A DNA stretch of 64,000 nucleotides, from assembly GCA_964595645.1 (NCBI GenBank), contig CAZQQT010000002.1, positions 64,001-128,000 on the forward strand. The letters run 5' to 3'. Position numbers and translations under genes: made by a program. The DNA comes from an uncultured Thermococci archaeon (lineage in GTDB: Archaea > Methanobacteriota_B > Thermococci > Methanofastidiosales > B48-G16). Within the stretch, counting starts at the first letter, position 1; each line of letters begins with the position of its first letter. Below, one piece after another: positions 1 through 64,000 of the stretch. The notes below the pieces were generated by a model. That model did no database searches and was not told where the DNA came from. It saw nothing but the letters and a program-made list of their open reading frames with translations.

Positions 1-752
1 TTCGCTGCGAATATAATTCCATTTCTCGCTTTTAAATAAGCTTGAAGATTACTTATTTGATCACTCCCTATAGTTCCAGCTGTTGCAGATTTTTTATGAT
101 AAATAATAGAATTAGGCACGACTCTTATACCATATCCTCTTCTCTTGGTCCTCAAAGAAAAATCGACATCTTCACAATAGGCGAAGTACGTCGGATCTAA
201 CATTCCAACCTTTTTTATCACTTCTGTCCGTATTAGCATCGCACAACCACTCGCAAACTCTGGTTCAAGAGGAGAGGTATAATTTTCTGAATTTTTACCC
301 TTTCCTATGTTTTTAAAGAGGCCTAAGGGATATAGTATTTTTCCCCCCATTGAATGTATTTTATCAGACTTATAGTATAAAATTTTCGGATTTAATATTC
401 CAACATTAGAATGGATCTCTGCGTATTCAATAAGCACATTTAAAAAACTAGCCTTTACCACTGTGTCATTATTGAGAAGAAGAACATAATCAGCATTTTC
501 TTCCATTGCTAACTTTATGCCTTGATTGTTGGCTTTACAATATCCCAAATTCTTTTTATTTTCAATAACACTCACAGATTTGAAATTTTTAGAAATATAA
601 GTTGATTCATCTTTTTCCGATCCGTTATCTACCACTACTATTTTATAATTTTCATATCCTAGCCTTTGGAGCGAATAAAGGCATTCTATTGTATCTTCTA
701 ATCCATTCCAATTGAGAATTATTACATACACCAATGGATCTTTATTTTCCAT
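1..752 (-). CDS. GT2 family glycosyltransferase (WbbL/rhamnosyltransferase-like), runs off window start
   Basis: Manual translation MENKDPLVYVIILNWNG...VVVDNGS...LLLNNDT...ASGCAMLI...YCEDVDFS; GGAG RBS upstream; not in ORF track because it is open-ended. Confidence 0.9.
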   Translation of the reverse strand, partial: MENKDPLVYVIILNWNGLEDTIECLYSLQRLGYENYKIVVVDNGSEKDESTYISKNFKSVSVIENKKNLGYCKANNQGIKLAMEENADYVLLLNNDTVVKASFLNVLIEYAEIHSNVGILNPKILYYKSDKIHSMGGKILYPLGLFKNIGKGKNSENYTSPLEPEFASGCAMLIRTEVIKKVGMLDPTYFAYCEDVDFSLRTKRRGYGIRVVPNSIIYHKKSATAGTIGSDQISNLQAYLKARNGIIFAA

Positions 753-789
753 AATGAAACTCCTTTTTCTCTTTATATCATGATTTTTA

Positions 790-2313
790 TCATTTTTCTA
801 GCACTTCTTGAAGAACTTTCCCATCCATATCTTTTGGTGGTTCAATATTCATGAGAGAAAGGATAGTAGGCGCTAAATCAATAATTTCAACGTTTTTTAC
901 TACATTTCCCCTTTTTATTCCATTGCCATATATAATGAATGTACCATAGAGCCTATGTTCTCCCGATTTCAATGTCTTAGGATCAGAAAAAATGTTTCCC
1001 GACGGAAACGCAAATGTCATAGAACTTGCATAAGAGAAGTTCTTCATCGAAAAGCTTATATCAGGTAAAAGATTTGTTTTTTTCCCTTTGTATATATCTT
1101 CTTTAAACCAGATCTCATCCACTACTTTTTCATCAGTTTCAGGATCTTTTAGTTCTTGAAGCTGTTCATTTATTTCCTTTCTTACCAAATCATGCTCATT
1201 TTTATTTTTAGTAATTTTAAGATTCTCTTTATTCAAAAATATTGAGCCATAATATCCAAATGAGTATGCCTTTGTTTTTTTCCAGTTTATATCCTTCCAT
1301 GTATAACTTGTAGCATCCAAAACTTTTTTCTTTAGATCAAAAGGCAATATATCCGATAATTTAGCTCCACCTATCTTTAAAGCAATTTTTATCAATCTAT
1401 CAGTATCTATTCCGAGAGAAATTAAAATTTTTTTCATTTTGGCAGAGTGCGATGTTTTTATTTTAAGATACTCTTTTTGTTTTAACCATTCATTGATATT
1501 CACATCTTTAAGATACTTTCCAAACCCGTGATCGGACATGATAATTATCACTGTTTCTTCTGGCATATAATCCATCATTCTTCCTAAAATACCATCTATT
1601 TTTGAATAGACATTGTATATAGCACTAGAAAACGTTTCATGGTCTTCGTACTGAGGGTGTGTCTCGTCCATGTATTTCCAGTACCAATGTTGCATATGGT
1701 CTGCCCCCATGAAAGTTACCATAAAAAAATCCCAATTTTCTTTTTTGTAGAGGTATTCAGCTATATTTCCGTGAAGATCAGTTAATTCTAATATATCGTT
1801 CATATAAGATTCTCTATCTTTATTTCTATCGCTGTATCTTGTTTTTTCTGTCAGTCGAAATCTAGGAAATTTTTTTATAAGCTCATTCTTCAATTTCACT
1901 GGATATGTAAAATTATTTTCAAGGGAAGGAGTCATAAACCCAGAGATTAGATATCCATTAACTTTTTCTGGGGGATATGTAAAAGGAACGTTCATTACAC
2001 AGCATTTTTTTCCATGATCGGACAAAATTTTCCAGATGGCTTTCTCTGTTCTGTGCTCTCCCCAATTAATATCTAGCTCATATTTTTCATTAAGTTTATA
2101 AAAACTAAATTGACCGTGTTTTCCAGGATTTTTTCCTGTCATGAAAGAAGACCACGCACAGGGAGTAAGAGGGGGAATGGTAGATTTCATTTTCCCCCAC
2201 GATCCCTCCTTTAGAAGCTTTTGAAAATGAGGAAGTTTATCTCTCTCAGTCCATCTTCGGATTAACTCTAACTCTGCACCATCTATACCTAAAATGAATA
2301 CTTTTCTTTTCAT
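790..2313 (-). CDS. Alkaline phosphatase superfamily protein (COG3379, type I phosphodiesterase/nucleotide pyrophosphatase-like)
   Basis: ILGIDGA, STIPPLTPCAWSSFMTGKNPGKHG (Thr nucleophile region), DHMQH, MSDHGF, SGEH, DLAPTIL. Confidence 0.9.
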   Translation of the reverse strand: MKRKVFILGIDGAELELIRRWTERDKLPHFQKLLKEGSWGKMKSTIPPLTPCAWSSFMTGKNPGKHGQFSFYKLNEKYELDINWGEHRTEKAIWKILSDHGKKCCVMNVPFTYPPEKVNGYLISGFMTPSLENNFTYPVKLKNELIKKFPRFRLTEKTRYSDRNKDRESYMNDILELTDLHGNIAEYLYKKENWDFFMVTFMGADHMQHWYWKYMDETHPQYEDHETFSSAIYNVYSKIDGILGRMMDYMPEETVIIIMSDHGFGKYLKDVNINEWLKQKEYLKIKTSHSAKMKKILISLGIDTDRLIKIALKIGGAKLSDILPFDLKKKVLDATSYTWKDINWKKTKAYSFGYYGSIFLNKENLKITKNKNEHDLVRKEINEQLQELKDPETDEKVVDEIWFKEDIYKGKKTNLLPDISFSMKNFSYASSMTFAFPSGNIFSDPKTLKSGEHRLYGTFIIYGNGIKRGNVVKNVEIIDLAPTILSLMNIEPPKDMDGKVLQEVLEK

Positions 2314-2340
2314 TTAATTTCACTCTTACATTTGCGTTGA

Positions 2341-3894
2341 TCAAACTGTATTTCGAATATGACTATTTATCTTCAACTTATAAAAAGGAAATTCTTCTAT
2401 ATCTATTAACGTAATATCATGTTTAACAAGTTCTTTAGTTAAATTTTCCAGATTTTCAGAAAAATATATAGTATATCCGTCTTTTTTCAATAAATTTATT
2501 ACCCTGAGAAGTTCATCAATATCTCTTTTTCCGTTCTCAAAATCTTGACAAAGAAAAATAGGCCTTGCATCTATTATGATTTTATCACTCATTTTTACCA
2601 AAAATACACTTTTTTCATGTGTATTTTTTATCTTCAATTTCGTTTCTTGGGCTTCATTCATATAAGTTTTAATGTCTACTATCCCTCTAGTACCTGTATC
2701 GAAAGAGAATAAAAAAATAAATACTATTAAAACAGTAATTAGTGGTATTCTTATATACTTTCTTTTTTTAAATAAATAATAGAAGGCATAAGAAGTTCCT
2801 ATTACTAGTAAAACATGTATAGGAAGAAAATACCTCGAATAAGAGGATTGAATAGCGGTAGTACCAAATCCACAACCACCAGATGTTCTACCATGGATTA
2901 AAAATAGATATACGCTCAATAAGATGAGACTTAATATCCATAACCTTAGATATTTTCTCTTTAGGACGATACTAAAAATACCTAACACACCAATCGAGGA
3001 GATAATTGGACAGTATTTTAAAAAATATGTAGTAAAGTTTGTCATCATTGGTTCTAATCGGATTTTTGGGATCATGAACGTTTTTGCCAAGCTTTTTTCA
3101 TGTGACAAACTGAAGTTTGTGGTTCTCCCCGTTTCTACAAAAGAACCAAATATTTCTCTATAAATACCTAAATAAAGGAGTACTAAAAGGAAAACTGTTG
3201 CGCTAATCACGATCACTGCTTTATAATTTAAAAATTTTTTGAAATGGACCAATGTTGGAAAGAGAAAGGACAGACCTGCAATTATAAGAGGCGTTCGTAT
3301 CACTACCGTAAGAGTAAAAAATACCATGCTTAGTACTAAATATCTTAATTTATTATCTTTTAGAAATCTATTAAAACAGAAGAGAGCGCCAAACCAGAAA
3401 GATATAGCGGGGATGATGTCCATGTGCACTTGGGAATACAACATGTAGGAAGGGAAGATTCCTAACAATAATGTTCCAATTATACCAATTTTTTCTGTAA
3501 AAAGGTCTTTTAGAAACATATAGAAGAACACCAATCCCATAAAAGAAATCATAGGGATTAAGAACATATTAAACGAAAAAATGAATGATAGAGATGACAA
3601 AATAGAGAAATATACAGAATATTTTGTTATATATGTATTTTTCCGAGTTTCTAACATCCCTCTAGGATGAAAATACGATGTAGCATACTTTTCATTCAAT
3701 TCCGAACTCCAGAAAATTTCACCGTTTTGTTCTATGTTTTTTGCTGTAAAAATTAAGCTACTCTCATCGGGATTAAAGGAAACGGAGTTGTCCATATTTA
3801 AAGGCGAACGAATTGTTGTATAGAAAAATAGTGTATATATTATTACAATACTGAAGAAAAGTATCCTTTGGTCAATTTTCAAGTTCTTAAACAT
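2341..3894 (-). CDS. Multi-pass GT-C-like glycosyltransferase (PMT/ArnT-like)
   Basis: About 11 hydrophobic segments, PDE motif after TM1, RYFLP motif, glycan-locus context. Confidence 0.65.
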   Translation of the reverse strand: MFKNLKIDQRILFFSIVIIYTLFFYTTIRSPLNMDNSVSFNPDESSLIFTAKNIEQNGEIFWSSELNEKYATSYFHPRGMLETRKNTYITKYSVYFSILSSLSFIFSFNMFLIPMISFMGLVFFYMFLKDLFTEKIGIIGTLLLGIFPSYMLYSQVHMDIIPAISFWFGALFCFNRFLKDNKLRYLVLSMVFFTLTVVIRTPLIIAGLSFLFPTLVHFKKFLNYKAVIVISATVFLLVLLYLGIYREIFGSFVETGRTTNFSLSHEKSLAKTFMIPKIRLEPMMTNFTTYFLKYCPIISSIGVLGIFSIVLKRKYLRLWILSLILLSVYLFLIHGRTSGGCGFGTTAIQSSYSRYFLPIHVLLVIGTSYAFYYLFKKRKYIRIPLITVLIVFIFLFSFDTGTRGIVDIKTYMNEAQETKLKIKNTHEKSVFLVKMSDKIIIDARPIFLCQDFENGKRDIDELLRVINLLKKDGYTIYFSENLENLTKELVKHDITLIDIEEFPFYKLKINSHIRNTV

Positions 3895-4993
3895 TACCCC
3901 TCACCTTTTCCAATATTCTAACAATTTCATTAGCGGGACTGCAATTTTTAGCTCTCTTGAGAATTTTTTCAGCTTCATATCCTTCATAATTCTTAACAAA
4001 ATAAATTATTTTTTTCTTATTAAATCCCGCTAAAAAAATGTTGGAATGAACTGTTCGCTCAGTATACTCTCTCAATACACAACAAGGGACACCTAGATAA
4101 TAACTTTCTTCTTGCGGTCCCCCCCCATCTGTTATAAGACAAACAGAATTATTTAAAAACCTGACAAATGAGAAATAATCTAGGATATCCATAATTTTTA
4201 TATTATTCTTCTGTTCCAGTAAATGAAGCAAGTTAAAAGATTTTAGTTTTACTTTTGTAGATTCATGTAGAGGAAATATAATTAATTTATCTTTTGATAT
4301 TTCATTTAATACAGAGATAATGGATTCCATTCTTTTTTTTGATGAAATGGTTTCAAAACGGTGAATAGAAACTAATATATATTCTCTTGAAGGTGGGACA
4401 AGACCTTTTTTACTTGATATAGCTATTTTAACTGCATTAAAAAGAGTATTTAAACTAGTATCGTAAACTTTTCCGTTTATTTTTTCCTTTAATAAGTTTT
4501 GATAACCATTATTAATACCATCTGTAAATAAGTAATCAGAACTCCTATCAACTATTTTTCTTATTAGTTCCTCTGGAAATGGTTGAAATATATTATGAGA
4601 GCGTAGTCCAGCTTCTACATGTGCTATTCTAAGCTTGTCCAATTTTCCAAGAATAAGGCCAAGTAAAGCTGGCGGAGCATCTCCATGAACCAAGAGGATG
4701 TTAGTATCTTCATTGCCCTTTTTAAATATATTATACTTCTTGAGAAGACCGTATTTACAAATATTTTTGTTCATCCACCATATAACTTCTTTAACGTTTG
4801 TTATATTTTTTCCAACACCTTCTAAAGTAAAATCTGGATCTTTTAGAGCGAATAATTTAGATATTTCATCTAGAATTTTTGTATGTTGATTAGCATTAAT
4901 AAAATTATACTCTATCTCTCTTTTATCCATCTCTTTCATTATAGGAGCCATTTTTATAAGTTGTCCTTTCGTCCCTATTAATATATTAATCAT
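3887..4993 (-). CDS. wecB: UDP-N-acetylglucosamine 2-epimerase
   Basis: VHGD, AHVEAGLRS, PFPEE, TDGGGPQEE motifs. Confidence 0.88.
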   Translation of the reverse strand: MINILIGTKGQLIKMAPIMKEMDKREIEYNFINANQHTKILDEISKLFALKDPDFTLEGVGKNITNVKEVIWWMNKNICKYGLLKKYNIFKKGNEDTNILLVHGDAPPALLGLILGKLDKLRIAHVEAGLRSHNIFQPFPEELIRKIVDRSSDYLFTDGINNGYQNLLKEKINGKVYDTSLNTLFNAVKIAISSKKGLVPPSREYILVSIHRFETISSKKRMESIISVLNEISKDKLIIFPLHESTKVKLKSFNLLHLLEQKNNIKIMDILDYFSFVRFLNNSVCLITDGGGPQEESYYLGVPCCVLREYTERTVHSNIFLAGFNKKKIIYFVKNYEGYEAEKILKRAKNCSPANEIVRILEKVRGNV

Positions 4994-5234
4994 CTTTTCT
5001 ACCTGTTATAACTTTACTCAAACTGAACCTAGTAATTTATACTTTAGCCAATGTATATATTGGTACAGTAATAAGTTTCTGTCAAGTTAACCTATATTGG
5101 GAGATCTCCTCAATTTCACTTATCTTACCTATATCTACCACTCCAAATATTACTATTAAGAACCTGAATGTCTTCATGTGTAATACTGTCCGATCTTTTT
5201 CCATTTTTTTTACTCCTACAATCATATTTTCAAA

Positions 5235-6112
5235 TTATTTATTGCAATACATTTCTATGAAGTACCCTATTAAGTTTAAAAAATATTGTATAAAAAAGAG
5301 AAGTAATATCATTGGAAAATATTTTGTAGACGAAGATTCACTTATGATGCATTTAAAAGATTTTAAGCGTCCTTCTATATGTTTTTTCTTTAAGTTCTTT
5401 GATTTCTCAAATTCATATGCTGATTTTCCTCTCCTAATTTGCCATTCAATGAATTCTTTTATACTGTCTCTACATTCATGATAGACTGTAGCATGATCTA
5501 TATATCTTATTTTTATAGATTTTTCTTTTAATCTTTCAGCTAACTCAATATCTTCTGTTCCAAACTTTAAATCTTCACTAAAATACCCAATTTCTTTAAT
5601 AAAGATCCTCTAATAGCAAAATTTCCAGTACATAAATGGGAGGTGTACCCATTTTCATCTACCTTCCACATGGTTTTAAATCCTATATACCCCCCTCCGG
5701 GAAATCCAAGATAACTAATAGAATCTGCCAAATAACCTTGGCCCAAAGGTATTCTAACTCCGGCAGTTGTAACTAATTCCTTTTTTTCAATTATTGGAAG
5801 AGTAAGATTTCTGAGCCAGTGTTTGTTAATAGGTTCTTCATCGTCATCTATGAAAACAATAATTTCCCCTTCGCTATGTCTAATACCTACATTTCTATAG
5901 TAAGAAATCCCTTTCCCCTTTGGTTTATAGTATATTTTTATTCTTTTGTTTTTCAGTAAATTTTCCTTTAATGGATTTTGAGTTACCAATACTATTTCAT
6001 ATTCGTAGTTAATTTTTTGGGCCAATAGCTTTTCAATCAGTTTGTACAATGTTGATCTACCTAAGGTAATAATAACAACTGATATTTTGCAATGGGCCTT
6101 GTCATCGCTCAT
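5235..6112 (-). pseudogene. GT2 glycosyltransferase split by a one-base frameshift near 5595
   Basis: N-half (FIDDD) in ORF 5567-6154; the -1 frame continues EIGYFSEDLKFGTEDIELAERL...VYHECR...WQIRRG to TAA at 5235; GGTGA RBS before ATG 6112. Confidence 0.85.
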
Positions 6113-6197
6113 GAATTTATCACCTTTAATTGGCAATTTACTCAATTGACACATTATGGTTCTCTATTAATTTTCACTTTTAATATATCTCTATTAT

Positions 6198-6479
6198 TCA
6201 TTTTCTTTGTATTTTCATATAAACTAGGCCTATAGCTATCCCTATCAACGCCGATGTAATTAAAGTTACATTTATGAGTGTTATTTGTATCTCAAAAATC
6301 CAATGAACCCAGAAAACAACTAATGGTACAATTGCTACAGACATCCCTATAGATAACGCCATTCTTTCTATCGCCTCTATCTCTCCTTTGTCAAAAAATA
6401 CGTAACTCCACACAAGTCCAGGAAGAAACAATACAAACATTAAACCAAAAATCATTTTTAATATTTCATCAATTCCCAT
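6198..6479 (-). CDS. Small membrane protein (DUF1616-like)
   Basis: LFLPG...IERMALSIGMSVAIVPL pattern, 3 TM. Confidence 0.7.
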   Translation of the reverse strand: MGIDEILKMIFGLMFVLFLPGLVWSYVFFDKGEIEAIERMALSIGMSVAIVPLVVFWVHWIFEIQITLINVTLITSALIGIAIGLVYMKIQRK

Positions 6480-7414
6480 TATTTTCTCCCTTTTAACTTA
6501 TATAAAATCTCTTCTTGGAGCTCACGGTGAGTTCTTAACATATCTGCGAGCAGCCCGAAGATCATAAACTGCACTCCTACAAAGATGAAGAGAAGAGTGA
6601 GTAGTCCTCTTCCAGTATATCCTGCGAATGTACCTTTAATAAGATAATTCCTGAGAACCGCAAATCCTGGGATAAAACTGAGAAAGATAAATACAATACC
6701 CAATCCTGTGAAAACTTTTACTGGATTGTAGTCTCTATATGTCCTAAGGATTGTAACGGCGGCATTTTTAGCGTAGTGAAACACATTTGGTATTAGTCGC
6801 GATTTTCCTTCTCGTTTGCGGAAAGTCACTGGTACTTCTTTGATTTTGAGATTTTTGTGTGCCGCTTGGATGATTGTCTCCTGTACATACGTGTACCCTC
6901 CAAGAATATTTATTTTCAACGCTGCTTCCCGGGAAAATGCGCGGAATCCTGTTTGAGCATCTTTCACCGGATATCCTGCTACTCTTCGGGTGATCCATGT
7001 GGCAATTTTGTTTCCCTGCCTTTTTTGCCATGGCATGTGATCGAGTTCATTGATTTGTCTAGTTCCCAACACGATATCTGCCGTTCCATTGAGGATTGGA
7101 GCAATAAGCAGTGGCATTTCATGGGGATCATACTGCCCATCAGCATCAATATTGACAAAAATATCCGCATTCATTCCCAATGCTTCACTCATTCCTCTTT
7201 TGAACGTTTGTGCCAGCCCAAGGTTCTTTTTGTTGGAGAATACGTGATCTGCTCCTGCTAGTTTCGCCTGTTCCACAGTGTTATCGTTGGAACCGTCATC
7301 TATTACTATCACCTGAATCTCATCTATTCCTTCTATACTTTGAGGTATTTCCTCTATCACAGTACCAATATTCTGTTCCTCGTTGTACGCGGGAATCATT
7401 ATAACTAGTTTCAT
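6479..7414 (-). CDS. GT2 polyprenol-phosphate glycosyltransferase (DPM1-like, two C-terminal TMs)
   Basis: IPAYNEE, DDGS, IDADGQY, DAQTGFRA. Confidence 0.9.
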   Translation of the reverse strand: MKLVIMIPAYNEEQNIGTVIEEIPQSIEGIDEIQVIVIDDGSNDNTVEQAKLAGADHVFSNKKNLGLAQTFKRGMSEALGMNADIFVNIDADGQYDPHEMPLLIAPILNGTADIVLGTRQINELDHMPWQKRQGNKIATWITRRVAGYPVKDAQTGFRAFSREAALKINILGGYTYVQETIIQAAHKNLKIKEVPVTFRKREGKSRLIPNVFHYAKNAAVTILRTYRDYNPVKVFTGLGIVFIFLSFIPGFAVLRNYLIKGTFAGYTGRGLLTLLFIFVGVQFMIFGLLADMLRTHRELQEEILYKLKGRK

Positions 7415-7478
7415 TATACCGCCTTGGCTATATAGTTTCTCTGAATATTTTTCTACAGTATAAATATAAAAACTTTCC

Positions 7479-9233
7479 TTATTTCTTTTCTTTTATCTTC
7501 CATACTCTATGACCATCTGAAGAGAAAACAAGTTCGAATCTCTCTGCATCATGAGCGATGGTTGCAAAAATTTCTTCGTATCTTCCCTTTTCTGGAGAAT
7601 CATATACGTACTGAGCACTTATATCCGTAAACATGGTGTAATAATACGTTGAACTTTCATGAAGCGGTAGCCCCTTTTTAATCTTGGCTTTAAAATTTCT
7701 CCATTTGAAGGGCATCACAGTATTTTCTCCGTACCATGAGAGCACACCGTTATACTCTCCTACTACCACTGTATCTCTCACTCCTCTATGTATAATATCA
7801 AATTCATTAGGCCATTTTTTCCCCGGCGTTTCTATATAGAGAGGATTCAATGAATCCATCTCCAGTTCTGATGGGATCGGTTCGCCACTTTCTGTGGCTG
7901 CTCCAAAAATAACGAAAATTAATGCTATCAGGAACAAGAATTGTGTCATTATCTCCTTCTCTTTGAAAATTTTATTCCAGAGCTTCGAGATTTCTATTCC
8001 TGCGAACAATGCGAATACCCCATAGAATGATGCGAAGTATCGTACGTGAAAATGGCCAAAGGCAGATAAAAATATAAAAAAATACGTGACAAAGGAAAAA
8101 AGAACAAAATTCGCAAAAAGATCCTTTCTATTTCTTATAAAGTATACTACTACAAATATCAGCGCAGGGAAGAGAACAAAGAACCTCAATGTCACTGAAA
8201 ATATCGTTAAATCTTCTATATTCGTTGGGATGGTCCATGCCATATTGAATCTTACTATCTCATAAATTTCGCCCTTAAATAAACCTGAAAGTAGCGGAGG
8301 GAATGGGTTCCCATAGTATACAAGATTTTTTAAATACCAGAAAGCCGCTGGTATGAAAAGTGGCAATCTATACATTGTTTTTGTAGCATATCTTTTATAC
8401 AAGAGCAACAAAACTATTAGAAGTGCTATCACGCCGCCACTATACTTTGTGAGCATGCACAGACAGCAGGAGATGAAAAGGAGTGTCAGGGTAAACTCTT
8501 CTTTCTTTTTCAAATATCTATACAATAGATAGAAAGAGAGTGTAGAAAAAAAGATCAATGGTCCCTCCTGGAGTAGCATGGTAGTGTGCACGATCCCTAT
8601 GGACATCACGAAAGAGATAAGTACAAAATATTTTGTTTCTTCTTTGTTAGAATACTCTTTTGACCAGTATATCAATACGAAAAATGTTAACATCGTGTAA
8701 AAAATCGGTATTCCTACCGTTGTAGTATCAAAGAAATTGTTAAACATGCCAAATAACAACGCAATTTTCGTGTAGAGCAAGGGAGGATACGCAAACACGT
8801 ACCGGATATTGGAGAGATCATAGCGAGGAAGTTCTCCGTTCTCGACAATAGTTCTTCCATAATGGAGGTATGTGGAGAATGAGTCCGGCCAGAAAGGAGG
8901 GAACCTATTTTTTACTATAAAAAGTACGAATACAAAAAGCACAGCTAGGAGCATATATTCTTTTTTCATGTTTTTGGGCGGGATCTTCATTCTATATCTC
9001 AATAGATATCCAGATACCAGAATTGCGATAAGCGTTACTACTAGAATTATCTCCGCATTAAAATAGAAAAGAGAAAAAATTTCCAAAAAAGAACACAGAA
9101 TAAATTCAGAGATGAGTATCGATGTCACTATACTCATAAATTCAATTTTTTTACCGAATGTCACTATATGAAACAACACAGGAAAAAAGATCATTGCTGC
9201 CAGACTAAAAAATATATATTGTGGATGTATCAT
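7479..9233 (-). CDS. Multi-pass GT-C-like glycosyltransferase (family 39-like)
   Basis: WPDSFSTYL, YPPL, TKYSG, WYLKNLVYYGNPF, RYF motifs; many TMs. Confidence 0.7.
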   Translation of the reverse strand: MIHPQYIFFSLAAMIFFPVLFHIVTFGKKIEFMSIVTSILISEFILCSFLEIFSLFYFNAEIILVVTLIAILVSGYLLRYRMKIPPKNMKKEYMLLAVLFVFVLFIVKNRFPPFWPDSFSTYLHYGRTIVENGELPRYDLSNIRYVFAYPPLLYTKIALLFGMFNNFFDTTTVGIPIFYTMLTFFVLIYWSKEYSNKEETKYFVLISFVMSIGIVHTTMLLQEGPLIFFSTLSFYLLYRYLKKKEEFTLTLLFISCCLCMLTKYSGGVIALLIVLLLLYKRYATKTMYRLPLFIPAAFWYLKNLVYYGNPFPPLLSGLFKGEIYEIVRFNMAWTIPTNIEDLTIFSVTLRFFVLFPALIFVVVYFIRNRKDLFANFVLFSFVTYFFIFLSAFGHFHVRYFASFYGVFALFAGIEISKLWNKIFKEKEIMTQFLFLIALIFVIFGAATESGEPIPSELEMDSLNPLYIETPGKKWPNEFDIIHRGVRDTVVVGEYNGVLSWYGENTVMPFKWRNFKAKIKKGLPLHESSTYYYTMFTDISAQYVYDSPEKGRYEEIFATIAHDAERFELVFSSDGHRVWKIKEKK

Positions 9234-9751
9234 GGTGCTTCCTTACTTTTTCTCTCATTATATATCTTCTTCCCATACAGGATCAGCGCGTTTATTACCA
9301 CCGCAAGTACAATATACACATAGTAGTTTTGGTAGTGGAGAATCAGTTGCACTTCCTCACTTTTACCCCCTTCGTACTCAATCCATATAGTGATCGTGTA
9401 CGTGCCCGGGGCTGTATAAAGTGGAAGATCCATCTTATGCGTGCCTTCGTGGATTTCAGAGGGATACAGATCCTCCTCCCATTCGATAGAAGTTCTGTTG
9501 ACTACAAAGTTTCCCAGCGTGGTATATTTTACTCTGCTTTTGATTGATTTTGTCTGTACTATCGCAGATGAAACGTTTTTCACTGTCATATCCATTACTA
9601 ACTTTTCTCCAGATTTTATTGAGAGTTCATCATTCATCAATTTCAGCTCTAGAGTGGATTTTTCTTCTGTTTTTGAGATTTCCCCGTATACTACGGTGAA
9701 AAATAATGCTACGAGCAGACAGAGAGCGAGGCACCTCTTCTCCATATGCAC
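9230..9751 (-). CDS. Secreted, membrane-anchored beta-sandwich protein, function unknown
   Basis: N-terminal signal peptide, PGTYTITI motif, C-terminal TM. Confidence 0.65.
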   Translation of the reverse strand: MHMEKRCLALCLLVALFFTVVYGEISKTEEKSTLELKLMNDELSIKSGEKLVMDMTVKNVSSAIVQTKSIKSRVKYTTLGNFVVNRTSIEWEEDLYPSEIHEGTHKMDLPLYTAPGTYTITIWIEYEGGKSEEVQLILHYQNYYVYIVLAVVINALILYGKKIYNERKSKEAP

Positions 9752-9823
9752 ACTTCCAAAAGAAGGTATATAAAATTTTCTAAATCACAACTTTTTTATG
9801 CTGTCTACTAATATAGAGAAGCA

Positions 9824-10291
9824 ATGGATATATTAATGAAACCCTCCGCAATTACCGTTTTATATACTCTTTCTACAGTGACACTTGTAGTTCCTGTTCT
9901 AATTTTTGATTTGATAGATTATAGGTTCGCAGAAGTAGCTGTAGTTATTTCTTTACTTTTATATATAGTGTACTCTGTTTTAGAAAAATATCTGGAGGCA
10001 AAAGAAGAACTACTACTCTATCAGGCGTCTTTCTTTCTCCTCATCGGAGCTTTTTTGTCACTGGGAGAAACATTATATTATTTCCCTCTCTTCCTTTTTC
10101 CTTACACCGTAATAATGAGAAAGGAGATTGATTTTAATTCGAACGAACTGCTGAAAGTAGGTTTTTCCGTGCTTGCGTTTTGGATACTTCTCATACAATT
10201 CAACGATCTTGGATATTTTGGGCTTTTTCTTGCTATCAGCGCTGGACTTCTCATATACCTTCTGAATGATGTTATAGAAAGCAAAGAATAA
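9824..10291 (+). CDS. Hypothetical membrane protein
   Basis: 155-aa hydrophobic ORF filling the gap between two minus-strand genes. Confidence 0.65.
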   Translation: MDILMKPSAITVLYTLSTVTLVVPVLIFDLIDYRFAEVAVVISLLLYIVYSVLEKYLEAKEELLLYQASFFLLIGAFLSLGETLYYFPLFLFPYTVIMRKEIDFNSNELLKVGFSVLAFWILLIQFNDLGYFGLFLAISAGLLIYLLNDVIESKE

Positions 10292-10295
10292 GTTA

Positions 10296-11834
10296 TCACA
10301 CAAAGAATCTCTTAAATATTTTTTTCGCCCACTTAAAGTTTAGTCCGTACTTTTTTCCGAAAGCTATCAAAATATCTAGATCTTCTTCTTTCAGTGCTCT
10401 CGTTACAAGGATAAAGAATCCGTAAATAATACCATAAATAATGCTTTTTAGTAAGAATGTATACGTATTTGCAGGAATAATCTGATTCAGCATGAAAAAA
10501 ATAAAAAGAGAGATAAATGCACTCCCAGCATACTTTAGATAATATGCAAGATGAAAGTCTGTCGGCAGCAGTGTTCTAAGCTTCAAAAAGTTGATAATGT
10601 TCCAGAGCGCCATGCAAAACGATGTGGCAAAAGCAGCACCTTCTATTCCAAATCTTGGAATGAGAAGTATATTCATTGCAATATTCAGAAGGACCACACA
10701 TGATTGGACTTTAAAAATGAAGTTTTGTTTTTCATACACTTGCAGTAGTATACCTACAGCACCGACAATGGCGTTAATAAATGTACCGAAGGATAAAATA
10801 ATCAATGCCATGTATGCAGGTTTATATTCCGCTCCAAAAAAGAGAAAAATAAAATTTTCGGGGAAAAATACAAAGAGGAGAAAGAGAGGAAAGGTGAAGA
10901 GAAAAATCCATCGTGTCACTGTCCCATATGTTTCTTTTAAATCATTAAACTGTTTTTTTGTGTATAATTCAGACGCAATAGAGTAGAATAATTGATTGAA
11001 AGACATCAAAACTAAGATCAGGATAAACGCCAACGGATATGCTGCGTTGTACAGTCCAACGTAGTACTCTTTCATGAAATATCCTATGAGAAAACTGTCA
11101 CTTCGTCTGAGTACAGTACCGAGAAGACCAACGAACAATAAAGGGATAGAGAAAGAAAGTACTCTTCCTCGATCGATTGTTTCGATTTTATTTTTAAAGA
11201 TCGAGAATATCTTTGTTTCCAAAATGAGAAAAGTTAATACTGAAGAGATAACAAAAGAGAATAAGTACACGTAACTCACATCGATGAGCGTACCTCCCAT
11301 AAAAAGCACGATAAATGTCAACACAAAGATCAATGCTCCTCTCCCAAAAGTTTCTATCAACACTTTCTCTTTCGGTCGTTTAAAAGACAAAAAAACATAT
11401 AAAAGAAGATAAAAAATAGTATAAAATGGTATTACAAATGAAAATATCTTTAAAACAGATATTAATTGCTCTGATCCAAAAAAAGCACTTATAGTTTCAG
11501 TAAAAAAGTAAATAATAGACGCAATAATTGATCCTGCCACGAATGATAATCCCAACCCGAAGACGAGAAGATGCTTTATTTTGCCAGTTTCTTCCTTCGT
11601 ATTATACTCGGGGATAAACTTTCTAAAAGCCTGTGCGAACCCGAGACATGAGAGAGTCATTGAAACCCCTACAACAATAAGCGCCAACGAAAGTACGCCG
11701 TAGTCTTCTGGAGACAAGTAGCGCGCAACCAGTACTTTATAGAAGAAATCGAAGGCTCCAAGCAGCGCATACCCAACAAATATGATGCTTCCACCTTTCG
11801 CTATCTGTCGGAGCGCGATCTGTTTCTCGTCCAT
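10296..11834 (-). CDS. Oligosaccharide flippase (Wzx/AglR-like, MOP superfamily)
   Basis: ARYLSPEDYG, VGLYNAA, LIPRFGIEGAAFAT; about 14 TMs. Confidence 0.9.
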   Translation of the reverse strand: MDEKQIALRQIAKGGSIIFVGYALLGAFDFFYKVLVARYLSPEDYGVLSLALIVVGVSMTLSCLGFAQAFRKFIPEYNTKEETGKIKHLLVFGLGLSFVAGSIIASIIYFFTETISAFFGSEQLISVLKIFSFVIPFYTIFYLLLYVFLSFKRPKEKVLIETFGRGALIFVLTFIVLFMGGTLIDVSYVYLFSFVISSVLTFLILETKIFSIFKNKIETIDRGRVLSFSIPLLFVGLLGTVLRRSDSFLIGYFMKEYYVGLYNAAYPLAFILILVLMSFNQLFYSIASELYTKKQFNDLKETYGTVTRWIFLFTFPLFLLFVFFPENFIFLFFGAEYKPAYMALIILSFGTFINAIVGAVGILLQVYEKQNFIFKVQSCVVLLNIAMNILLIPRFGIEGAAFATSFCMALWNIINFLKLRTLLPTDFHLAYYLKYAGSAFISLFIFFMLNQIIPANTYTFLLKSIIYGIIYGFFILVTRALKEEDLDILIAFGKKYGLNFKWAKKIFKRFFV

Positions 11835-11884
11835 GAACTTACCAAGCGAGTATAATTTATAAATCTACCAGTAGGACACGAGAA

Positions 11885-12901
11885 CTATTCGCTCAGGTTC
11901 TCACAGAAAAATTCTAGCTTTTTATAGTCGGGTTCAACGCTATCTGTATAGAAGTCAAGTCCAAAATCAGCTGCTACTTTCATTATTCTCTCGATTTGAT
12001 CACTTTTAAGATTTTCCTTCCATTTACGCAATTGATAGTCTTTTTTCACTACTTTTTGGACATCTCCTTGTGTGACCTTACTTGGAATAGTAAGGTGTTT
12101 TACCGCGTTGTTTGGCACAGGTTCACCTACAAAATCATAGAGTCGTTGCAGTTCGTCCACTCCTTCAGCTACAAGTTTTTCATAGGGCACGATATACCAA
12201 TTTTTAGCGTACTTCGATGTGAGTGGAATATATGTATCGAGAGACCACACAGCAGCTAATATCTCTTCTTTATATTCCAAACCTTTAATTTTTTCACGAA
12301 ATTGAGGATAATCGGATTCAAGTTCTCGAACCTCTTTTTCCAATTGTTCTTTATGAGGTCGTTTTTCATCGAAGGTGGGCGTGAGATGATTGTATCCGTA
12401 ATAGCCACTTTTTAACTGGGAAGCGATTGTTGCGCAAGGATGCCGTACCACTAGGACCACACTTCGCACAGCAAGATGGTTGTGTATCCATGGCAAAAGC
12501 CTGTTTGCACGGATCGTCTTCACGACGATTTTCGTACTCAGCACACGATGAAGGAGGAAATGAGGTTCAACACGGATGTACGGGCTCTGACTGATGGTCT
12601 TTCCAGAGAATGCCGTTTCAAGATATTTTTTCCCGCGTCCCCATCGTTCTTCTGGCGGTATGTATGTTCTCGATTGAAATCCGACCTTATACGACTCTGG
12701 AAACCATTTTGGATGGAGGGGTTCAAACAGTGTCGTGTAGTGAGGCAACCACCCAAGGAGCTCCATTACCCACGTACTACCCGATCGAGGAGTGCTAGCA
12801 ACAAGAATTGTATCCTCTATCCTCATATCCTTGCTCTTTATGGCTATCGTATCAAATAGACATGCACCCTTTCTTCTAATCCCGTATAGGATACCTCTCA
12901 C
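11885..12901 (-). CDS. PAPS-dependent sulfotransferase
   Basis: 5'-PSB loop ASTPRSGSTW, 3'-PB VVRHPCATIAS, YEKL; GTG start at 12901 overlaps the upstream TGA. Confidence 0.85.
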   Translation of the reverse strand: MRGILYGIRRKGACLFDTIAIKSKDMRIEDTILVASTPRSGSTWVMELLGWLPHYTTLFEPLHPKWFPESYKVGFQSRTYIPPEERWGRGKKYLETAFSGKTISQSPYIRVEPHFLLHRVLSTKIVVKTIRANRLLPWIHNHLAVRSVVLVVRHPCATIASQLKSGYYGYNHLTPTFDEKRPHKEQLEKEVRELESDYPQFREKIKGLEYKEEILAAVWSLDTYIPLTSKYAKNWYIVPYEKLVAEGVDELQRLYDFVGEPVPNNAVKHLTIPSKVTQGDVQKVVKKDYQLRKWKENLKSDQIERIMKVAADFGLDFYTDSVEPDYKKLEFFCENLSE

Positions 12902-13761
12902 CTCGTAAAGAGAGACACAAGCACACCGACACTCCATCCGATGTTTATGAGGATTAATACAATAAAGCCGTATAATCTATATGAGTTCAAACTCAGAACA
13001 ACGGACAGCATGTGCACAAAAAACAGGATCAGTGTAATTTTCCAACTGAGAATTATCAACAGCAAAAGGACCAATGGCACGAACCGTAACCAAAAGGACA
13101 TGTCGAAATATTTCCCGTGAGAAAAGAACGTTTTTCTGCTTCTTTTCCCTATCTTGTACTCTTTTTTCATTACACCTCGTACAGTTTTAGGGTCTTTATG
13201 ATACGCAACAGCGTCATTATCAATTTTTACTATGTACCCTTGCTCTTCTATTTGCCATGAGAGATCAACATCTTCTCCAACTTCCCCCTTACTCAAAAGA
13301 TCGCGAAATTTTTTCCGGAATGCCATTGTCCCGCCGGAAGCCCAGTCTCTCCTTTTATAGAACAGTCCTCTCAATGAATCAAGACCCTTCGCGATCCAGT
13401 TGTTCCCGTAGGATTGGATATAACCTCCAACTATCCCGACGTGTTCATCATCAAAGTGGTTGATGATATTCTCAATAAATTTCTCATCGAAAATCTCGTC
13501 GGCGTCTACTGTAATGATTATCTCGCCCTGTACCTTAGACACACCGAAATGTCGGGCATTTCGGAGACCGCGGTGATCTCTTTCAAAAATTGTCATATCG
13601 AAATCATTTTCATAATTTTTCACTATCTCTATAGTGTTATCAGTGGAGCCGTCATCCACCACTATAAGTTCAAAATTCTTATATGTCTGGTTTTTTAACG
13701 ACTCTAAGCACTCTTCTATATTTTTTTCTTCGTTGTACACACAGAGCACTACAGAGTTCAT
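12898..13761 (-). CDS. GT2 glycosyltransferase
   Basis: VYNEE, DDGSTD, VDAD, GEDVDL. Confidence 0.9.
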   Translation of the reverse strand: MNSVVLCVYNEEKNIEECLESLKNQTYKNFELIVVDDGSTDNTIEIVKNYENDFDMTIFERDHRGLRNARHFGVSKVQGEIIITVDADEIFDEKFIENIINHFDDEHVGIVGGYIQSYGNNWIAKGLDSLRGLFYKRRDWASGGTMAFRKKFRDLLSKGEVGEDVDLSWQIEEQGYIVKIDNDAVAYHKDPKTVRGVMKKEYKIGKRSRKTFFSHGKYFDMSFWLRFVPLVLLLLIILSWKITLILFFVHMLSVVLSLNSYRLYGFIVLILINIGWSVGVLVSLFTR

Positions 13762-13802
13762 TGTGATACCATATGGAGAGAATTTAAATTAGTTTCCTTT
13801 CA

Positions 13803-14780
13803 CTACCTAGAAATTCCATATACACATCCCATCCCGTAACAGATGACACTCGTTATGTACGTAATGAAGATACGTCCCACATAGTTGATTTTCTTGTGTT
13901 TTGGATAGGTAGAAAGCGAAAAAATGAGAGAAGATGCCACGAAGAAAAGAAGTATCAACAATAATAAACGGAATAGAGTGAATGATATAACATAAGAAGG
14001 AATCAAAAAGATCATTGAGATAATATAGGCTATAGGAATTGAATAGAGCGCTTTAAACGATTTCGGATGTTTTTTTACTATCTCTGCCCTTGCTTTTCCA
14101 TACTCCCACATTCGGTTTCCCCATTGTGATAAACTTGATCTCATTTTGTGATACACCACAGCCTCAGGCGTATACAATAGTGTATAGCCTTGCTTTCTTA
14201 TTCTATGGTTGAGTTCAGCATCCTGTCCTGTGGCAAACACTTCGTCATACGTAAGATTTCTTAAAATCTCTTTTTTGTAGAGCGCATTGCAGTTGGGAAT
14301 ACTCTCAACTACTTTTTCCTCTTCAAAATGACCTCCTTGAGTAGACCCCAATCCTCCCCACCATGTGTCCACCATATATCCTAGAGCCTCTACAAAAGCA
14401 GATGCGTTTTTTGGTATCCTTGTGTCCCCGCCAATGCCTGCAACTTCGTTATTTTTCCTCAAAATTGTTGAAACTAATGATTCAAGCCAGGTTTCTTCAA
14501 CTTCTACGTCAGCATCGGTCAGCGCAATATACTCTCCTTCGGCGTGTTCTACGCCAATGTTTCTTCCAGTAGCGGCATTTTTCTTTGGATTGTTTAACAG
14601 TGTTACCGCATCATACTGTTCCACAACCTCTCTGGTGCTGTCGGTGGATCCGCCGTCTACCACAATGATCTTATACTTTTCTTTGGGGTACGTTTGGTCA
14701 ATGAGAGAATCTAAGCACTCTTCTATATTTTTTTCTTCATTATAGGTTGGTACCACCACAGACACAGCAGGATATCCCAT
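13803..14780 (-). CDS. GT2 glycosyltransferase (ExoA-like)
   Basis: VVVPTYNEE, DGGSTD, TDAD, GQDAELN; start refined to MGYPAV at 14780. Confidence 0.9.
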   Translation of the reverse strand: MGYPAVSVVVPTYNEEKNIEECLDSLIDQTYPKEKYKIIVVDGGSTDSTREVVEQYDAVTLLNNPKKNAATGRNIGVEHAEGEYIALTDADVEVEETWLESLVSTILRKNNEVAGIGGDTRIPKNASAFVEALGYMVDTWWGGLGSTQGGHFEEEKVVESIPNCNALYKKEILRNLTYDEVFATGQDAELNHRIRKQGYTLLYTPEAVVYHKMRSSLSQWGNRMWEYGKARAEIVKKHPKSFKALYSIPIAYIISMIFLIPSYVISFTLFRLLLLILLFFVASSLIFSLSTYPKHKKINYVGRIFITYITSVICYGMGCVYGISR

Positions 14781-14861
14781 TCCAATTCCTTCTCTATAAA
14801 AACTATAATACCTGATTCTAATAAGTCTTGCTCTTATAAACCTCACCCAACCTTTTTAAAT

Positions 14862-14885
14862 AATGACATATAACGATATGTAATT
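14862..14885. promoter_or_regulatory. Inverted repeat just downstream of a TATA box; candidate RHH operator
   Basis: AATGACATAT-AACG-ATATGTAATT (9/10 arm match) following TTTTTAAATA at 14853-14862. Confidence 0.5.
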
Positions 14886-14904
14886 GAAATATATTGGTGA
14901 TAGA

Positions 14905-15132
14905 ATGCCGAAGGAAAAAAAGTACACAACGGTGTCAATTCCAAAACAGCTGGCAGAGAAGATAGAGGGAAGAATAGAGGACACAGGATTCAACTCCGTG
15001 TCCAGCTACGTCACGTACGTTCTACGAGAAGTGCTCTCAAGCCTCGAGGAAGAGAAAAAGGAAGAAGTATTCAGCAAAGAGGAAGAAGAAAAGGTGAAAG
15101 AGAGACTGCGATCACTGGGATACCTCGACTGA
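14905..15132 (+). CDS. CopG/ribbon-helix-helix transcriptional regulator with acidic C-terminal LRSLGYLD tail
   Basis: YTTVSIPK beta-ribbon, FNSVSSYVTYVLRE helix; GGTGA RBS at 14896. Confidence 0.85.
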   Translation: MPKEKKYTTVSIPKQLAEKIEGRIEDTGFNSVSSYVTYVLREVLSSLEEEKKEEVFSKEEEEKVKERLRSLGYLD

Positions 15133-15142
15133 GGAGATACCA

Positions 15143-16270
15143 ATGAATGAACCCCACGGCGGTCGGTTAGTGCGTCGTATCCTCCCGGAAAAAAATAAAG
15201 AGAAAATTTTAGAACAAAAAGAAGAGTTTCAAAAAACACAGTTAACCGATGAACAGGTAAAAGACGTAAAAAACATTGGCTTCGGTGTGTACTCTCCATT
15301 GAAGGGATTTTTGCATGAACAGGAGTTTGAAAGTGTTGTAAACGGCATGCGGCTCCCCAACGAGCTCGCTTGGTCCGTTCCTATCGTGCTAGACACGGAT
15401 AAAGACGTCGACGATGAGATACTCCTGACCGATAAACGAGGAAAGGTGATTGCACTGATGGAGGTAGAGGATCGGTACACCTACAACAAACACCATGTCG
15501 TGAAGAACGTGTTCAACACGAAGGAAAAGGATCATCCCGGCGTGGCCGATGTCTACGAGATGGGTGACACACTTCTCGGCGGTGACATCCAGCTTATCGA
15601 CACGGAGAAAACGCCGTTTTACCAGATGTACCTCGAACCGAAGGAAACACGAATCCTCTTTAAAGAGCTGGGGTGGGATACTATTGTTGCATTCCAGACG
15701 AGAAATGCGCCCCATCGAGGGCATGAGTACCTCCAGAAGTCCGCGCTGGAGATTGTGGATGGCCTCTTCATCAACCCGGTGATCGGCAAAAAGAAGCCGG
15801 GAGATTTTACGGATGAGGTCATCCTCACCGCGTACAAGATCCTCATGGAGCACTACTTCCCGAAGAATCGTGTAGTCATGAGTATTCTCCCAACGAAAAT
15901 GCGGTACGCGGGGCCGAGAGAGGCAATTTTCCATGCCATCGTACGAAAAAACTATGGATGCACCCATTTTATTGTGGGCCGTGACCATGCGGGGGTAGGC
16001 GACTACTACGGCACGTATGACGCACAGAAAATCTTTGAGAAGTTTGACTACGAGGAGCTGGAGATTACCCCGTTGAAGTTCGAACATGCCGGCTACTGTG
16101 AGAAGTGTGGGGGATACGTCTCCATGAAGACCTGTCCGCACGAAAAAATACCGCCGAGCGGGACGAAAATACGGAAGATGCTCCAGGCCAAGGAACTCCC
16201 GCCGGAGGAGCTCATGCGGAAGGAAGTTGCCCAGTACATTGTGGGCGTAGAGAACCCATTCGTGATGTAG
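15143..16270 (+). CDS. sat: Sulfate adenylyltransferase (ATP sulfurylase)
   Basis: PHGG, FQTRNAPHRGHE, MRYAGPREA, GRDHAG, SGTKIR; CEKC...CPH Zn site. Confidence 0.97.
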   Translation: MNEPHGGRLVRRILPEKNKEKILEQKEEFQKTQLTDEQVKDVKNIGFGVYSPLKGFLHEQEFESVVNGMRLPNELAWSVPIVLDTDKDVDDEILLTDKRGKVIALMEVEDRYTYNKHHVVKNVFNTKEKDHPGVADVYEMGDTLLGGDIQLIDTEKTPFYQMYLEPKETRILFKELGWDTIVAFQTRNAPHRGHEYLQKSALEIVDGLFINPVIGKKKPGDFTDEVILTAYKILMEHYFPKNRVVMSILPTKMRYAGPREAIFHAIVRKNYGCTHFIVGRDHAGVGDYYGTYDAQKIFEKFDYEELEITPLKFEHAGYCEKCGGYVSMKTCPHEKIPPSGTKIRKMLQAKELPPEELMRKEVAQYIVGVENPFVM

Positions 16271-17167
16271 ATGATCGTGCACCACTGGGACTGTGACGGG
16301 ATCTGTTCGGCGGCGTTACTGAAGGCCATTGAGGACGGAGAGCTATTCGTTCCGCGAAATTTCTTCCTGACGAACAACGAGAAACAGATCCTTACAAAGA
16401 AGGAGCCAGAGACTATCTACCTCGTCGATATCGCCCTCCCCAGTGAGGATATTCAGTTCCTCAGGGAGTTAGCGGAGCTGCATATCTTCGATCACCACAA
16501 GCGAGAGGAGCAAGAGGAACACTTCCACGTCGATGAGAATGCGCCGGCGACAGCAGTGATTATTCACGACTACTACGACCTTTCCAATGATCTTCTGCCC
16601 GTACTTGGTGCCGTCGGGGATGAAGAGGAGGCAATTCTTGACACACCATATAAAGAAACAGTGGAGTATGTGATGGAGGAGTACAGTCTCACCTTCGATC
16701 AACTCCTGCGAATCACTGAGCTCCTCGACTCACACTACATCCTCAACGATTTCGACGCCGTGAAAAAAAGCGTGGATTTTGTATTACGACATGGGGATGA
16801 TCCACACAGTATTCTGGAGAGCCCCACACTAAACGAGAACGTGAAAACAATAGAGCACACGATTGAAAACGGTATCGAAGACCACACCGTTGAGAATGCG
16901 TATGTGCTGTGTGAGATCGATACGCCGTACAGGATTATCTCACAGGTTACCAGAAGACTCTTTAAAAGGTATCCTCAGAAAACGGTGATTGTGGTGAACA
17001 GGAAGAAGGGAAATATCTACGTGCGATCACACAACGATCTCTCCCCGCTTATTACTCACGCGAAGGAACGATACTGCGCAGGCGGAAAAACGCATGTATG
17101 CGGTATTATTTTACCAGAAAAGGATATAAACGACTATATAGAAACAATAAAAGAACTCACAGGGTGA
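16271..17167 (+). CDS. DHH-family phosphoesterase (probable PAP 3'-phosphatase)
   Basis: HHWDCDG, VDIA, FDHH, AGG motifs; located within the sat-cysC operon. Confidence 0.8.
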   Translation: MIVHHWDCDGICSAALLKAIEDGELFVPRNFFLTNNEKQILTKKEPETIYLVDIALPSEDIQFLRELAELHIFDHHKREEQEEHFHVDENAPATAVIIHDYYDLSNDLLPVLGAVGDEEEAILDTPYKETVEYVMEEYSLTFDQLLRITELLDSHYILNDFDAVKKSVDFVLRHGDDPHSILESPTLNENVKTIEHTIENGIEDHTVENAYVLCEIDTPYRIISQVTRRLFKRYPQKTVIVVNRKKGNIYVRSHNDLSPLITHAKERYCAGGKTHVCGIILPEKDINDYIETIKELTG

Positions 17168-17171
17168 GAAA

Positions 17172-17723
17172 ATGGTAAATTATATTGTGTCGGGCATTGA
17201 ACGATCAGGGACTTCAATGATGATGCAGATTCTCGATAGAGGAGGAGCTCCCGTGGCGTACGACGAGTCCCGGGAACCGGACTACCACAATCCAAAGGGC
17301 TACTACGAATTGGAAGGTGGCAAGGTCATTGAGAAACTCAAGGATGGTACCTTCTCCTTCGACAAGTATGAGGACAAAGTGGTGAAAATCACCGCCTACG
17401 GACTCAAGTTCCTCCCGGAACGAACGTACAAAGTGGTCTACATGACACGGGATCTCGATGAGGTGATGGATTCCATGGAAAAAATGGCGGGATCCGTCGA
17501 TAGAGAGAAAGAGAAGCCACTGTTTCAAAAGTTGCACGAGTTTTCACTGGATCTCATGGAAGATCGGGATGACATCGACTACCTCGTAGTGAACCACAGG
17601 GATGTCATCGAGAATCCAGTAGAGGAGACGAAGCGAGTCAATGACTTTTTGGGGGGAATGCTTGACGTGGAGACAGGAGCAGAAGCGGTGGATCCCGATC
17701 TCCATCGAAACGTACGAGAATGA
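17172..17723 (+). CDS. Small sulfotransferase-family protein
   Basis: VSGIERSGTSMMMQ, NPKGYYE, YMTRDLDEVMDS. Confidence 0.82.
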   Translation: MVNYIVSGIERSGTSMMMQILDRGGAPVAYDESREPDYHNPKGYYELEGGKVIEKLKDGTFSFDKYEDKVVKITAYGLKFLPERTYKVVYMTRDLDEVMDSMEKMAGSVDREKEKPLFQKLHEFSLDLMEDRDDIDYLVVNHRDVIENPVEETKRVNDFLGGMLDVETGAEAVDPDLHRNVRE

Positions 17724-17732
17724 GGTGAAGGC

Positions 17733-18263
17733 ATGACAGGATTTGTACTATGGTTTACTGGATTATCAGCGTCGGGGAAGTCCGCGGTCGCTGATAGGGT
17801 TGCGGAGCGATTGAAGAAACGGGGACTCAAGATAGAACGGCTCGACGGCGATATCGTGCGGAAAAGTCTTACCAAGGATCTCGGGTTTACCGAGGAGGAT
17901 CGCAATGAGAATATCAAACGGGTGACCTTCGTTGCCAAGTTGTTATCGAGGAACGATGTAGGCGTCATCGCCTCCTTTATCTCGCCCTACCGCGCAGTAC
18001 GGGATCATGTGCGAGAAGAGGTCACGAACTTCGTGGAGATATTCGCCCACTGTCCTCTCGAGGTATGCATTGAGCGGGATCCGAAGGGCCTCTATAAAAA
18101 GGCATTGAACGGGGAGGTAGACAATTTCACCGGCATTTCTCATCCGTATGAAGAGCCAAAGGATCCGGACATACGACTGGAGACGCACAAGGAGAGCATC
18201 GAAGAAAGTACGGAAAAAGTCATTAAAAAAATCGAAGCAATGGGTCTTATTTCTTCGGATTGA
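17733..18263 (+). CDS. cysC: Adenylyl-sulfate kinase
   Basis: WFTGLSASGKS, LDGD, LGFTEEDRNENI, RDPKGLY, FTGISHPYE. Confidence 0.97.
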   Translation: MTGFVLWFTGLSASGKSAVADRVAERLKKRGLKIERLDGDIVRKSLTKDLGFTEEDRNENIKRVTFVAKLLSRNDVGVIASFISPYRAVRDHVREEVTNFVEIFAHCPLEVCIERDPKGLYKKALNGEVDNFTGISHPYEEPKDPDIRLETHKESIEESTEKVIKKIEAMGLISSD

Positions 18264-18417
18264 AGTGTTCTTTTCTCATTTTTCTTTTCTCATACTATTT
18301 TTACCCTATACCATATTTTCTCCGATATACTTTTTCTTCCGGTTTCTTTTAATTCAATAAGGATAAAATATTTAAATATACAAAATATATCGTAATGTGT
18401 AATAAGGAGGATGTAAC

Positions 18418-18981
18418 ATGAAAAAGAAATTGGTAGTATTTTTGATAGCAACAATGATGTTTACGCTGTTTAGCGGCTGCTCAGACGAAGAGTCCACGAC
18501 GACAACCCCCGCACCTACCACGACACCACCGAACTTCGTGACGTACGAGAGCGCACCGGACAATGTCCGCATCATGTACCCCAAGGAGTGGGAGAAAATG
18601 GAGGACTACCAGAACACCGTGGTGCTGTTCCGGTCACCCCCGGAAGATGACACCGATGTTTTCCAGGAAAACCTCAATATCGTGGTGGGAACGTCATCGT
18701 CTACGGATTTAGAGAAGTTCACCGATGCGAACATTGAAGAGATTGAGAAATCCTTTACCGACGTGAAACTGGTGAGTAACACGTCCACGACCCTCGCAGG
18801 AGTCGCTGCACGTGAGGTCGTCTTTACCCTCGAGCAAAAGGATTACACGATTAAACTGATGCAAATCTACGCGCTTAAGGAGGGCAATGCGTACGTCATT
18901 ACCTACACAGCAGAAGAAGATGCATATTCAGAGTATCTCACGACAGCACGCGCAATGATCGCTACATTCGAAATTCTTTAA
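18418..18981 (+). CDS. PsbP/DcrB-like lipoprotein
   Basis: Lipobox LFSGC, Thr/Pro linker, YPKEW, ENLNIV, TLAG, ITYTA; GGAGG RBS. Confidence 0.8.
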   Translation: MKKKLVVFLIATMMFTLFSGCSDEESTTTTPAPTTTPPNFVTYESAPDNVRIMYPKEWEKMEDYQNTVVLFRSPPEDDTDVFQENLNIVVGTSSSTDLEKFTDANIEEIEKSFTDVKLVSNTSTTLAGVAAREVVFTLEQKDYTIKLMQIYALKEGNAYVITYTAEEDAYSEYLTTARAMIATFEIL

Positions 18982-18986
18982 CGGTG

Positions 18987-19562
18987 TCACTCCACCGTTT
19001 TTCTTTTTTTCCATGCAGTAACCACCATTTCCACAAGAGAAACGGGATCGTCACTTCTGTGTATCGTTGCATTACTGGATTTTTCAATGTCTCGAAGGAG
19101 AATGTCAATTGTGTTTTTCGTGATTCCTCCGCTCCCGTCGAGAATTCCAATCGGTTTTCCTAGATCGTAGGCGATAGTGAACTCGTTCATTGTCCCCGTT
19201 CGACCATCGATGAGAATACAGGCGTCACAGGCAGTGACAGAAGACACATTCCTATATTTTTTACATACTAACGGCTTGTCTGCGTGCATATAGTTCTTCG
19301 GAATAAACACGAAATCGGTGAACCCTTCGACAGGGTAGTTGTAGACATGAACATGATCGTTTAGGCTGGTGGCAGGAGAGTATCCGACGGTAATGCCTCC
19401 TCGTCGGTACGCTTCCTGTACTGCCTCGTACGGGAGCCCTGGACAGCCGCCGGTGATTACTGTGTGTCCTCGTTCTGCAATCTCTCCTCCCACTACCCGT
19501 GCGTTCTTTGCAATCTCTTCTCGGATATCAGAAGATGCCGATCCGTACACACCAATCTTCAT
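18987..19562 (-). CDS. LOG/SLOG Rossmann-fold nucleotide-binding protein (TIGR00725-like)
   Basis: IGVYGS, TGGCPGLP, RN, GRTGTMNE. Confidence 0.85.
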   Translation of the reverse strand: MKIGVYGSASSDIREEIAKNARVVGGEIAERGHTVITGGCPGLPYEAVQEAYRRGGITVGYSPATSLNDHVHVYNYPVEGFTDFVFIPKNYMHADKPLVCKKYRNVSSVTACDACILIDGRTGTMNEFTIAYDLGKPIGILDGSGGITKNTIDILLRDIEKSSNATIHRSDDPVSLVEMVVTAWKKRKTVE

Positions 19563-19629
19563 ACCGTATTTCTACTACTTCTCTTGAAATACGTTATGCA
19601 GAAACGTAGTAGGAGGGTACCGAGAGGGT

Positions 19630-19758
19630 ATTGAAGAACTTCTCAACAAGGTACAAGAGTACCTCAACAATGCCAATACCACGAACAACACAATCTACGC
19701 GAACAACGAGCTGCTGAATGCGATTGAGTTACTAGAAAAGATATTAAACATGCTTTAA
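19630..19758 (+). repeat. Copy 1 of a 129-bp imperfect direct repeat (3' end remnant of a protein gene)
   Basis: 108/129 identical to 20734-20862 by manual alignment; encodes IEELLNKVQEYLNNANTTNNTIYANNELLNAIELLEKILNML*. Confidence 0.92.
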
Positions 19759-19891
19759 TTTTTCTTTTTCTTCTGTCTTTAGAGTAAATCAAATAGTAAC
19801 CCCCCTGTTCGGAGAAAGCGAGATTACCTGTAAGACCTCAGCGAAAACATGAAGATACATATTTAAATCTTGCAACGGGATAAATGTACTA

Positions 19892-20194
19892 ATGAACCAT
19901 AGTAGAAAAATGGATAAACAGCACATCTATCAAATGATTGCTCGATACCTCAAGAAAAAAGGAGCGAAAAAAGTGGCAATCTTTGGATCGTACGTACACG
20001 ATGAAGAGGAGGTAGGGAGCGATATCGATGTGCTGGTGACATTCTCCGACACAAAGAGCCTTCTTGAATTGGTCAGGATGGAGAGAGAACTCTCAGAAAA
20101 AATAGGGATACCAATTGATTTGTTAACTGAAAATTCGTTAAGTCCATATATCAAAGATCGTATCCATAAAGAGATGAAAGAGGTATACGGATGA
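19892..20194 (+). CDS. Minimal nucleotidyltransferase (MNT) antitoxin
   Basis: FGSY-x8-SDIDVLV motif, about 95-100 aa, ATGA overlap with the HEPN gene. Confidence 0.92.
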   Translation: MNHSRKMDKQHIYQMIARYLKKKGAKKVAIFGSYVHDEEEVGSDIDVLVTFSDTKSLLELVRMERELSEKIGIPIDLLTENSLSPYIKDRIHKEMKEVYG

Positions 20195-20529
20195 GTAAGG
20201 ATGATGAGGTCTACCTACAGCACATTCTCGATTCTATTGTGCTCATAGAAGAATTCACTGAAGAGATAGAGAAAAATGAGTTTACACGTAACGAACTGGT
20301 CCAATCCGCTGTGATTAGACAGATAGAGATAATCGGTGAAGCTACCAAACGACTCTCCAATAAAACAAGAGATGAATATCCCAACATACCATGGAAAGAT
20401 ATGGCAGGCATGAGAGATAAACTGATCCATGGATATTTTGGTGTAGATATAGACGCAGTATGGGACACAGTGCAACGAGATATACCCAAACTTGAAAAAG
20501 ATATTGAAAACGTTTTAAAAACGGATTGA
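20191..20529 (+). CDS. HEPN/DUF86 (HepT-like) RNase toxin
   Basis: EIIGEA, PWKDMAGMRDKLIHGY (RX4HXY). Confidence 0.93.
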   Translation: MSKDDEVYLQHILDSIVLIEEFTEEIEKNEFTRNELVQSAVIRQIEIIGEATKRLSNKTRDEYPNIPWKDMAGMRDKLIHGYFGVDIDAVWDTVQRDIPKLEKDIENVLKTD

Positions 20530-20733
20530 ATTAACTGAATGTTTGTTTTTCTTTCCAGTAGTTCATCTCAGCATTCCTTTATGACACCATTAGTAACTCT
20601 CTATGACAGAGGAATGGAGACTTCTACCTATGGATCATCCGTCGACAGGTTAACCCGGTACAGGCTTCGCTCAAGTGAATGCACTGCTTTTCGAAATAGG
20701 AGGAAAGAGCTCCCTAGCGATGTTCCGAAGGAC

Positions 20734-20862
20734 ATTGAGGAATTTCTCAATAAAGTGCAAGAACACCTCAACAACGCTAATACCACGAACAACACAATCT
20801 ACGCGAATAATGAGCTGCTGAAAGTAATCAAGCTATTGGAAAAAATATTAAACATGTTTTAA
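20734..20862 (+). repeat. Copy 2 of the 129-bp repeat; end of a frameshifted gene remnant (about 20640-20862)
   Basis: Encodes IEEFLNKVQEHLNNANTTNNTIYANNELLKVIKLLEKILNMF*; upstream AQVNALLFEI and ELPSDVPKD lie in different frames. Confidence 0.9.
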
Positions 20863-21074
20863 CTTTTTTCTGTTTTCCCCGCTTTTCTACCACCGATGGA
20901 TAAATTAGGAAAAATTCTCTTAATCTCATTGAGCGAACTAAAACATAATAAGATTTGAGCATGCCATATCAAACTGTATAATTCGTCGTATCTACCCACT
21001 TTATAGTTGTCTGACTACTGGAAATAACCGAAAGGTTAATAAATAGGATAAAAAATCTTTAAACGGTGATGATA

Positions 21075-21257
21075 ATGCCGGCTGTATTAGTTGATAAGGA
21101 AGCATGTACAGGTTGCGGAACATGCGTTGAGAACTGTCCTTCCGATGTGTTTGAAATCCAGGAAGGAATCGCTGTTCCCGTCGAGGAAGAGGCCTGTATC
21201 GGATGCAGGCTCTGCGAGTCGCAGTGTCCGGAAGGTGCGATTACTGTAGAAGATTAA
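21075..21257 (+). CDS. 2x[4Fe-4S] dicluster ferredoxin
   Basis: CTGCGTCVENCP and CIGCRLCESQCP; GGTGA RBS; BRE/TATA near 21028-21045; T-rich tract after stop. Confidence 0.95.
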   Translation: MPAVLVDKEACTGCGTCVENCPSDVFEIQEGIAVPVEEEACIGCRLCESQCPEGAITVED

Positions 21258-21420
21258 CCTCTTTTTCTTTTTTTCATTTATTTATTTCATGTTTGTTTGC
21301 ACAACTCCTTAGATTATTTTTCTTTTTTCAACTCTCTTCTTTTAGCTGAAGAACTTATCAATGATCCATGGTGGTGTTTTGCGCTACTATCCAAACCCAA
21401 AACGAAGTTTTGTGATTTAA

Positions 21421-21974
21421 ATCGCAGAACTTCTGTTCTTCGATCTGACCACAGAGCCGCCGGAACAAGATTCGGATGGCGATGGCGTGCCAGATCACAA
21501 TGACAACTGTCCGAATAACGCCAACCCAAACCAGTACGACAAGGATAACGATGGGTTCGGAAACGTATGCGATACTGTATTCATCTGGATGGAAGTACTG
21601 GAGAAATAGACAACGGATGCCCGTGTGATCGTGAAAAAGCAGGAAAGTACAGGCAAGAGGCTGAGGATATGATAGATGAGGCGAAGAGATTGAGGAGTTT
21701 AGCTGATACCACGAATACCGCAGAATATAGAAGTTATTTGATTGGGGCAGGTACAGCTGTGGGAGGATTTATAGGAAGCTATTTAGCTCCAGGGCCTGGT
21801 ACTGTGGTAGGAATGAAGGTTGGTGCGTTTGGTGTCGGATTAATAGTGGGGTACATAGGATTTGAGCAGGGTGAATATGAAGATGAGTGTATTGAAAGAG
21901 CTCACGATCTTGAAATTAGCGCAGAATATTTAGATCAAAAGGCAGAAGTATGGACACGAGGGGGCAGTGGATGA
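21421..21974 (+). pseudogene. 5'-truncated, frameshifted gene: thrombospondin type-3 Ca-binding repeats plus glycine-zipper hydrophobic hairpin
   Basis: Frame from 21421 gives DSDGDGVPDHNDNCPNNANPNQYDKDNDGFGNVCD; one base missing near 21573 joins it to ORF 21567-21974 (GAGTAVGGFIG...GMKVGAFGVG). Confidence 0.8.
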
Positions 21975-22390
21975 GCATCATGAAAAAACTATCTGGGTTG
22001 AACAGAGAAACAAAAATCTTTTTTGTTATTTTGTTTTTTGGTTCTTTGATTGGTCTTTTTTTGGATCATTTTTTCCTCTACCCCGTAGTTGGTGCCTTAA
22101 TAGGATTTGGTTATCTCTGTAACACTGGAAGGCTTGTTATTTGCAAAGAGAAAGAGTATAAATCAAAAGATCATTTTCTTTCCCACAAAGTAGACAATAA
22201 GATAAAGATATACCCCTTAACACTATTATCAATTCTTTTCGCATCATTAGTAGTTATGCATATCGCAGATGATCCTCCTCATTTTATATTAGCTGCAGTA
22301 ATTGGAGCTAGTTTTACTTTTTTCTATTTTGAAGGGGAGGGCAGACTCAACATCCACAAGAAAAATATTCCGATCTGGCCTCGGCACTAA
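21971..22390 (+). CDS. Hypothetical 4-TM membrane protein
   Basis: ATG overlaps the upstream TGA (ATGA); two hydrophobic hairpins. Confidence 0.7.
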   Translation: MSIMKKLSGLNRETKIFFVILFFGSLIGLFLDHFFLYPVVGALIGFGYLCNTGRLVICKEKEYKSKDHFLSHKVDNKIKIYPLTLLSILFASLVVMHIADDPPHFILAAVIGASFTFFYFEGEGRLNIHKKNIPIWPRH

Positions 22391-22681
22391 ATTCCCATCG
22401 TCTCTTTCACAACTAACAGAGTATTATACAATAAAGATTGACGATGGCAAAAGTACTTCAGCCAGATTAAAACATAGTTTGATGTTTTTTATACCAAAAT
22501 TCCACTTTTTTTGAGTTCTACGACCTACATCAATTCGTCTCTACACCTTTTTCAGTTATTTCGAGAGGAGAAAATCTGGGACAGCAGTGAAAGAAGAATA
22601 ACAGTAGGGGATCTCAGAATGAGTTATGCAACCAAGCATTATTTTACATAAATTTATAAACTCTCGTCGTAAAGTAGTACT

Positions 22682-23521
22682 ATGCTGAGAAAAAGCACTG
22701 TAGCTGGTAGATTTTACCCATCCAATCCGGATAGATTGAAAGGTCAAATACGAGATTTTTTCGATGAAAAACCAAAAATAAAGAGTTACACGGGAAAAAT
22801 AGGCGTGCTATCCCCTCACGCAGGATACGCATTTTCTGGAAAAACGGCAAGTTACAGCTACAAAGCGCTTGCCGAAACGTTTCCTGAAACCGTTATCATC
22901 ATCGGTCCTAACCATACAGGGATGGGATCGCCGCTGGCTATGATGACGAAGGGAGCGTGGGAAACACCGCTGGGAAATGTGGAGATCGACTCACAGCTCG
23001 CGGACACACTCCTCGATGAATGTGAGGTGCTGGACGCCGATGACACAGCCCACAGACACGAGCACTCAATCGAGGTACAGCTTCCCTTTCTTCAGTACCT
23101 CTCACCCGATATACAGTTCGTTCCTATCTCCATGAGCATGCAGGATCAGGATACCGCACAGGAACTCGGAGAGGCCATCGCTTATGTGATAGAGGATGAG
23201 AAAGTGGGAATCATCGCGAGCAGCGATCTCATGCACTACGGTCGGAGTTACGGTTACGTTCCGTTCAGGAATAACGTGATTGAACAGATGAAGGACATGG
23301 ATCTCACCGCATTGAACGCAGTAGTGGATCGTGCGCCGGAAGCGTTGTACGAACTCGCAGATAAAGGCTACACGATGTGCGGATACGGCTGTGTGTCCGC
23401 CATGATCTACGCGTTAGAGGAGTATGTAACGGAAGGCGAGATCCTCGATTACTCTACCTCCTCCGAGGTTTCTGGAGATACGAGTACTGTGGTGGGCTAC
23501 GGTTCTGTTGTCTTACAATAA
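22682..23521 (+). CDS. amrB: AmmeMemoRadiSam system protein B (MEMO1 family)
   Basis: VAGRFYP, PHAGY, GPNHTG, EHSIEVQLPF, ASSDLMHY, MCG. Confidence 0.95.
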   Translation: MLRKSTVAGRFYPSNPDRLKGQIRDFFDEKPKIKSYTGKIGVLSPHAGYAFSGKTASYSYKALAETFPETVIIIGPNHTGMGSPLAMMTKGAWETPLGNVEIDSQLADTLLDECEVLDADDTAHRHEHSIEVQLPFLQYLSPDIQFVPISMSMQDQDTAQELGEAIAYVIEDEKVGIIASSDLMHYGRSYGYVPFRNNVIEQMKDMDLTALNAVVDRAPEALYELADKGYTMCGYGCVSAMIYALEEYVTEGEILDYSTSSEVSGDTSTVVGYGSVVLQ

Positions 23522-23573
23522 ATTTAATAAGTAGATATTCATATAGTATCTATGGACATGAAGGAGGGATTAT

Positions 23574-24500
23574 ATGGGTTTTGGAAAAGGATACGGAAAA
23601 GTAATTCTGTTTAATGAACATTTTGTTGTACACGGTGTTCCGGCAATCGCCTCTGCCATCGGTCTGACAACAGATGCAGATGTGACCACACACAGCGGAA
23701 AGGGTATTAAACTGATCGATAATAGAAAAGGAACAGAGGGATACACTGAAGAGAAACATGAGCACCAGATGGAAGCGTTAAAAAGAGTAACGGAGTATAT
23801 GAACTTTGATCCAGAGGAAAATCCGATTAAAATAACACTTGGAGGAGATCTCCCCACATTTTCTGGTATTGGTGCGAGTGCTGCAAATCTAGTTGCCATT
23901 GTGCGAGGAATCAACGATGAGTTCAACTTAGGATTCTCTGATGAAGAGGTAAATAAAGCCGCATATGAGGGGGAACGAGCATTCGCAGGCACACCCTCTG
24001 GTATCGATAACACCGCGGCCACGTTTGGAGGGCTTATCTGGTTCAAGAGAGGAGAAAAGAATGTGATAGAGAGACTCAACATTAAAAAGCCGGTAGAGAT
24101 CGTCATGGGGAATACCGGTGTAGTGGCAAATACAAAGGAGGTTGTTGCCGGTGTGAGAGAGAGGAAGGAGAAATACCCGGACAAATATAACAAAATATTC
24201 AACGATGCAGAAAAACTCGTGTATAAAGCGCGAGACGCACTTATGGACTACGATCTGGAGCGCGTCGGAAAGTTCATGAATGAGAATCATACACAGCTTC
24301 AGGATATAGAAGTCGATGGAGAGGAGCTTAACTTCCTCGTTGATCTTGCCCGGAACAATGGCGCCCTCGGTGCAAAGCTCACAGGAGGAGGCGTCGGCGG
24401 CTGTATGGTCGCGTTGACCCCCGGTAAGAAACTCCAGGAGACCGTTGCATCTGCGATGGAAGAGGAAGGATTCCAGGTATTAAGAACACAGATACGGTGA
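23574..24500 (+). CDS. mvk: Mevalonate kinase
   Basis: GKVILFNEHFVVHG, PTFSGIGASAA, PSGIDN, GAKLTGGGVGG. Confidence 0.93.
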   Translation: MGFGKGYGKVILFNEHFVVHGVPAIASAIGLTTDADVTTHSGKGIKLIDNRKGTEGYTEEKHEHQMEALKRVTEYMNFDPEENPIKITLGGDLPTFSGIGASAANLVAIVRGINDEFNLGFSDEEVNKAAYEGERAFAGTPSGIDNTAATFGGLIWFKRGEKNVIERLNIKKPVEIVMGNTGVVANTKEVVAGVRERKEKYPDKYNKIFNDAEKLVYKARDALMDYDLERVGKFMNENHTQLQDIEVDGEELNFLVDLARNNGALGAKLTGGGVGGCMVALTPGKKLQETVASAMEEEGFQVLRTQIR

Positions 24501-24504
24501 TCCC

Positions 24505-25815
24505 ATGAATCTGCGCGATTTTCTCACGACGTTGGAGAAGGAAGGAACACTTTCCCGGATTACGAAGGAGGTCTCCATACACCATGAGATAGCAAATATA
24601 CTCTACTCTCTCAACGAGAAACCTACACTCTTTGAAAACGTTGAGGGATACGAATTTCCGGTGTTTGGGGGGATCACATCGGATAGAGATATAATCGCAA
24701 AGGCACTGGGAACTACAAAGGACCAACTGCTTTTCAAACTTGTTGATGCTCTTCGACACCCAAAAAAGCCGGAAATGGTAGAAAATGCCCCCTGCCAAGA
24801 GGAAATTGTTCGGGATCCGGATCTCGATACACTTCCCATACTCCACCATCTCCCTGGCGATGGCGGGAGGTATACCTCGGCCTCTGTGGCTATCATAAAG
24901 GATCCAGAGACGGGCAGAAACGCCTGTTACCATCGGATGATGCAGGTAGGGAAAGATAGGTTCACGGCACGACTGATCAAAAAGAGGCAGACGAGAACTA
25001 CCTACGATAACACAGAGGGAGAACTGGAGATGGCTGTCTGTCTCGGAAACTCGGTCCCTGTGATGGTGGCTGCTTCGCTCGGTCCTCCACCGGGTGTCGA
25101 CGAGTTGTCCCTTGCCAACGCCCTTGATGAGACGCCGCTCGTGAAATGTGTCACAAAGGATCTGGAGGTCCCCGCAGAATCCGAGTTCGTACTTGAAGGA
25201 AGAATCACACGAGAGTTAGATCGTGAGGGTCCCTTTGTTGATCTCACAGAGACACGAGATTTTGAACGGCAGGAACCGGTCTTCGTCGTTGACTGCATCA
25301 CCCACAGGAAGGATGCCATGTACCAGGCACTGCTTCCTGGACGACGTGAGCACAAGATGCTCATGGGCATGCCCAAAGAGCCTACGATATATGACGAGGT
25401 AAGCAAGGTAGTGACCTGTAACAATGTACTCGTCACCATGGGAGGCGGCTCGTGGTTACATGGCGTTGTTCAGATAGAAAAAGAAACCGAGGAGGACCCT
25501 AAAAAAGCGATAGAGGCAGCATTTAGAGGACATGGAAGTATGAAGCACGTCATCATTGTTGAGGAGGATGTGGATATATACGATCCGAATGCACTGGAAT
25601 GGGCAATCGCCACACGATTCCAAGCAGATAAGGATCTCTATATATACCCAGATCAGCCGGGGAGCTCCTTGGATCCTTCCGGAAAGCATGTGCCCGGGAA
25701 AAAGACGAGAACGACAAAGGTTGGCGTCGATGCCACGATACCGCCTGATGTCGATCCGAGTAATTATGAACGGGTGAGTTATACAAAGGTCGATCTCGAT
25801 GATTACCTCGGGTGA
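24505..25815 (+). CDS. UbiD-family decarboxylase; probable trans-anhydromevalonate 5-phosphate decarboxylase (AMPD)
   Basis: YHRM, EGPFVD, WAIATRFQAD, SSLDPS, KVGVDAT; context with mvk and the aconitase X pair. Confidence 0.9.
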   Translation: MNLRDFLTTLEKEGTLSRITKEVSIHHEIANILYSLNEKPTLFENVEGYEFPVFGGITSDRDIIAKALGTTKDQLLFKLVDALRHPKKPEMVENAPCQEEIVRDPDLDTLPILHHLPGDGGRYTSASVAIIKDPETGRNACYHRMMQVGKDRFTARLIKKRQTRTTYDNTEGELEMAVCLGNSVPVMVAASLGPPPGVDELSLANALDETPLVKCVTKDLEVPAESEFVLEGRITRELDREGPFVDLTETRDFERQEPVFVVDCITHRKDAMYQALLPGRREHKMLMGMPKEPTIYDEVSKVVTCNNVLVTMGGGSWLHGVVQIEKETEEDPKKAIEAAFRGHGSMKHVIIVEEDVDIYDPNALEWAIATRFQADKDLYIYPDQPGSSLDPSGKHVPGKKTRTTKVGVDATIPPDVDPSNYERVSYTKVDLDDYLG

Positions 25816-26116
25816 GGGAAAGTACGCAGTATGGCTTGAAGAGAAAAAGATCGGGAAGGATAGAGTGTATCTCTTAGGGGGAGGAGAAAAATCCCACATA
25901 GGAGGAGTCGTGATCTGCAGACCAAACGAGCAACCGCAGGTCATCGGACTGGAGGGGCACCGTGACACCGTTGTACTCACACCGATCGCTGAGAGAGCAT
26001 CGAAGAAGTACGGTACAACGGCAGTCGCGATTGGGGGAGTGCATATAGATAATGCGAAAAAAGAGGAGATAGAGAAGATTGTAAAGAATTGTAGGAGCAT
26101 GATATCATGTATCTGA
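25799..26116 (+). CDS. LpdD-like prenylated-FMN chaperone / PAC-fold protein
   Basis: IGKD-x4-LGGGEKSHIGGV, GHRD, GGVHIDNAKKEEI pattern; overlaps both neighbours. Confidence 0.7.
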   Translation: MITSGEGKYAVWLEEKKIGKDRVYLLGGGEKSHIGGVVICRPNEQPQVIGLEGHRDTVVLTPIAERASKKYGTTAVAIGGVHIDNAKKEEIEKIVKNCRSMISCI

Positions 26117-27291
26117 CAAAGGAAGAGGAAGCCATTTTGAATGGTGAGAAAGGAGAAGCGTATGAGAAGCTATTCCGTCTGCTTGTACGACTTGGCGATA
26201 TCTACGGAGCAGACAAGATGATTCCTGTAGGATCCGTGCAGGTGGCAGGAGTCTCGTATAAATCCATTGGAGACCCCGGAAGGGATTTTCTTGAGGATTT
26301 TGCGAAGAAGGGAGCAAAGGCAAAGGTGTTAACATTTTTAAATCCCGCCGGCATGGACATGGAAAACTGGAAAGAGATAGGATTCCCAGAGAAGTTTGCT
26401 GAAAGCCAGATGAGGATCATCAACGCGTTCAAAAAGATGGGAATCGTTGTGACAGCGACGTGCACGCCGTACCTTGCCGGAAACTTACCACGGTTTAGAG
26501 AGCATATTGCATGGTCGGAGTCCTCGGCAGTCTCCTTTGCAAACTCTGTGATCGGTGCGAGAACAAACAGAGAAGGGGGACCATCCGCGCTAGCCGCATC
26601 CCTCTGTGGTGTGACACCGAACTACGGACTGCACCTCGATGAGAACCGATCCCCTAATATGGTGATTCACGTCGATGCAGAGCTTACCACGAGCTCAGAT
26701 TTCGGTGCGTTGGGATATCACGTTGGAAAAATTGTAGAGGATAAAATTCCATATTATACAGGAATCAATGATGCAAATACAGATAATTTAAAAGCACTGG
26801 GTGCTGCAATGGCAGCATCGGGAGCCGTGGCACTGTACCATGCAGAGGGTCTCACACCTGAAGCACATCTCATGGATCCAGAAGGATTAGAGACTATCGA
26901 GGTCACGGAGAACGACCTGAAGGAGACCTATGAGGAGGTAACTACTGGTAAAGATCCAGATATCGTGATTCTCGGATGTCCTCACGCGTCTCTCCGCGAG
27001 ATTGCAGAGGTAGCTGGGAAGCTTCACGGGAAAAAACTCTCAAAGCCTCTCTGGATATGCACCTCAAAAACCATGAAAGAGACGGCAACAGCGATGGGCT
27101 ATACAGAAACAATTGAGAAGGCAGGAGGACGAGTTGTGGCAGATACGTGTATGGTCGTGTCACCAATCGAACAGATGGGATACAAAACCACAGCTGTGAA
27201 CTCGGGGAAGGCGGCGAACTATCTCCCTGGATTCTGTAACCAGAAGGTAGTTTTTAATCACATCGATAAGCTCATAGAGGAGGCGATCTGA
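26107..27291 (+). CDS. Aconitase X catalytic subunit; phosphomevalonate dehydratase large subunit
   Basis: MYLTKEEE, GVSYKSIG, TCTPY, WSESSAV, GARTNREG, GCPHAS, DTCMVV, NSGK. Confidence 0.93.
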   Translation: MYLTKEEEAILNGEKGEAYEKLFRLLVRLGDIYGADKMIPVGSVQVAGVSYKSIGDPGRDFLEDFAKKGAKAKVLTFLNPAGMDMENWKEIGFPEKFAESQMRIINAFKKMGIVVTATCTPYLAGNLPRFREHIAWSESSAVSFANSVIGARTNREGGPSALAASLCGVTPNYGLHLDENRSPNMVIHVDAELTTSSDFGALGYHVGKIVEDKIPYYTGINDANTDNLKALGAAMAASGAVALYHAEGLTPEAHLMDPEGLETIEVTENDLKETYEEVTTGKDPDIVILGCPHASLREIAEVAGKLHGKKLSKPLWICTSKTMKETATAMGYTETIEKAGGRVVADTCMVVSPIEQMGYKTTAVNSGKAANYLPGFCNQKVVFNHIDKLIEEAI

Positions 27292-27674
27292 TGAAAGGAA
27301 GAATGATCAATCCTGGAACTACAGAAGGTGAGGCGATTGTCTCACGAGAACCCATTGGATTTTATGGTGGAATCGATGCAAAAACGGGAATTGTCATAGA
27401 AAAAGGCCATGAACTCGAAGGAGAGTCTGTGAAGGATAAAATATTGGTATTCCCCCGTGGGAAGGGATCCACCGTTGGATCGTATGTCATATACGGGTTA
27501 AAGATGAACGGCGTCGCGCCGAAGGCAATCATCAACGAGGAGACAGAGACCATCGTTGCCACCGGTGCGATACTTGCTGGTATCCCGTGTGTCGATGGGA
27601 TCGATATCAGTGATATCACCACGGGAGAAACACTGAAGGTGGATGCAGACAACGGGACCGTAGAGAAGCGTTAG
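27291..27674 (+). CDS. Aconitase X swivel subunit (DUF126); phosphomevalonate dehydratase small subunit
   Basis: FYGGID, GKGSTVGSY. Confidence 0.93.
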   Translation: MKGRMINPGTTEGEAIVSREPIGFYGGIDAKTGIVIEKGHELEGESVKDKILVFPRGKGSTVGSYVIYGLKMNGVAPKAIINEETETIVATGAILAGIPCVDGIDISDITTGETLKVDADNGTVEKR

Positions 27675-27976
27675 CGTGGCTTTATTTTCTTGAGCGTCAA
27701 AATCGCTCGTCCAATTTTTTCTATCTCCTCTACAGTGTCTGCTGTTTGGAGTTTATTGTAGAGAAACGCTATCTTCTGATCCACGACATCCTTACTTTCT
27801 GTAGAGACGAACTCCGCAGCTTTTTTGTCTTCTTCTTTTTCCTGCGTACTACAGTTTACGCAAAATAGTTTCCCATCTTTCTCAAACAGTGGGTAGTAAC
27901 ACTTTTCACAGTGTTTGTTCGTCATTTTGGCTCCGGAAAGAAGTAACCGGGCCATCTTCTCACCATTAATTTCCAT
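27671..27976 (-). CDS. UPF0148 / SSSCA1-like zinc-ribbon protein
   Basis: LLLSGAKMTNKHCEKCYYPLF...FCVNC. Confidence 0.85.
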   Translation of the reverse strand: MEINGEKMARLLLSGAKMTNKHCEKCYYPLFEKDGKLFCVNCSTQEKEEDKKAAEFVSTESKDVVDQKIAFLYNKLQTADTVEEIEKIGRAILTLKKIKPR

Positions 27977-28613
27977 CGTAGTAACTCTCGATTAAAAATT
28001 TTATAAATTTTATCGTATCACTGACATTTTTTATATGGCTTTTCTCACCGGCGTAGATCGTTTCTATTGGGACATGACCGATTTTGCAGTCTGCCCGCAC
28101 TAACAGTTCCGACTCCAGGGTGAACCCGCGGGTCGTAAACTCAATTCCTTCCAGCACCTCCGTTTTTATCAACCGGTACCCCGATTGGCTGTCGCCGATA
28201 GGCTGGTGTGTTCTCCACGAGAGGAGGAGGGTCGTGAGTTTATTGGAGATCTCCCGTAGGGGCGGCATTTTCTCAAAATCTCGTGCTCCTATTACAATGC
28301 CGTAGCTCTCCTCCGCCTTTTCCAAGAATTTTGGGATCGCTGCAGGATGATGCTGTCCGTCGGCATCCAGCGTGATCACCGCATCGTAGCCATGTTCCAA
28401 CGCATAGGTAAACCCCGTGATCAACGCGTCTCCCTTCCCCTTGTTCTGTGCGTGCCGTACTACGGACGCCCCCTGTCTTTCTGCAATGTTTCCAGTATTA
28501 TCGATGGATCCGTCATCCACCACGAGCACATCACAGTACTTCAGCGTATCCTCTACGACTGTTCCTATCTTTTTTCCTTCGTTGTACGCCGGAATTACTG
28601 CCAGTACCTTCAT
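27966..28613 (-). CDS. GT2 dolichol-phosphate-sugar synthase-like
   Basis: IPAYNE, DDGS, LDADGQH, DSQSGYR. Confidence 0.9.
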   Translation of the reverse strand: MKVLAVIPAYNEGKKIGTVVEDTLKYCDVLVVDDGSIDNTGNIAERQGASVVRHAQNKGKGDALITGFTYALEHGYDAVITLDADGQHHPAAIPKFLEKAEESYGIVIGARDFEKMPPLREISNKLTTLLLSWRTHQPIGDSQSGYRLIKTEVLEGIEFTTRGFTLESELLVRADCKIGHVPIETIYAGEKSHIKNVSDTIKFIKFLIESYYDGN

Positions 28614-28622
28614 TACCGTTCC

Positions 28623-28898
28623 TTACTCTTTCTTCTTATAAAGTTTTATTCCTTCAGTACAGATCCGTGAGGAGATGCTTCCCATTATCCAGAGGCTCCC
28701 GATGTAGACAATCGATTTTATGATATTCTCAAAAAGTGTGGGGAACGTATCTTCCTCCCCCATCTTCTCTGGAAATTCAAGGTTCAGCATAGTAGGGTCC
28801 TGAAATATCCTGTACGCGGTGATAAAGACAACGCCAAGGAGTATCAACCCAATAAAAAATATTGCAAGCCCCATGTTGCGGACAGATCCTTCTTCCAT
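28623..28898 (-). CDS. Hypothetical 2-TM membrane protein
   Basis: Hydrophobic ORF co-oriented with the GT2 gene. Confidence 0.65.
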   Translation of the reverse strand: MEEGSVRNMGLAIFFIGLILLGVVFITAYRIFQDPTMLNLEFPEKMGEEDTFPTLFENIIKSIVYIGSLWIMGSISSRICTEGIKLYKKKE

Positions 28899-28983
28899 AG
28901 TCTGTAAAGGAATAACTAGTTAATAAAACTAGTGTTTGTCACGTCTCCCTTACATTTTTATATCGACAGCGAGAATACATCTC

Positions 28984-31167
28984 ATGCCGTATATTGATCA
29001 TCCTCTTGTCACAAAAAATAAAATAGACGCCAGAAAGTATCAGGAGATGATTGTTGACAGCTGTAGGGAGAAAAACTCTCTCATTGTGCTCCCTACGGGT
29101 TTGGGAAAGACGATTATCGCTGCCTTGCTGGCAGTCTATCGGCTTCAGAAGTACGACGGCAAAGTTGTATTTCTGGCACCCACAAAGCCCCTGGTGATGC
29201 AGCACTACGAGACGTTCTCCCAGGTACTCAACGTTGAAGACATGAATGTGTTTACCGGGGCGGTCTCTCCCTCCGAACGAAATGAACGGTATGAAGATAC
29301 CACCATCGTGTTTGCCACTCCGCAGGTGATAGAAAATGATATTATCTCCCGTCGACTCGATCTCAGCGATGTATCGATGGTGATCTTCGATGAAGCCCAC
29401 AGGGCAGTGGGAGATTACGCGTACGTTTTCATTGCAGAGAGGTATATGGGAACTGGGACAGATCCACTCATCACAGGACTTACAGCTTCTCCAGGCAGCG
29501 AGAAGAAAAAAATTGAGGAAGTCCTCGACAACCTCTATATTGAGAACATTGAAGTACGAACGGAGGAATCTCCCGATATCAAAGAGTATATCCAGGATAT
29601 CGACGTTCAATGGATTGAGGTGGAATTTCCACAGGAGTATGAGAAAATTCGCGATTATCTCGAGAAATATTTTAAAAGTAAGTTGAAAATCCTGAACAAC
29701 ATCGGCTTTTTAAACACTACATCCACAAACATATCTAAAAAGGCGCTTCTGGATATAGGACGAAGGATACGGAAAAAAATGAATAACCCCTATGGGAAAA
29801 AGAACAAACGGTACTTCATCGGGATTATGGCGCAGGCATCGGCTATCAAGATTCACCACGCCATGGAGCTTCTCGAGACGCAGGGTGTAATTCCCTTCTT
29901 AGATTATATTGATCGGCTCAAGAATCAGAGCGCCAAGTCCGCGAAGAACATTATCAACTCCCCTTTCGTAAAAAAAGCGGTCCATCTGGCGAAAACAATT
30001 GAAATGAAACATCCAAAGTACAAAAAACTGCGAGAAATCGTGGAAAATGAGATCCCCCACTGTAAGAACATCATTGTCTTCTCCCAGTACCGGGACTCCG
30101 CCCAGAAGATCGTTGACATGTTAACTGAGATTGACGGCGTGAGGCCGGTGCGGTTTGTGGGACAGAGCTCGAAGGAGAAAGATAAGGGACTGACACAGAA
30201 AAAACAGAAGGAGATCCTGGAGAAATTTCGCGCACAGGAGTACAATACGCTGGTAGCAACCTCTATAGCAGAGGAGGGGCTGGACATTCCGAGCGTGGAT
30301 CTCGTGATCTTTTTTGAGCCGGTACCTTCAGAGATACGGACGATCCAGCGGCGGGGAAGAACGGGACGGAGAAGGGCGGGGCGGGTGATCGTTCTCTATA
30401 CTGGAGACACGCGGGATGAGGCGTACTTCTGGGTCTCCAAACGAAAGGAAAAAAAGATGCATAAAATCCTCACGCAGATGAAAAACAAGCTTGAGAAAAA
30501 GGAACAGATAGAAAAACAAACGAAAATCGATGATTTTATAAAGATACTGGTAGACCATAGAGAAAAAGGTCCGGTGGTGAAACACCTCTCCTCCCGCTGT
30601 GCCGTAGAACAGAAGGATCTTCCCGTCGGCGACTACGTCCTTTCCGAGCGGGTATGCGTTGAAAGAAAGAGCACAGAAGATTTTCTTCGAAGTTTGGTGG
30701 ACAGGAAGATATTTCAACAGGTTAAAGGCATTGCTGAGAACTACGAGATACCGATTCTCATTATTGAAGGGGAGGATCTCTACACACAGCATGATATCTC
30801 ATCAAAGTCTATTTTGAACGCGATAATATCAATCATCGTTGATTTCAACGTGTTTGTACTGTTCACGAAGGATGCCTATGAGACAATGCTCATGCTGGTA
30901 GACATCGCACAACGGGAACAGAAACACGAGAGAAAGGAAATTCCAGTGCGAGGAAGTAAACAATCGATGAACTTGAAGGACAACCAGCGTTACGTGATTG
31001 AAGGGCTCCCCAATATCTCCGCTACCCTGGCGCAACGTCTTCTCCGTCACTTTGGCAATGTCAAAGCCGTGTTCAACGCGTCAAAAGATGAGTTGATGGA
31101 GGTCAGAGGCATCGGGGAGAAAACTGCCGAAGGAATTCTGCAGGTGATCGAGGAGGAGTACGAGTGA
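28984..31167 (+). CDS. hef: Hef helicase/ERCC4 nuclease (FANCM homologue)
   Basis: PTGLGKT, DEAH, TASPG, QRRGRTGR, GDY...ERKS, two HhH motifs; start refined to ATG 28984. Confidence 0.95.
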   Translation: MPYIDHPLVTKNKIDARKYQEMIVDSCREKNSLIVLPTGLGKTIIAALLAVYRLQKYDGKVVFLAPTKPLVMQHYETFSQVLNVEDMNVFTGAVSPSERNERYEDTTIVFATPQVIENDIISRRLDLSDVSMVIFDEAHRAVGDYAYVFIAERYMGTGTDPLITGLTASPGSEKKKIEEVLDNLYIENIEVRTEESPDIKEYIQDIDVQWIEVEFPQEYEKIRDYLEKYFKSKLKILNNIGFLNTTSTNISKKALLDIGRRIRKKMNNPYGKKNKRYFIGIMAQASAIKIHHAMELLETQGVIPFLDYIDRLKNQSAKSAKNIINSPFVKKAVHLAKTIEMKHPKYKKLREIVENEIPHCKNIIVFSQYRDSAQKIVDMLTEIDGVRPVRFVGQSSKEKDKGLTQKKQKEILEKFRAQEYNTLVATSIAEEGLDIPSVDLVIFFEPVPSEIRTIQRRGRTGRRRAGRVIVLYTGDTRDEAYFWVSKRKEKKMHKILTQMKNKLEKKEQIEKQTKIDDFIKILVDHREKGPVVKHLSSRCAVEQKDLPVGDYVLSERVCVERKSTEDFLRSLVDRKIFQQVKGIAENYEIPILIIEGEDLYTQHDISSKSILNAIISIIVDFNVFVLFTKDAYETMLMLVDIAQREQKHERKEIPVRGSKQSMNLKDNQRYVIEGLPNISATLAQRLLRHFGNVKAVFNASKDELMEVRGIGEKTAEGILQVIEEEYE

Positions 31168-31185
31168 AGGGGAGATAAGGCGAAG

Positions 31186-31527
31186 TTAGTCTCTTGGCTC
31201 AAGCAAGAATGTCAATCCCTCTTTTTTGCGCTGTATTACTTCCTTGCTCCTCAAGGATTTTACAATTCTGCAGATCTTATATTTACTAAATCCTGTAATT
31301 TCCGGTAGATCAGACTGGTAGATTCCTTCTGATTTTCTGATAAGATCGAAGATGAGTTCTTCATCTTCATTTAGATCGCTCATATCCGTACTTTCTTCTT
31401 GGAGTATCTTTTCTTTGTCGATGATACCTTCGATTTTTCCAATGAGAATTTTGTTTTTGAGATCAATAACGATATTACACTCATTCAGTTCTACTTTTTC
31501 TTTACCCTCTTCTTCTATGTCCCCCAT
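31186..31527 (-). CDS. Winged-helix (MarR-like) transcriptional regulator
   Basis: LNEDEELIFDLI...IYQSDLPEITGFSKYKICRIVKSL...IQRKKEG. Confidence 0.8.
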   Translation of the reverse strand: MGDIEEEGKEKVELNECNIVIDLKNKILIGKIEGIIDKEKILQEESTDMSDLNEDEELIFDLIRKSEGIYQSDLPEITGFSKYKICRIVKSLRSKEVIQRKKEGLTFLLEPRD

Positions 31528-31573
31528 GCAGTAGTATCTATTTGAATGTTTATAAATGTTATCTTAATAATAG

Positions 31574-31599
31574 GTGCAACTATTTATAAATAGTTGCAC
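31574..31599. promoter_or_regulatory. Perfect 26-bp palindrome centred on a TATA box
   Basis: GTGCAACTATTTA|TAAATAGTTGCAC between the divergent wHTH and radical SAM genes. Confidence 0.75.
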
Positions 31600-31678
31600 A
31601 AAGTTAACAGAAAATTACTTATATTGTTGCAATATAGTAAAAGTAACGAATACAAAATAGGGGAGGAATAGAAAAAAA

Positions 31679-33529
31679 ATGAGAATTAGACGTGTGGGAG
31701 AGCATGCCGTTATAGAAAAAGGTAGTACTTTACTGTTGTTCAACACTATAGACTCAGGATTATACAAGATAAAACCCATTACCGAAAAATTATTCAATCT
31801 CGTACAAAAACATGGTATAGAAACCGCAAAGAAACTGATGAAGGAAGGAGATGTAGAGGACATTGCGGAAGAAAAAATTACAGAATTAACAGAAAATGGG
31901 TTTTTAGATCAAGAGCCAGATTTTACCCCTCCCACAACGTTCCCTATTACAGGCATGTCTCTCAATGTGTCTCACGACTGCAACCTCAACTGTCGGTACT
32001 GTTATGGAGGAGGCGGTACATATGTAGGAGAAAAATCTTATATGAATAAAGAAATTGGAGAAACATCTATAGATCGTTTATTAGGGTGGAGTGAAGACTG
32101 TGAAAGAATATATCTCAATTTTTTTGGTGGGGAACCGCTCTTAAATTTTTCGTTGATACAACACTTGGTGAACTACGGAAATAAGAAGGCTGAGTTAGAG
32201 GGGAAGCGCATAAAATATAGTATAACCTCCAATTGTACGCTTCTTACCGAAAAAATTATAAAATTTCTCAATGATCACAATATAAACGTCCTTGCGAGCA
32301 TGGACGGACCAAAACCTATTCAGAATACAAATCGCCCTTTTAAAAATGGAGGAGGTTCTTATGACACCATCGCGTCAAATGTACAAAAACTTTTCTCAAC
32401 GCGGAAAACTGTTACTGCACGGGCGACACTTACACGAGATTGCATATCCCTTAATACGATCATTAATGGATTAAGAAGTGTTGGATTCAAGTATATACAC
32501 ATAGAGCCAGTAACAGCCGATAATACTTGTTCATTTGCACTTTCAGAAGAAGATTTTGAAACATTAAAAAAAGAATATGAAAATGTTGGAAAAATATTTA
32601 TGGACAGTGTTTTGAGGGGCGATCCTATTGGATTTTCAAATATTCTCAGAATGATACATCGAATATACAACTCAGTTATACGGCATTATCCCTGTGGTGC
32701 CGGAAAAACGACATTCTGCAAAATAATGAACGGGCTCGTGATACCGAGTTCCGGAAATCTCTATATCGATGGGTACGAGACCATAGAGGATCACAATGAG
32801 ATCTCCAAACGAATGGTGACCGTGTTCGGAGGCGAACGGGAGATGTGGGGACTGTTCTCATGGAGGGTCCCGGTGGAGAAGAACCTCCGATATATCGCCG
32901 AGCTCTGGAAGGTACCGTCGGACTGCGTCAACGAAAGAATCGACTACGCGCTCGATATCCTCAATCTCGAAGACAAACGCACGGAATGGTACCAGAAGCT
33001 CTCGGCGGGTATGAAACAGAAGGTACATCTCGCCTTAGCATTCATCGTCCAGCCCAAGATCATCGTGTTAGATGAGCCGACGATCCGGCTGGATGTCCCC
33101 ACAAAACGACACGTCCATAAAGTTATACAAAAGGAACTGTGCGCTACGCTCGGATCCACAGTACTCCTCACAACACACGATATGCACGAAGCAGAAACGC
33201 TCTGTGATCGGGTCGCAATTCTCAATACCACAATTGAATCCATCGACAAACCCGAGAACATTAAGGAACTCTCCAAACAGTATGAAATTATGGAATTGAA
33301 ACTGAAAGAGAGCAACACAGCCCTGAAAACTGCACTGAAACCATTTGTCATGCGGATAGAGGATCGGTACCACAATGGAAAGTGGTACATGAAAATATTT
33401 TTCGAGGACAAACACACGAACCTGCCCAGGATTTTAGAGGTAGTGAAAGATGCGGTCGATGATATTCGAATGAGAACGCCCTCGTTGGAAGACGCCTTTG
33501 TCTATTTGGTGAGAGATGATGACCATTAG
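31679..33529 (+). CDS. Chimeric ORF: RRE-radical SAM (SPASM domain lost) fused in frame to an ABC ATPase (N-terminus lost)
   Basis: CNLNCRYC, FFGGEPLLN, SMDGP, then HYPCGAGKTT, LSAGM, IIVLDEPT, TTHD, PSLEDAF. Confidence 0.88.
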   Translation: MRIRRVGEHAVIEKGSTLLLFNTIDSGLYKIKPITEKLFNLVQKHGIETAKKLMKEGDVEDIAEEKITELTENGFLDQEPDFTPPTTFPITGMSLNVSHDCNLNCRYCYGGGGTYVGEKSYMNKEIGETSIDRLLGWSEDCERIYLNFFGGEPLLNFSLIQHLVNYGNKKAELEGKRIKYSITSNCTLLTEKIIKFLNDHNINVLASMDGPKPIQNTNRPFKNGGGSYDTIASNVQKLFSTRKTVTARATLTRDCISLNTIINGLRSVGFKYIHIEPVTADNTCSFALSEEDFETLKKEYENVGKIFMDSVLRGDPIGFSNILRMIHRIYNSVIRHYPCGAGKTTFCKIMNGLVIPSSGNLYIDGYETIEDHNEISKRMVTVFGGEREMWGLFSWRVPVEKNLRYIAELWKVPSDCVNERIDYALDILNLEDKRTEWYQKLSAGMKQKVHLALAFIVQPKIIVLDEPTIRLDVPTKRHVHKVIQKELCATLGSTVLLTTHDMHEAETLCDRVAILNTTIESIDKPENIKELSKQYEIMELKLKESNTALKTALKPFVMRIEDRYHNGKWYMKIFFEDKHTNLPRILEVVKDAVDDIRMRTPSLEDAFVYLVRDDDH

Positions 33530-34322
33530 ATCGGAGTTTCGAACGGTACGTGCCTTTCTCACCGTGGGGTTTCACGTGTTCCTCTCCCGTCGGTGGAACC
33601 TCATCTCACAGTTCCTCGGAATCGCGGTGAACGTAGCGGTGATCGGTATCTTCGCAAAACTCGTCACATTGGACGCAGATATCGCACAGTACGGCACCCC
33701 ACGGTTCCTCGAGTTCTTTGTGATCGCCATGTTCATCACGAACCTCGTGTTTATTAGTAGCGGGAGTATCTCAGGAGTTATCCGGGGTACCACCTTTGCC
33801 AATCTCTATACCTCCCCCTGTCGATTAGGTACCATTTTCATCGGAGGGAACGCGTGGAAAATTGTCTGGAGGTTTCTCACGAGCTTTTTCTTTATTTTCA
33901 TGGCGGTCATCGTGTTCGGTGCTAAAATTTATTTCAACACAGGATTCATTGTCGTGTTCATTTCCGGGTTTGTACTGATGCTTGCGCTGGATCTTTTTGC
34001 TGCGGGATTCACCATCGTGACAAAGTCCCCGCAGGATCCTATCAACTGGTTTTTAGGGCTCACATCGCAGCTCGTCTCGGGTACGTACTTCCCCATCGAG
34101 GAGCTCCCATCATGGCTCCGTCCTGTGGCCCATATTCATCCCCAGACCTACGTGAATAAATTCGCCCGGCTGACCATGGGCGGCAATGCCAGTCTTACCG
34201 ATGTCTGGCCGGAGCTCAGGGCCTTTATTCTCACGACAGTGATCATGCTCATTATTGGCTACACAATGTTCGTCTACGGATTTAACCGTGCGAGGATCTC
34301 GGGGACGTTGGGACATCAGTGA
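33516..34322 (+). CDS. ABC-2 type transporter permease
   Basis: About 6 TMs, SGTYFPIEELPSWL...HPQTY. Confidence 0.9.
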   Translation: MMTIRSEFRTVRAFLTVGFHVFLSRRWNLISQFLGIAVNVAVIGIFAKLVTLDADIAQYGTPRFLEFFVIAMFITNLVFISSGSISGVIRGTTFANLYTSPCRLGTIFIGGNAWKIVWRFLTSFFFIFMAVIVFGAKIYFNTGFIVVFISGFVLMLALDLFAAGFTIVTKSPQDPINWFLGLTSQLVSGTYFPIEELPSWLRPVAHIHPQTYVNKFARLTMGGNASLTDVWPELRAFILTTVIMLIIGYTMFVYGFNRARISGTLGHQ

Positions 34323-34386
34323 TGCTTCTCAGAACCGAAAAGTCTTTTAATATGAGTGGAGATAGATATATGGATGAGGTGATCTA

Positions 34387-34554
34387 ATGGACCTTCGATG
34401 TCCGGTATGTGATTTCAGCGTTGAAGTACACCGTCCACGGGAAGGTAAAGTTGTACAATGTGAGGAGTGCAAACAGGATCTGAAACTCATTAAAAACGAG
34501 GAATGGGAACTTACAATCTTTGAACGGGAGGAAGAAGAGCGACTTCTAGGATAA
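34387..34554 (+). CDS. 55-aa zinc-ribbon protein, LysW-like
   Basis: MDLRCPVCDFSVEVHRPREGKVVQCEECKQDLKLIKNEEWELTIFEREEEERLLG*; GAGGTGA RBS; too short for the ORF track. Confidence 0.75.
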   Translation: MDLRCPVCDFSVEVHRPREGKVVQCEECKQDLKLIKNEEWELTIFEREEEERLLG

Positions 34555-34556
34555 CA

Positions 34557-35770
34557 ATGAACTCTCAAAAATCTTTTTATATTTTTATTCCTTTTAGAAT
34601 GGCGCAGGGGTGCACGTCCATTCTTCTTCCTTTGTTGATTTTGAACCTCGGAGGGAAAGCAAAGGAAGTAGGACTTATTATTGGGATTTATACGGCAGCA
34701 TCAATGATTGGTACTGTGCTGTGGGCAAAACTGTCGGATAAGCTGAAAAAGAGAAAGATTTTTATTCTTTTTGGATTTTTAGGGACCTCATTGTCGTATT
34801 TCGCTCTTTCAGCGGCATCCTCGCTGCAGGCTGTACTCGCAATCCAAATAGTTTTTGCCCTGATTATCGCTGCAGAGGTACCTGTGTCAACAGTATACAT
34901 CCTCCGAAGCGCCACGAAACATGAGTGGGACGATGCCATAGGCAGGTTTAACCAGATAGGAGGATGGGCGTGGTTGTTGGATTATTTATGGGTATGGCAT
35001 CATTAATTTTTCTTTCCGTGAGGAATTTATTTGTTTTCAACAGTGCAATCTCCTTTATCGCCTTTATTTGGGGGCATGCGTATCTGCGGGAGAAACCTGT
35101 GGAGGTGTACAGGAAACGGCTGCCGCTGTACTTTACACAGATCCTGGAACACACAAAGTATCTTCCAAACTATCTCATCCATGTCCCAAAGGCAGCAGTA
35201 ACAAAGGTGAAGGAAGTCAATTCGTTTCTTGTCTCGGTCTACTTCATACTCGTGGCTTCGGGACTGATATTTACACCTATGGTTCCTTATCTCAAAATGC
35301 TTGGTGCTGGGGCAACACTCTGTTTTTTCGTTTCCTTTCTACATTTTACAGGCTCTGCACTATTCTATCGCCATTCAGGGAAAATTATTTCTACGAAAAG
35401 CCCTCTCAAAATCCTCAATTATGGAGCAATCAGCAGAGTAGTACTTTCTCTCCTCCTGGTACTAATAATCCTGATCAGCGTATCCCTCCCCCTCATCGTT
35501 CTTGTATATGCGATGTTTGGCGTGACGTGGTCATACATTCTGATCCCACTCGTGTCCCACATGTCGAAAATAGCGCCAGAAGACAAGGAGAGTGGAGCCT
35601 TTGGCGCTTTTAACTTTTTTTACTCCTTCGGTCTTCTCACTGGAAGTCTGCTTTCCGGTGTAATTGTGGATTATCTTGGTTACGAGATTGATCTCGTCTT
35701 TGCCGCGACACTTTTTCTCGTTGCAGTACTTAACCTGAGAAACTCCAAAGATGAGATGAAAAACGAATAG
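34557..35770 (+). pseudogene. MFS transporter split by a one-base frameshift near 34972
   Basis: WAKLSDKLKKRK motif A in ORF 34557-35006; the remaining TMs are in overlapping ORF 34964-35770; adding one G gives GGWAWVVGLFMG. Confidence 0.85.
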
Positions 35771-35816
35771 GTGATATACAGTAAAACTTTATATATTATC
35801 TTGACTACGCATTCTC

Positions 35817-36446
35817 ATGATGACGAGGGAGGAGTACAAACGGAAGTTTGTCCATATTTTTATGGGGTTATGGTCTCTCTACCCTCTTGTCCTCACGAAA
35901 TATCAGGCACTCTGCGTTCCCCCTCTCATGGCTGTGCTCGTGGTATTTTTTTGGAGACCCAACGGACTGTGGCCTCAGGGGTTTGAGGCAATGGCCCGGG
36001 AGGAAGATCGCCAGTATGGCATCCTCGTCGGCCCGCTGATCTATATTGTGGCGATCGAGCTCTGCGTTGTGATTTTTCCTGTGCATATTTCCGCAATGTG
36101 TATCGGCATTATGGCATTTGGAGATGGGTTCGCGACAATTATAGGGAGAAACTTCGGGAAACACAGGCATTGGATAGACAAACATAAAACGGTTGAGGGG
36201 AGTCTTGCTTTTTTCGTCGCTGCATTTTTGTACGCGTTTCTTATTCTCCAGTTCATTTCCCCTGTACAGGAGATCAGCTATATTGTAAAAATTGCTCTTA
36301 CCGGCAGTATTTCTGGAATGTTCGTGGAAATGCTTCCCTTCGAATATACGAGGCACGATCAGCGTCTCTTTTCACGGATCATCCTTGACGATAACTTTTT
36401 CGTTCCTGTTGTGTCGAGTGTGTTCATGTTTCTCGGGAGTTTATGA
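35817..36446 (+). CDS. CTP-dependent polyprenol kinase family (dolichol/phytol kinase-like)
   Basis: RKFVHI, AFGDGFATIIG, KTVEGS, DDNFFVP. Confidence 0.88.
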   Translation: MMTREEYKRKFVHIFMGLWSLYPLVLTKYQALCVPPLMAVLVVFFWRPNGLWPQGFEAMAREEDRQYGILVGPLIYIVAIELCVVIFPVHISAMCIGIMAFGDGFATIIGRNFGKHRHWIDKHKTVEGSLAFFVAAFLYAFLILQFISPVQEISYIVKIALTGSISGMFVEMLPFEYTRHDQRLFSRIILDDNFFVPVVSSVFMFLGSL

Positions 36447-37508
36447 AACCTTATATAGCGCAACGAGGTATGAAAGTATTACCAGCGGAAAGGGAGAGAT
36501 ATCCACACATACCAACGTGATTGAGAGCAGAATCGCGTAGTAGGGGAGCACTTTTTTTGCATCGTTCATTTTTTCCCTGAGTGTGCCGAGTACAGCTCCG
36601 AAAAACACCATGACAGGAATACCAAGAACCCCGAATGCCAGTATTAGTGGACCGAGAATCGTGGATGTCGTGTTGTGCGCAGATCCTGTTACTATCTTCC
36701 CCACGATCGTTCCGGTAATAGGATGAAGCCAGAGATCATGTGTGTGTCCCCACAACCCGGCTTTTTCGACGAGTGTATTGAGTACAGATGTTGTATACGA
36801 GGTTCTGTACGCTATCAACTCCACAAAGTTGAGATGCCACTGTTGCGACGAGAACTGCAAAAAGGCGATATTGAGCACGAAAAGGGTGATGATCCCCACA
36901 GGAACGAGCCAGAGATACCGCGTCACTCTTTTGGTGTAGTAGAGCACTACTGCTGTAGAGATCACGAGAATGAGAAGATACGTCCGGTAGCCGTAGAAGA
37001 ACAGTACCACAAACGCTGCAATGAAGTAGGGTAGATTAAATTTCTTTGCTGTCAGAAAAGCAATACCAATATAGAGAAGTGCGTATCCACAGGCGAATAC
37101 AATTGTCAGCGCTTCTCGTTTGACATCGGGATTGAGGAGTGGAATATCTCGGATGTAGATAAAATTGAGGAGAAGCAACGTAATTCCAGCAAAATAGAAT
37201 TTTTTCGAGTATTTTTTAAAATCGAGTTGCATGAGCGCGAGGAGAACGGGAATAATGAGGAATGCGGTATATGAGTAGAGCATGAAACTGTAGTACCCGA
37301 GAACAATTGCTGTAATAAGGAGAATATACTCTCTTTTTATATATACTGTGATCCTCGTCCCGATGTAAAAGCAGAGCATTCCGTAAGCCACATAGAAAAA
37401 CAGGAGTACGTGGGGTGTGTACTCCGTGTACCCCCGTGTGATCACTCCCACAATGATGAATAGGACGTAGGCGAGTATAAAGATATTCGGATGAAAAATA
37501 TCGTCCAT
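36441..37508 (-). CDS. Oligosaccharide repeat-unit polymerase (Wzy-like, archaeal)
   Basis: GYRT motif, TTSTILGPLILAFG, multi-TM. Confidence 0.75.
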   Translation of the reverse strand: MDDIFHPNIFILAYVLFIIVGVITRGYTEYTPHVLLFFYVAYGMLCFYIGTRITVYIKREYILLITAIVLGYYSFMLYSYTAFLIIPVLLALMQLDFKKYSKKFYFAGITLLLLNFIYIRDIPLLNPDVKREALTIVFACGYALLYIGIAFLTAKKFNLPYFIAAFVVLFFYGYRTYLLILVISTAVVLYYTKRVTRYLWLVPVGIITLFVLNIAFLQFSSQQWHLNFVELIAYRTSYTTSVLNTLVEKAGLWGHTHDLWLHPITGTIVGKIVTGSAHNTTSTILGPLILAFGVLGIPVMVFFGAVLGTLREKMNDAKKVLPYYAILLSITLVCVDISPFPLVILSYLVALYKVS

Positions 37509-37517
37509 ACTTCCCGT

Positions 37518-38495
37518 CTATTCCTTCATATAAATCTTTTTTCCACAGGCGGGGCACTGTCCCTCTTCTGTCTTATTTTCTAACAGGCTGAATCCCATTC
37601 TCCTGATCAGCGTCTCCCCGCATTCGGGACAGTAGGTAATATCATTCCGCATCACATTGCCAAGATAGACGTGGTGAAGCCCCATATCTGTTGCAATCTT
37701 TTCTGCCATCTCCAGGGTTTTCATGGGGGTAGGATCGTGATCCTTCATTTTGTAGTGGGGGAAGAATCGAGTGAAGTGGAGTGGGATTTCGGGACTGATC
37801 TCGTACAGTTTTTCACAGACATGCGTGATTTTTTCCTCTGTGTCATTCCACCCAGGGATAATCAGGTTAGTAGCCTCTACGTGTCTGTCATGCTCGTACA
37901 CGATTCGTACGGACTGAAACACATCGTAAAATGGTGCATGGCAGAGTTCCTCGTAAAATGCCTCATCTCCCTTCACATCGATATTGAAACCGTCCATGTA
38001 TTCCACCAGCTTTTTCAGTGGCTTTTCATTGATGTATCCGTTGGTGACCATCACCGTATAGAGATCGTGCTCCTTTGCAAGCTTTGCAGTCTCGTACATA
38101 AACTCGTACCATATTGCCGGTTCGTTGTAGGTGAAGGCAATGCCGTCTGTTTCTTTTGCCATTTCCACGATATCTTTGGGGGAGAACTCCCGGGTGAAGC
38201 TATCCTCCTGAGAGATGGTGTAGTTCTGACAGAACTCACATGCGAAGTTACATCCAATAGTTGCGATGGAGAAAACGGTGCTTCCTGGATGGAAATGGTA
38301 GAGGGGTTTCTTTTCAATAGGATCCCTTCCGAAGGAGGATACCTTTCCGTAGATCTCGGAGTAGAGTGTATTTCCCTCATTCTTCCTTCCCCTACAGAAT
38401 CCATACTCTGATTCGGGAATATAACATTTTCTGGGGCAGAGAAGACATCGCACACCTTCATCCTCTGTGGTGTAAAACTGTGCCTCTTGTAACAT
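37518..38495 (-). CDS. amrS: AmmeMemoRadiSam system radical SAM enzyme
   Basis: CLLCPRKC, DPIEKKPLYHF, GCNFACEFCQN, TYNEP, RFFPHY, YLGN. Confidence 0.95.
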   Translation of the reverse strand: MLQEAQFYTTEDEGVRCLLCPRKCYIPESEYGFCRGRKNEGNTLYSEIYGKVSSFGRDPIEKKPLYHFHPGSTVFSIATIGCNFACEFCQNYTISQEDSFTREFSPKDIVEMAKETDGIAFTYNEPAIWYEFMYETAKLAKEHDLYTVMVTNGYINEKPLKKLVEYMDGFNIDVKGDEAFYEELCHAPFYDVFQSVRIVYEHDRHVEATNLIIPGWNDTEEKITHVCEKLYEISPEIPLHFTRFFPHYKMKDHDPTPMKTLEMAEKIATDMGLHHVYLGNVMRNDITYCPECGETLIRRMGFSLLENKTEEGQCPACGKKIYMKE

Positions 38496-38535
38496 TGCTA
38501 TTATTTATGCAGTATCTCTACTTAAAATTTTTGTT

Positions 38536-38937
38536 TCACAAGATTGTCAGAAGGATAGGTCTACTTCTCGGTCTCGTATCGAAGTTTACCACAACTATCT
38601 GCTGCCACCTTCCTAGTACTAGCCTGTTGTTTTCAAAGGGAACAGTGAGACTCGGGCCAACGATGCTCGCCTTGACATGGCTGGATCCATTGTCGTCGTG
38701 CCACGTTTCATGGTGAGCATAGTAGTCATCCTTCGGTGCAATCTCATCCATTATTCGGGGGAAGTCTTTCTGCAATCCCAGTTCGTACTCTATGGTGGTA
38801 ATTGCACCCGTTGACCCTTCAGAAAAGATGAGTACAGCCCCTTCGTTTCTTTCGCTTTCTTTCACGAACGTTTTCACAGCATCTGTAATGTTTTCCATCC
38901 CTCCGTGTGCTTTCACATCTACATTCAGCCTCTTCAT
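38536..38937 (-). CDS. YjbQ/UPF0047 family protein
   Basis: GSTGAITTIEYE, NGSSHVKAS, LGRWQ. Confidence 0.92.
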   Translation of the reverse strand: MKRLNVDVKAHGGMENITDAVKTFVKESERNEGAVLIFSEGSTGAITTIEYELGLQKDFPRIMDEIAPKDDYYAHHETWHDDNGSSHVKASIVGPSLTVPFENNRLVLGRWQQIVVVNFDTRPRSRPILLTIL

Positions 38938-38987
38938 TTTTTCACCCCTTACTAATGATTATTAAAGTCATGAACCTATAATAAGGT

Positions 38988-39701
38988 ATGGATACAGTAG
39001 TTGGTAGACGAGCCGTGATGGAGGTGCTGCGGGGAGGAAGAAAAGTGACGAAGATCTTCGCTGCTCACCATGCGGATCTTGGACCAATCGTAGAGATAGC
39101 TCGGAAGAAGAAGGTACCACTCGTGCAGGTAGAACGACATGTGCTCGATAGCTACGGGAAGAACCATCAGGGCGTTGTTGCCATTATCTCACCAAAAGAG
39201 TACGCAAAATTTGAGGATCTTACTTTTTTCGATCGTTCTTTCTTCATTGTCTTAGACAGAATAAAGGATCCGCGAAATCTGGGAGCAATCATCCGTTCTT
39301 GCGAATTTTTTGGTGTTGACGCCGTGATTATCCCGGCAAGGCGTTCGGCACCTCTCACCGAGACGGTATGGAAAACATCGGCCGGTGCCTTGGAGCATGT
39401 GGAGGTGGTCCGCGTGACTAACCTCTCAACCACACTAAAACGACTCAAGGAGAATAAGGTGTGGATAATCGGCGCCGATATGAAGGGAACGCCCTGTTTT
39501 GAGAAGAATTTACAGGGACCAGTGGCTCTTGTTCTCGGTGAGGAACACAGCGGTATACGGAAAATACTCCGACAACAGTGCGATCTTCTCGTGAGCATCC
39601 CGGGAAAGGGACGGATTGAGTCCCTGAATGTTTCTACGGCGGCGGGGATCCTCATGTATGAGATCCGTAGACAGCGGGCCCACTCACCGAAAACTATTTA
39701 A
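38988..39701 (+). CDS. rlmB: SpoU-family 23S rRNA 2'-O-methyltransferase, RlmB-like
   Basis: N-terminal substrate-binding domain with NHQGV, DPRNLGAIIRS, SAGA, ESLNVS. Confidence 0.88.
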   Translation: MDTVVGRRAVMEVLRGGRKVTKIFAAHHADLGPIVEIARKKKVPLVQVERHVLDSYGKNHQGVVAIISPKEYAKFEDLTFFDRSFFIVLDRIKDPRNLGAIIRSCEFFGVDAVIIPARRSAPLTETVWKTSAGALEHVEVVRVTNLSTTLKRLKENKVWIIGADMKGTPCFEKNLQGPVALVLGEEHSGIRKILRQQCDLLVSIPGKGRIESLNVSTAAGILMYEIRRQRAHSPKTI

Positions 39702-39788
39702 ATAATAATGGAGAGAAAAATGAGATATCTTCAAAGGTACAAGGAGAAACACGTTAAAAATTTGTTTTTTCCTTTTTTTATATTATTT

Positions 39789-40292
39789 TCAATTTTTTAT
39801 ATGATTTCTTATGTCTATTGACCTACAGAGTATGTCCTGCATGAGATGTTCTATTTCCTTTTTTCTCGATTTGAGACTTTTTATCTTCTTTTTTGCCTTC
39901 TCATTGGCTTTTATATATTCTTCAAAATCTTCATCTTCTTTTTTTCCAATAATCAGTTTGAAAATATCAGAGGCAGTAAAAAACTCTCCAAACTTTCTCC
40001 TTTCAATATCATACCGTAGTTTTTCAAATTCTCTGGTAAATCTATATACTTCATCGTCTATTTTGGACACTATTTTATTGTATTCCTTTTTATTTTTTAC
40101 AAACCGTAGTGACAGTGTCATATCAGGCCTGTAACTACATTCACACTCTTCTAACTCACGTATATTATGTTCAACAGCGGCGCGTATTTTTTTCGTATCT
40201 CCAGCATGTTCAATCTTTTTTCTTCGGAGATAGAGAAAAAGTACTACCACAAAAATAATCCCGATACTCCCGACATATACGTAAAATTCCAT
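39789..40292 (-). CDS. Hypothetical N-terminally anchored coiled-coil protein
   Basis: Single TM followed by charged helical sequence. Confidence 0.6.
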   Translation of the reverse strand: MEFYVYVGSIGIIFVVVLFLYLRRKKIEHAGDTKKIRAAVEHNIRELEECECSYRPDMTLSLRFVKNKKEYNKIVSKIDDEVYRFTREFEKLRYDIERRKFGEFFTASDIFKLIIGKKEDEDFEEYIKANEKAKKKIKSLKSRKKEIEHLMQDILCRSIDIRNHIKN

Positions 40293-40314
40293 ACTATTAT
40301 AGCGTGAGTAGCAA

Positions 40315-40905
40315 TTATAAATCTACCGTTGCGTTTCCCTTCGTGTGTTTTAAAAGATCGGCGACAAAGGCTTTCTTCTCTTCTTTCTTCACGGAAACTT
40401 TGAAAAAGGCACTGTCTCCCATTTTTTCCTCCACGATCGTACAATTATACTTTTCCAGTGTATCACTGACACCACCAAAGAACTCATAGGGCACAGAAAA
40501 TGAGATTTCCTCTTTACAGTATTTTTTGGTAGTACCAGCGGCCGTGATTACCTTCTCTGCAGCTTCTCTGTACGCGCGTATTAGTCCACCGATTCCGAGT
40601 TCTGTTCCACCGAAATAGCGTGTGACAACAATCACCACGTGGTGGAGGTTTTTATTCTCTATCACACTCAAAATAGGTTTCCCAGCTGTATTCAGTGGTT
40701 CACCGTCATCAGAGGAGTTAAACACTTCTTCTATCTTATATACGTATGTATTATGTGTAGCGTCGTGGAATTCTTCTCGTATATCTTTGATAAATGTTTT
40801 TGCATCCTTCTCATCTTCTACACTTCTTGTTGAAGCAATAAACTTCGATTTTTTTATACTGATCGTGGTCCTGGTAGGCGCTTTCACTGTGAGGTAGCTG
40901 TCCAT
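40315..40905 (-). CDS. yigZ: YigZ/IMPACT family protein
   Basis: KKSKF, ATHN, SDDGEP, TAG, RYFGGTELGIGGLIRAY. Confidence 0.93.
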   Translation of the reverse strand: MDSYLTVKAPTRTTISIKKSKFIASTRSVEDEKDAKTFIKDIREEFHDATHNTYVYKIEEVFNSSDDGEPLNTAGKPILSVIENKNLHHVVIVVTRYFGGTELGIGGLIRAYREAAEKVITAAGTTKKYCKEEISFSVPYEFFGGVSDTLEKYNCTIVEEKMGDSAFFKVSVKKEEKKAFVADLLKHTKGNATVDL

Positions 40906-40972
40906 ATCATCAGTTGGAAGAATCGTTTAAATACCCGCAACATTTTTAAACAGTGTAGTTTATAACATAGCT

Positions 40973-41662
40973 ATGTATAAAACTACACAGCACAAGATTG
41001 CCCTCGCCGGGGTCATGGCAGCCTTCGTGGCGGTGGCGGGGTTTTTTCCCGCACTGCCGCTTTTCGGACTGGGCAAAGTTGTGACAGTAGGTGCTCTTGT
41101 CATCCCCCTCGTTGGGGTACTCCTCGGACCGATCGTTGGTGGATACGCCGCGCTTATCGGTGCACTGGTGGGAGAGAGTATCGCGCCCTACGGCGCGGTA
41201 TTTGGATTTCTCACATTCATTCCTCCCACACTCGGTGCGGTGAGCGCTGGACTTCTCTCCCAGAAAAAATGGAAGTACGCGTTCGTCCTTTTGACATCAC
41301 TTATCCTTTTGTGGTACAGTACGGAGGTGGGAAGGCAACTATACTACTTTCCGTACCTCCATGTGGTCGCACTTGCTCTGATCCTTCTTCTGAGGGAAAA
41401 GTTATCTGCACTCAGCAGCCGTCTTTTTCTCAAACTCTTGGTTATCTCGTTCTGTGCAGTGTTAACTGATCATATGGCAGGAAATCTCATATTTTTTATC
41501 GTTGCAAATCCGACAAAGGCAGCCTTTACAGCAGTTTTGATGCAATATTCCATTGAGAGAATAGCGATGGCGATTTTCGCGTCTGTTGTAGGTGTAGGAG
41601 TACTAAAAACACTTCAGGAGGTGAATATATGGACATCCAAAAAATCGGAATTCTCGTGGTAA
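40973..41662 (+). CDS. ECF transporter S-component-like membrane protein
   Basis: IALAGVMAA start, PLVGVLLGP..G motif, about 7 TMs. Confidence 0.7.
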   Translation: MYKTTQHKIALAGVMAAFVAVAGFFPALPLFGLGKVVTVGALVIPLVGVLLGPIVGGYAALIGALVGESIAPYGAVFGFLTFIPPTLGAVSAGLLSQKKWKYAFVLLTSLILLWYSTEVGRQLYYFPYLHVVALALILLLREKLSALSSRLFLKLLVISFCAVLTDHMAGNLIFFIVANPTKAAFTAVLMQYSIERIAMAIFASVVGVGVLKTLQEVNIWTSKKSEFSW

Positions 41663-42093
41663 CGGCAGTTCTCATTGGGGCAGTGGCTTTTGTTGCACTG
41701 AATACCGAAAAACCCGTTCTCACCATTGAATATAATGGGGAGAAGGAAGAGTTCACACTAGACGATCTGAAAGAACTGGAAAAAACGACAATAACAACGT
41801 ACGATCCTCATTTGAAGAAGGAGATACAGTATGAAGGCGTGTCATTGGTCACGATAAAAGAGGTATTACGGACGGAGTGTAGCAGTGTGAAGGTAATTGC
41901 CAAGGACGGCTATAACACAGCAATTGACGCAGAAGACTTTGATATGGGGATTATTATTGCATATAAGGCGGATGGAGAACATATCTCCCAAGGAAAGGGA
42001 GGTCCAATAAAACTCTCTTTTTCGGAAGAAGCTAAGAAAATCTACGATGAGAATAACTGGGTATGGTGGATCACGAGACTCATATTCCAATGA
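41629..42093 (+). CDS. Membrane-anchored molybdopterin-oxidoreductase-like domain protein
   Basis: FTLDDL, YEGVSL, AKDGY, IIAYKADG, GGP, WVWWI. Confidence 0.7.
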   Translation: MDIQKIGILVVTAVLIGAVAFVALNTEKPVLTIEYNGEKEEFTLDDLKELEKTTITTYDPHLKKEIQYEGVSLVTIKEVLRTECSSVKVIAKDGYNTAIDAEDFDMGIIIAYKADGEHISQGKGGPIKLSFSEEAKKIYDENNWVWWITRLIFQ

Positions 42094-42179
42094 ACATTTT
42101 AACTTCAAAGTTGATAAGGATACTACCTGAAATATTCAGTTAAAGAAAGATTTATAAAGTCTTAATATAGAGAGGTATA

Positions 42180-42220
42180 CGAAGGGATGGTTGTCCTCCT
42201 TTTCCATCCCTTTTCTCTTC
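42180..42220 (+). ncRNA. Candidate small hairpin RNA (or hairpin terminator) between convergent genes
   Basis: AAAGA-TTTATAAA (TATA 42151-42158); stem AAGGGATGG/CCATCCCTT with loop TTGTCCTCCTTTT; T-rich 3' end. Confidence 0.4.
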
Positions 42221-43273
42221 TCATTTCATTACGTCGAGTACTGATGCGAGATCGGCGTCAGTCTTTACCCCTGTAGGGGCGAAGTGCGTTCTCGAAGCCT
42301 GAAATCTCATTTCCTTCAGTTCCTTCACCACATTATTGGTCTTTTTCAATGGAAATTTATGTATTTTTGCTAGTTTGTGGAGATCGTAGTAAAAGGGGAC
42401 ATGCACTTCGTTTTTTATCTCTGTGATATTTTTTTGTAGGTCGTCACCCATCTCTTTTCCTATAAGCATTTCTAGGGTTTCATCATTTTTAATCTTGCCA
42501 ACCCATACAGGAAGCGAAAATTCGAGTTTTTTTCCGCATTTTGGACATTTTTCCATCAATTTTTTTGTGAACGTTCTGTATCCGCAGTGGCAGTAGTAGA
42601 CGACCTGTATATTATTTATATTTCCATCCATCTTCCGTAAACTCTTTTCTACGTTCATGAAGACACGCATGTAGTGTTTATAACAGTAAGCGAGCAGTAC
42701 ATCTATTGCGTACTCTTGCTTCATTGCCTCTCGTACGATACTGGAAATAAGGATACGGAGCCCAAGTTCTTTAAAAAAGTCTGTTCGCAAAGGAATGGCA
42801 GCATATTTCCGAATACATGCTTTTTTAGATACACACAAGGCCTGGGTGTCCGTGGCTGTGACACAGAGGATTCCTTCTGCTCTAAGAATTCTGAAGGCAG
42901 CAGCGAGATATCGGGAGGGAGATCCGAAGGGATCGATATCCACAATATCCGCTTCCACATCCAGGAGGTTCACATCTTTATTGTATATTTCTCCGTCCAC
43001 TTCGTTCATTTTGCAGTTTTTTGCGATTAACTTCGTTGCTTCTGGATTAATATCATTGAAAATAGGCTGCAGATTGGACTCTTTCGCGTATCGGATCCCC
43101 CGGATACCCGTGGCGGACAACCCGTCTAACACAATGCCATCAAAAAAAGAAAGGAGCAGTGAGGAAAGATCCCTGTCCATCTCCATCTCCGGATTATAAA
43201 ACACCTCATTCTTAGAGGTGACTTTCTCAAACTCAGGAGCCTCTATCGTGGCTTCCCCTTCTGTAATTATCAT
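42221..43273 (-). CDS. trm1: tRNA (guanine26-N2)-dimethyltransferase
   Basis: VFYNPEM..DRD, LSATGIRGIR, DIDPFGSP, TATD, SRTHF. Confidence 0.95.
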   Translation of the reverse strand: MIITEGEATIEAPEFEKVTSKNEVFYNPEMEMDRDLSSLLLSFFDGIVLDGLSATGIRGIRYAKESNLQPIFNDINPEATKLIAKNCKMNEVDGEIYNKDVNLLDVEADIVDIDPFGSPSRYLAAAFRILRAEGILCVTATDTQALCVSKKACIRKYAAIPLRTDFFKELGLRILISSIVREAMKQEYAIDVLLAYCYKHYMRVFMNVEKSLRKMDGNINNIQVVYYCHCGYRTFTKKLMEKCPKCGKKLEFSLPVWVGKIKNDETLEMLIGKEMGDDLQKNITEIKNEVHVPFYYDLHKLAKIHKFPLKKTNNVVKELKEMRFQASRTHFAPTGVKTDADLASVLDVMK

Positions 43274-43276
43274 GTC

Positions 43277-44239
43277 TTAAACGTCCACTTGTATCCCAAG
43301 TTTTTTCTCTAACTCTTTATACCTGTTCCGTATGGTGACTTCCGTCACCTTGGCAACCTTGGAGATCTCTTTCTGTGTCCTCCTCTCGTTGCACTGGATA
43401 CTCGCGATATACAGGGCGCCAGCGGCAACGCCCATGGGACCACGTCCAGAGGTGAGTCCATTATCCATGGCCTCCTCGAGTATTTCCACAGCCCGTTTCT
43501 GGACTTTACCGGAGACTCCGAGTTCGGATCCGAATCTGGGAATGTAATCCACAGGGTTCGTCGGGCTTAGATTGATATCGAGTTCCTTTGCCAGGAACCG
43601 ATAGCTTCTACCGATATCCTTCTTTTCTACACGGGAATGCTCCGCTATTTCATCCAACGTACGCGGAATTTTCTGTCTTCTGCACACGATATAGAGACAG
43701 GCAGCTGTGACGCTTTCTATCGATCTCCCCCGGATTAGCCCCTCGTTCAATGCTTTTCTATAGACTATCGCAGCATCTTCACGTATATTTTTCTTCAATC
43801 CGAGGTATGATGCCAGTCTGTCCATTTCCGAGAGTGCAAAGGAGAGATTCCTCTCCATGGCATCTGAAACACGTATTCTCCGCTGCCATTTTCTCAGCCT
43901 GTAGATTTGGGCTCTCCGCTTCGGACTCAGATCTCTGCCGTAGATGTCCCTATTCCTCCAGTCTATCATCGTTGAGAGACCTTTATCATGAATGGTGTAA
44001 GTGGTGGGACTGCCTACTCTGCTTTTGCTGTTTCTGTCATCGCTCTCAAACACTCTCCACTCAGGCCCCTGATCGATGATCTCTTCCTGCACAACCAGCC
44101 CGCAGTCTGCACAGATGATCTCCGCTTTATCAAAATCTTTCACCAAACGGGTGGATCCACATTCAGGACATTTTAGGGTTTCTTCCTCTTCTTCCGATTT
44201 CTCCTTCTTTTCCTTCAATTTCTGTTTTTTTTCCACCAT
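43277..44239 (-). CDS. tfb: Transcription initiation factor IIB
   Basis: CPECG...CADCG Zn ribbon, [23 protein letters not shown]. Confidence 0.98.
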
Positions 44240-44240
44240 A

Positions 44241-44459
44241 TCACCCTAAAAACATTTCTTTTCCTATAATATTTTCTTTTCCTTTCTTCACAAGGATTTT
44301 TACATACGGGTTATTCACGTTACCAAATATATCGATAACCTTCCCCACCCTCTTCTTCTCTTTATCAACAACGGCACTTCCCAGATGTTTGGGTTTCATC
44401 TGATCGCTCTGTGCGATCACACATTTTCCTCTTCTATGTATGGCTTTACCAATGTACAC
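44241..44459 (-). CDS. gar1: H/ACA RNP protein Gar1
   Basis: [16 protein letters not shown]; known gar1-tfb adjacency in archaea. Confidence 0.85.
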
Positions 44460-44624
44460 ACGATCACCGAAAGCTTCTTAAAGGATTGGGGAAAAATTTT
44501 TAAGCCTTTCGTTTCCACTTATAAATAGCAGTACCGGGCAATATAAAATTTTTGCACACTTTTTATTCCAAGCCATATATCCTTCTGCCAAAGCTATTTA
44601 AACACCCTCTCCCAACAGAAGCGT

Positions 44625-46970
44625 ATGAAAAAGAGAGCAATAGAGTTGGGTTTGGTAATAGGTATCATGGTTTTAGCAGTTTATGTGCGATCCGAGTACA
44701 TTTTGGACGAAAATGAGGAAAATAAGTATTTACTCGGATACGATCCCTACTTCCACTACAGAGCCGCCGAGAGCATTGTGGAAACCGGGGAGCGCCCAGA
44801 ATGGGACACCTTGGCAAATGCTCCCGAAGGAAAGCCCTTTTCACATCCCCCTCTATTCCACTATGCTCTCGCATATACATATAAGATATTCGATGTGTTC
44901 TCCGACAGATCTTTTTTTGATTTTGCTGTACATTTTAATATTCTCATGATCATTGCCTGTACCGGCATTGCCTTCCTCACTGGAAAGGAACTCACAAATA
45001 GTGTAGGAGGCCTCTTCACAGCATCTCTCTTTGCCGTATCCAATGCTGTAGTGAAACGGAGTATCATCGGATTTACTGATACGGATCTTTTCGTCGTTTT
45101 TTTCTCGTTCCTGATCACATTTTTCTGGCTCAAAGCCATTAATAATAGAGAATTGCAAGATTACCGACTGCTGTCCAGTGGCGTATGTGGATTCTCTATA
45201 TTCCTCTACTACCTTACTTGGCAGGGGTATTTCTACATGCTTTCTCTCGTTCTTGCGGCAACGGTGCTTGTCTGTCTTATCGAGATAGTGAGAACTAGAG
45301 AGATACCTGTGAATGAAGGAGAAATCTTGGGCATGTCTCTTCTCGGATTCTTTGTACCTTACACACTCTACGAGTTAAACTACCTGTCTTTTGGTGTACT
45401 GGCATTTATAACGCTCTTTATCCTACTCTTCGAGTTTAAACTGAGAACAGGCGCAGTAGAGATAGTAAAAAATCTGAACAAGAATTTTGTATATGCACTA
45501 GTTGCTGTAGTCGTTGCTGTCACTTCCTTTTTCATTTACAAGCAGGGAGTACTCGAGATAGTGCTGCCATTCCAACGGTACGGAGCTACTGGGGCAGTGA
45601 AAAGCATTGGTGGTGCGATGTACCCTACGACAGATGCGTCAATACGAGAAATGTACCAAACAGATCTCGGCGTGCTTTACAGTCTTTTCGGCATTACGCT
45701 TCTGCTCGCTCCTCTTGGAATTATTTTCTCTCTGTGGAGGAATAGACGGTATTCTTATGCAGTATATTTCATACTCTTTTTAATAGGAACATACAGCATG
45801 CTCACTAAGGGAGGACGGTTCAGCTTGATCATGGCGGTTCCTATGATCCTCGCTAGTACACTGTTTCTCGGAGACCTCTATGAGATCATCGACGAGAGAG
45901 TATCCCAAAAAAAGGTAGTGAGTGTTGGCATCATTGCAATGATCATTCTCGCTCCTCTCGTACTCGTTCCCTCTTATGTAGAAGCGGATGAGAACAATGC
46001 TGGACAACGTGAGATGACGGAAGGATGGTGGAAGGCGCTGAATTGGATGAGTGGAAACACCCCTGAGGATGCGACGATTATCAGCTGGTGGGACTACGGA
46101 TACTGGATACAAGCCGTTGCAGAGAGGAAGACGACCATGGATGGTGGACACTATGGAATTAGCCATAAACTTGTGAAAACAGGAAAGCTGTACAGCACGA
46201 CCTCTGAAGAAGTAGCAGTGAAAGAGATCTATGGATTTGATCTCAACAGCACGAAGGAGGAAGCATTGGATGACATGGAAAGCCTTCGACAGTGGTCTAA
46301 GGATCCAGAACTGGCTAAAAAAGAGAAATTAAAGGAGATGAAAGGGTACGCAGAGGATAACGCCTACGTGATTGTGGATGAAAAAACGGCATCCATATTT
46401 TCGTGGATAGGGTACTATGGGGCATGGGATCACAACAAAGGTGAAGGCCAAAAAACCCCTATCTATAGATTCTATCTCGCTGGAATGAGAAAACGAACAA
46501 TCAATGATACCGAATGTGTCGAGTATATCTACCAGAGCGGAAATACGAGAATTCATATGCTACAGGACTTCAATAACAACTTCCACGCCTTTTATGCACA
46601 AAATGAGAAGGGTACACTTTTGATGGGCACAGTATTTGAAAACAACGGGAAAAATTACTTGGTAAATAAGGAAGGTGGACTTGGAGTCGCATACCTTTCT
46701 GATCACAGAGAAAATCTCAGGAGTGAGGGGGGAACGGTATACTATAACACACCCACACGGATGTATCTACTCAATCCAGAGATGGTCTCAACCATGTTTT
46801 CACGACTCCTGTGCTTTGATGGTGCGAATCTCTCCCACTTCGAGCTCGTGAAGAGTTTCGATACCGTCAAGATCTACAAGGTTCACAAAGAGCCACAGAA
46901 GAATCTCAACGAGGATCTTACCTACCGAGAGGATGAATTTTTCAAAAATCTGACAGGAAAAGAACAATGA
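44625..46970 (+). CDS. aglB: Oligosaccharyltransferase AglB/STT3
   Basis: YDPYFH, GFTDTD, SIRE, WWDYGYW, DGG motifs. Confidence 0.92.
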   Translation: MKKRAIELGLVIGIMVLAVYVRSEYILDENEENKYLLGYDPYFHYRAAESIVETGERPEWDTLANAPEGKPFSHPPLFHYALAYTYKIFDVFSDRSFFDFAVHFNILMIIACTGIAFLTGKELTNSVGGLFTASLFAVSNAVVKRSIIGFTDTDLFVVFFSFLITFFWLKAINNRELQDYRLLSSGVCGFSIFLYYLTWQGYFYMLSLVLAATVLVCLIEIVRTREIPVNEGEILGMSLLGFFVPYTLYELNYLSFGVLAFITLFILLFEFKLRTGAVEIVKNLNKNFVYALVAVVVAVTSFFIYKQGVLEIVLPFQRYGATGAVKSIGGAMYPTTDASIREMYQTDLGVLYSLFGITLLLAPLGIIFSLWRNRRYSYAVYFILFLIGTYSMLTKGGRFSLIMAVPMILASTLFLGDLYEIIDERVSQKKVVSVGIIAMIILAPLVLVPSYVEADENNAGQREMTEGWWKALNWMSGNTPEDATIISWWDYGYWIQAVAERKTTMDGGHYGISHKLVKTGKLYSTTSEEVAVKEIYGFDLNSTKEEALDDMESLRQWSKDPELAKKEKLKEMKGYAEDNAYVIVDEKTASIFSWIGYYGAWDHNKGEGQKTPIYRFYLAGMRKRTINDTECVEYIYQSGNTRIHMLQDFNNNFHAFYAQNEKGTLLMGTVFENNGKNYLVNKEGGLGVAYLSDHRENLRSEGGTVYYNTPTRMYLLNPEMVSTMFSRLLCFDGANLSHFELVKSFDTVKIYKVHKEPQKNLNEDLTYREDEFFKNLTGKEQ

Positions 46971-47563
46971 TTACCTTAGACCATGTCAACAAAAGATTCA
47001 AGAATTTTTCTTTGTCTGTGTCGCTGAAGATAGAGCGGGGAGAGATCTTCGGCCTTCTTGGGCCGAACGGCTCTGGAAAGACGACACTTCTCAAAATCAT
47101 TGCAGGTTGGTATAAAAGTGAAGGGGTCTCGTTGCAGTCAGAGAACCTGAACTACTCTCCTCAACAAATTCTGCTCTACGACGATCTTACTGTGGAGGAA
47201 AATGTAAATTTTTTTTCTTCGCTCTACAATATACCACCGAATTTGCGCGTTTTAACGACGTTTTCCCTCTATGAAAAGAAAAAAGCACGTGTCAACGATC
47301 TTTCATACGGCATGAAGAGGAAACTCAACCTTTTAGTTTCATTGCTCAACTTTCCCGATATTCTCCTGCTGGACGAACCCACGGAGAACATCGATCTCAC
47401 ATCTAGAAAGGCAATCTGGAGTTTTTTAACGAAAATGAGAGATGAACATGCAACGACAATAGTAGTGGCCACTCACTCTCAAGAAGAGGCGTCACATTGT
47501 GATAGAGTCTGCGTGTTGGAAAACGGGAATGTGGTGGAGGTAAAAGATGCAGGCACTGATTGA
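46967..47563 (+). CDS. ABC transporter ATP-binding protein
   Basis: GPNGSGKTT, LSYGM, LLLDEPT, ATH. Confidence 0.92.
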   Translation: MITLDHVNKRFKNFSLSVSLKIERGEIFGLLGPNGSGKTTLLKIIAGWYKSEGVSLQSENLNYSPQQILLYDDLTVEENVNFFSSLYNIPPNLRVLTTFSLYEKKKARVNDLSYGMKRKLNLLVSLLNFPDILLLDEPTENIDLTSRKAIWSFLTKMRDEHATTIVVATHSQEEASHCDRVCVLENGNVVEVKDAGTD

Positions 47564-48566
47564 GAAGGATTTAAAAAGACTGTTAAAGGGTAAAAAAACC
47601 TACCTTACACTTATTATTATTCCAATTCTTCTGGTGTTTTTTGTAGGACAAACGCTGAGTCTTGAGAATCCCGAGAATCTTCCTGTAGGTGTGGTGGGCA
47701 ACAATGATGAACTGACAGAGTTGATCGATTCCATTGGGATTTTCGATGTACAACGGGTGGAGCGAGAAGAAGGAACACGAAAACTGCTGAATGAGAAGAT
47801 CTGTGCCATCATCGTGCTCCCGGACTCTCCGGGCACTGTGACTATTATCCTCGATAGAGCCCAGTTGATCACCTCGAGTCTCGCGGATCTCGTAGTGGAC
47901 AGTATCAACTACGATCTCGCCTACTTGGACAAACCGTACCACGTGGATAGGGCGTACCGAGGACAGGATGTGACCATGTTCGAGTATATCATGGCCGGAT
48001 TGTTGGTTGTAGTATCGATCTTTATCGGCGTACTCGGAGGAAGTACTGAGCTCGCCAATGAACGAAAGGTGCTTTTCAGGATTTTGTTTTTTAAAAGTTC
48101 TTTTTCTGTGTATCTGGAGAAGATACTCTTTATATTGTTTGTAACACTCTTAGAATGCCTTGTCATGCTCTTAATCGGTGTGGAGTTTTATAATTTTGAG
48201 ATACATAATCTCCTGTTTTTACTCCTGGGGATTATACTCATCACAGTTGGATCTACCGCCTTCGGCATCCTTATATCTCTCTTTTTAAAAGAACGATCGG
48301 CGTATTTTGGCATCCTGACGAGTATTGCCATGATCTTCTTTTCAGGAGTGATATACCCTGTAGTGCTCATGCCTCCTCTACTTCGACAGTTTGCGAGCCT
48401 CACACCGAGCTACTACGCTTCCAAGGTCGTGCGAATGTGTACGATACGGGAAGTGCCGTCGGATATTCTGCATGAGAACATGACGTATCTCGCCCTCTTT
48501 ACCAGTGCGCTTTTTGCGTTCTCAGCTGTATTTTTCATGTGGAGGGCGAAGTCTTTTTCTGAATGA
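47547..48566 (+). CDS. ABC-2 permease with extracellular domain
   Basis: TM1, soluble domain, then 5 TMs; FSGVIYP. Confidence 0.88.
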   Translation: MQALIEKDLKRLLKGKKTYLTLIIIPILLVFFVGQTLSLENPENLPVGVVGNNDELTELIDSIGIFDVQRVEREEGTRKLLNEKICAIIVLPDSPGTVTIILDRAQLITSSLADLVVDSINYDLAYLDKPYHVDRAYRGQDVTMFEYIMAGLLVVVSIFIGVLGGSTELANERKVLFRILFFKSSFSVYLEKILFILFVTLLECLVMLLIGVEFYNFEIHNLLFLLLGIILITVGSTAFGILISLFLKERSAYFGILTSIAMIFFSGVIYPVVLMPPLLRQFASLTPSYYASKVVRMCTIREVPSDILHENMTYLALFTSALFAFSAVFFMWRAKSFSE

Positions 48567-49143
48567 GAGTTATCGCGATGTAGATACAGAGGAACACTAC
48601 AAAAAGTACCACACCGCCCAGTAGGAAAGTGTGGAGCGTGTTTGTGCCGCTGGCTGCTTCAGAAGCAACCCTCGCAGGAGCTGGAGCTTTCTCTGCAGCT
48701 TCATACATTCTTGGGAGGGCTGCTTCCCGCTGGGTTATCCATCCTATTACTGTTGTGATCCCGAGCGCGATGACAAGGGAGAGAGGGGCGACAATCTTGG
48801 TACTCACCGCATTTTTTATCTGCGACATTGTCTCTTCTTTCTGTGCGGGGATAATGAGTATTGCTCGTTTTGCAGGAGCGTAGCATTTCATCTCTCTAAA
48901 TTTTTTACTCATTTTTGTCTCCGCAATTTTAATGAGGTTTAATTCTGTTAATCGCTCTATGTGGAACAGTACTGTGGAGAGGGGAATCTGGAGCTTTTCC
49001 GATATTTCTGAAGCGGTGATTGTATCGGTGTTATATATTTCTTCAAGTATATTCCTTCCTGTATCATTTGCGAGTTCTAACGCCATTTTTTTCGTATCTT
49101 CCTCATTCGTCGTTGACACACGCACAATTTCATCCAGATCCAT
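48535..49143 (-). CDS. ArsR-type wHTH regulator with two C-terminal TM helices
   Basis: ELANDTGRNIL...TASEISEKLQIPLSTVLFHIERL; hydrophobic C-terminal segments; start refined to ATG 49143. Confidence 0.85.
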   Translation of the reverse strand: MDLDEIVRVSTTNEEDTKKMALELANDTGRNILEEIYNTDTITASEISEKLQIPLSTVLFHIERLTELNLIKIAETKMSKKFREMKCYAPAKRAILIIPAQKEETMSQIKNAVSTKIVAPLSLVIALGITTVIGWITQREAALPRMYEAAEKAPAPARVASEAASGTNTLHTFLLGGVVLFVVFLCIYIAITLIQKKTSPST

Positions 49144-49242
49144 ATACACAAGAGTAGCACAATGTTTATAACCTTTTTGTTTCACTTCAAGATTTATTGA
49201 AGTTTAGAAATCTTTTTATTTCTAAGGGGTGATAGTACCTTT

Positions 49243-50676
49243 ATGATAGGACGGATACTCCTGATTCTCTTGGCGCTCTCTCTCTGGACACCCCAAGAGA
49301 ATATGAACTTTTTTGTGGAAAATGGAGAGCCACAATGTCTTGTTGTCTATGGTGAAAATTCGGTTGATTTTGAGTCTGCAAAAATTATCGCGGAGAAAAT
49401 TGCAGAAAAAGCAAAAAAACAGGAGAAGATATTTACATTCACACAGAAAAACTATGTGGACAAAAACAATGGACAGACACCTCACTGTGATTTCATTGCC
49501 GTGGGCAACACCTCAGGGTACTTTAACAAGAGACCGTACATCAACCTTCCTCTCTGGTACGATGATACAAACCTCAATGGAAAACTGGACAAGAATGAGT
49601 CACGGGAGGAGATACAAATTCAGTTTTCCACACACAATAATAATTTTCCCGTGCTCAGCATGGGTGATATTCGGTATAGAACGGTGATCGAAGAACTCCC
49701 ACTAAAAAGATTATGGAAATCAGGAGAAAAAAGTGTATACATATACGATACACCGGAAAAGGTACGATTTTTACAACAGGAGCTCTCGCCGCTGGACTAC
49801 TTTGAAAGTCTTGAGGGAAACATCCTTCTTCTTGGTGAGCCGTACAGAAAAACGTTTCCGTTACAGGAAGAGGTATCCTTTCAGGGATGGAAGGTACAGA
49901 TGGGGGAGCAATATACAATTACAGAGCCTAACGGCAAATCTCACACTCTTACTCCGGATAATCTTGTGTATATAAAGAGAACAGTTTGTGAGGCAGAGGA
50001 TACTGCTATTTTCGCAATGCGTGTCGGAGAAAGCAATGTGGAAGTTTATGTGCTACGAAATTACAGTCTGGTACGAGACGCGACAGGTGTACAGATAGGG
50101 GCTGATCGATGGAATTTTTATGTGCGCTCAGAGGACATCGAATATATAGATTTTGAAGATTACTCACCCTCTTTTCGGGATAATAATATAGAATACATTG
50201 TCGGACTGAGAAATTACTCACCGGTTTCAGGGAGCGTCTCCCTCACTGAGTTTCAGATTCCTCCGTGCGGGCTTCTGGAAGAAGAAAGCTATACAGGACG
50301 AATATTTTTTGCCCTTGAGACAGAAGATACAGATCCCCGCGATACCACAGTAGATAATGTGAAGATGACGTATAAAAAGGTGGAGGAGGAGAGTTTTTTG
50401 AAGTATATCATTAAGGATACCGAACTCACGAATCAAATCGTACGATCCTATAACCTGATCACCGTGGGTGGACCCGGATACACGAAAACGGAGAAGGGAA
50501 CGAATATTTGCAATACATGGACGAAATCCATTGTCGACGAGGAGCTATCGGAGGTGAACTGGTATACTTCTGAGGGGGAGTGGGAGTACATAGAAGAGAG
50601 AGGAACACTCATCGTTGCAGGCAAGGACAGAGAAGCAACACGAAAGGCTGCGGAGAAATTAGTTGAACAGTTATAG
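49243..50676 (+). CDS. S-layer family protein (Thermococcales/Methanococcales-type N and C domains)
   Basis: Signal peptide, FFVENGEP..LVVYG, NLITVGGP, LIVAGKDREATRKAA. Confidence 0.8.
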   Translation: MIGRILLILLALSLWTPQENMNFFVENGEPQCLVVYGENSVDFESAKIIAEKIAEKAKKQEKIFTFTQKNYVDKNNGQTPHCDFIAVGNTSGYFNKRPYINLPLWYDDTNLNGKLDKNESREEIQIQFSTHNNNFPVLSMGDIRYRTVIEELPLKRLWKSGEKSVYIYDTPEKVRFLQQELSPLDYFESLEGNILLLGEPYRKTFPLQEEVSFQGWKVQMGEQYTITEPNGKSHTLTPDNLVYIKRTVCEAEDTAIFAMRVGESNVEVYVLRNYSLVRDATGVQIGADRWNFYVRSEDIEYIDFEDYSPSFRDNNIEYIVGLRNYSPVSGSVSLTEFQIPPCGLLEEESYTGRIFFALETEDTDPRDTTVDNVKMTYKKVEEESFLKYIIKDTELTNQIVRSYNLITVGGPGYTKTEKGTNICNTWTKSIVDEELSEVNWYTSEGEWEYIEERGTLIVAGKDREATRKAAEKLVEQL

Positions 50677-50710
50677 AAAGGTTTAAATATCTTCTTTTTC
50701 AAGTTTCGAT

Positions 50711-52243
50711 ATGAAAAGATATCTGGTCTTTATCGCGATCCTCCTCTCTTTCAGTACAGTCTCCGCCGAGAGAGTATACGATATGGAGTGGTCGTACATG
50801 ACCGAGGGTGAAGTGCGGAACCTCTGTCTCATGGATAATAGGATCATTTTTTCCTCGGGGGCCTATAAAGGATTTCCGAATGAGTATGGAAAAAACGTGA
50901 TTCACGCTTTCAGTCTTTCCGGAGAGAAGTTGTGGGAGGAGGAGTTCCCCGATCTAATAAAAACCATCCAGACAAAGGAGAATATTTATTTTTCCTCGGG
51001 AAGATACTTTTACTGTTACTCTCCATCCTTTTCAGAGCAGTGGCACTACTCCACAAACGCAGAAATCAGAGATTTTTACGTCCAAGATAAGAAGACATTC
51101 CTTTTCTTGGAAGACGATACAATTACCTTTCTCAATGAAAACGGGAGAAATATATGGGAGCGAAGGATAGATTCTGGTGTTTTTTTGAAGTTTGAGTATA
51201 CTGGGATCTACGCCGGCTACTATCTCCAACCGTATCTCTACTTCCTTGATACGCAGGGCGACATCACCTGGAAGTACAAAACAGCGGAAAACGTTGAGTA
51301 TGTTCATGTGGAGGATCTCGATGAGGACGGGGAGCCCGAGATACTCACCTCTGCCTATAAATACCTCACTGTGACGAACAAGAATGGGATGGAGGAGTGG
51401 AAATTCAGGGCAGACGAGTACATCAACGATGTGTACGTATCCGATAACATCTACGCCGTGGCAGGAACTACACTTTACGTACTCAATAGACAAGGAGAGA
51501 TCGAAAGGAAGGAGACTGGCGATGATCAGATTTATCTGGTGAAGGCAGAAGACATCGATGGCGATGGTGAAAAAGAGGTGCTTCTGGGATGTTCTCAATG
51601 GAGCAAGGAGGATCAGGAGTGGACGGAGCACTACCTCTCCATAGGAGGAAAGATAGTACAGAAAACAAATGGGAGGATACGCCATGTTATCTGCGTTGAT
51701 ACGGATGGAGATGGAGACAAGGAGATTATTCTTGGAACAAATGACCTCTTCTTTCTCAAAAACAATATTGTGGAGATAAAGGAGATATTACAGACTGAGT
51801 ACGAGGAAGCTATGGTTCTTTATGAAAAAAAGGACTTTGAAGGTGCGAAAAATTCTTTTTCAGATCTAAAGGAACAATACACGGAGTATGACCTCAATAC
51901 TTCAGAAATAGAGAAAATGTTACAGAAAATTGCTACATATGAGAATGGATACAAGCTCTATAACGCAGCAGATGCGGCATTTAATAAGGGAGCGTACGAA
52001 TCTGCCAAAGTGAACTACCAAAATGCCAGAAAGTACTTTGAACAGGTCAACGATACAGCAATGCTCGAGGAGATTGAGAAGAAGATCTCCCTTTGCGAGA
52101 AGGAGATCACGATGAAGACTACCACACCTCCACCTGAACCGGCCATTATGGATTACTTCAGGGGGATGTTCTTGTATCTGTGGATCGCTGTGGCAGGCGT
52201 GTTGATTGTACTCATTCTCATACTTATAAGGCGGAGACGATGA
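50711..52243 (+). CDS. Surface beta-propeller (PQQ/FG-GAP-like) protein with TPR-like helices and C-terminal TM anchor
   Basis: Signal peptide; DLDEDGEPEI, DIDGDGEKEV, DTDGDGDKEI Ca-loop motifs; TM followed by RRRR. Confidence 0.8.
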   Translation: MKRYLVFIAILLSFSTVSAERVYDMEWSYMTEGEVRNLCLMDNRIIFSSGAYKGFPNEYGKNVIHAFSLSGEKLWEEEFPDLIKTIQTKENIYFSSGRYFYCYSPSFSEQWHYSTNAEIRDFYVQDKKTFLFLEDDTITFLNENGRNIWERRIDSGVFLKFEYTGIYAGYYLQPYLYFLDTQGDITWKYKTAENVEYVHVEDLDEDGEPEILTSAYKYLTVTNKNGMEEWKFRADEYINDVYVSDNIYAVAGTTLYVLNRQGEIERKETGDDQIYLVKAEDIDGDGEKEVLLGCSQWSKEDQEWTEHYLSIGGKIVQKTNGRIRHVICVDTDGDGDKEIILGTNDLFFLKNNIVEIKEILQTEYEEAMVLYEKKDFEGAKNSFSDLKEQYTEYDLNTSEIEKMLQKIATYENGYKLYNAADAAFNKGAYESAKVNYQNARKYFEQVNDTAMLEEIEKKISLCEKEITMKTTTPPPEPAIMDYFRGMFLYLWIAVAGVLIVLILILIRRRR

Positions 52244-53037
52244 TAAAAAGAGTTCAATCTCTCCTTAAAAAGTATAATTTGGCACCATTAAAATTTTTAT
52301 CACAACACTTTTTGATATCTCGGCGCGTAATCAAAAAAATGGCGTCCTATGCCAAAAAAACAACCTTGGAGATAGGACCGGGGCTGGGATTCATCACAGA
52401 GGAACTGGCACACAACGCGGAGAAGGTCATCGCCGTAGAAAAGGATCGAGGAATGGTGGAGGTGCTCAGAAAAGAGTACACCTTTGATAACGTGGAACTA
52501 CATAATGAGGATTTCCTAGAGACCAGTTACTCCTTCGACTGTTGTGTGTCATCGATTCCCTACTCACTCTCCACAGAAATTATTTTTAGACTCCTGGATA
52601 CTGATCATGAGTACTCAGTGCTCCTCCTTCAGAAGGAGTACACAGAGAAAATCGCGGAAATGGACTCACGACTTGGTGTGATGGTTCATGCCTTCGCCGA
52701 TATCGAGATCCTTGACACTGTTGATAGACAGTGTTTCTATCCTTCACCGAAGGTGGACTCTGTAATAGCCATGTTTACTCCACATAAAAAGGTTACTGCC
52801 CCATTTTTCAGTGATACAGTGAGAGTCCTCTTTCAGCACAAGAGAAAAAAGGTAATAAACTCTCTATCTGACTCTGCCCATGCGTTGAATATTGATAAAA
52901 AGAACATCAAAAAAATCCTTTCAGATATTCCATACCGGGAAAAGAGAGTGTTCAATCTCACGCTGGAGGAAATAGAAGAAATTTCCTATGCACTTAAGGA
53001 TAACACTAAAAATATGAATCAAGAGAACTCTGTGTAG
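52240..53037 (+). CDS. rsmA: 16S rRNA adenine dimethyltransferase (KsgA/Dim1)
   Basis: QHFL, EIGPGLG, SIPY, FYPSPKVDS; ATG 52240 overlaps the upstream stop. Confidence 0.93.
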   Translation: MIKRVQSLLKKYNLAPLKFLSQHFLISRRVIKKMASYAKKTTLEIGPGLGFITEELAHNAEKVIAVEKDRGMVEVLRKEYTFDNVELHNEDFLETSYSFDCCVSSIPYSLSTEIIFRLLDTDHEYSVLLLQKEYTEKIAEMDSRLGVMVHAFADIEILDTVDRQCFYPSPKVDSVIAMFTPHKKVTAPFFSDTVRVLFQHKRKKVINSLSDSAHALNIDKKNIKKILSDIPYREKRVFNLTLEEIEEISYALKDNTKNMNQENSV

Positions 53038-53989
53038 ACTCAGAGAAGGCTTTTTCCATCCTCTTTATGCCGTTTTCTACTCTATCATATGAGAAATCTC
53101 TTTCATCACAGAGGAACTCGGTAATACCATTTTTCTCTGGTTTCTTGAACAGCACGGTGTACTCGTCTGTCACCTTTGGATCCAAAAATATCTTCTTTAC
53201 ATCTTCGTAGTTCTCAAACTCACTATTTTTCACTTTTTTTAACGCAGTCTTCGGACCTACACCCTTCACTCCTTCATTGAAGTCTGTGCCCACTAGAATC
53301 CCTATTTCTACAAGTTGCTCCCGAGTGATACCATTTTTCTCGAGTGAACTCTCAAGTGTGATTATTTCAGGTGTAATTTTTTTATACACGTCTTTACCCG
53401 GCAGTTTTCTTCTCCCAGAGATTGTGAGATTCCGTATGAGCCGTGGTGCACCGAACAACAGCGAATCAAAGTCCTGTGAGCCAGTGGCCCACACATCCTC
53501 CTTCATCGTCATATACGCGGCCTGTGCTTCTCCCTCCGACGGTGCCTGTACAGACGGAAGTCCCATATATTCCAGAAGCCTCTTACTTTCATCTATCATT
53601 CTATCGGTAAACCTTACCGTGGCCTGTGCGTATTTTCGTATTTCTTTCTCTTCCCCTTTTTCTTTCGCTTCCTTCAACTTTTTATCTGCCTCTCTTTTTG
53701 CTTCCTTTCTCTCTTCAATCGTTTTTTGCTTTATTTTTGGCGGTTCGCCGTCAAACACATAGATAGGATGCATTCCGTACTCCAGAAGATTAATCGTCCT
53801 ATAAAAGAGACCTGAGAGATGAGATGTTACCCTTCCTTTCGAGTCTTTTAGGGGTTCTCCATCCCGCTGTCGTATGATCGCCATAAATTGATACAGTGTG
53901 TTCATTGCGTCTATTGCCACTTTTTTCCCCTGTAGCTCTTCCAACTGTATTTTCCTTTTGGGCAGGAGTCCCTTTAAGTTTACTCCCAT
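53006..53989 (-). CDS. fen: Flap endonuclease 1
   Basis: MGV start, APSEGEAQAA, SQDFDSLLFG, GTDFN, PIP box QSSLDSYF. Confidence 0.97.
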   Translation of the reverse strand: MGVNLKGLLPKRKIQLEELQGKKVAIDAMNTLYQFMAIIRQRDGEPLKDSKGRVTSHLSGLFYRTINLLEYGMHPIYVFDGEPPKIKQKTIEERKEAKREADKKLKEAKEKGEEKEIRKYAQATVRFTDRMIDESKRLLEYMGLPSVQAPSEGEAQAAYMTMKEDVWATGSQDFDSLLFGAPRLIRNLTISGRRKLPGKDVYKKITPEIITLESSLEKNGITREQLVEIGILVGTDFNEGVKGVGPKTALKKVKNSEFENYEDVKKIFLDPKVTDEYTVLFKKPEKNGITEFLCDERDFSYDRVENGIKRMEKAFSESTQSSLDSYF

Positions 53990-53991
53990 GG

Positions 53992-54156
53992 TTATTCCCT
54001 GATAACAGTGAAGGGGATCACTCCTTTCTCAAATTCTTCCATGGTAATTCGTATAGAATCCGTCTCCTCTGTTTTTATTAGTACAGGAGCGCCCATGGCT
54101 ATCTGTAGTGCCCGAGCCCCGATCATACGAGCTTTCTCATACTTTGTAAGGTCCAT
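53992..54156 (-). CDS. rpoK: RNA polymerase subunit K (Rpo6)
   Basis: [21 protein letters not shown]; exact start uncertain (54156-54174). Confidence 0.95.
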
Positions 54157-54197
54157 AATATCCATATAGTACATGATATAAGTAACCTTTTTAAAGG

Positions 54198-54866
54198 TTA
54201 CACCAACAGGACAGAGATGATCCCGGTGAGAAAGATGCCGTCGAACGTACCGGCCCCTCCAATGCTCGCCATTGGTGCTCCGAGATTTTCTATTTTTGAG
54301 AGATTGAGCAGATCAGCTCCTATCAGTACACCCAACACTCCGGAGACATAGGCGATAATCGGTGCGTAGGGGTGTGAGAGTACCATTGCCACCACTGCAG
54401 ACACAATTGGAGGGATAAAGAGGGGGAGGCCGATACCGACGCGGGGTACTGGTCGTGCAAACTTGTAGCATACGGCGGTGACTACCACGATCCCGATGAG
54501 CACCTTCCAGATCGGTACCTCTGAGTTCGCGAGAAGATAGAGGGATACGAGCAGAGGGATTACCGCACCACCAAGATTTACTGTAATGACTGTTTCCTGT
54601 ACTGTAGCGAGGGAGTCTTTCCTTCCGAAGAGCAAATTTAGACTGTATCCTTTCTCCACTTCCTTATAACTCTTTTTTATAGGTAAATTTATTCTGCTTC
54701 CGATGAGTGACGCAAAAAGAATACCAAAGGCAAGCCATGGAGAGAACCCAAGTTTCACAAAGGCGGTATTTATCGCAGTGACGATGAAAAACACTAAAAA
54801 CAACGGTAAAAGCAATAGCAAAATTATAAATAGAGGATTTATTCGTGGGGAAAAAATTCTTTCCAT
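54198..54866 (-). CDS. DUF1614 membrane protein
   Basis: [30 protein letters not shown]. Confidence 0.9.
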
Positions 54867-55450
54867 ACTTTTCACTTTCCCCACGTCTTTTTAAACGTTG
54901 TGGGGCGGTCTTTATGCCGCGTGAAGGGGACACTACCTATTTAAGTTTTATTTTGTTACAGTGTTTATAGATTTTGAGGCGATATTCTCCTCGTGGATAA
55001 ACGCTGTAGAGAACCCGGCGAGGTTCCAGAAACGTCTTGCAGAAAGTCTTCTCAAAAAGCACACAAAAACAGAGTATGGAGGGGGAAAGAGTAGCATTGA
55101 GGAATTTCCTATAGTGTAATATCACTGGTCTCAGTGAGAAAGACTGGTATGCATGATTTGATCTTGCGTACCAGGAAGCACTCGAGGAGAATATTACCAT
55201 GGTTGCGGGTGTCACACAGGTGATGCGGCAGTTTGCCGTTTACATGAGAAAACAGTATGGGAAATATCCAAAAAATCTCTGGAATATTCGCGTACTTCTC
55301 CTCCTTTTCACCGCCCTTTTCTTGTTTCTCTTCCTTTTCATCTTTTTCGCCACGTTTTCTTTCTGCCATGCATTAATATATGTATTTTAAAAATGTTTCT
55401 ATAGGCATGTAAAAAGAGAAATTCTTTAACATAATGTCCATGAAAATAGT

Positions 55451-58547
<3,097 letters not shown>

Positions 58548-58609
58548 TCATGAATAATCAGCCCTTCACTCATGACATACTTTATCATGAGTTGCATCCC
58601 ATAGTTCAG

Positions 58610-58682
58610 TGGACTCACCGGGATTTGAACCCGGGGCATCTGCCTTGCAAAGGCAGCACTCTTCCAGCTGAGCTATGAGCCC
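58610..58682 (-). tRNA. tRNA-Ala(UGC), CCA not encoded
   Basis: 73-nt cloverleaf, G3:U70, TGC anticodon, in the 16S-23S spacer. Confidence 0.97.
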
Positions 58683-58688
58683 TTCAAA

Positions 58689-60292
<1,604 letters not shown>

Positions 60293-60430
60293 CTACATCA
60301 AATCCTATGAGATACTACACTATAGGACTCTCATTTTTTATCCTAATTGGAGGACGGTTTCTCATCCGTTGGGTAACCCCAATCAAAACCGCCACGTTAT
60401 TAGGCTACTTTAACATCGCAACCCTCAATG

Positions 60431-60505
60431 TTATAAAATTCTTGCACGATGGCTCCATCGAGGGCACCTTCTACTGAGCACTTTTCTATTTATATAGTTA
60501 TCGGT
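60431..60505 (-). promoter_or_regulatory. Tandem rRNA operon promoters
   Basis: ACCGATAAC-TATATAAATA (60487-60505) and TTTTATAA (60431-60438) on the minus strand. Confidence 0.6.
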
Positions 60506-60531
60506 TAGTGGTAGGGCACATTACAAATGAG

Positions 60532-61851
60532 CTATCGTATCTCTTTCAACACTGTTCGTATCCTTTCATCTGCCAGTTCCAGATCCTCATTTTCTACACA
60601 GAGTATCGGTCTAAACCTGATGGTATTCTTGCCGCAGGGAAGGAGCAACATATCATATTCAAAACACTTCTTTCTAAATTTATCTCGTGTCTTTGTGTTT
60701 GGTAGATCGAAGGAGCACATCAGCCCGAGCCCCCGCGTGTTAGATATCAACTCTGGGAAATCGCCTTGTATATTGTGAAGCATCTCCAATAATTTTTTTC
60801 CTTGTTTTTGTGCATTTTTTACTAAATTATCCTCATCTATTATCTCTAAAATGCGGGTGGACCGGACCATATCAACGATATTACCCCCCCATGTGGAATT
60901 TATTCTACTTGACTCCACGAAGGGGTTGTCCTCGATCTCGTCGATTCTTTTTCCAGCCATGATTCCGCAGACCTGCATCTTTTTCCCAAAGGCAATGATA
61001 TCAGGTTTCACATCAAAATGTTGGTGGGCCCACCACTTTCCGGTGATGCCCATCCCCGCTTGGACTTCATCGAATACGAGCAGTACGTCGTACTCATCAC
61101 AGATTTTCCGAAGTTTCTGGACAAACTCCTTCCTAAAGAAGTTATCCCCACCCTCTCCCTGGATCGGTTCCATAATAAATGCTGCAATATCTTCATGCTC
61201 TCTCTCCACCACACAGTAAATCTGTTCCAGTGCTCGAGATTCTCGTTTTTTCACTTTGTCCGCATGATCTTTCACTGGAAATTCTACTATCGGGGGGTCG
61301 ATTCGTGGCCAGTCAAACTTCGGAAAGAACTGGTACTTCCGCGGATCGGCTGTATGAGTCAGTGACATAGTGTACCCTGTTCTTCCGTGGAATGCATGGT
61401 CAAAATGCATTACTTTTTTCCCCTCTATAGCATCAAGGCCTTTTTTCAAATTCTTTTTTACCTTCCAATCAAAAGAAACCTTTAATGCATTTTCCACAGC
61501 CAGCGCACCACCGGAGATCTGGAAGAGATGTGGTAGATATTCCGGCATCGCGATTCGTCGCACCGCATCTACCCACTCTGCGAACTCTACGGTGTAGATA
61601 TCTGAGTTGGCAACCTTGTTTATGGCTGCTCTGAACACTCTCTCCTTAAAATCCTCGTTCGCCAGTTTTGGGTGATTCATTCCCAGGGGAGAAGAGGCAA
61701 AAAATGTGTAGAAATCCAAGAATTTTCTTCCGTCTCGCGCATCAACAATGTACGATCCCTGGCTTTTTTCCATATCGATGACAATATCATATCCGTCGGC
61801 AATAACGCTTTTTTTCAATGTTGGCAAAACATCTTTTGGTTCTACTGACAT
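60532..61851 (-). CDS. lat: L-lysine 6-transaminase (class III aminotransferase)
   Basis: LDFYTFFASSPLGMNHP, GALAVENALK, AFHGRTGY, EPIQGEGGD, DEVQ, FGKK, STWGG. Confidence 0.9.
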   Translation of the reverse strand: MSVEPKDVLPTLKKSVIADGYDIVIDMEKSQGSYIVDARDGRKFLDFYTFFASSPLGMNHPKLANEDFKERVFRAAINKVANSDIYTVEFAEWVDAVRRIAMPEYLPHLFQISGGALAVENALKVSFDWKVKKNLKKGLDAIEGKKVMHFDHAFHGRTGYTMSLTHTADPRKYQFFPKFDWPRIDPPIVEFPVKDHADKVKKRESRALEQIYCVVEREHEDIAAFIMEPIQGEGGDNFFRKEFVQKLRKICDEYDVLLVFDEVQAGMGITGKWWAHQHFDVKPDIIAFGKKMQVCGIMAGKRIDEIEDNPFVESSRINSTWGGNIVDMVRSTRILEIIDEDNLVKNAQKQGKKLLEMLHNIQGDFPELISNTRGLGLMCSFDLPNTKTRDKFRKKCFEYDMLLLPCGKNTIRFRPILCVENEDLELADERIRTVLKEIR

Positions 61852-61978
61852 TACAACTCCTCCTTTCCATCAACTTATATACTATCAAGCAAAATTGATA
61901 TTTCACTTGATTTAATTAAGATAGAAAAAGAACCATTTAAATCTTTTGGTAGTAAATACCCATGAAAGTATAGAAAGA

Positions 61979-63067
61979 TCAAAATTGAAGATCAATACTT
62001 CCGCTAAGATATAACTCGAGGAGAACGAGGGAGGTAACTGCCTCTATAACAGGTACCGCTCTTACCGCGATACATGGGTCATGTCTTCCCTTCATATGAA
62101 TTTCACACTCTTCCATTTTTTCTATATCAACTGTTTTCTGTGTTTTTTTAATACTTGATGTAGGTTTCATAGCCACACGAAAAACAATAGGCATACCATT
62201 GCTGATGCCACCGAGAATTCCTCCGGCGTTGTTTGTTTCAGTGATTATTTTCCCATCTTTGAGAAAAAACTGATCGTTGTGTTCCGTTCCTTTCATTTCT
62301 GCACATTTGAATCCTGAACCAAACTCGATACCCTTCACACCGGGGACACTGAATACAATGTGGCTTATCATACTTTCAATAGAGTTAAAAAAGGGATCAC
62401 CAATACCAGGGGGGATGTTAGGTATCCTGCACTCGATAATCCCACCTATAGAATCCCCTTCTTTTTTCATCCTGAGGATTTTTTCTTTCATTTTTTTGGC
62501 TGTCTCTGGATCTGCACACCGCAGTGAGTTTCTATATACGTTTCTTTTAATTTCTTCATCACTGATCTTTTTGTCTATTTTAACATTTCCTACTTGAATA
62601 AGATGTGATAATACATTTATTTCCTTCTTACGGAGTATCAATTTTGCTAACGAGCCTCCAAGGACAAGGGCAGCAGTCATTCTTCCAGAAAAGATGCCAC
62701 CCCCTCTAAAATCATGAAATCCGTTGTATTTGTACCATGCAGTGAGATCTGCATGTCCAGGTCGGGGGGAGGTTTTGATTCCCTTGTAGGAACGTGAGTC
62801 TATATCTTCATTCCTTATCATTAGTGTCAATGGTGCCCCTGTCGTCTTTCCGTGAAAGAGCCCACTACGAATCTCTACTCTATCCCTTTCTTTTCTTTCA
62901 GTAGTGATTGTACTTTGTCCAGGCTTTCTTCTATCAAGTGCTTGCTGGATTACCGATCGGTCTATCTCCAGCCCAGGAGGGCAGCCATCTATCACGACAC
63001 CCACGCACTCTCCATGACTCTCACCGAAGAGTGTAACTCTAAAATGATTTCCAAAGGAAAAGGTCAT
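61979..63067 (-). CDS. aroC: Chorismate synthase
   Basis: GESHG, PRPGHAD, GGILGGIS, KPTSS, RHDPC. Confidence 0.97.
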   Translation of the reverse strand: MTFSFGNHFRVTLFGESHGECVGVVIDGCPPGLEIDRSVIQQALDRRKPGQSTITTERKERDRVEIRSGLFHGKTTGAPLTLMIRNEDIDSRSYKGIKTSPRPGHADLTAWYKYNGFHDFRGGGIFSGRMTAALVLGGSLAKLILRKKEINVLSHLIQVGNVKIDKKISDEEIKRNVYRNSLRCADPETAKKMKEKILRMKKEGDSIGGIIECRIPNIPPGIGDPFFNSIESMISHIVFSVPGVKGIEFGSGFKCAEMKGTEHNDQFFLKDGKIITETNNAGGILGGISNGMPIVFRVAMKPTSSIKKTQKTVDIEKMEECEIHMKGRHDPCIAVRAVPVIEAVTSLVLLELYLSGSIDLQF

Positions 63068-64000
63068 GATATATCAGCTCCTATGTTCTTCATATCGTTG
63101 AAAAATTGAGGATAACTCTTGTTTATACATTTTTCATCTTCTATCGTCGTTTTTCCTTCGGCTACCAATCCCGCCACAGTACCCATCATGGCAATCCGAT
63201 GGTCTCTGTGAGGATTGATAACCGATCCCCTAAGAGGAGTAGGTCCTTCAATGTGTAGTTCGTCTTCTTTTTTCTGGATAGTAGCACCCATCTTGTTGAG
63301 TTCCGTTGTAATGGTAGTGAGTCTATTACTCTCCTTCCACTGCAGTCGGCCTGCGTTCAGTATTTTGGTGACACCTTTTGCTTGTGTTCCAAGCAACGCA
63401 TAGATGGGTGCAAGATCAGGGGTATTGGCGATATCTACTGTTGTGGAACTGAGTTCTCCCATTTCTACAGTTATTTTATCTTGCTTTTTTGTTACGTGCG
63501 CTCCCATTTCCTTAAATATTTCAACGATTTTTCTATCACCCTGAATCGAAGTGTGTGTGAGGTTGGAGACGGTAACTTTTCCCGCCAGCGCTCCTGCGGC
63601 CAGTAAAAATGCAGCAGAAGAAAAATCACCTTCTAACGTATATTTCCGTGGCTTCAGTTTCTGCCCCGGAGGAATTCTAAAATGATTGTTCCTTTCGTAT
63701 ACGGTAATGCCAAACCTTGAGAGCATATCTACGGTGATTCTGACGTAGGGAAGTGATTGAAGATCTGTGACCGTGATCTCTACTGGGTTCCTTGCTTTGG
63801 AAGATACAAGAAGAAGTGCCGAGGCGAACTGGGAACTCACATCACCCCGCAGGGTGGTACTCCCTCCTCGTATGATCCCTCCAAAAACAATAAGAGGGGG
63901 CAGTCTGTTCCTCCCTGCGATAGTTTTTACTCCTAGTGCTCGCAGTGCGTTGAGCAGTTCTGCAATAGGACGTCTTCTCAGTGATGCATCTCCCGTGAGG
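63064..64000 (-). CDS. aroA: EPSP synthase, N-terminus outside window
   Basis: SSQF, EGDFSSA, KESNR, DHRIAM, KSYPQF; frame open to the window edge. Confidence 0.95.
   Translation of the reverse strand, partial: LTGDASLRRRPIAELLNALRALGVKTIAGRNRLPPLIVFGGIIRGGSTTLRGDVSSQFASALLLVSSKARNPVEITVTDLQSLPYVRITVDMLSRFGITVYERNNHFRIPPGQKLKPRKYTLEGDFSSAAFLLAAGALAGKVTVSNLTHTSIQGDRKIVEIFKEMGAHVTKKQDKITVEMGELSSTTVDIANTPDLAPIYALLGTQAKGVTKILNAGRLQWKESNRLTTITTELNKMGATIQKKEDELHIEGPTPLRGSVINPHRDHRIAMMGTVAGLVAEGKTTIEDEKCINKSYPQFFNDMKNIGADIS

What the first reader, a model, noticed from the sequence alone, without database searches (positions are those of the whole stretch)
25799..26116. LpdD-like prFMN-chaperone gene embedded in the archaeal mevalonate operon
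Seen: a 105-aa ORF overlaps both the UbiD gene and the aconitase-X large subunit, inside mvk-ubiD-X-acnX(L)-acnX(S). Known: the archaeal MVA route uses an AcnX phosphomevalonate dehydratase and a prFMN-dependent UbiD-type AMPD, and LpdD is a prFMN-binding accessory protein of a bacterial UbiD-type gallate decarboxylase. Inference: the GGG-x2-SHIG / GHRD / GGVHIDNA-x2-EEI pattern is LpdD-like, so this may be a cofactor-delivery or maturation component of archaeal isoprenoid lipid synthesis that I do not know to be described. No ubiX is present in the window.
Basis: partly seen in the sequence, partly recalled or inferred. Interest (0 to 1): 0.75.

Follow-up and report, generated by a model that had tools for sequence, protein, structure and literature searches.

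The report
LpdD-type flavin chaperone in mevalonate operon
A small gene wedged between the decarboxylase and dehydratase genes of this archaeon's lipid-precursor (mevalonate) operon is a clear relative of bacterial LpdD, which binds the decarboxylase family's prenylated-flavin cofactor. It is therefore probably a cofactor-loading helper that the published pathway scheme omits, though only one branch of the archaeal decarboxylases carries it.

Summary
Window 25799-26116 (+) encodes a real 105-aa protein that overlaps ubiD by 17 nt and acnX-L by 10 nt, inside memo-mvk-ubiD-X-acnXL-acnXS.

- **Family:** it matches Pfam PF21758 (PAC_bac, now named LpdD_chaperone) at E 6e-25. An AlphaFold model (pLDDT 97.5) superposes on LpdD crystal structures (TM 0.87-0.88). 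LpdD's Mn ligands H35/H61/D63 align with H33/H54/D56.
- **Only possible client:** the genome (99.96% complete) has one UbiD (this one), one PF21758 gene, one unlinked UbiX and no diphosphomevalonate decarboxylase.
- **Synteny:** ubiD-X(-acnX) recurs in Thermoplasmatota, the window's own phylum and a DPANN MAG, often with ubiX and ipk in the same operon.
- **Co-occurrence:** in 301 Thermoplasmatota genomes the gene tracks one AMPD clade (44 of 45, plus two contig-cut cases). A second AMPD clade (about 45% identity) sits in the same operon without it.
- **Exception:** in two relatives, ubiX fills the same slot.
- **Other contexts:** some family members sit beside Mo/W-pterin enzymes instead, so family membership alone does not prove prFMN binding.

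No searched paper links LpdD to archaea or mevalonate. This scan has reached the same reading before on other genomes. Verdict: a new member of a known kind, and moderately interesting.

The parts
22682..23521 (+). Memo-like gene, probable first gene of the operon (52-nt gap to mvk, which has a GGAGG ribosome-binding site)
   Evidence: Pfam Memo E 2.3e-81. A Memo gene also lies upstream of mvk or ubiX in L011, L044 and L078. Junction sequence.
23574..24500 (+). mvk, mevalonate kinase
   Evidence: TIGR00549 at 234 bits against a cut-off of 163; GHMP kinase N and C domains.
24505..25815 (+). ubiD-family decarboxylase, read as anhydromevalonate phosphate decarboxylase (AMPD). It is the only UbiD in the genome.
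   Evidence: UbiD_N, UbiD and UbiD_C domains; TIGR00148 at 357 bits; single UbiD match in G000; operon context; no MDD in the genome.
25799..26116 (+). The finding: a 105-aa LpdD-family (PF21758) protein. Candidate metal triad H33/H54/D56, plus the conserved G28-G29, G35, G80 and H82.
26107..27291 (+). acnX large subunit (phosphomevalonate dehydratase, large)
   Evidence: Pfam AcnX E 1.7e-163. It is the only AcnX over the cut-off in the genome.
27291..27674 (+). acnX small (swivel) subunit; its start overlaps the acnX-L stop (TGATG)
   Evidence: AcnX_swivel_put E 5.5e-35; PRK03955 at 180.9 bits; junction.

Best explanation
The 105-aa gene encodes an archaeal LpdD-family protein that serves the neighbouring UbiD-type anhydromevalonate phosphate decarboxylase (AMPD). 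The proposed mechanism has three steps. UbiX, encoded elsewhere in this genome, makes reduced prenylated FMN (prFMNH2). The small protein binds this oxygen-labile cofactor on its conserved loop face, where the H33/H54/D56 site could hold Mn2+ against the cofactor phosphate. It then passes the cofactor to newly made apo-AMPD and so helps form the active holo-enzyme. Overlapping start and stop codons with ubiD and acnX-L would make it together with its client. Shown here: family membership, fold, conserved ligand residues, gene order, co-occurrence with one AMPD clade, and that AMPD is the only UbiD in the genome. Inferred: prFMNH2 binding, hand-over to AMPD, and any role in oxidative maturation.
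For: Family and fold:
- PF21758 E 6.4e-25. The newer Pfam name for this family is LpdD_chaperone.
- LpdD is the best PDB sequence hit, and the alignment places LpdD H35, H61 and D63 on query H33, H54 and D56.
- The AF2 model has pLDDT 97.5. Foldseek's top six hits are all LpdD chains, with TM 0.80-0.88 and rmsd 1.9-3.0.
- H33, H54 and H82 are at least 90% conserved in 86 diverse relatives.

Only possible UbiD client:
- The genome has one UbiD, one PF21758 gene and one UbiX. It has no MDD, a single AcnX and an IPK elsewhere.

Synteny:
- All 25 archaeal genome loci fetched by similarity to this protein have ubiD-X with overlapping ends.
- Distant relatives (33-44% identity) sit in mvk-ubiD-X-acnXL-acnXS, Memo-ubiX-ubiD-X-..-acnX, mvk-ubiD-X-acnXL-acnXS-ubiX-ipk, ubiX-ubiD-X-acnXL-acnXS-ipk, and mvk-ubiX-ubiD-X-acnXL-acnXS-ipk in a Diapherotrites MAG.
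- Others sit as ubiX-X pairs. The ubiX genes I checked, which include the one, are over the TIGR00421 cut-off.

It follows ubiD, not acnX:
- It stays overlapped with ubiD when acnX is displaced by a peptidase gene or is absent downstream.

Co-occurrence:
- In 301 Thermoplasmatota genomes, 44 of 45 carriers have a UbiD 68-80% identical to the window's, and the gene lies next to it. The two mismatches are contig truncations.

Slot swap:
- In G020 and G021 the same ubiD-acnXL slot holds ubiX.

Precedent:
- LpdD binds only reduced prFMN and helps activate UbiD enzymes (PMC10865409).
Against: - No experiment on any archaeal member exists.
- LpdD's own mode of action is unresolved, and its metal site is not essential for prFMNH2 binding.
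- Most AMPD-bearing archaea lack the gene. It was found in 0 of 88 genomes of the largest family of the window's phylum, and in none of the 255 Thermoplasmatota genomes sampled outside the linked clade.
- G020 and G021 carry the same AMPD clade without it.
- The M. mazei pathway works in E. coli with AMPD plus UbiX alone (PMC12547664).
- Some PF21758 members sit next to a tungsten aldehyde oxidoreductase, next to a xanthine-dehydrogenase-family enzyme, or fused to a class II aldolase domain, with no UbiD or UbiX nearby. The family is therefore not uniformly tied to prFMN.
Confidence: 0.68

Rival explanations
1. It is a permanent small subunit of this AMPD clade, comparable to the small D subunits that are integral to some bacterial UbiD decarboxylases such as VdcCD, rather than a transient cofactor carrier.
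For: Overlapping start and stop codons with ubiD suggest co-translation in fixed proportion. The gene tracks one distinct AMPD clade that is only about 45% identical to the AMPDs lacking it, although the flanking AcnX subunits stay 67-80% identical. [quoted passage not shown]
Against: The LpdD paper reports a role in cofactor loading or maturation, not as a structural part of the enzyme. G020 and G021 have the same AMPD clade (72-75% identity) without the gene anywhere in the genome. Relatives also occur paired with ubiX alone.
Confidence: 0.13
2. It is a metal-delivery factor or a more general chaperone for reduced cofactors, and is not specific for prFMN. It might deliver Mn2+ to AMPD, or handle another labile phosphorylated heterocycle.
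For: A conserved His-His-Asp site binds Mn2+ in LpdD, and the same residues are kept here. Family members sit next to AFOR in Jordarchaeales and next to a xanthine-dehydrogenase-family Mo enzyme in Clostridia. One member is fused to a class II (metal-dependent) aldolase domain.
Against: Of 15 distinct neighbourhood types examined, 12 contain ubiD and/or ubiX. LpdD binds prFMNH2 without Mn2+ and does not bind ordinary flavin. In this genome the gene overlaps ubiD.
Confidence: 0.09
3. It serves the AcnX-type phosphomevalonate dehydratase downstream, for example in assembly or protection of its oxygen-sensitive [4Fe-4S] cluster.
For: It also overlaps acnX-L. The dehydratase is the oxygen-sensitive step of the pathway (PMC12547664; title of PMC10040528).
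Against: When gene order varies, the gene stays with ubiD and leaves acnX (L018, L027, L028, L033, L044). Relatives pair with ubiX or with bacterial UbiDs where no AcnX is present. No case was seen of the gene beside acnX without ubiD. AcnX is highly conserved in operons that lack the gene.
Confidence: 0.04

Closest known systems
LpdD (lp_0272) of Lactiplantibacillus plantarum, the prFMNH2-binding chaperone of the gallate decarboxylase LpdC (PDB 8PO5, 8PZO, 8PZH, 8P4W; Pfam PF21758)
   Same: Same Pfam family and same fold, with TM 0.87-0.88. The His-His-Asp metal ligands and the glycine-rich loops are conserved. It is genetically linked to the UbiD/UbiX system.
   Different: Only about 18-20% identical in the structural alignment. 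It is shorter (105 aa against 136-142 aa for the deposited chains). The host is archaeal. The client would be an aliphatic, essential, lipid-pathway decarboxylase (AMPD) rather than an aromatic-acid decarboxylase. It is coupled to ubiD and acnX, whereas lpdD is co-transcribed with the UbiX homologue lpdB.
Eukaryotic proteasome-assembly chaperones PAC3/PAC4 (yeast Pba3-Pba4; PDB 2Z5B, 2Z5C, 6JPT)
   Same: Same general alpha/beta fold class (Foldseek E 1e-4 to 4e-3), as already noted for LpdD.
   Different: Much weaker match (TM 0.50-0.61, rmsd 4.6-5.3). There is no proteasome context here, and the conserved His/Asp loop residues are a feature of the LpdD family.
PhdC/YclD prFMN maturases and the VdcD-type small subunits of bacterial UbiD systems
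   Same: All are small accessory proteins encoded beside ubiD or ubiX that promote formation of active holo-UbiD (PMC13040415).
   Different: PhdC belongs to the short-chain dimeric flavin reductase family and catalyses oxidation of the prFMN radical. That is a different fold and chemistry. The window protein matched no Pfam family other than PF21758.
The published archaeal mevalonate pathway set (MVK, PMDh-L/S, AMPD, IPK, plus UbiX/PFS), e.g. M. mazei MM_1762, MM_1525/1524, MM_1526, MM_1763, MM_1871
   Same: The window operon encodes MVK, AMPD and both PMDh subunits. IPK and UbiX lie elsewhere in the genome.
   Different: The published gene set has no LpdD-like component. In M. mazei the AMPD and PMDh-L locus tags are consecutive (MM_1526, MM_1525), so no annotated gene lies between them.

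Membership tests
LpdD / PF21758 (PAC_bac, LpdD_chaperone) | Scores over the curated Pfam gathering threshold across the whole domain | tested here: met
   87.5 bits against a cut-off of 27, E 6.4e-25; residues 6-103 cover profile positions 2-108 of 115.
LpdD / PF21758 (PAC_bac, LpdD_chaperone) | PAC3/4-like alpha/beta fold as in the LpdD crystal structures | tested here: met
   AF2 pLDDT 97.5, pTM 0.89. The six best Foldseek PDB hits are LpdD chains, TM 0.80-0.88, rmsd 1.9-3.0 A.
LpdD / PF21758 (PAC_bac, LpdD_chaperone) | Conserved surface His-His-Asp metal site (LpdD H35, H61, D63) and the conserved loops around it | tested here: met
   The phmmer alignment puts GGxxxHIG and HxD of LpdD on query H33 and H54-x-D56; ligand identities come from PMC10865409. 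H33 and H54 are at least 90% conserved in 86 relatives. Spatial clustering in the model was not measured.
LpdD / PF21758 (PAC_bac, LpdD_chaperone) | Genetic association with UbiD and/or UbiX | tested here: met
   It overlaps ubiD here. It is conserved next to ubiD in all archaeal loci fetched. ubiX is in the same operon in several lineages.
LpdD / PF21758 (PAC_bac, LpdD_chaperone) | Specific binding of reduced prFMN and assistance of UbiD activation | not testable with these tools
   This is a biochemical property, shown only for L. plantarum LpdD.
LpdD / PF21758 (PAC_bac, LpdD_chaperone) | Homodimer through a beta-sandwich interface | not tested
AMPD (UbiD-type anhydromevalonate phosphate decarboxylase), for the neighbouring gene | UbiD-family enzyme in a genome that uses the AcnX/IPK route and lacks GHMP-type mevalonate decarboxylases | tested here: met
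   Three UbiD domains; operon with mvk and acnX-L/S; only UbiD in the genome; no MDD over the cut-off; IPK homologue present. Activity is not testable here.

The most novel reading that the evidence does not exclude
The AMPD clade that carries this gene has become dependent on it. In these mostly uncultured, probably anaerobic archaea, the LpdD-like protein would be an obligatory extra component of isoprenoid lipid synthesis. It would deliver prFMNH2 and enable oxygen-independent formation of the active cofactor. AMPD and the chaperone would have co-evolved and moved between phyla as one operon. The AMPDs that lack it mature on their own.
Probability: 0.3. Interest if true: 0.7.

Novelty: new member of a known kind. 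Interest (0 to 1): 0.55.

Why it matters
The archaeal mevalonate pathway supplies the precursors of archaeal membrane lipids. Its published gene list has no cofactor-handling protein beyond UbiX.

- **Pathway biology:** a dedicated prFMN chaperone coupled to the decarboxylase would add an accessory component to an essential pathway in several archaeal lineages.
- **An open question in the UbiD field:** it would give a natural system for asking how prFMN is inserted and matured in organisms that may never see oxygen. The LpdD authors raise this question explicitly.
- **A built-in comparison:** two AMPD clades sit in the same operon, one with the gene and one without. That is a ready-made pairing for experiments.
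- **Application:** the ATP-saving archaeal pathway is being engineered into E. coli. Adding this small gene is a cheap thing to try if AMPD activation limits flux.

Tried and rejected
- **Complex prediction of AMPD with the small protein** (alignments A2 and A1): the job returned 'no answer', score 0.00. This is neither evidence for nor against binding.
- **Spurious overlapping ORF:** rejected by the Pfam score, 465 homologues and conserved position.
- **NCBIfam:** it has no model for this protein, which explains why all database names are 'hypothetical protein'.
- **Universal companion of AMPD:** rejected. The gene was found in 8 of 120 genomes of the window's phylum, although 117 have a UbiD, and in 45 of 301 Thermoplasmatota genomes, although 276 have a UbiD.
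- **Helper of AcnX:** judged unlikely from gene-order variants.
- **Locating the PF21758 gene that the control search flags in Methanosarcina acetivorans**: failed. No handle reaches that genome, and a homologue search from a ubiX-linked relative returned only 8 unnamed proteins.
- **Literature:** searches for LpdD with prFMN, anhydromevalonate, phosphomevalonate dehydratase, and archaeal mevalonate pathway with UbiX found no paper linking the two topics. Subscription-only papers are not covered.
- **Apparent in-frame stops in two relatives' ubiD:** in L020 it is a TAA at codon 9; in L058 the alignment ran past the true end. Both are assembly or alignment trivia.

Full report
**1. What is there**

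Window 25799-26116 (+) is an ATG-started ORF of 105 codons.
- Its start lies 17 nt inside the end of a ubiD-family gene (24505-25815).
- Its stop lies 10 nt inside the start of the aconitase-X large subunit (26107-27291).
- The acnX-L stop in turn overlaps the start of the small swivel subunit (27291-27674).
- Upstream, mevalonate kinase (23574-24500) ends 4 nt before ubiD. A Memo-like gene (22682-23521) precedes mvk by 52 nt, and mvk has a GGAGG ribosome-binding site.

The six genes therefore look like one translationally coupled operon.

**2. Is the small ORF real, and what family is it?**

- It matches Pfam PF21758 (PAC_bac; a newer release calls it LpdD_chaperone) at E 6.4e-25, 87.5 bits against a cut-off of 27, over nearly the whole profile.
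- NCBIfam has no model for it. That fits the fact that every database relative is named 'hypothetical protein'.
- A search of 5.8 billion proteins gave 465 relatives. The best 120 are all 104-107 aa and 61-82% identical. An exhaustive search of 50%-identity representatives gave 511 clusters at E up to 0.001.
- By sequence, the best solved structures are the four LpdD entries (E about 0.02). The alignment places the LpdD motifs GGxxxHIG and HxD on query H33 and H54-x-D56.
- The LpdD paper identifies H35, H61 and D63 as the Mn2+ ligands of a conserved surface site (PMC10865409).
- In an alignment of 86 diverse relatives, G29, G35 and G80 are invariant. G28, H33, H54, H82 and I91 are at least 90% conserved.
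- An AlphaFold2 model built on that alignment has mean pLDDT 97.5. Foldseek ranks six LpdD chains first (TM 0.80-0.88, rmsd 1.9-3.0 A). Eukaryotic PAC3/PAC4/Pba3-4 chaperones follow far behind (TM 0.50-0.61).

Family membership is therefore established by sequence, fold and ligand residues. Cofactor binding itself cannot be tested here.

**3. The only possible UbiD client is the mevalonate decarboxylase**

The window's genome (1.97 Mb, 99.96% complete) has the following:
- exactly one PF21758 gene and one UbiD, the neighbour of the finding;
- one UbiX on another contig, standing among unrelated genes;
- no diphosphomevalonate-decarboxylase family member (the only hit is mvk itself, below the cut-off);
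- one AcnX over the cut-off;
- an isopentenyl phosphate kinase homologue elsewhere.

The organism thus depends on the AcnX/UbiD ('archaeal') route, and this UbiD is its AMPD by context.

**4. Conservation of the neighbourhood**

*Close relatives.* A scan of one genome per prokaryotic species found 29 loci. All 25 archaeal ones come from MAGs labelled Thermoplasmatota, Thermoplasmatales, Methanobacteriota or Euryarchaeota. All 25 have ubiD followed by the small gene with overlapping ends, nearly always as mvk-ubiD-X-acnXL-acnXS.

*Distant relatives (33-44% identity) from other assemblies.* The same core appears with more pathway genes attached:
- mvk-ubiD-X-acnXL-acnXS;
- Memo-ubiX-ubiD-X-(74 aa)-acnXL-acnXS;
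- HMG-CoA synthase and reductase, divergent from mvk-ubiD-X-acnXL-acnXS-ubiX-ipk;
- ubiX-ubiD-X-acnXL-acnXS-ipk;
- Memo-(unassigned gene)-mvk-ubiX-ubiD-X-acnXL-acnXS-ipk in a Diapherotrites (DPANN) MAG.

*Pairs with ubiX alone.* In a Methanosuratincola MAG and in one metagenome contig the gene is paired with ubiX only. The six ubiX neighbours I checked, including the Methanosuratincola one, all pass the TIGR00421 cut-off.

*It follows ubiD.* Where gene order varies, the small gene stays attached to ubiD and separates from acnX. In one locus a clostripain-family peptidase gene is inserted (L033; a similar gap in L018 was not examined). In another the operon simply ends after the small gene (L028).

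**5. Co-occurrence with AMPD is clade-specific, not general**

*Thermoplasmatota (301 sampled genomes).*
- 45 carry PF21758 and 276 carry a UbiD.
- 44 of the 45 carriers have a UbiD 68-80% identical to the window's, directly adjacent to the small gene.
- The 45th carrier (G233) has that UbiD cut by the contig start.
- The only genome with that UbiD type but no PF21758 hit (G187) has its contig end inside ubiD.
- Every other genome's best UbiD match is far weaker (E 7e-118 or worse; 40-49% identity in the rows listed) and has no PF21758 gene.
- Several of those weaker UbiDs sit in mvk-ubiD-acnXL-acnXS with only 44-128 nt between ubiD and acnX-L. Their AcnX subunits remain 67-80% identical to the window's (L056, L064; in L065 ubiD and acnX-L are about 2 kb apart).

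So two AMPD clades occupy the same operon, and only one brings the small gene.

*The window's own phylum (120 genomes).*
- 117 have a UbiD, but only 8 have PF21758: family f1 (4 of 4, plus the window's own genome) and one genus of f4 (3 of 3). It was found in 0 of 88 genomes of the largest family.
- Two relatives (G020 and G021, 84% and 96% complete) are an instructive exception. They have the carrier-type AMPD (72-75% identity) but no PF21758 gene. The slot between ubiD and acnX-L holds a 183-aa UbiX instead.

*Tree.* On a quick UbiD tree of 61 rows, the carrier label needs 3 changes against a mean of 19 in shuffles. The rows were gathered largely through the small gene and include close kin, so this only shows clustering. 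It does not show an order of events.

**6. Limits of the family argument**

Not every PF21758 protein is near UbiD or UbiX:
- In Jordarchaeales (Asgard) MAGs it follows an aldehyde:ferredoxin oxidoreductase by 6 nt.
- In two Clostridia MAGs it lies next to a xanthine-dehydrogenase-family molybdoenzyme.
- One bacterial protein fuses it to a class II aldolase domain, with an AFOR gene 2.4 kb away.

Of the 15 distinct neighbourhood types I looked at, 12 involve ubiD and/or ubiX. The window's subfamily is clearly on the UbiD side, but family membership alone does not prove prFMN binding.

**7. Most likely mechanism and rivals**

*Best reading (about 0.68).* The protein is a prFMNH2 chaperone for AMPD, acting as LpdD does for bacterial UbiD enzymes. 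It binds the reduced cofactor made by UbiX, shields it from unproductive one-electron oxidation, and hands it to apo-AMPD. The His-His-Asp site possibly holds Mn2+ against the phosphate. The finding that ubiX can occupy the same operon slot, and that ubiX joins the operon in several lineages, marks the position after ubiD as a cofactor-supply position.

*Rivals.*
- A permanent small subunit of this AMPD clade (about 0.13). Translational coupling and clade specificity favour it. G020/G021 and the ubiX-only pairs count against it.
- A metal or broader reduced-cofactor carrier (about 0.09).
- A helper of the Fe-S dehydratase (about 0.04). Gene-order variants disfavour it.

**8. Known or new?**

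- The PhdC paper also does not mention archaea or mevalonate.
- A 2024 survey of archaeal isoprenoid genes has no occurrence of 'UbiD' or 'UbiX' and discusses only AcnX1/2 and AMPD for this route in the passages retrieved.
- The E. coli reconstruction of the M. mazei pathway uses AMPD (MM_1526), PMDh (MM_1525/1524), UbiX (MM_1871), MVK and IPK only.

Within the searchable library I found no description of an LpdD-type gene in archaeal mevalonate operons. Subscription-only literature is not covered.

This scan has reached the same reading independently on other genomes. My work agrees with those notes and adds four things: the two-clade census, the ubiX slot swap, the single-UbiD argument, and the pterin-enzyme contexts.

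I class the finding as a new member of a known kind (an LpdD-family chaperone with a new, essential-pathway client), with moderate interest.

Noticed in passing
L048 4078-6399 and L049 4069-6399 (Jordarchaeales MAGs); L036 3051-6375 and L037 1851-5201 (Clostridia MAGs): PF21758 members sit directly beside pterin-cofactor enzymes instead of UbiD or UbiX. In an Asgard lineage the gene lies 6 nt downstream of an aldehyde:ferredoxin oxidoreductase (tungstopterin). In Clostridia it lies next to a xanthine-dehydrogenase-family molybdoenzyme. This hints that part of the family handles other reduced, phosphorylated heterocyclic cofactors.
   Followed up: partly
L040 2847-3743 and L041 2971-3867 (protein P0152): A 298-aa bacterial protein fuses a class II aldolase/adducin domain to a C-terminal PF21758 domain. 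It follows a xylose-isomerase-like TIM-barrel gene, and an AFOR gene lies 2.4 kb away. No UbiD or UbiX is in the locus.
   Followed up: no
L066 6686-7237 (G021) and L067 1921-2475, minus strand (G020): In two relatives of the window's order, the ubiD-acnXL slot that holds the LpdD-like gene here is occupied by a 183-aa UbiX (TIGR00421, 199 bits for the L066 copy; the L067 copy was checked by Pfam only). These genomes have no PF21758 gene.
   Followed up: yes
L056, L064, L065 (Thermoplasmatota) compared with window 24505-27674: AcnX large and small subunits are 67-80% identical to the window's, while the UbiD between mvk and acnX is only 43-45% identical. The decarboxylase seems to have been exchanged, or to have diverged sharply, within an otherwise conserved operon, in step with presence or absence of the small gene.
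   Followed up: partly
L044 5393-5617: A 74-aa ORF with no Pfam match lies between the LpdD-like gene and acnX-L in one metagenomic operon (Memo-ubiX-ubiD-X-74aa-acnXL-acnXS).
   Followed up: no
window 22682-23521; also L011, L044, L078: A Memo-like gene recurs immediately upstream of the mevalonate genes in distant archaeal lineages. Its role in this context is unexplained.
   Followed up: no
control genomes: PF21758 is over the cut-off in Methanosarcina acetivorans, but in M. mazei the AMPD and PMDh-L locus tags are consecutive (MM_1526, MM_1525). The Methanosarcina copy probably lies elsewhere. Its position could not be determined here.
   Followed up: partly
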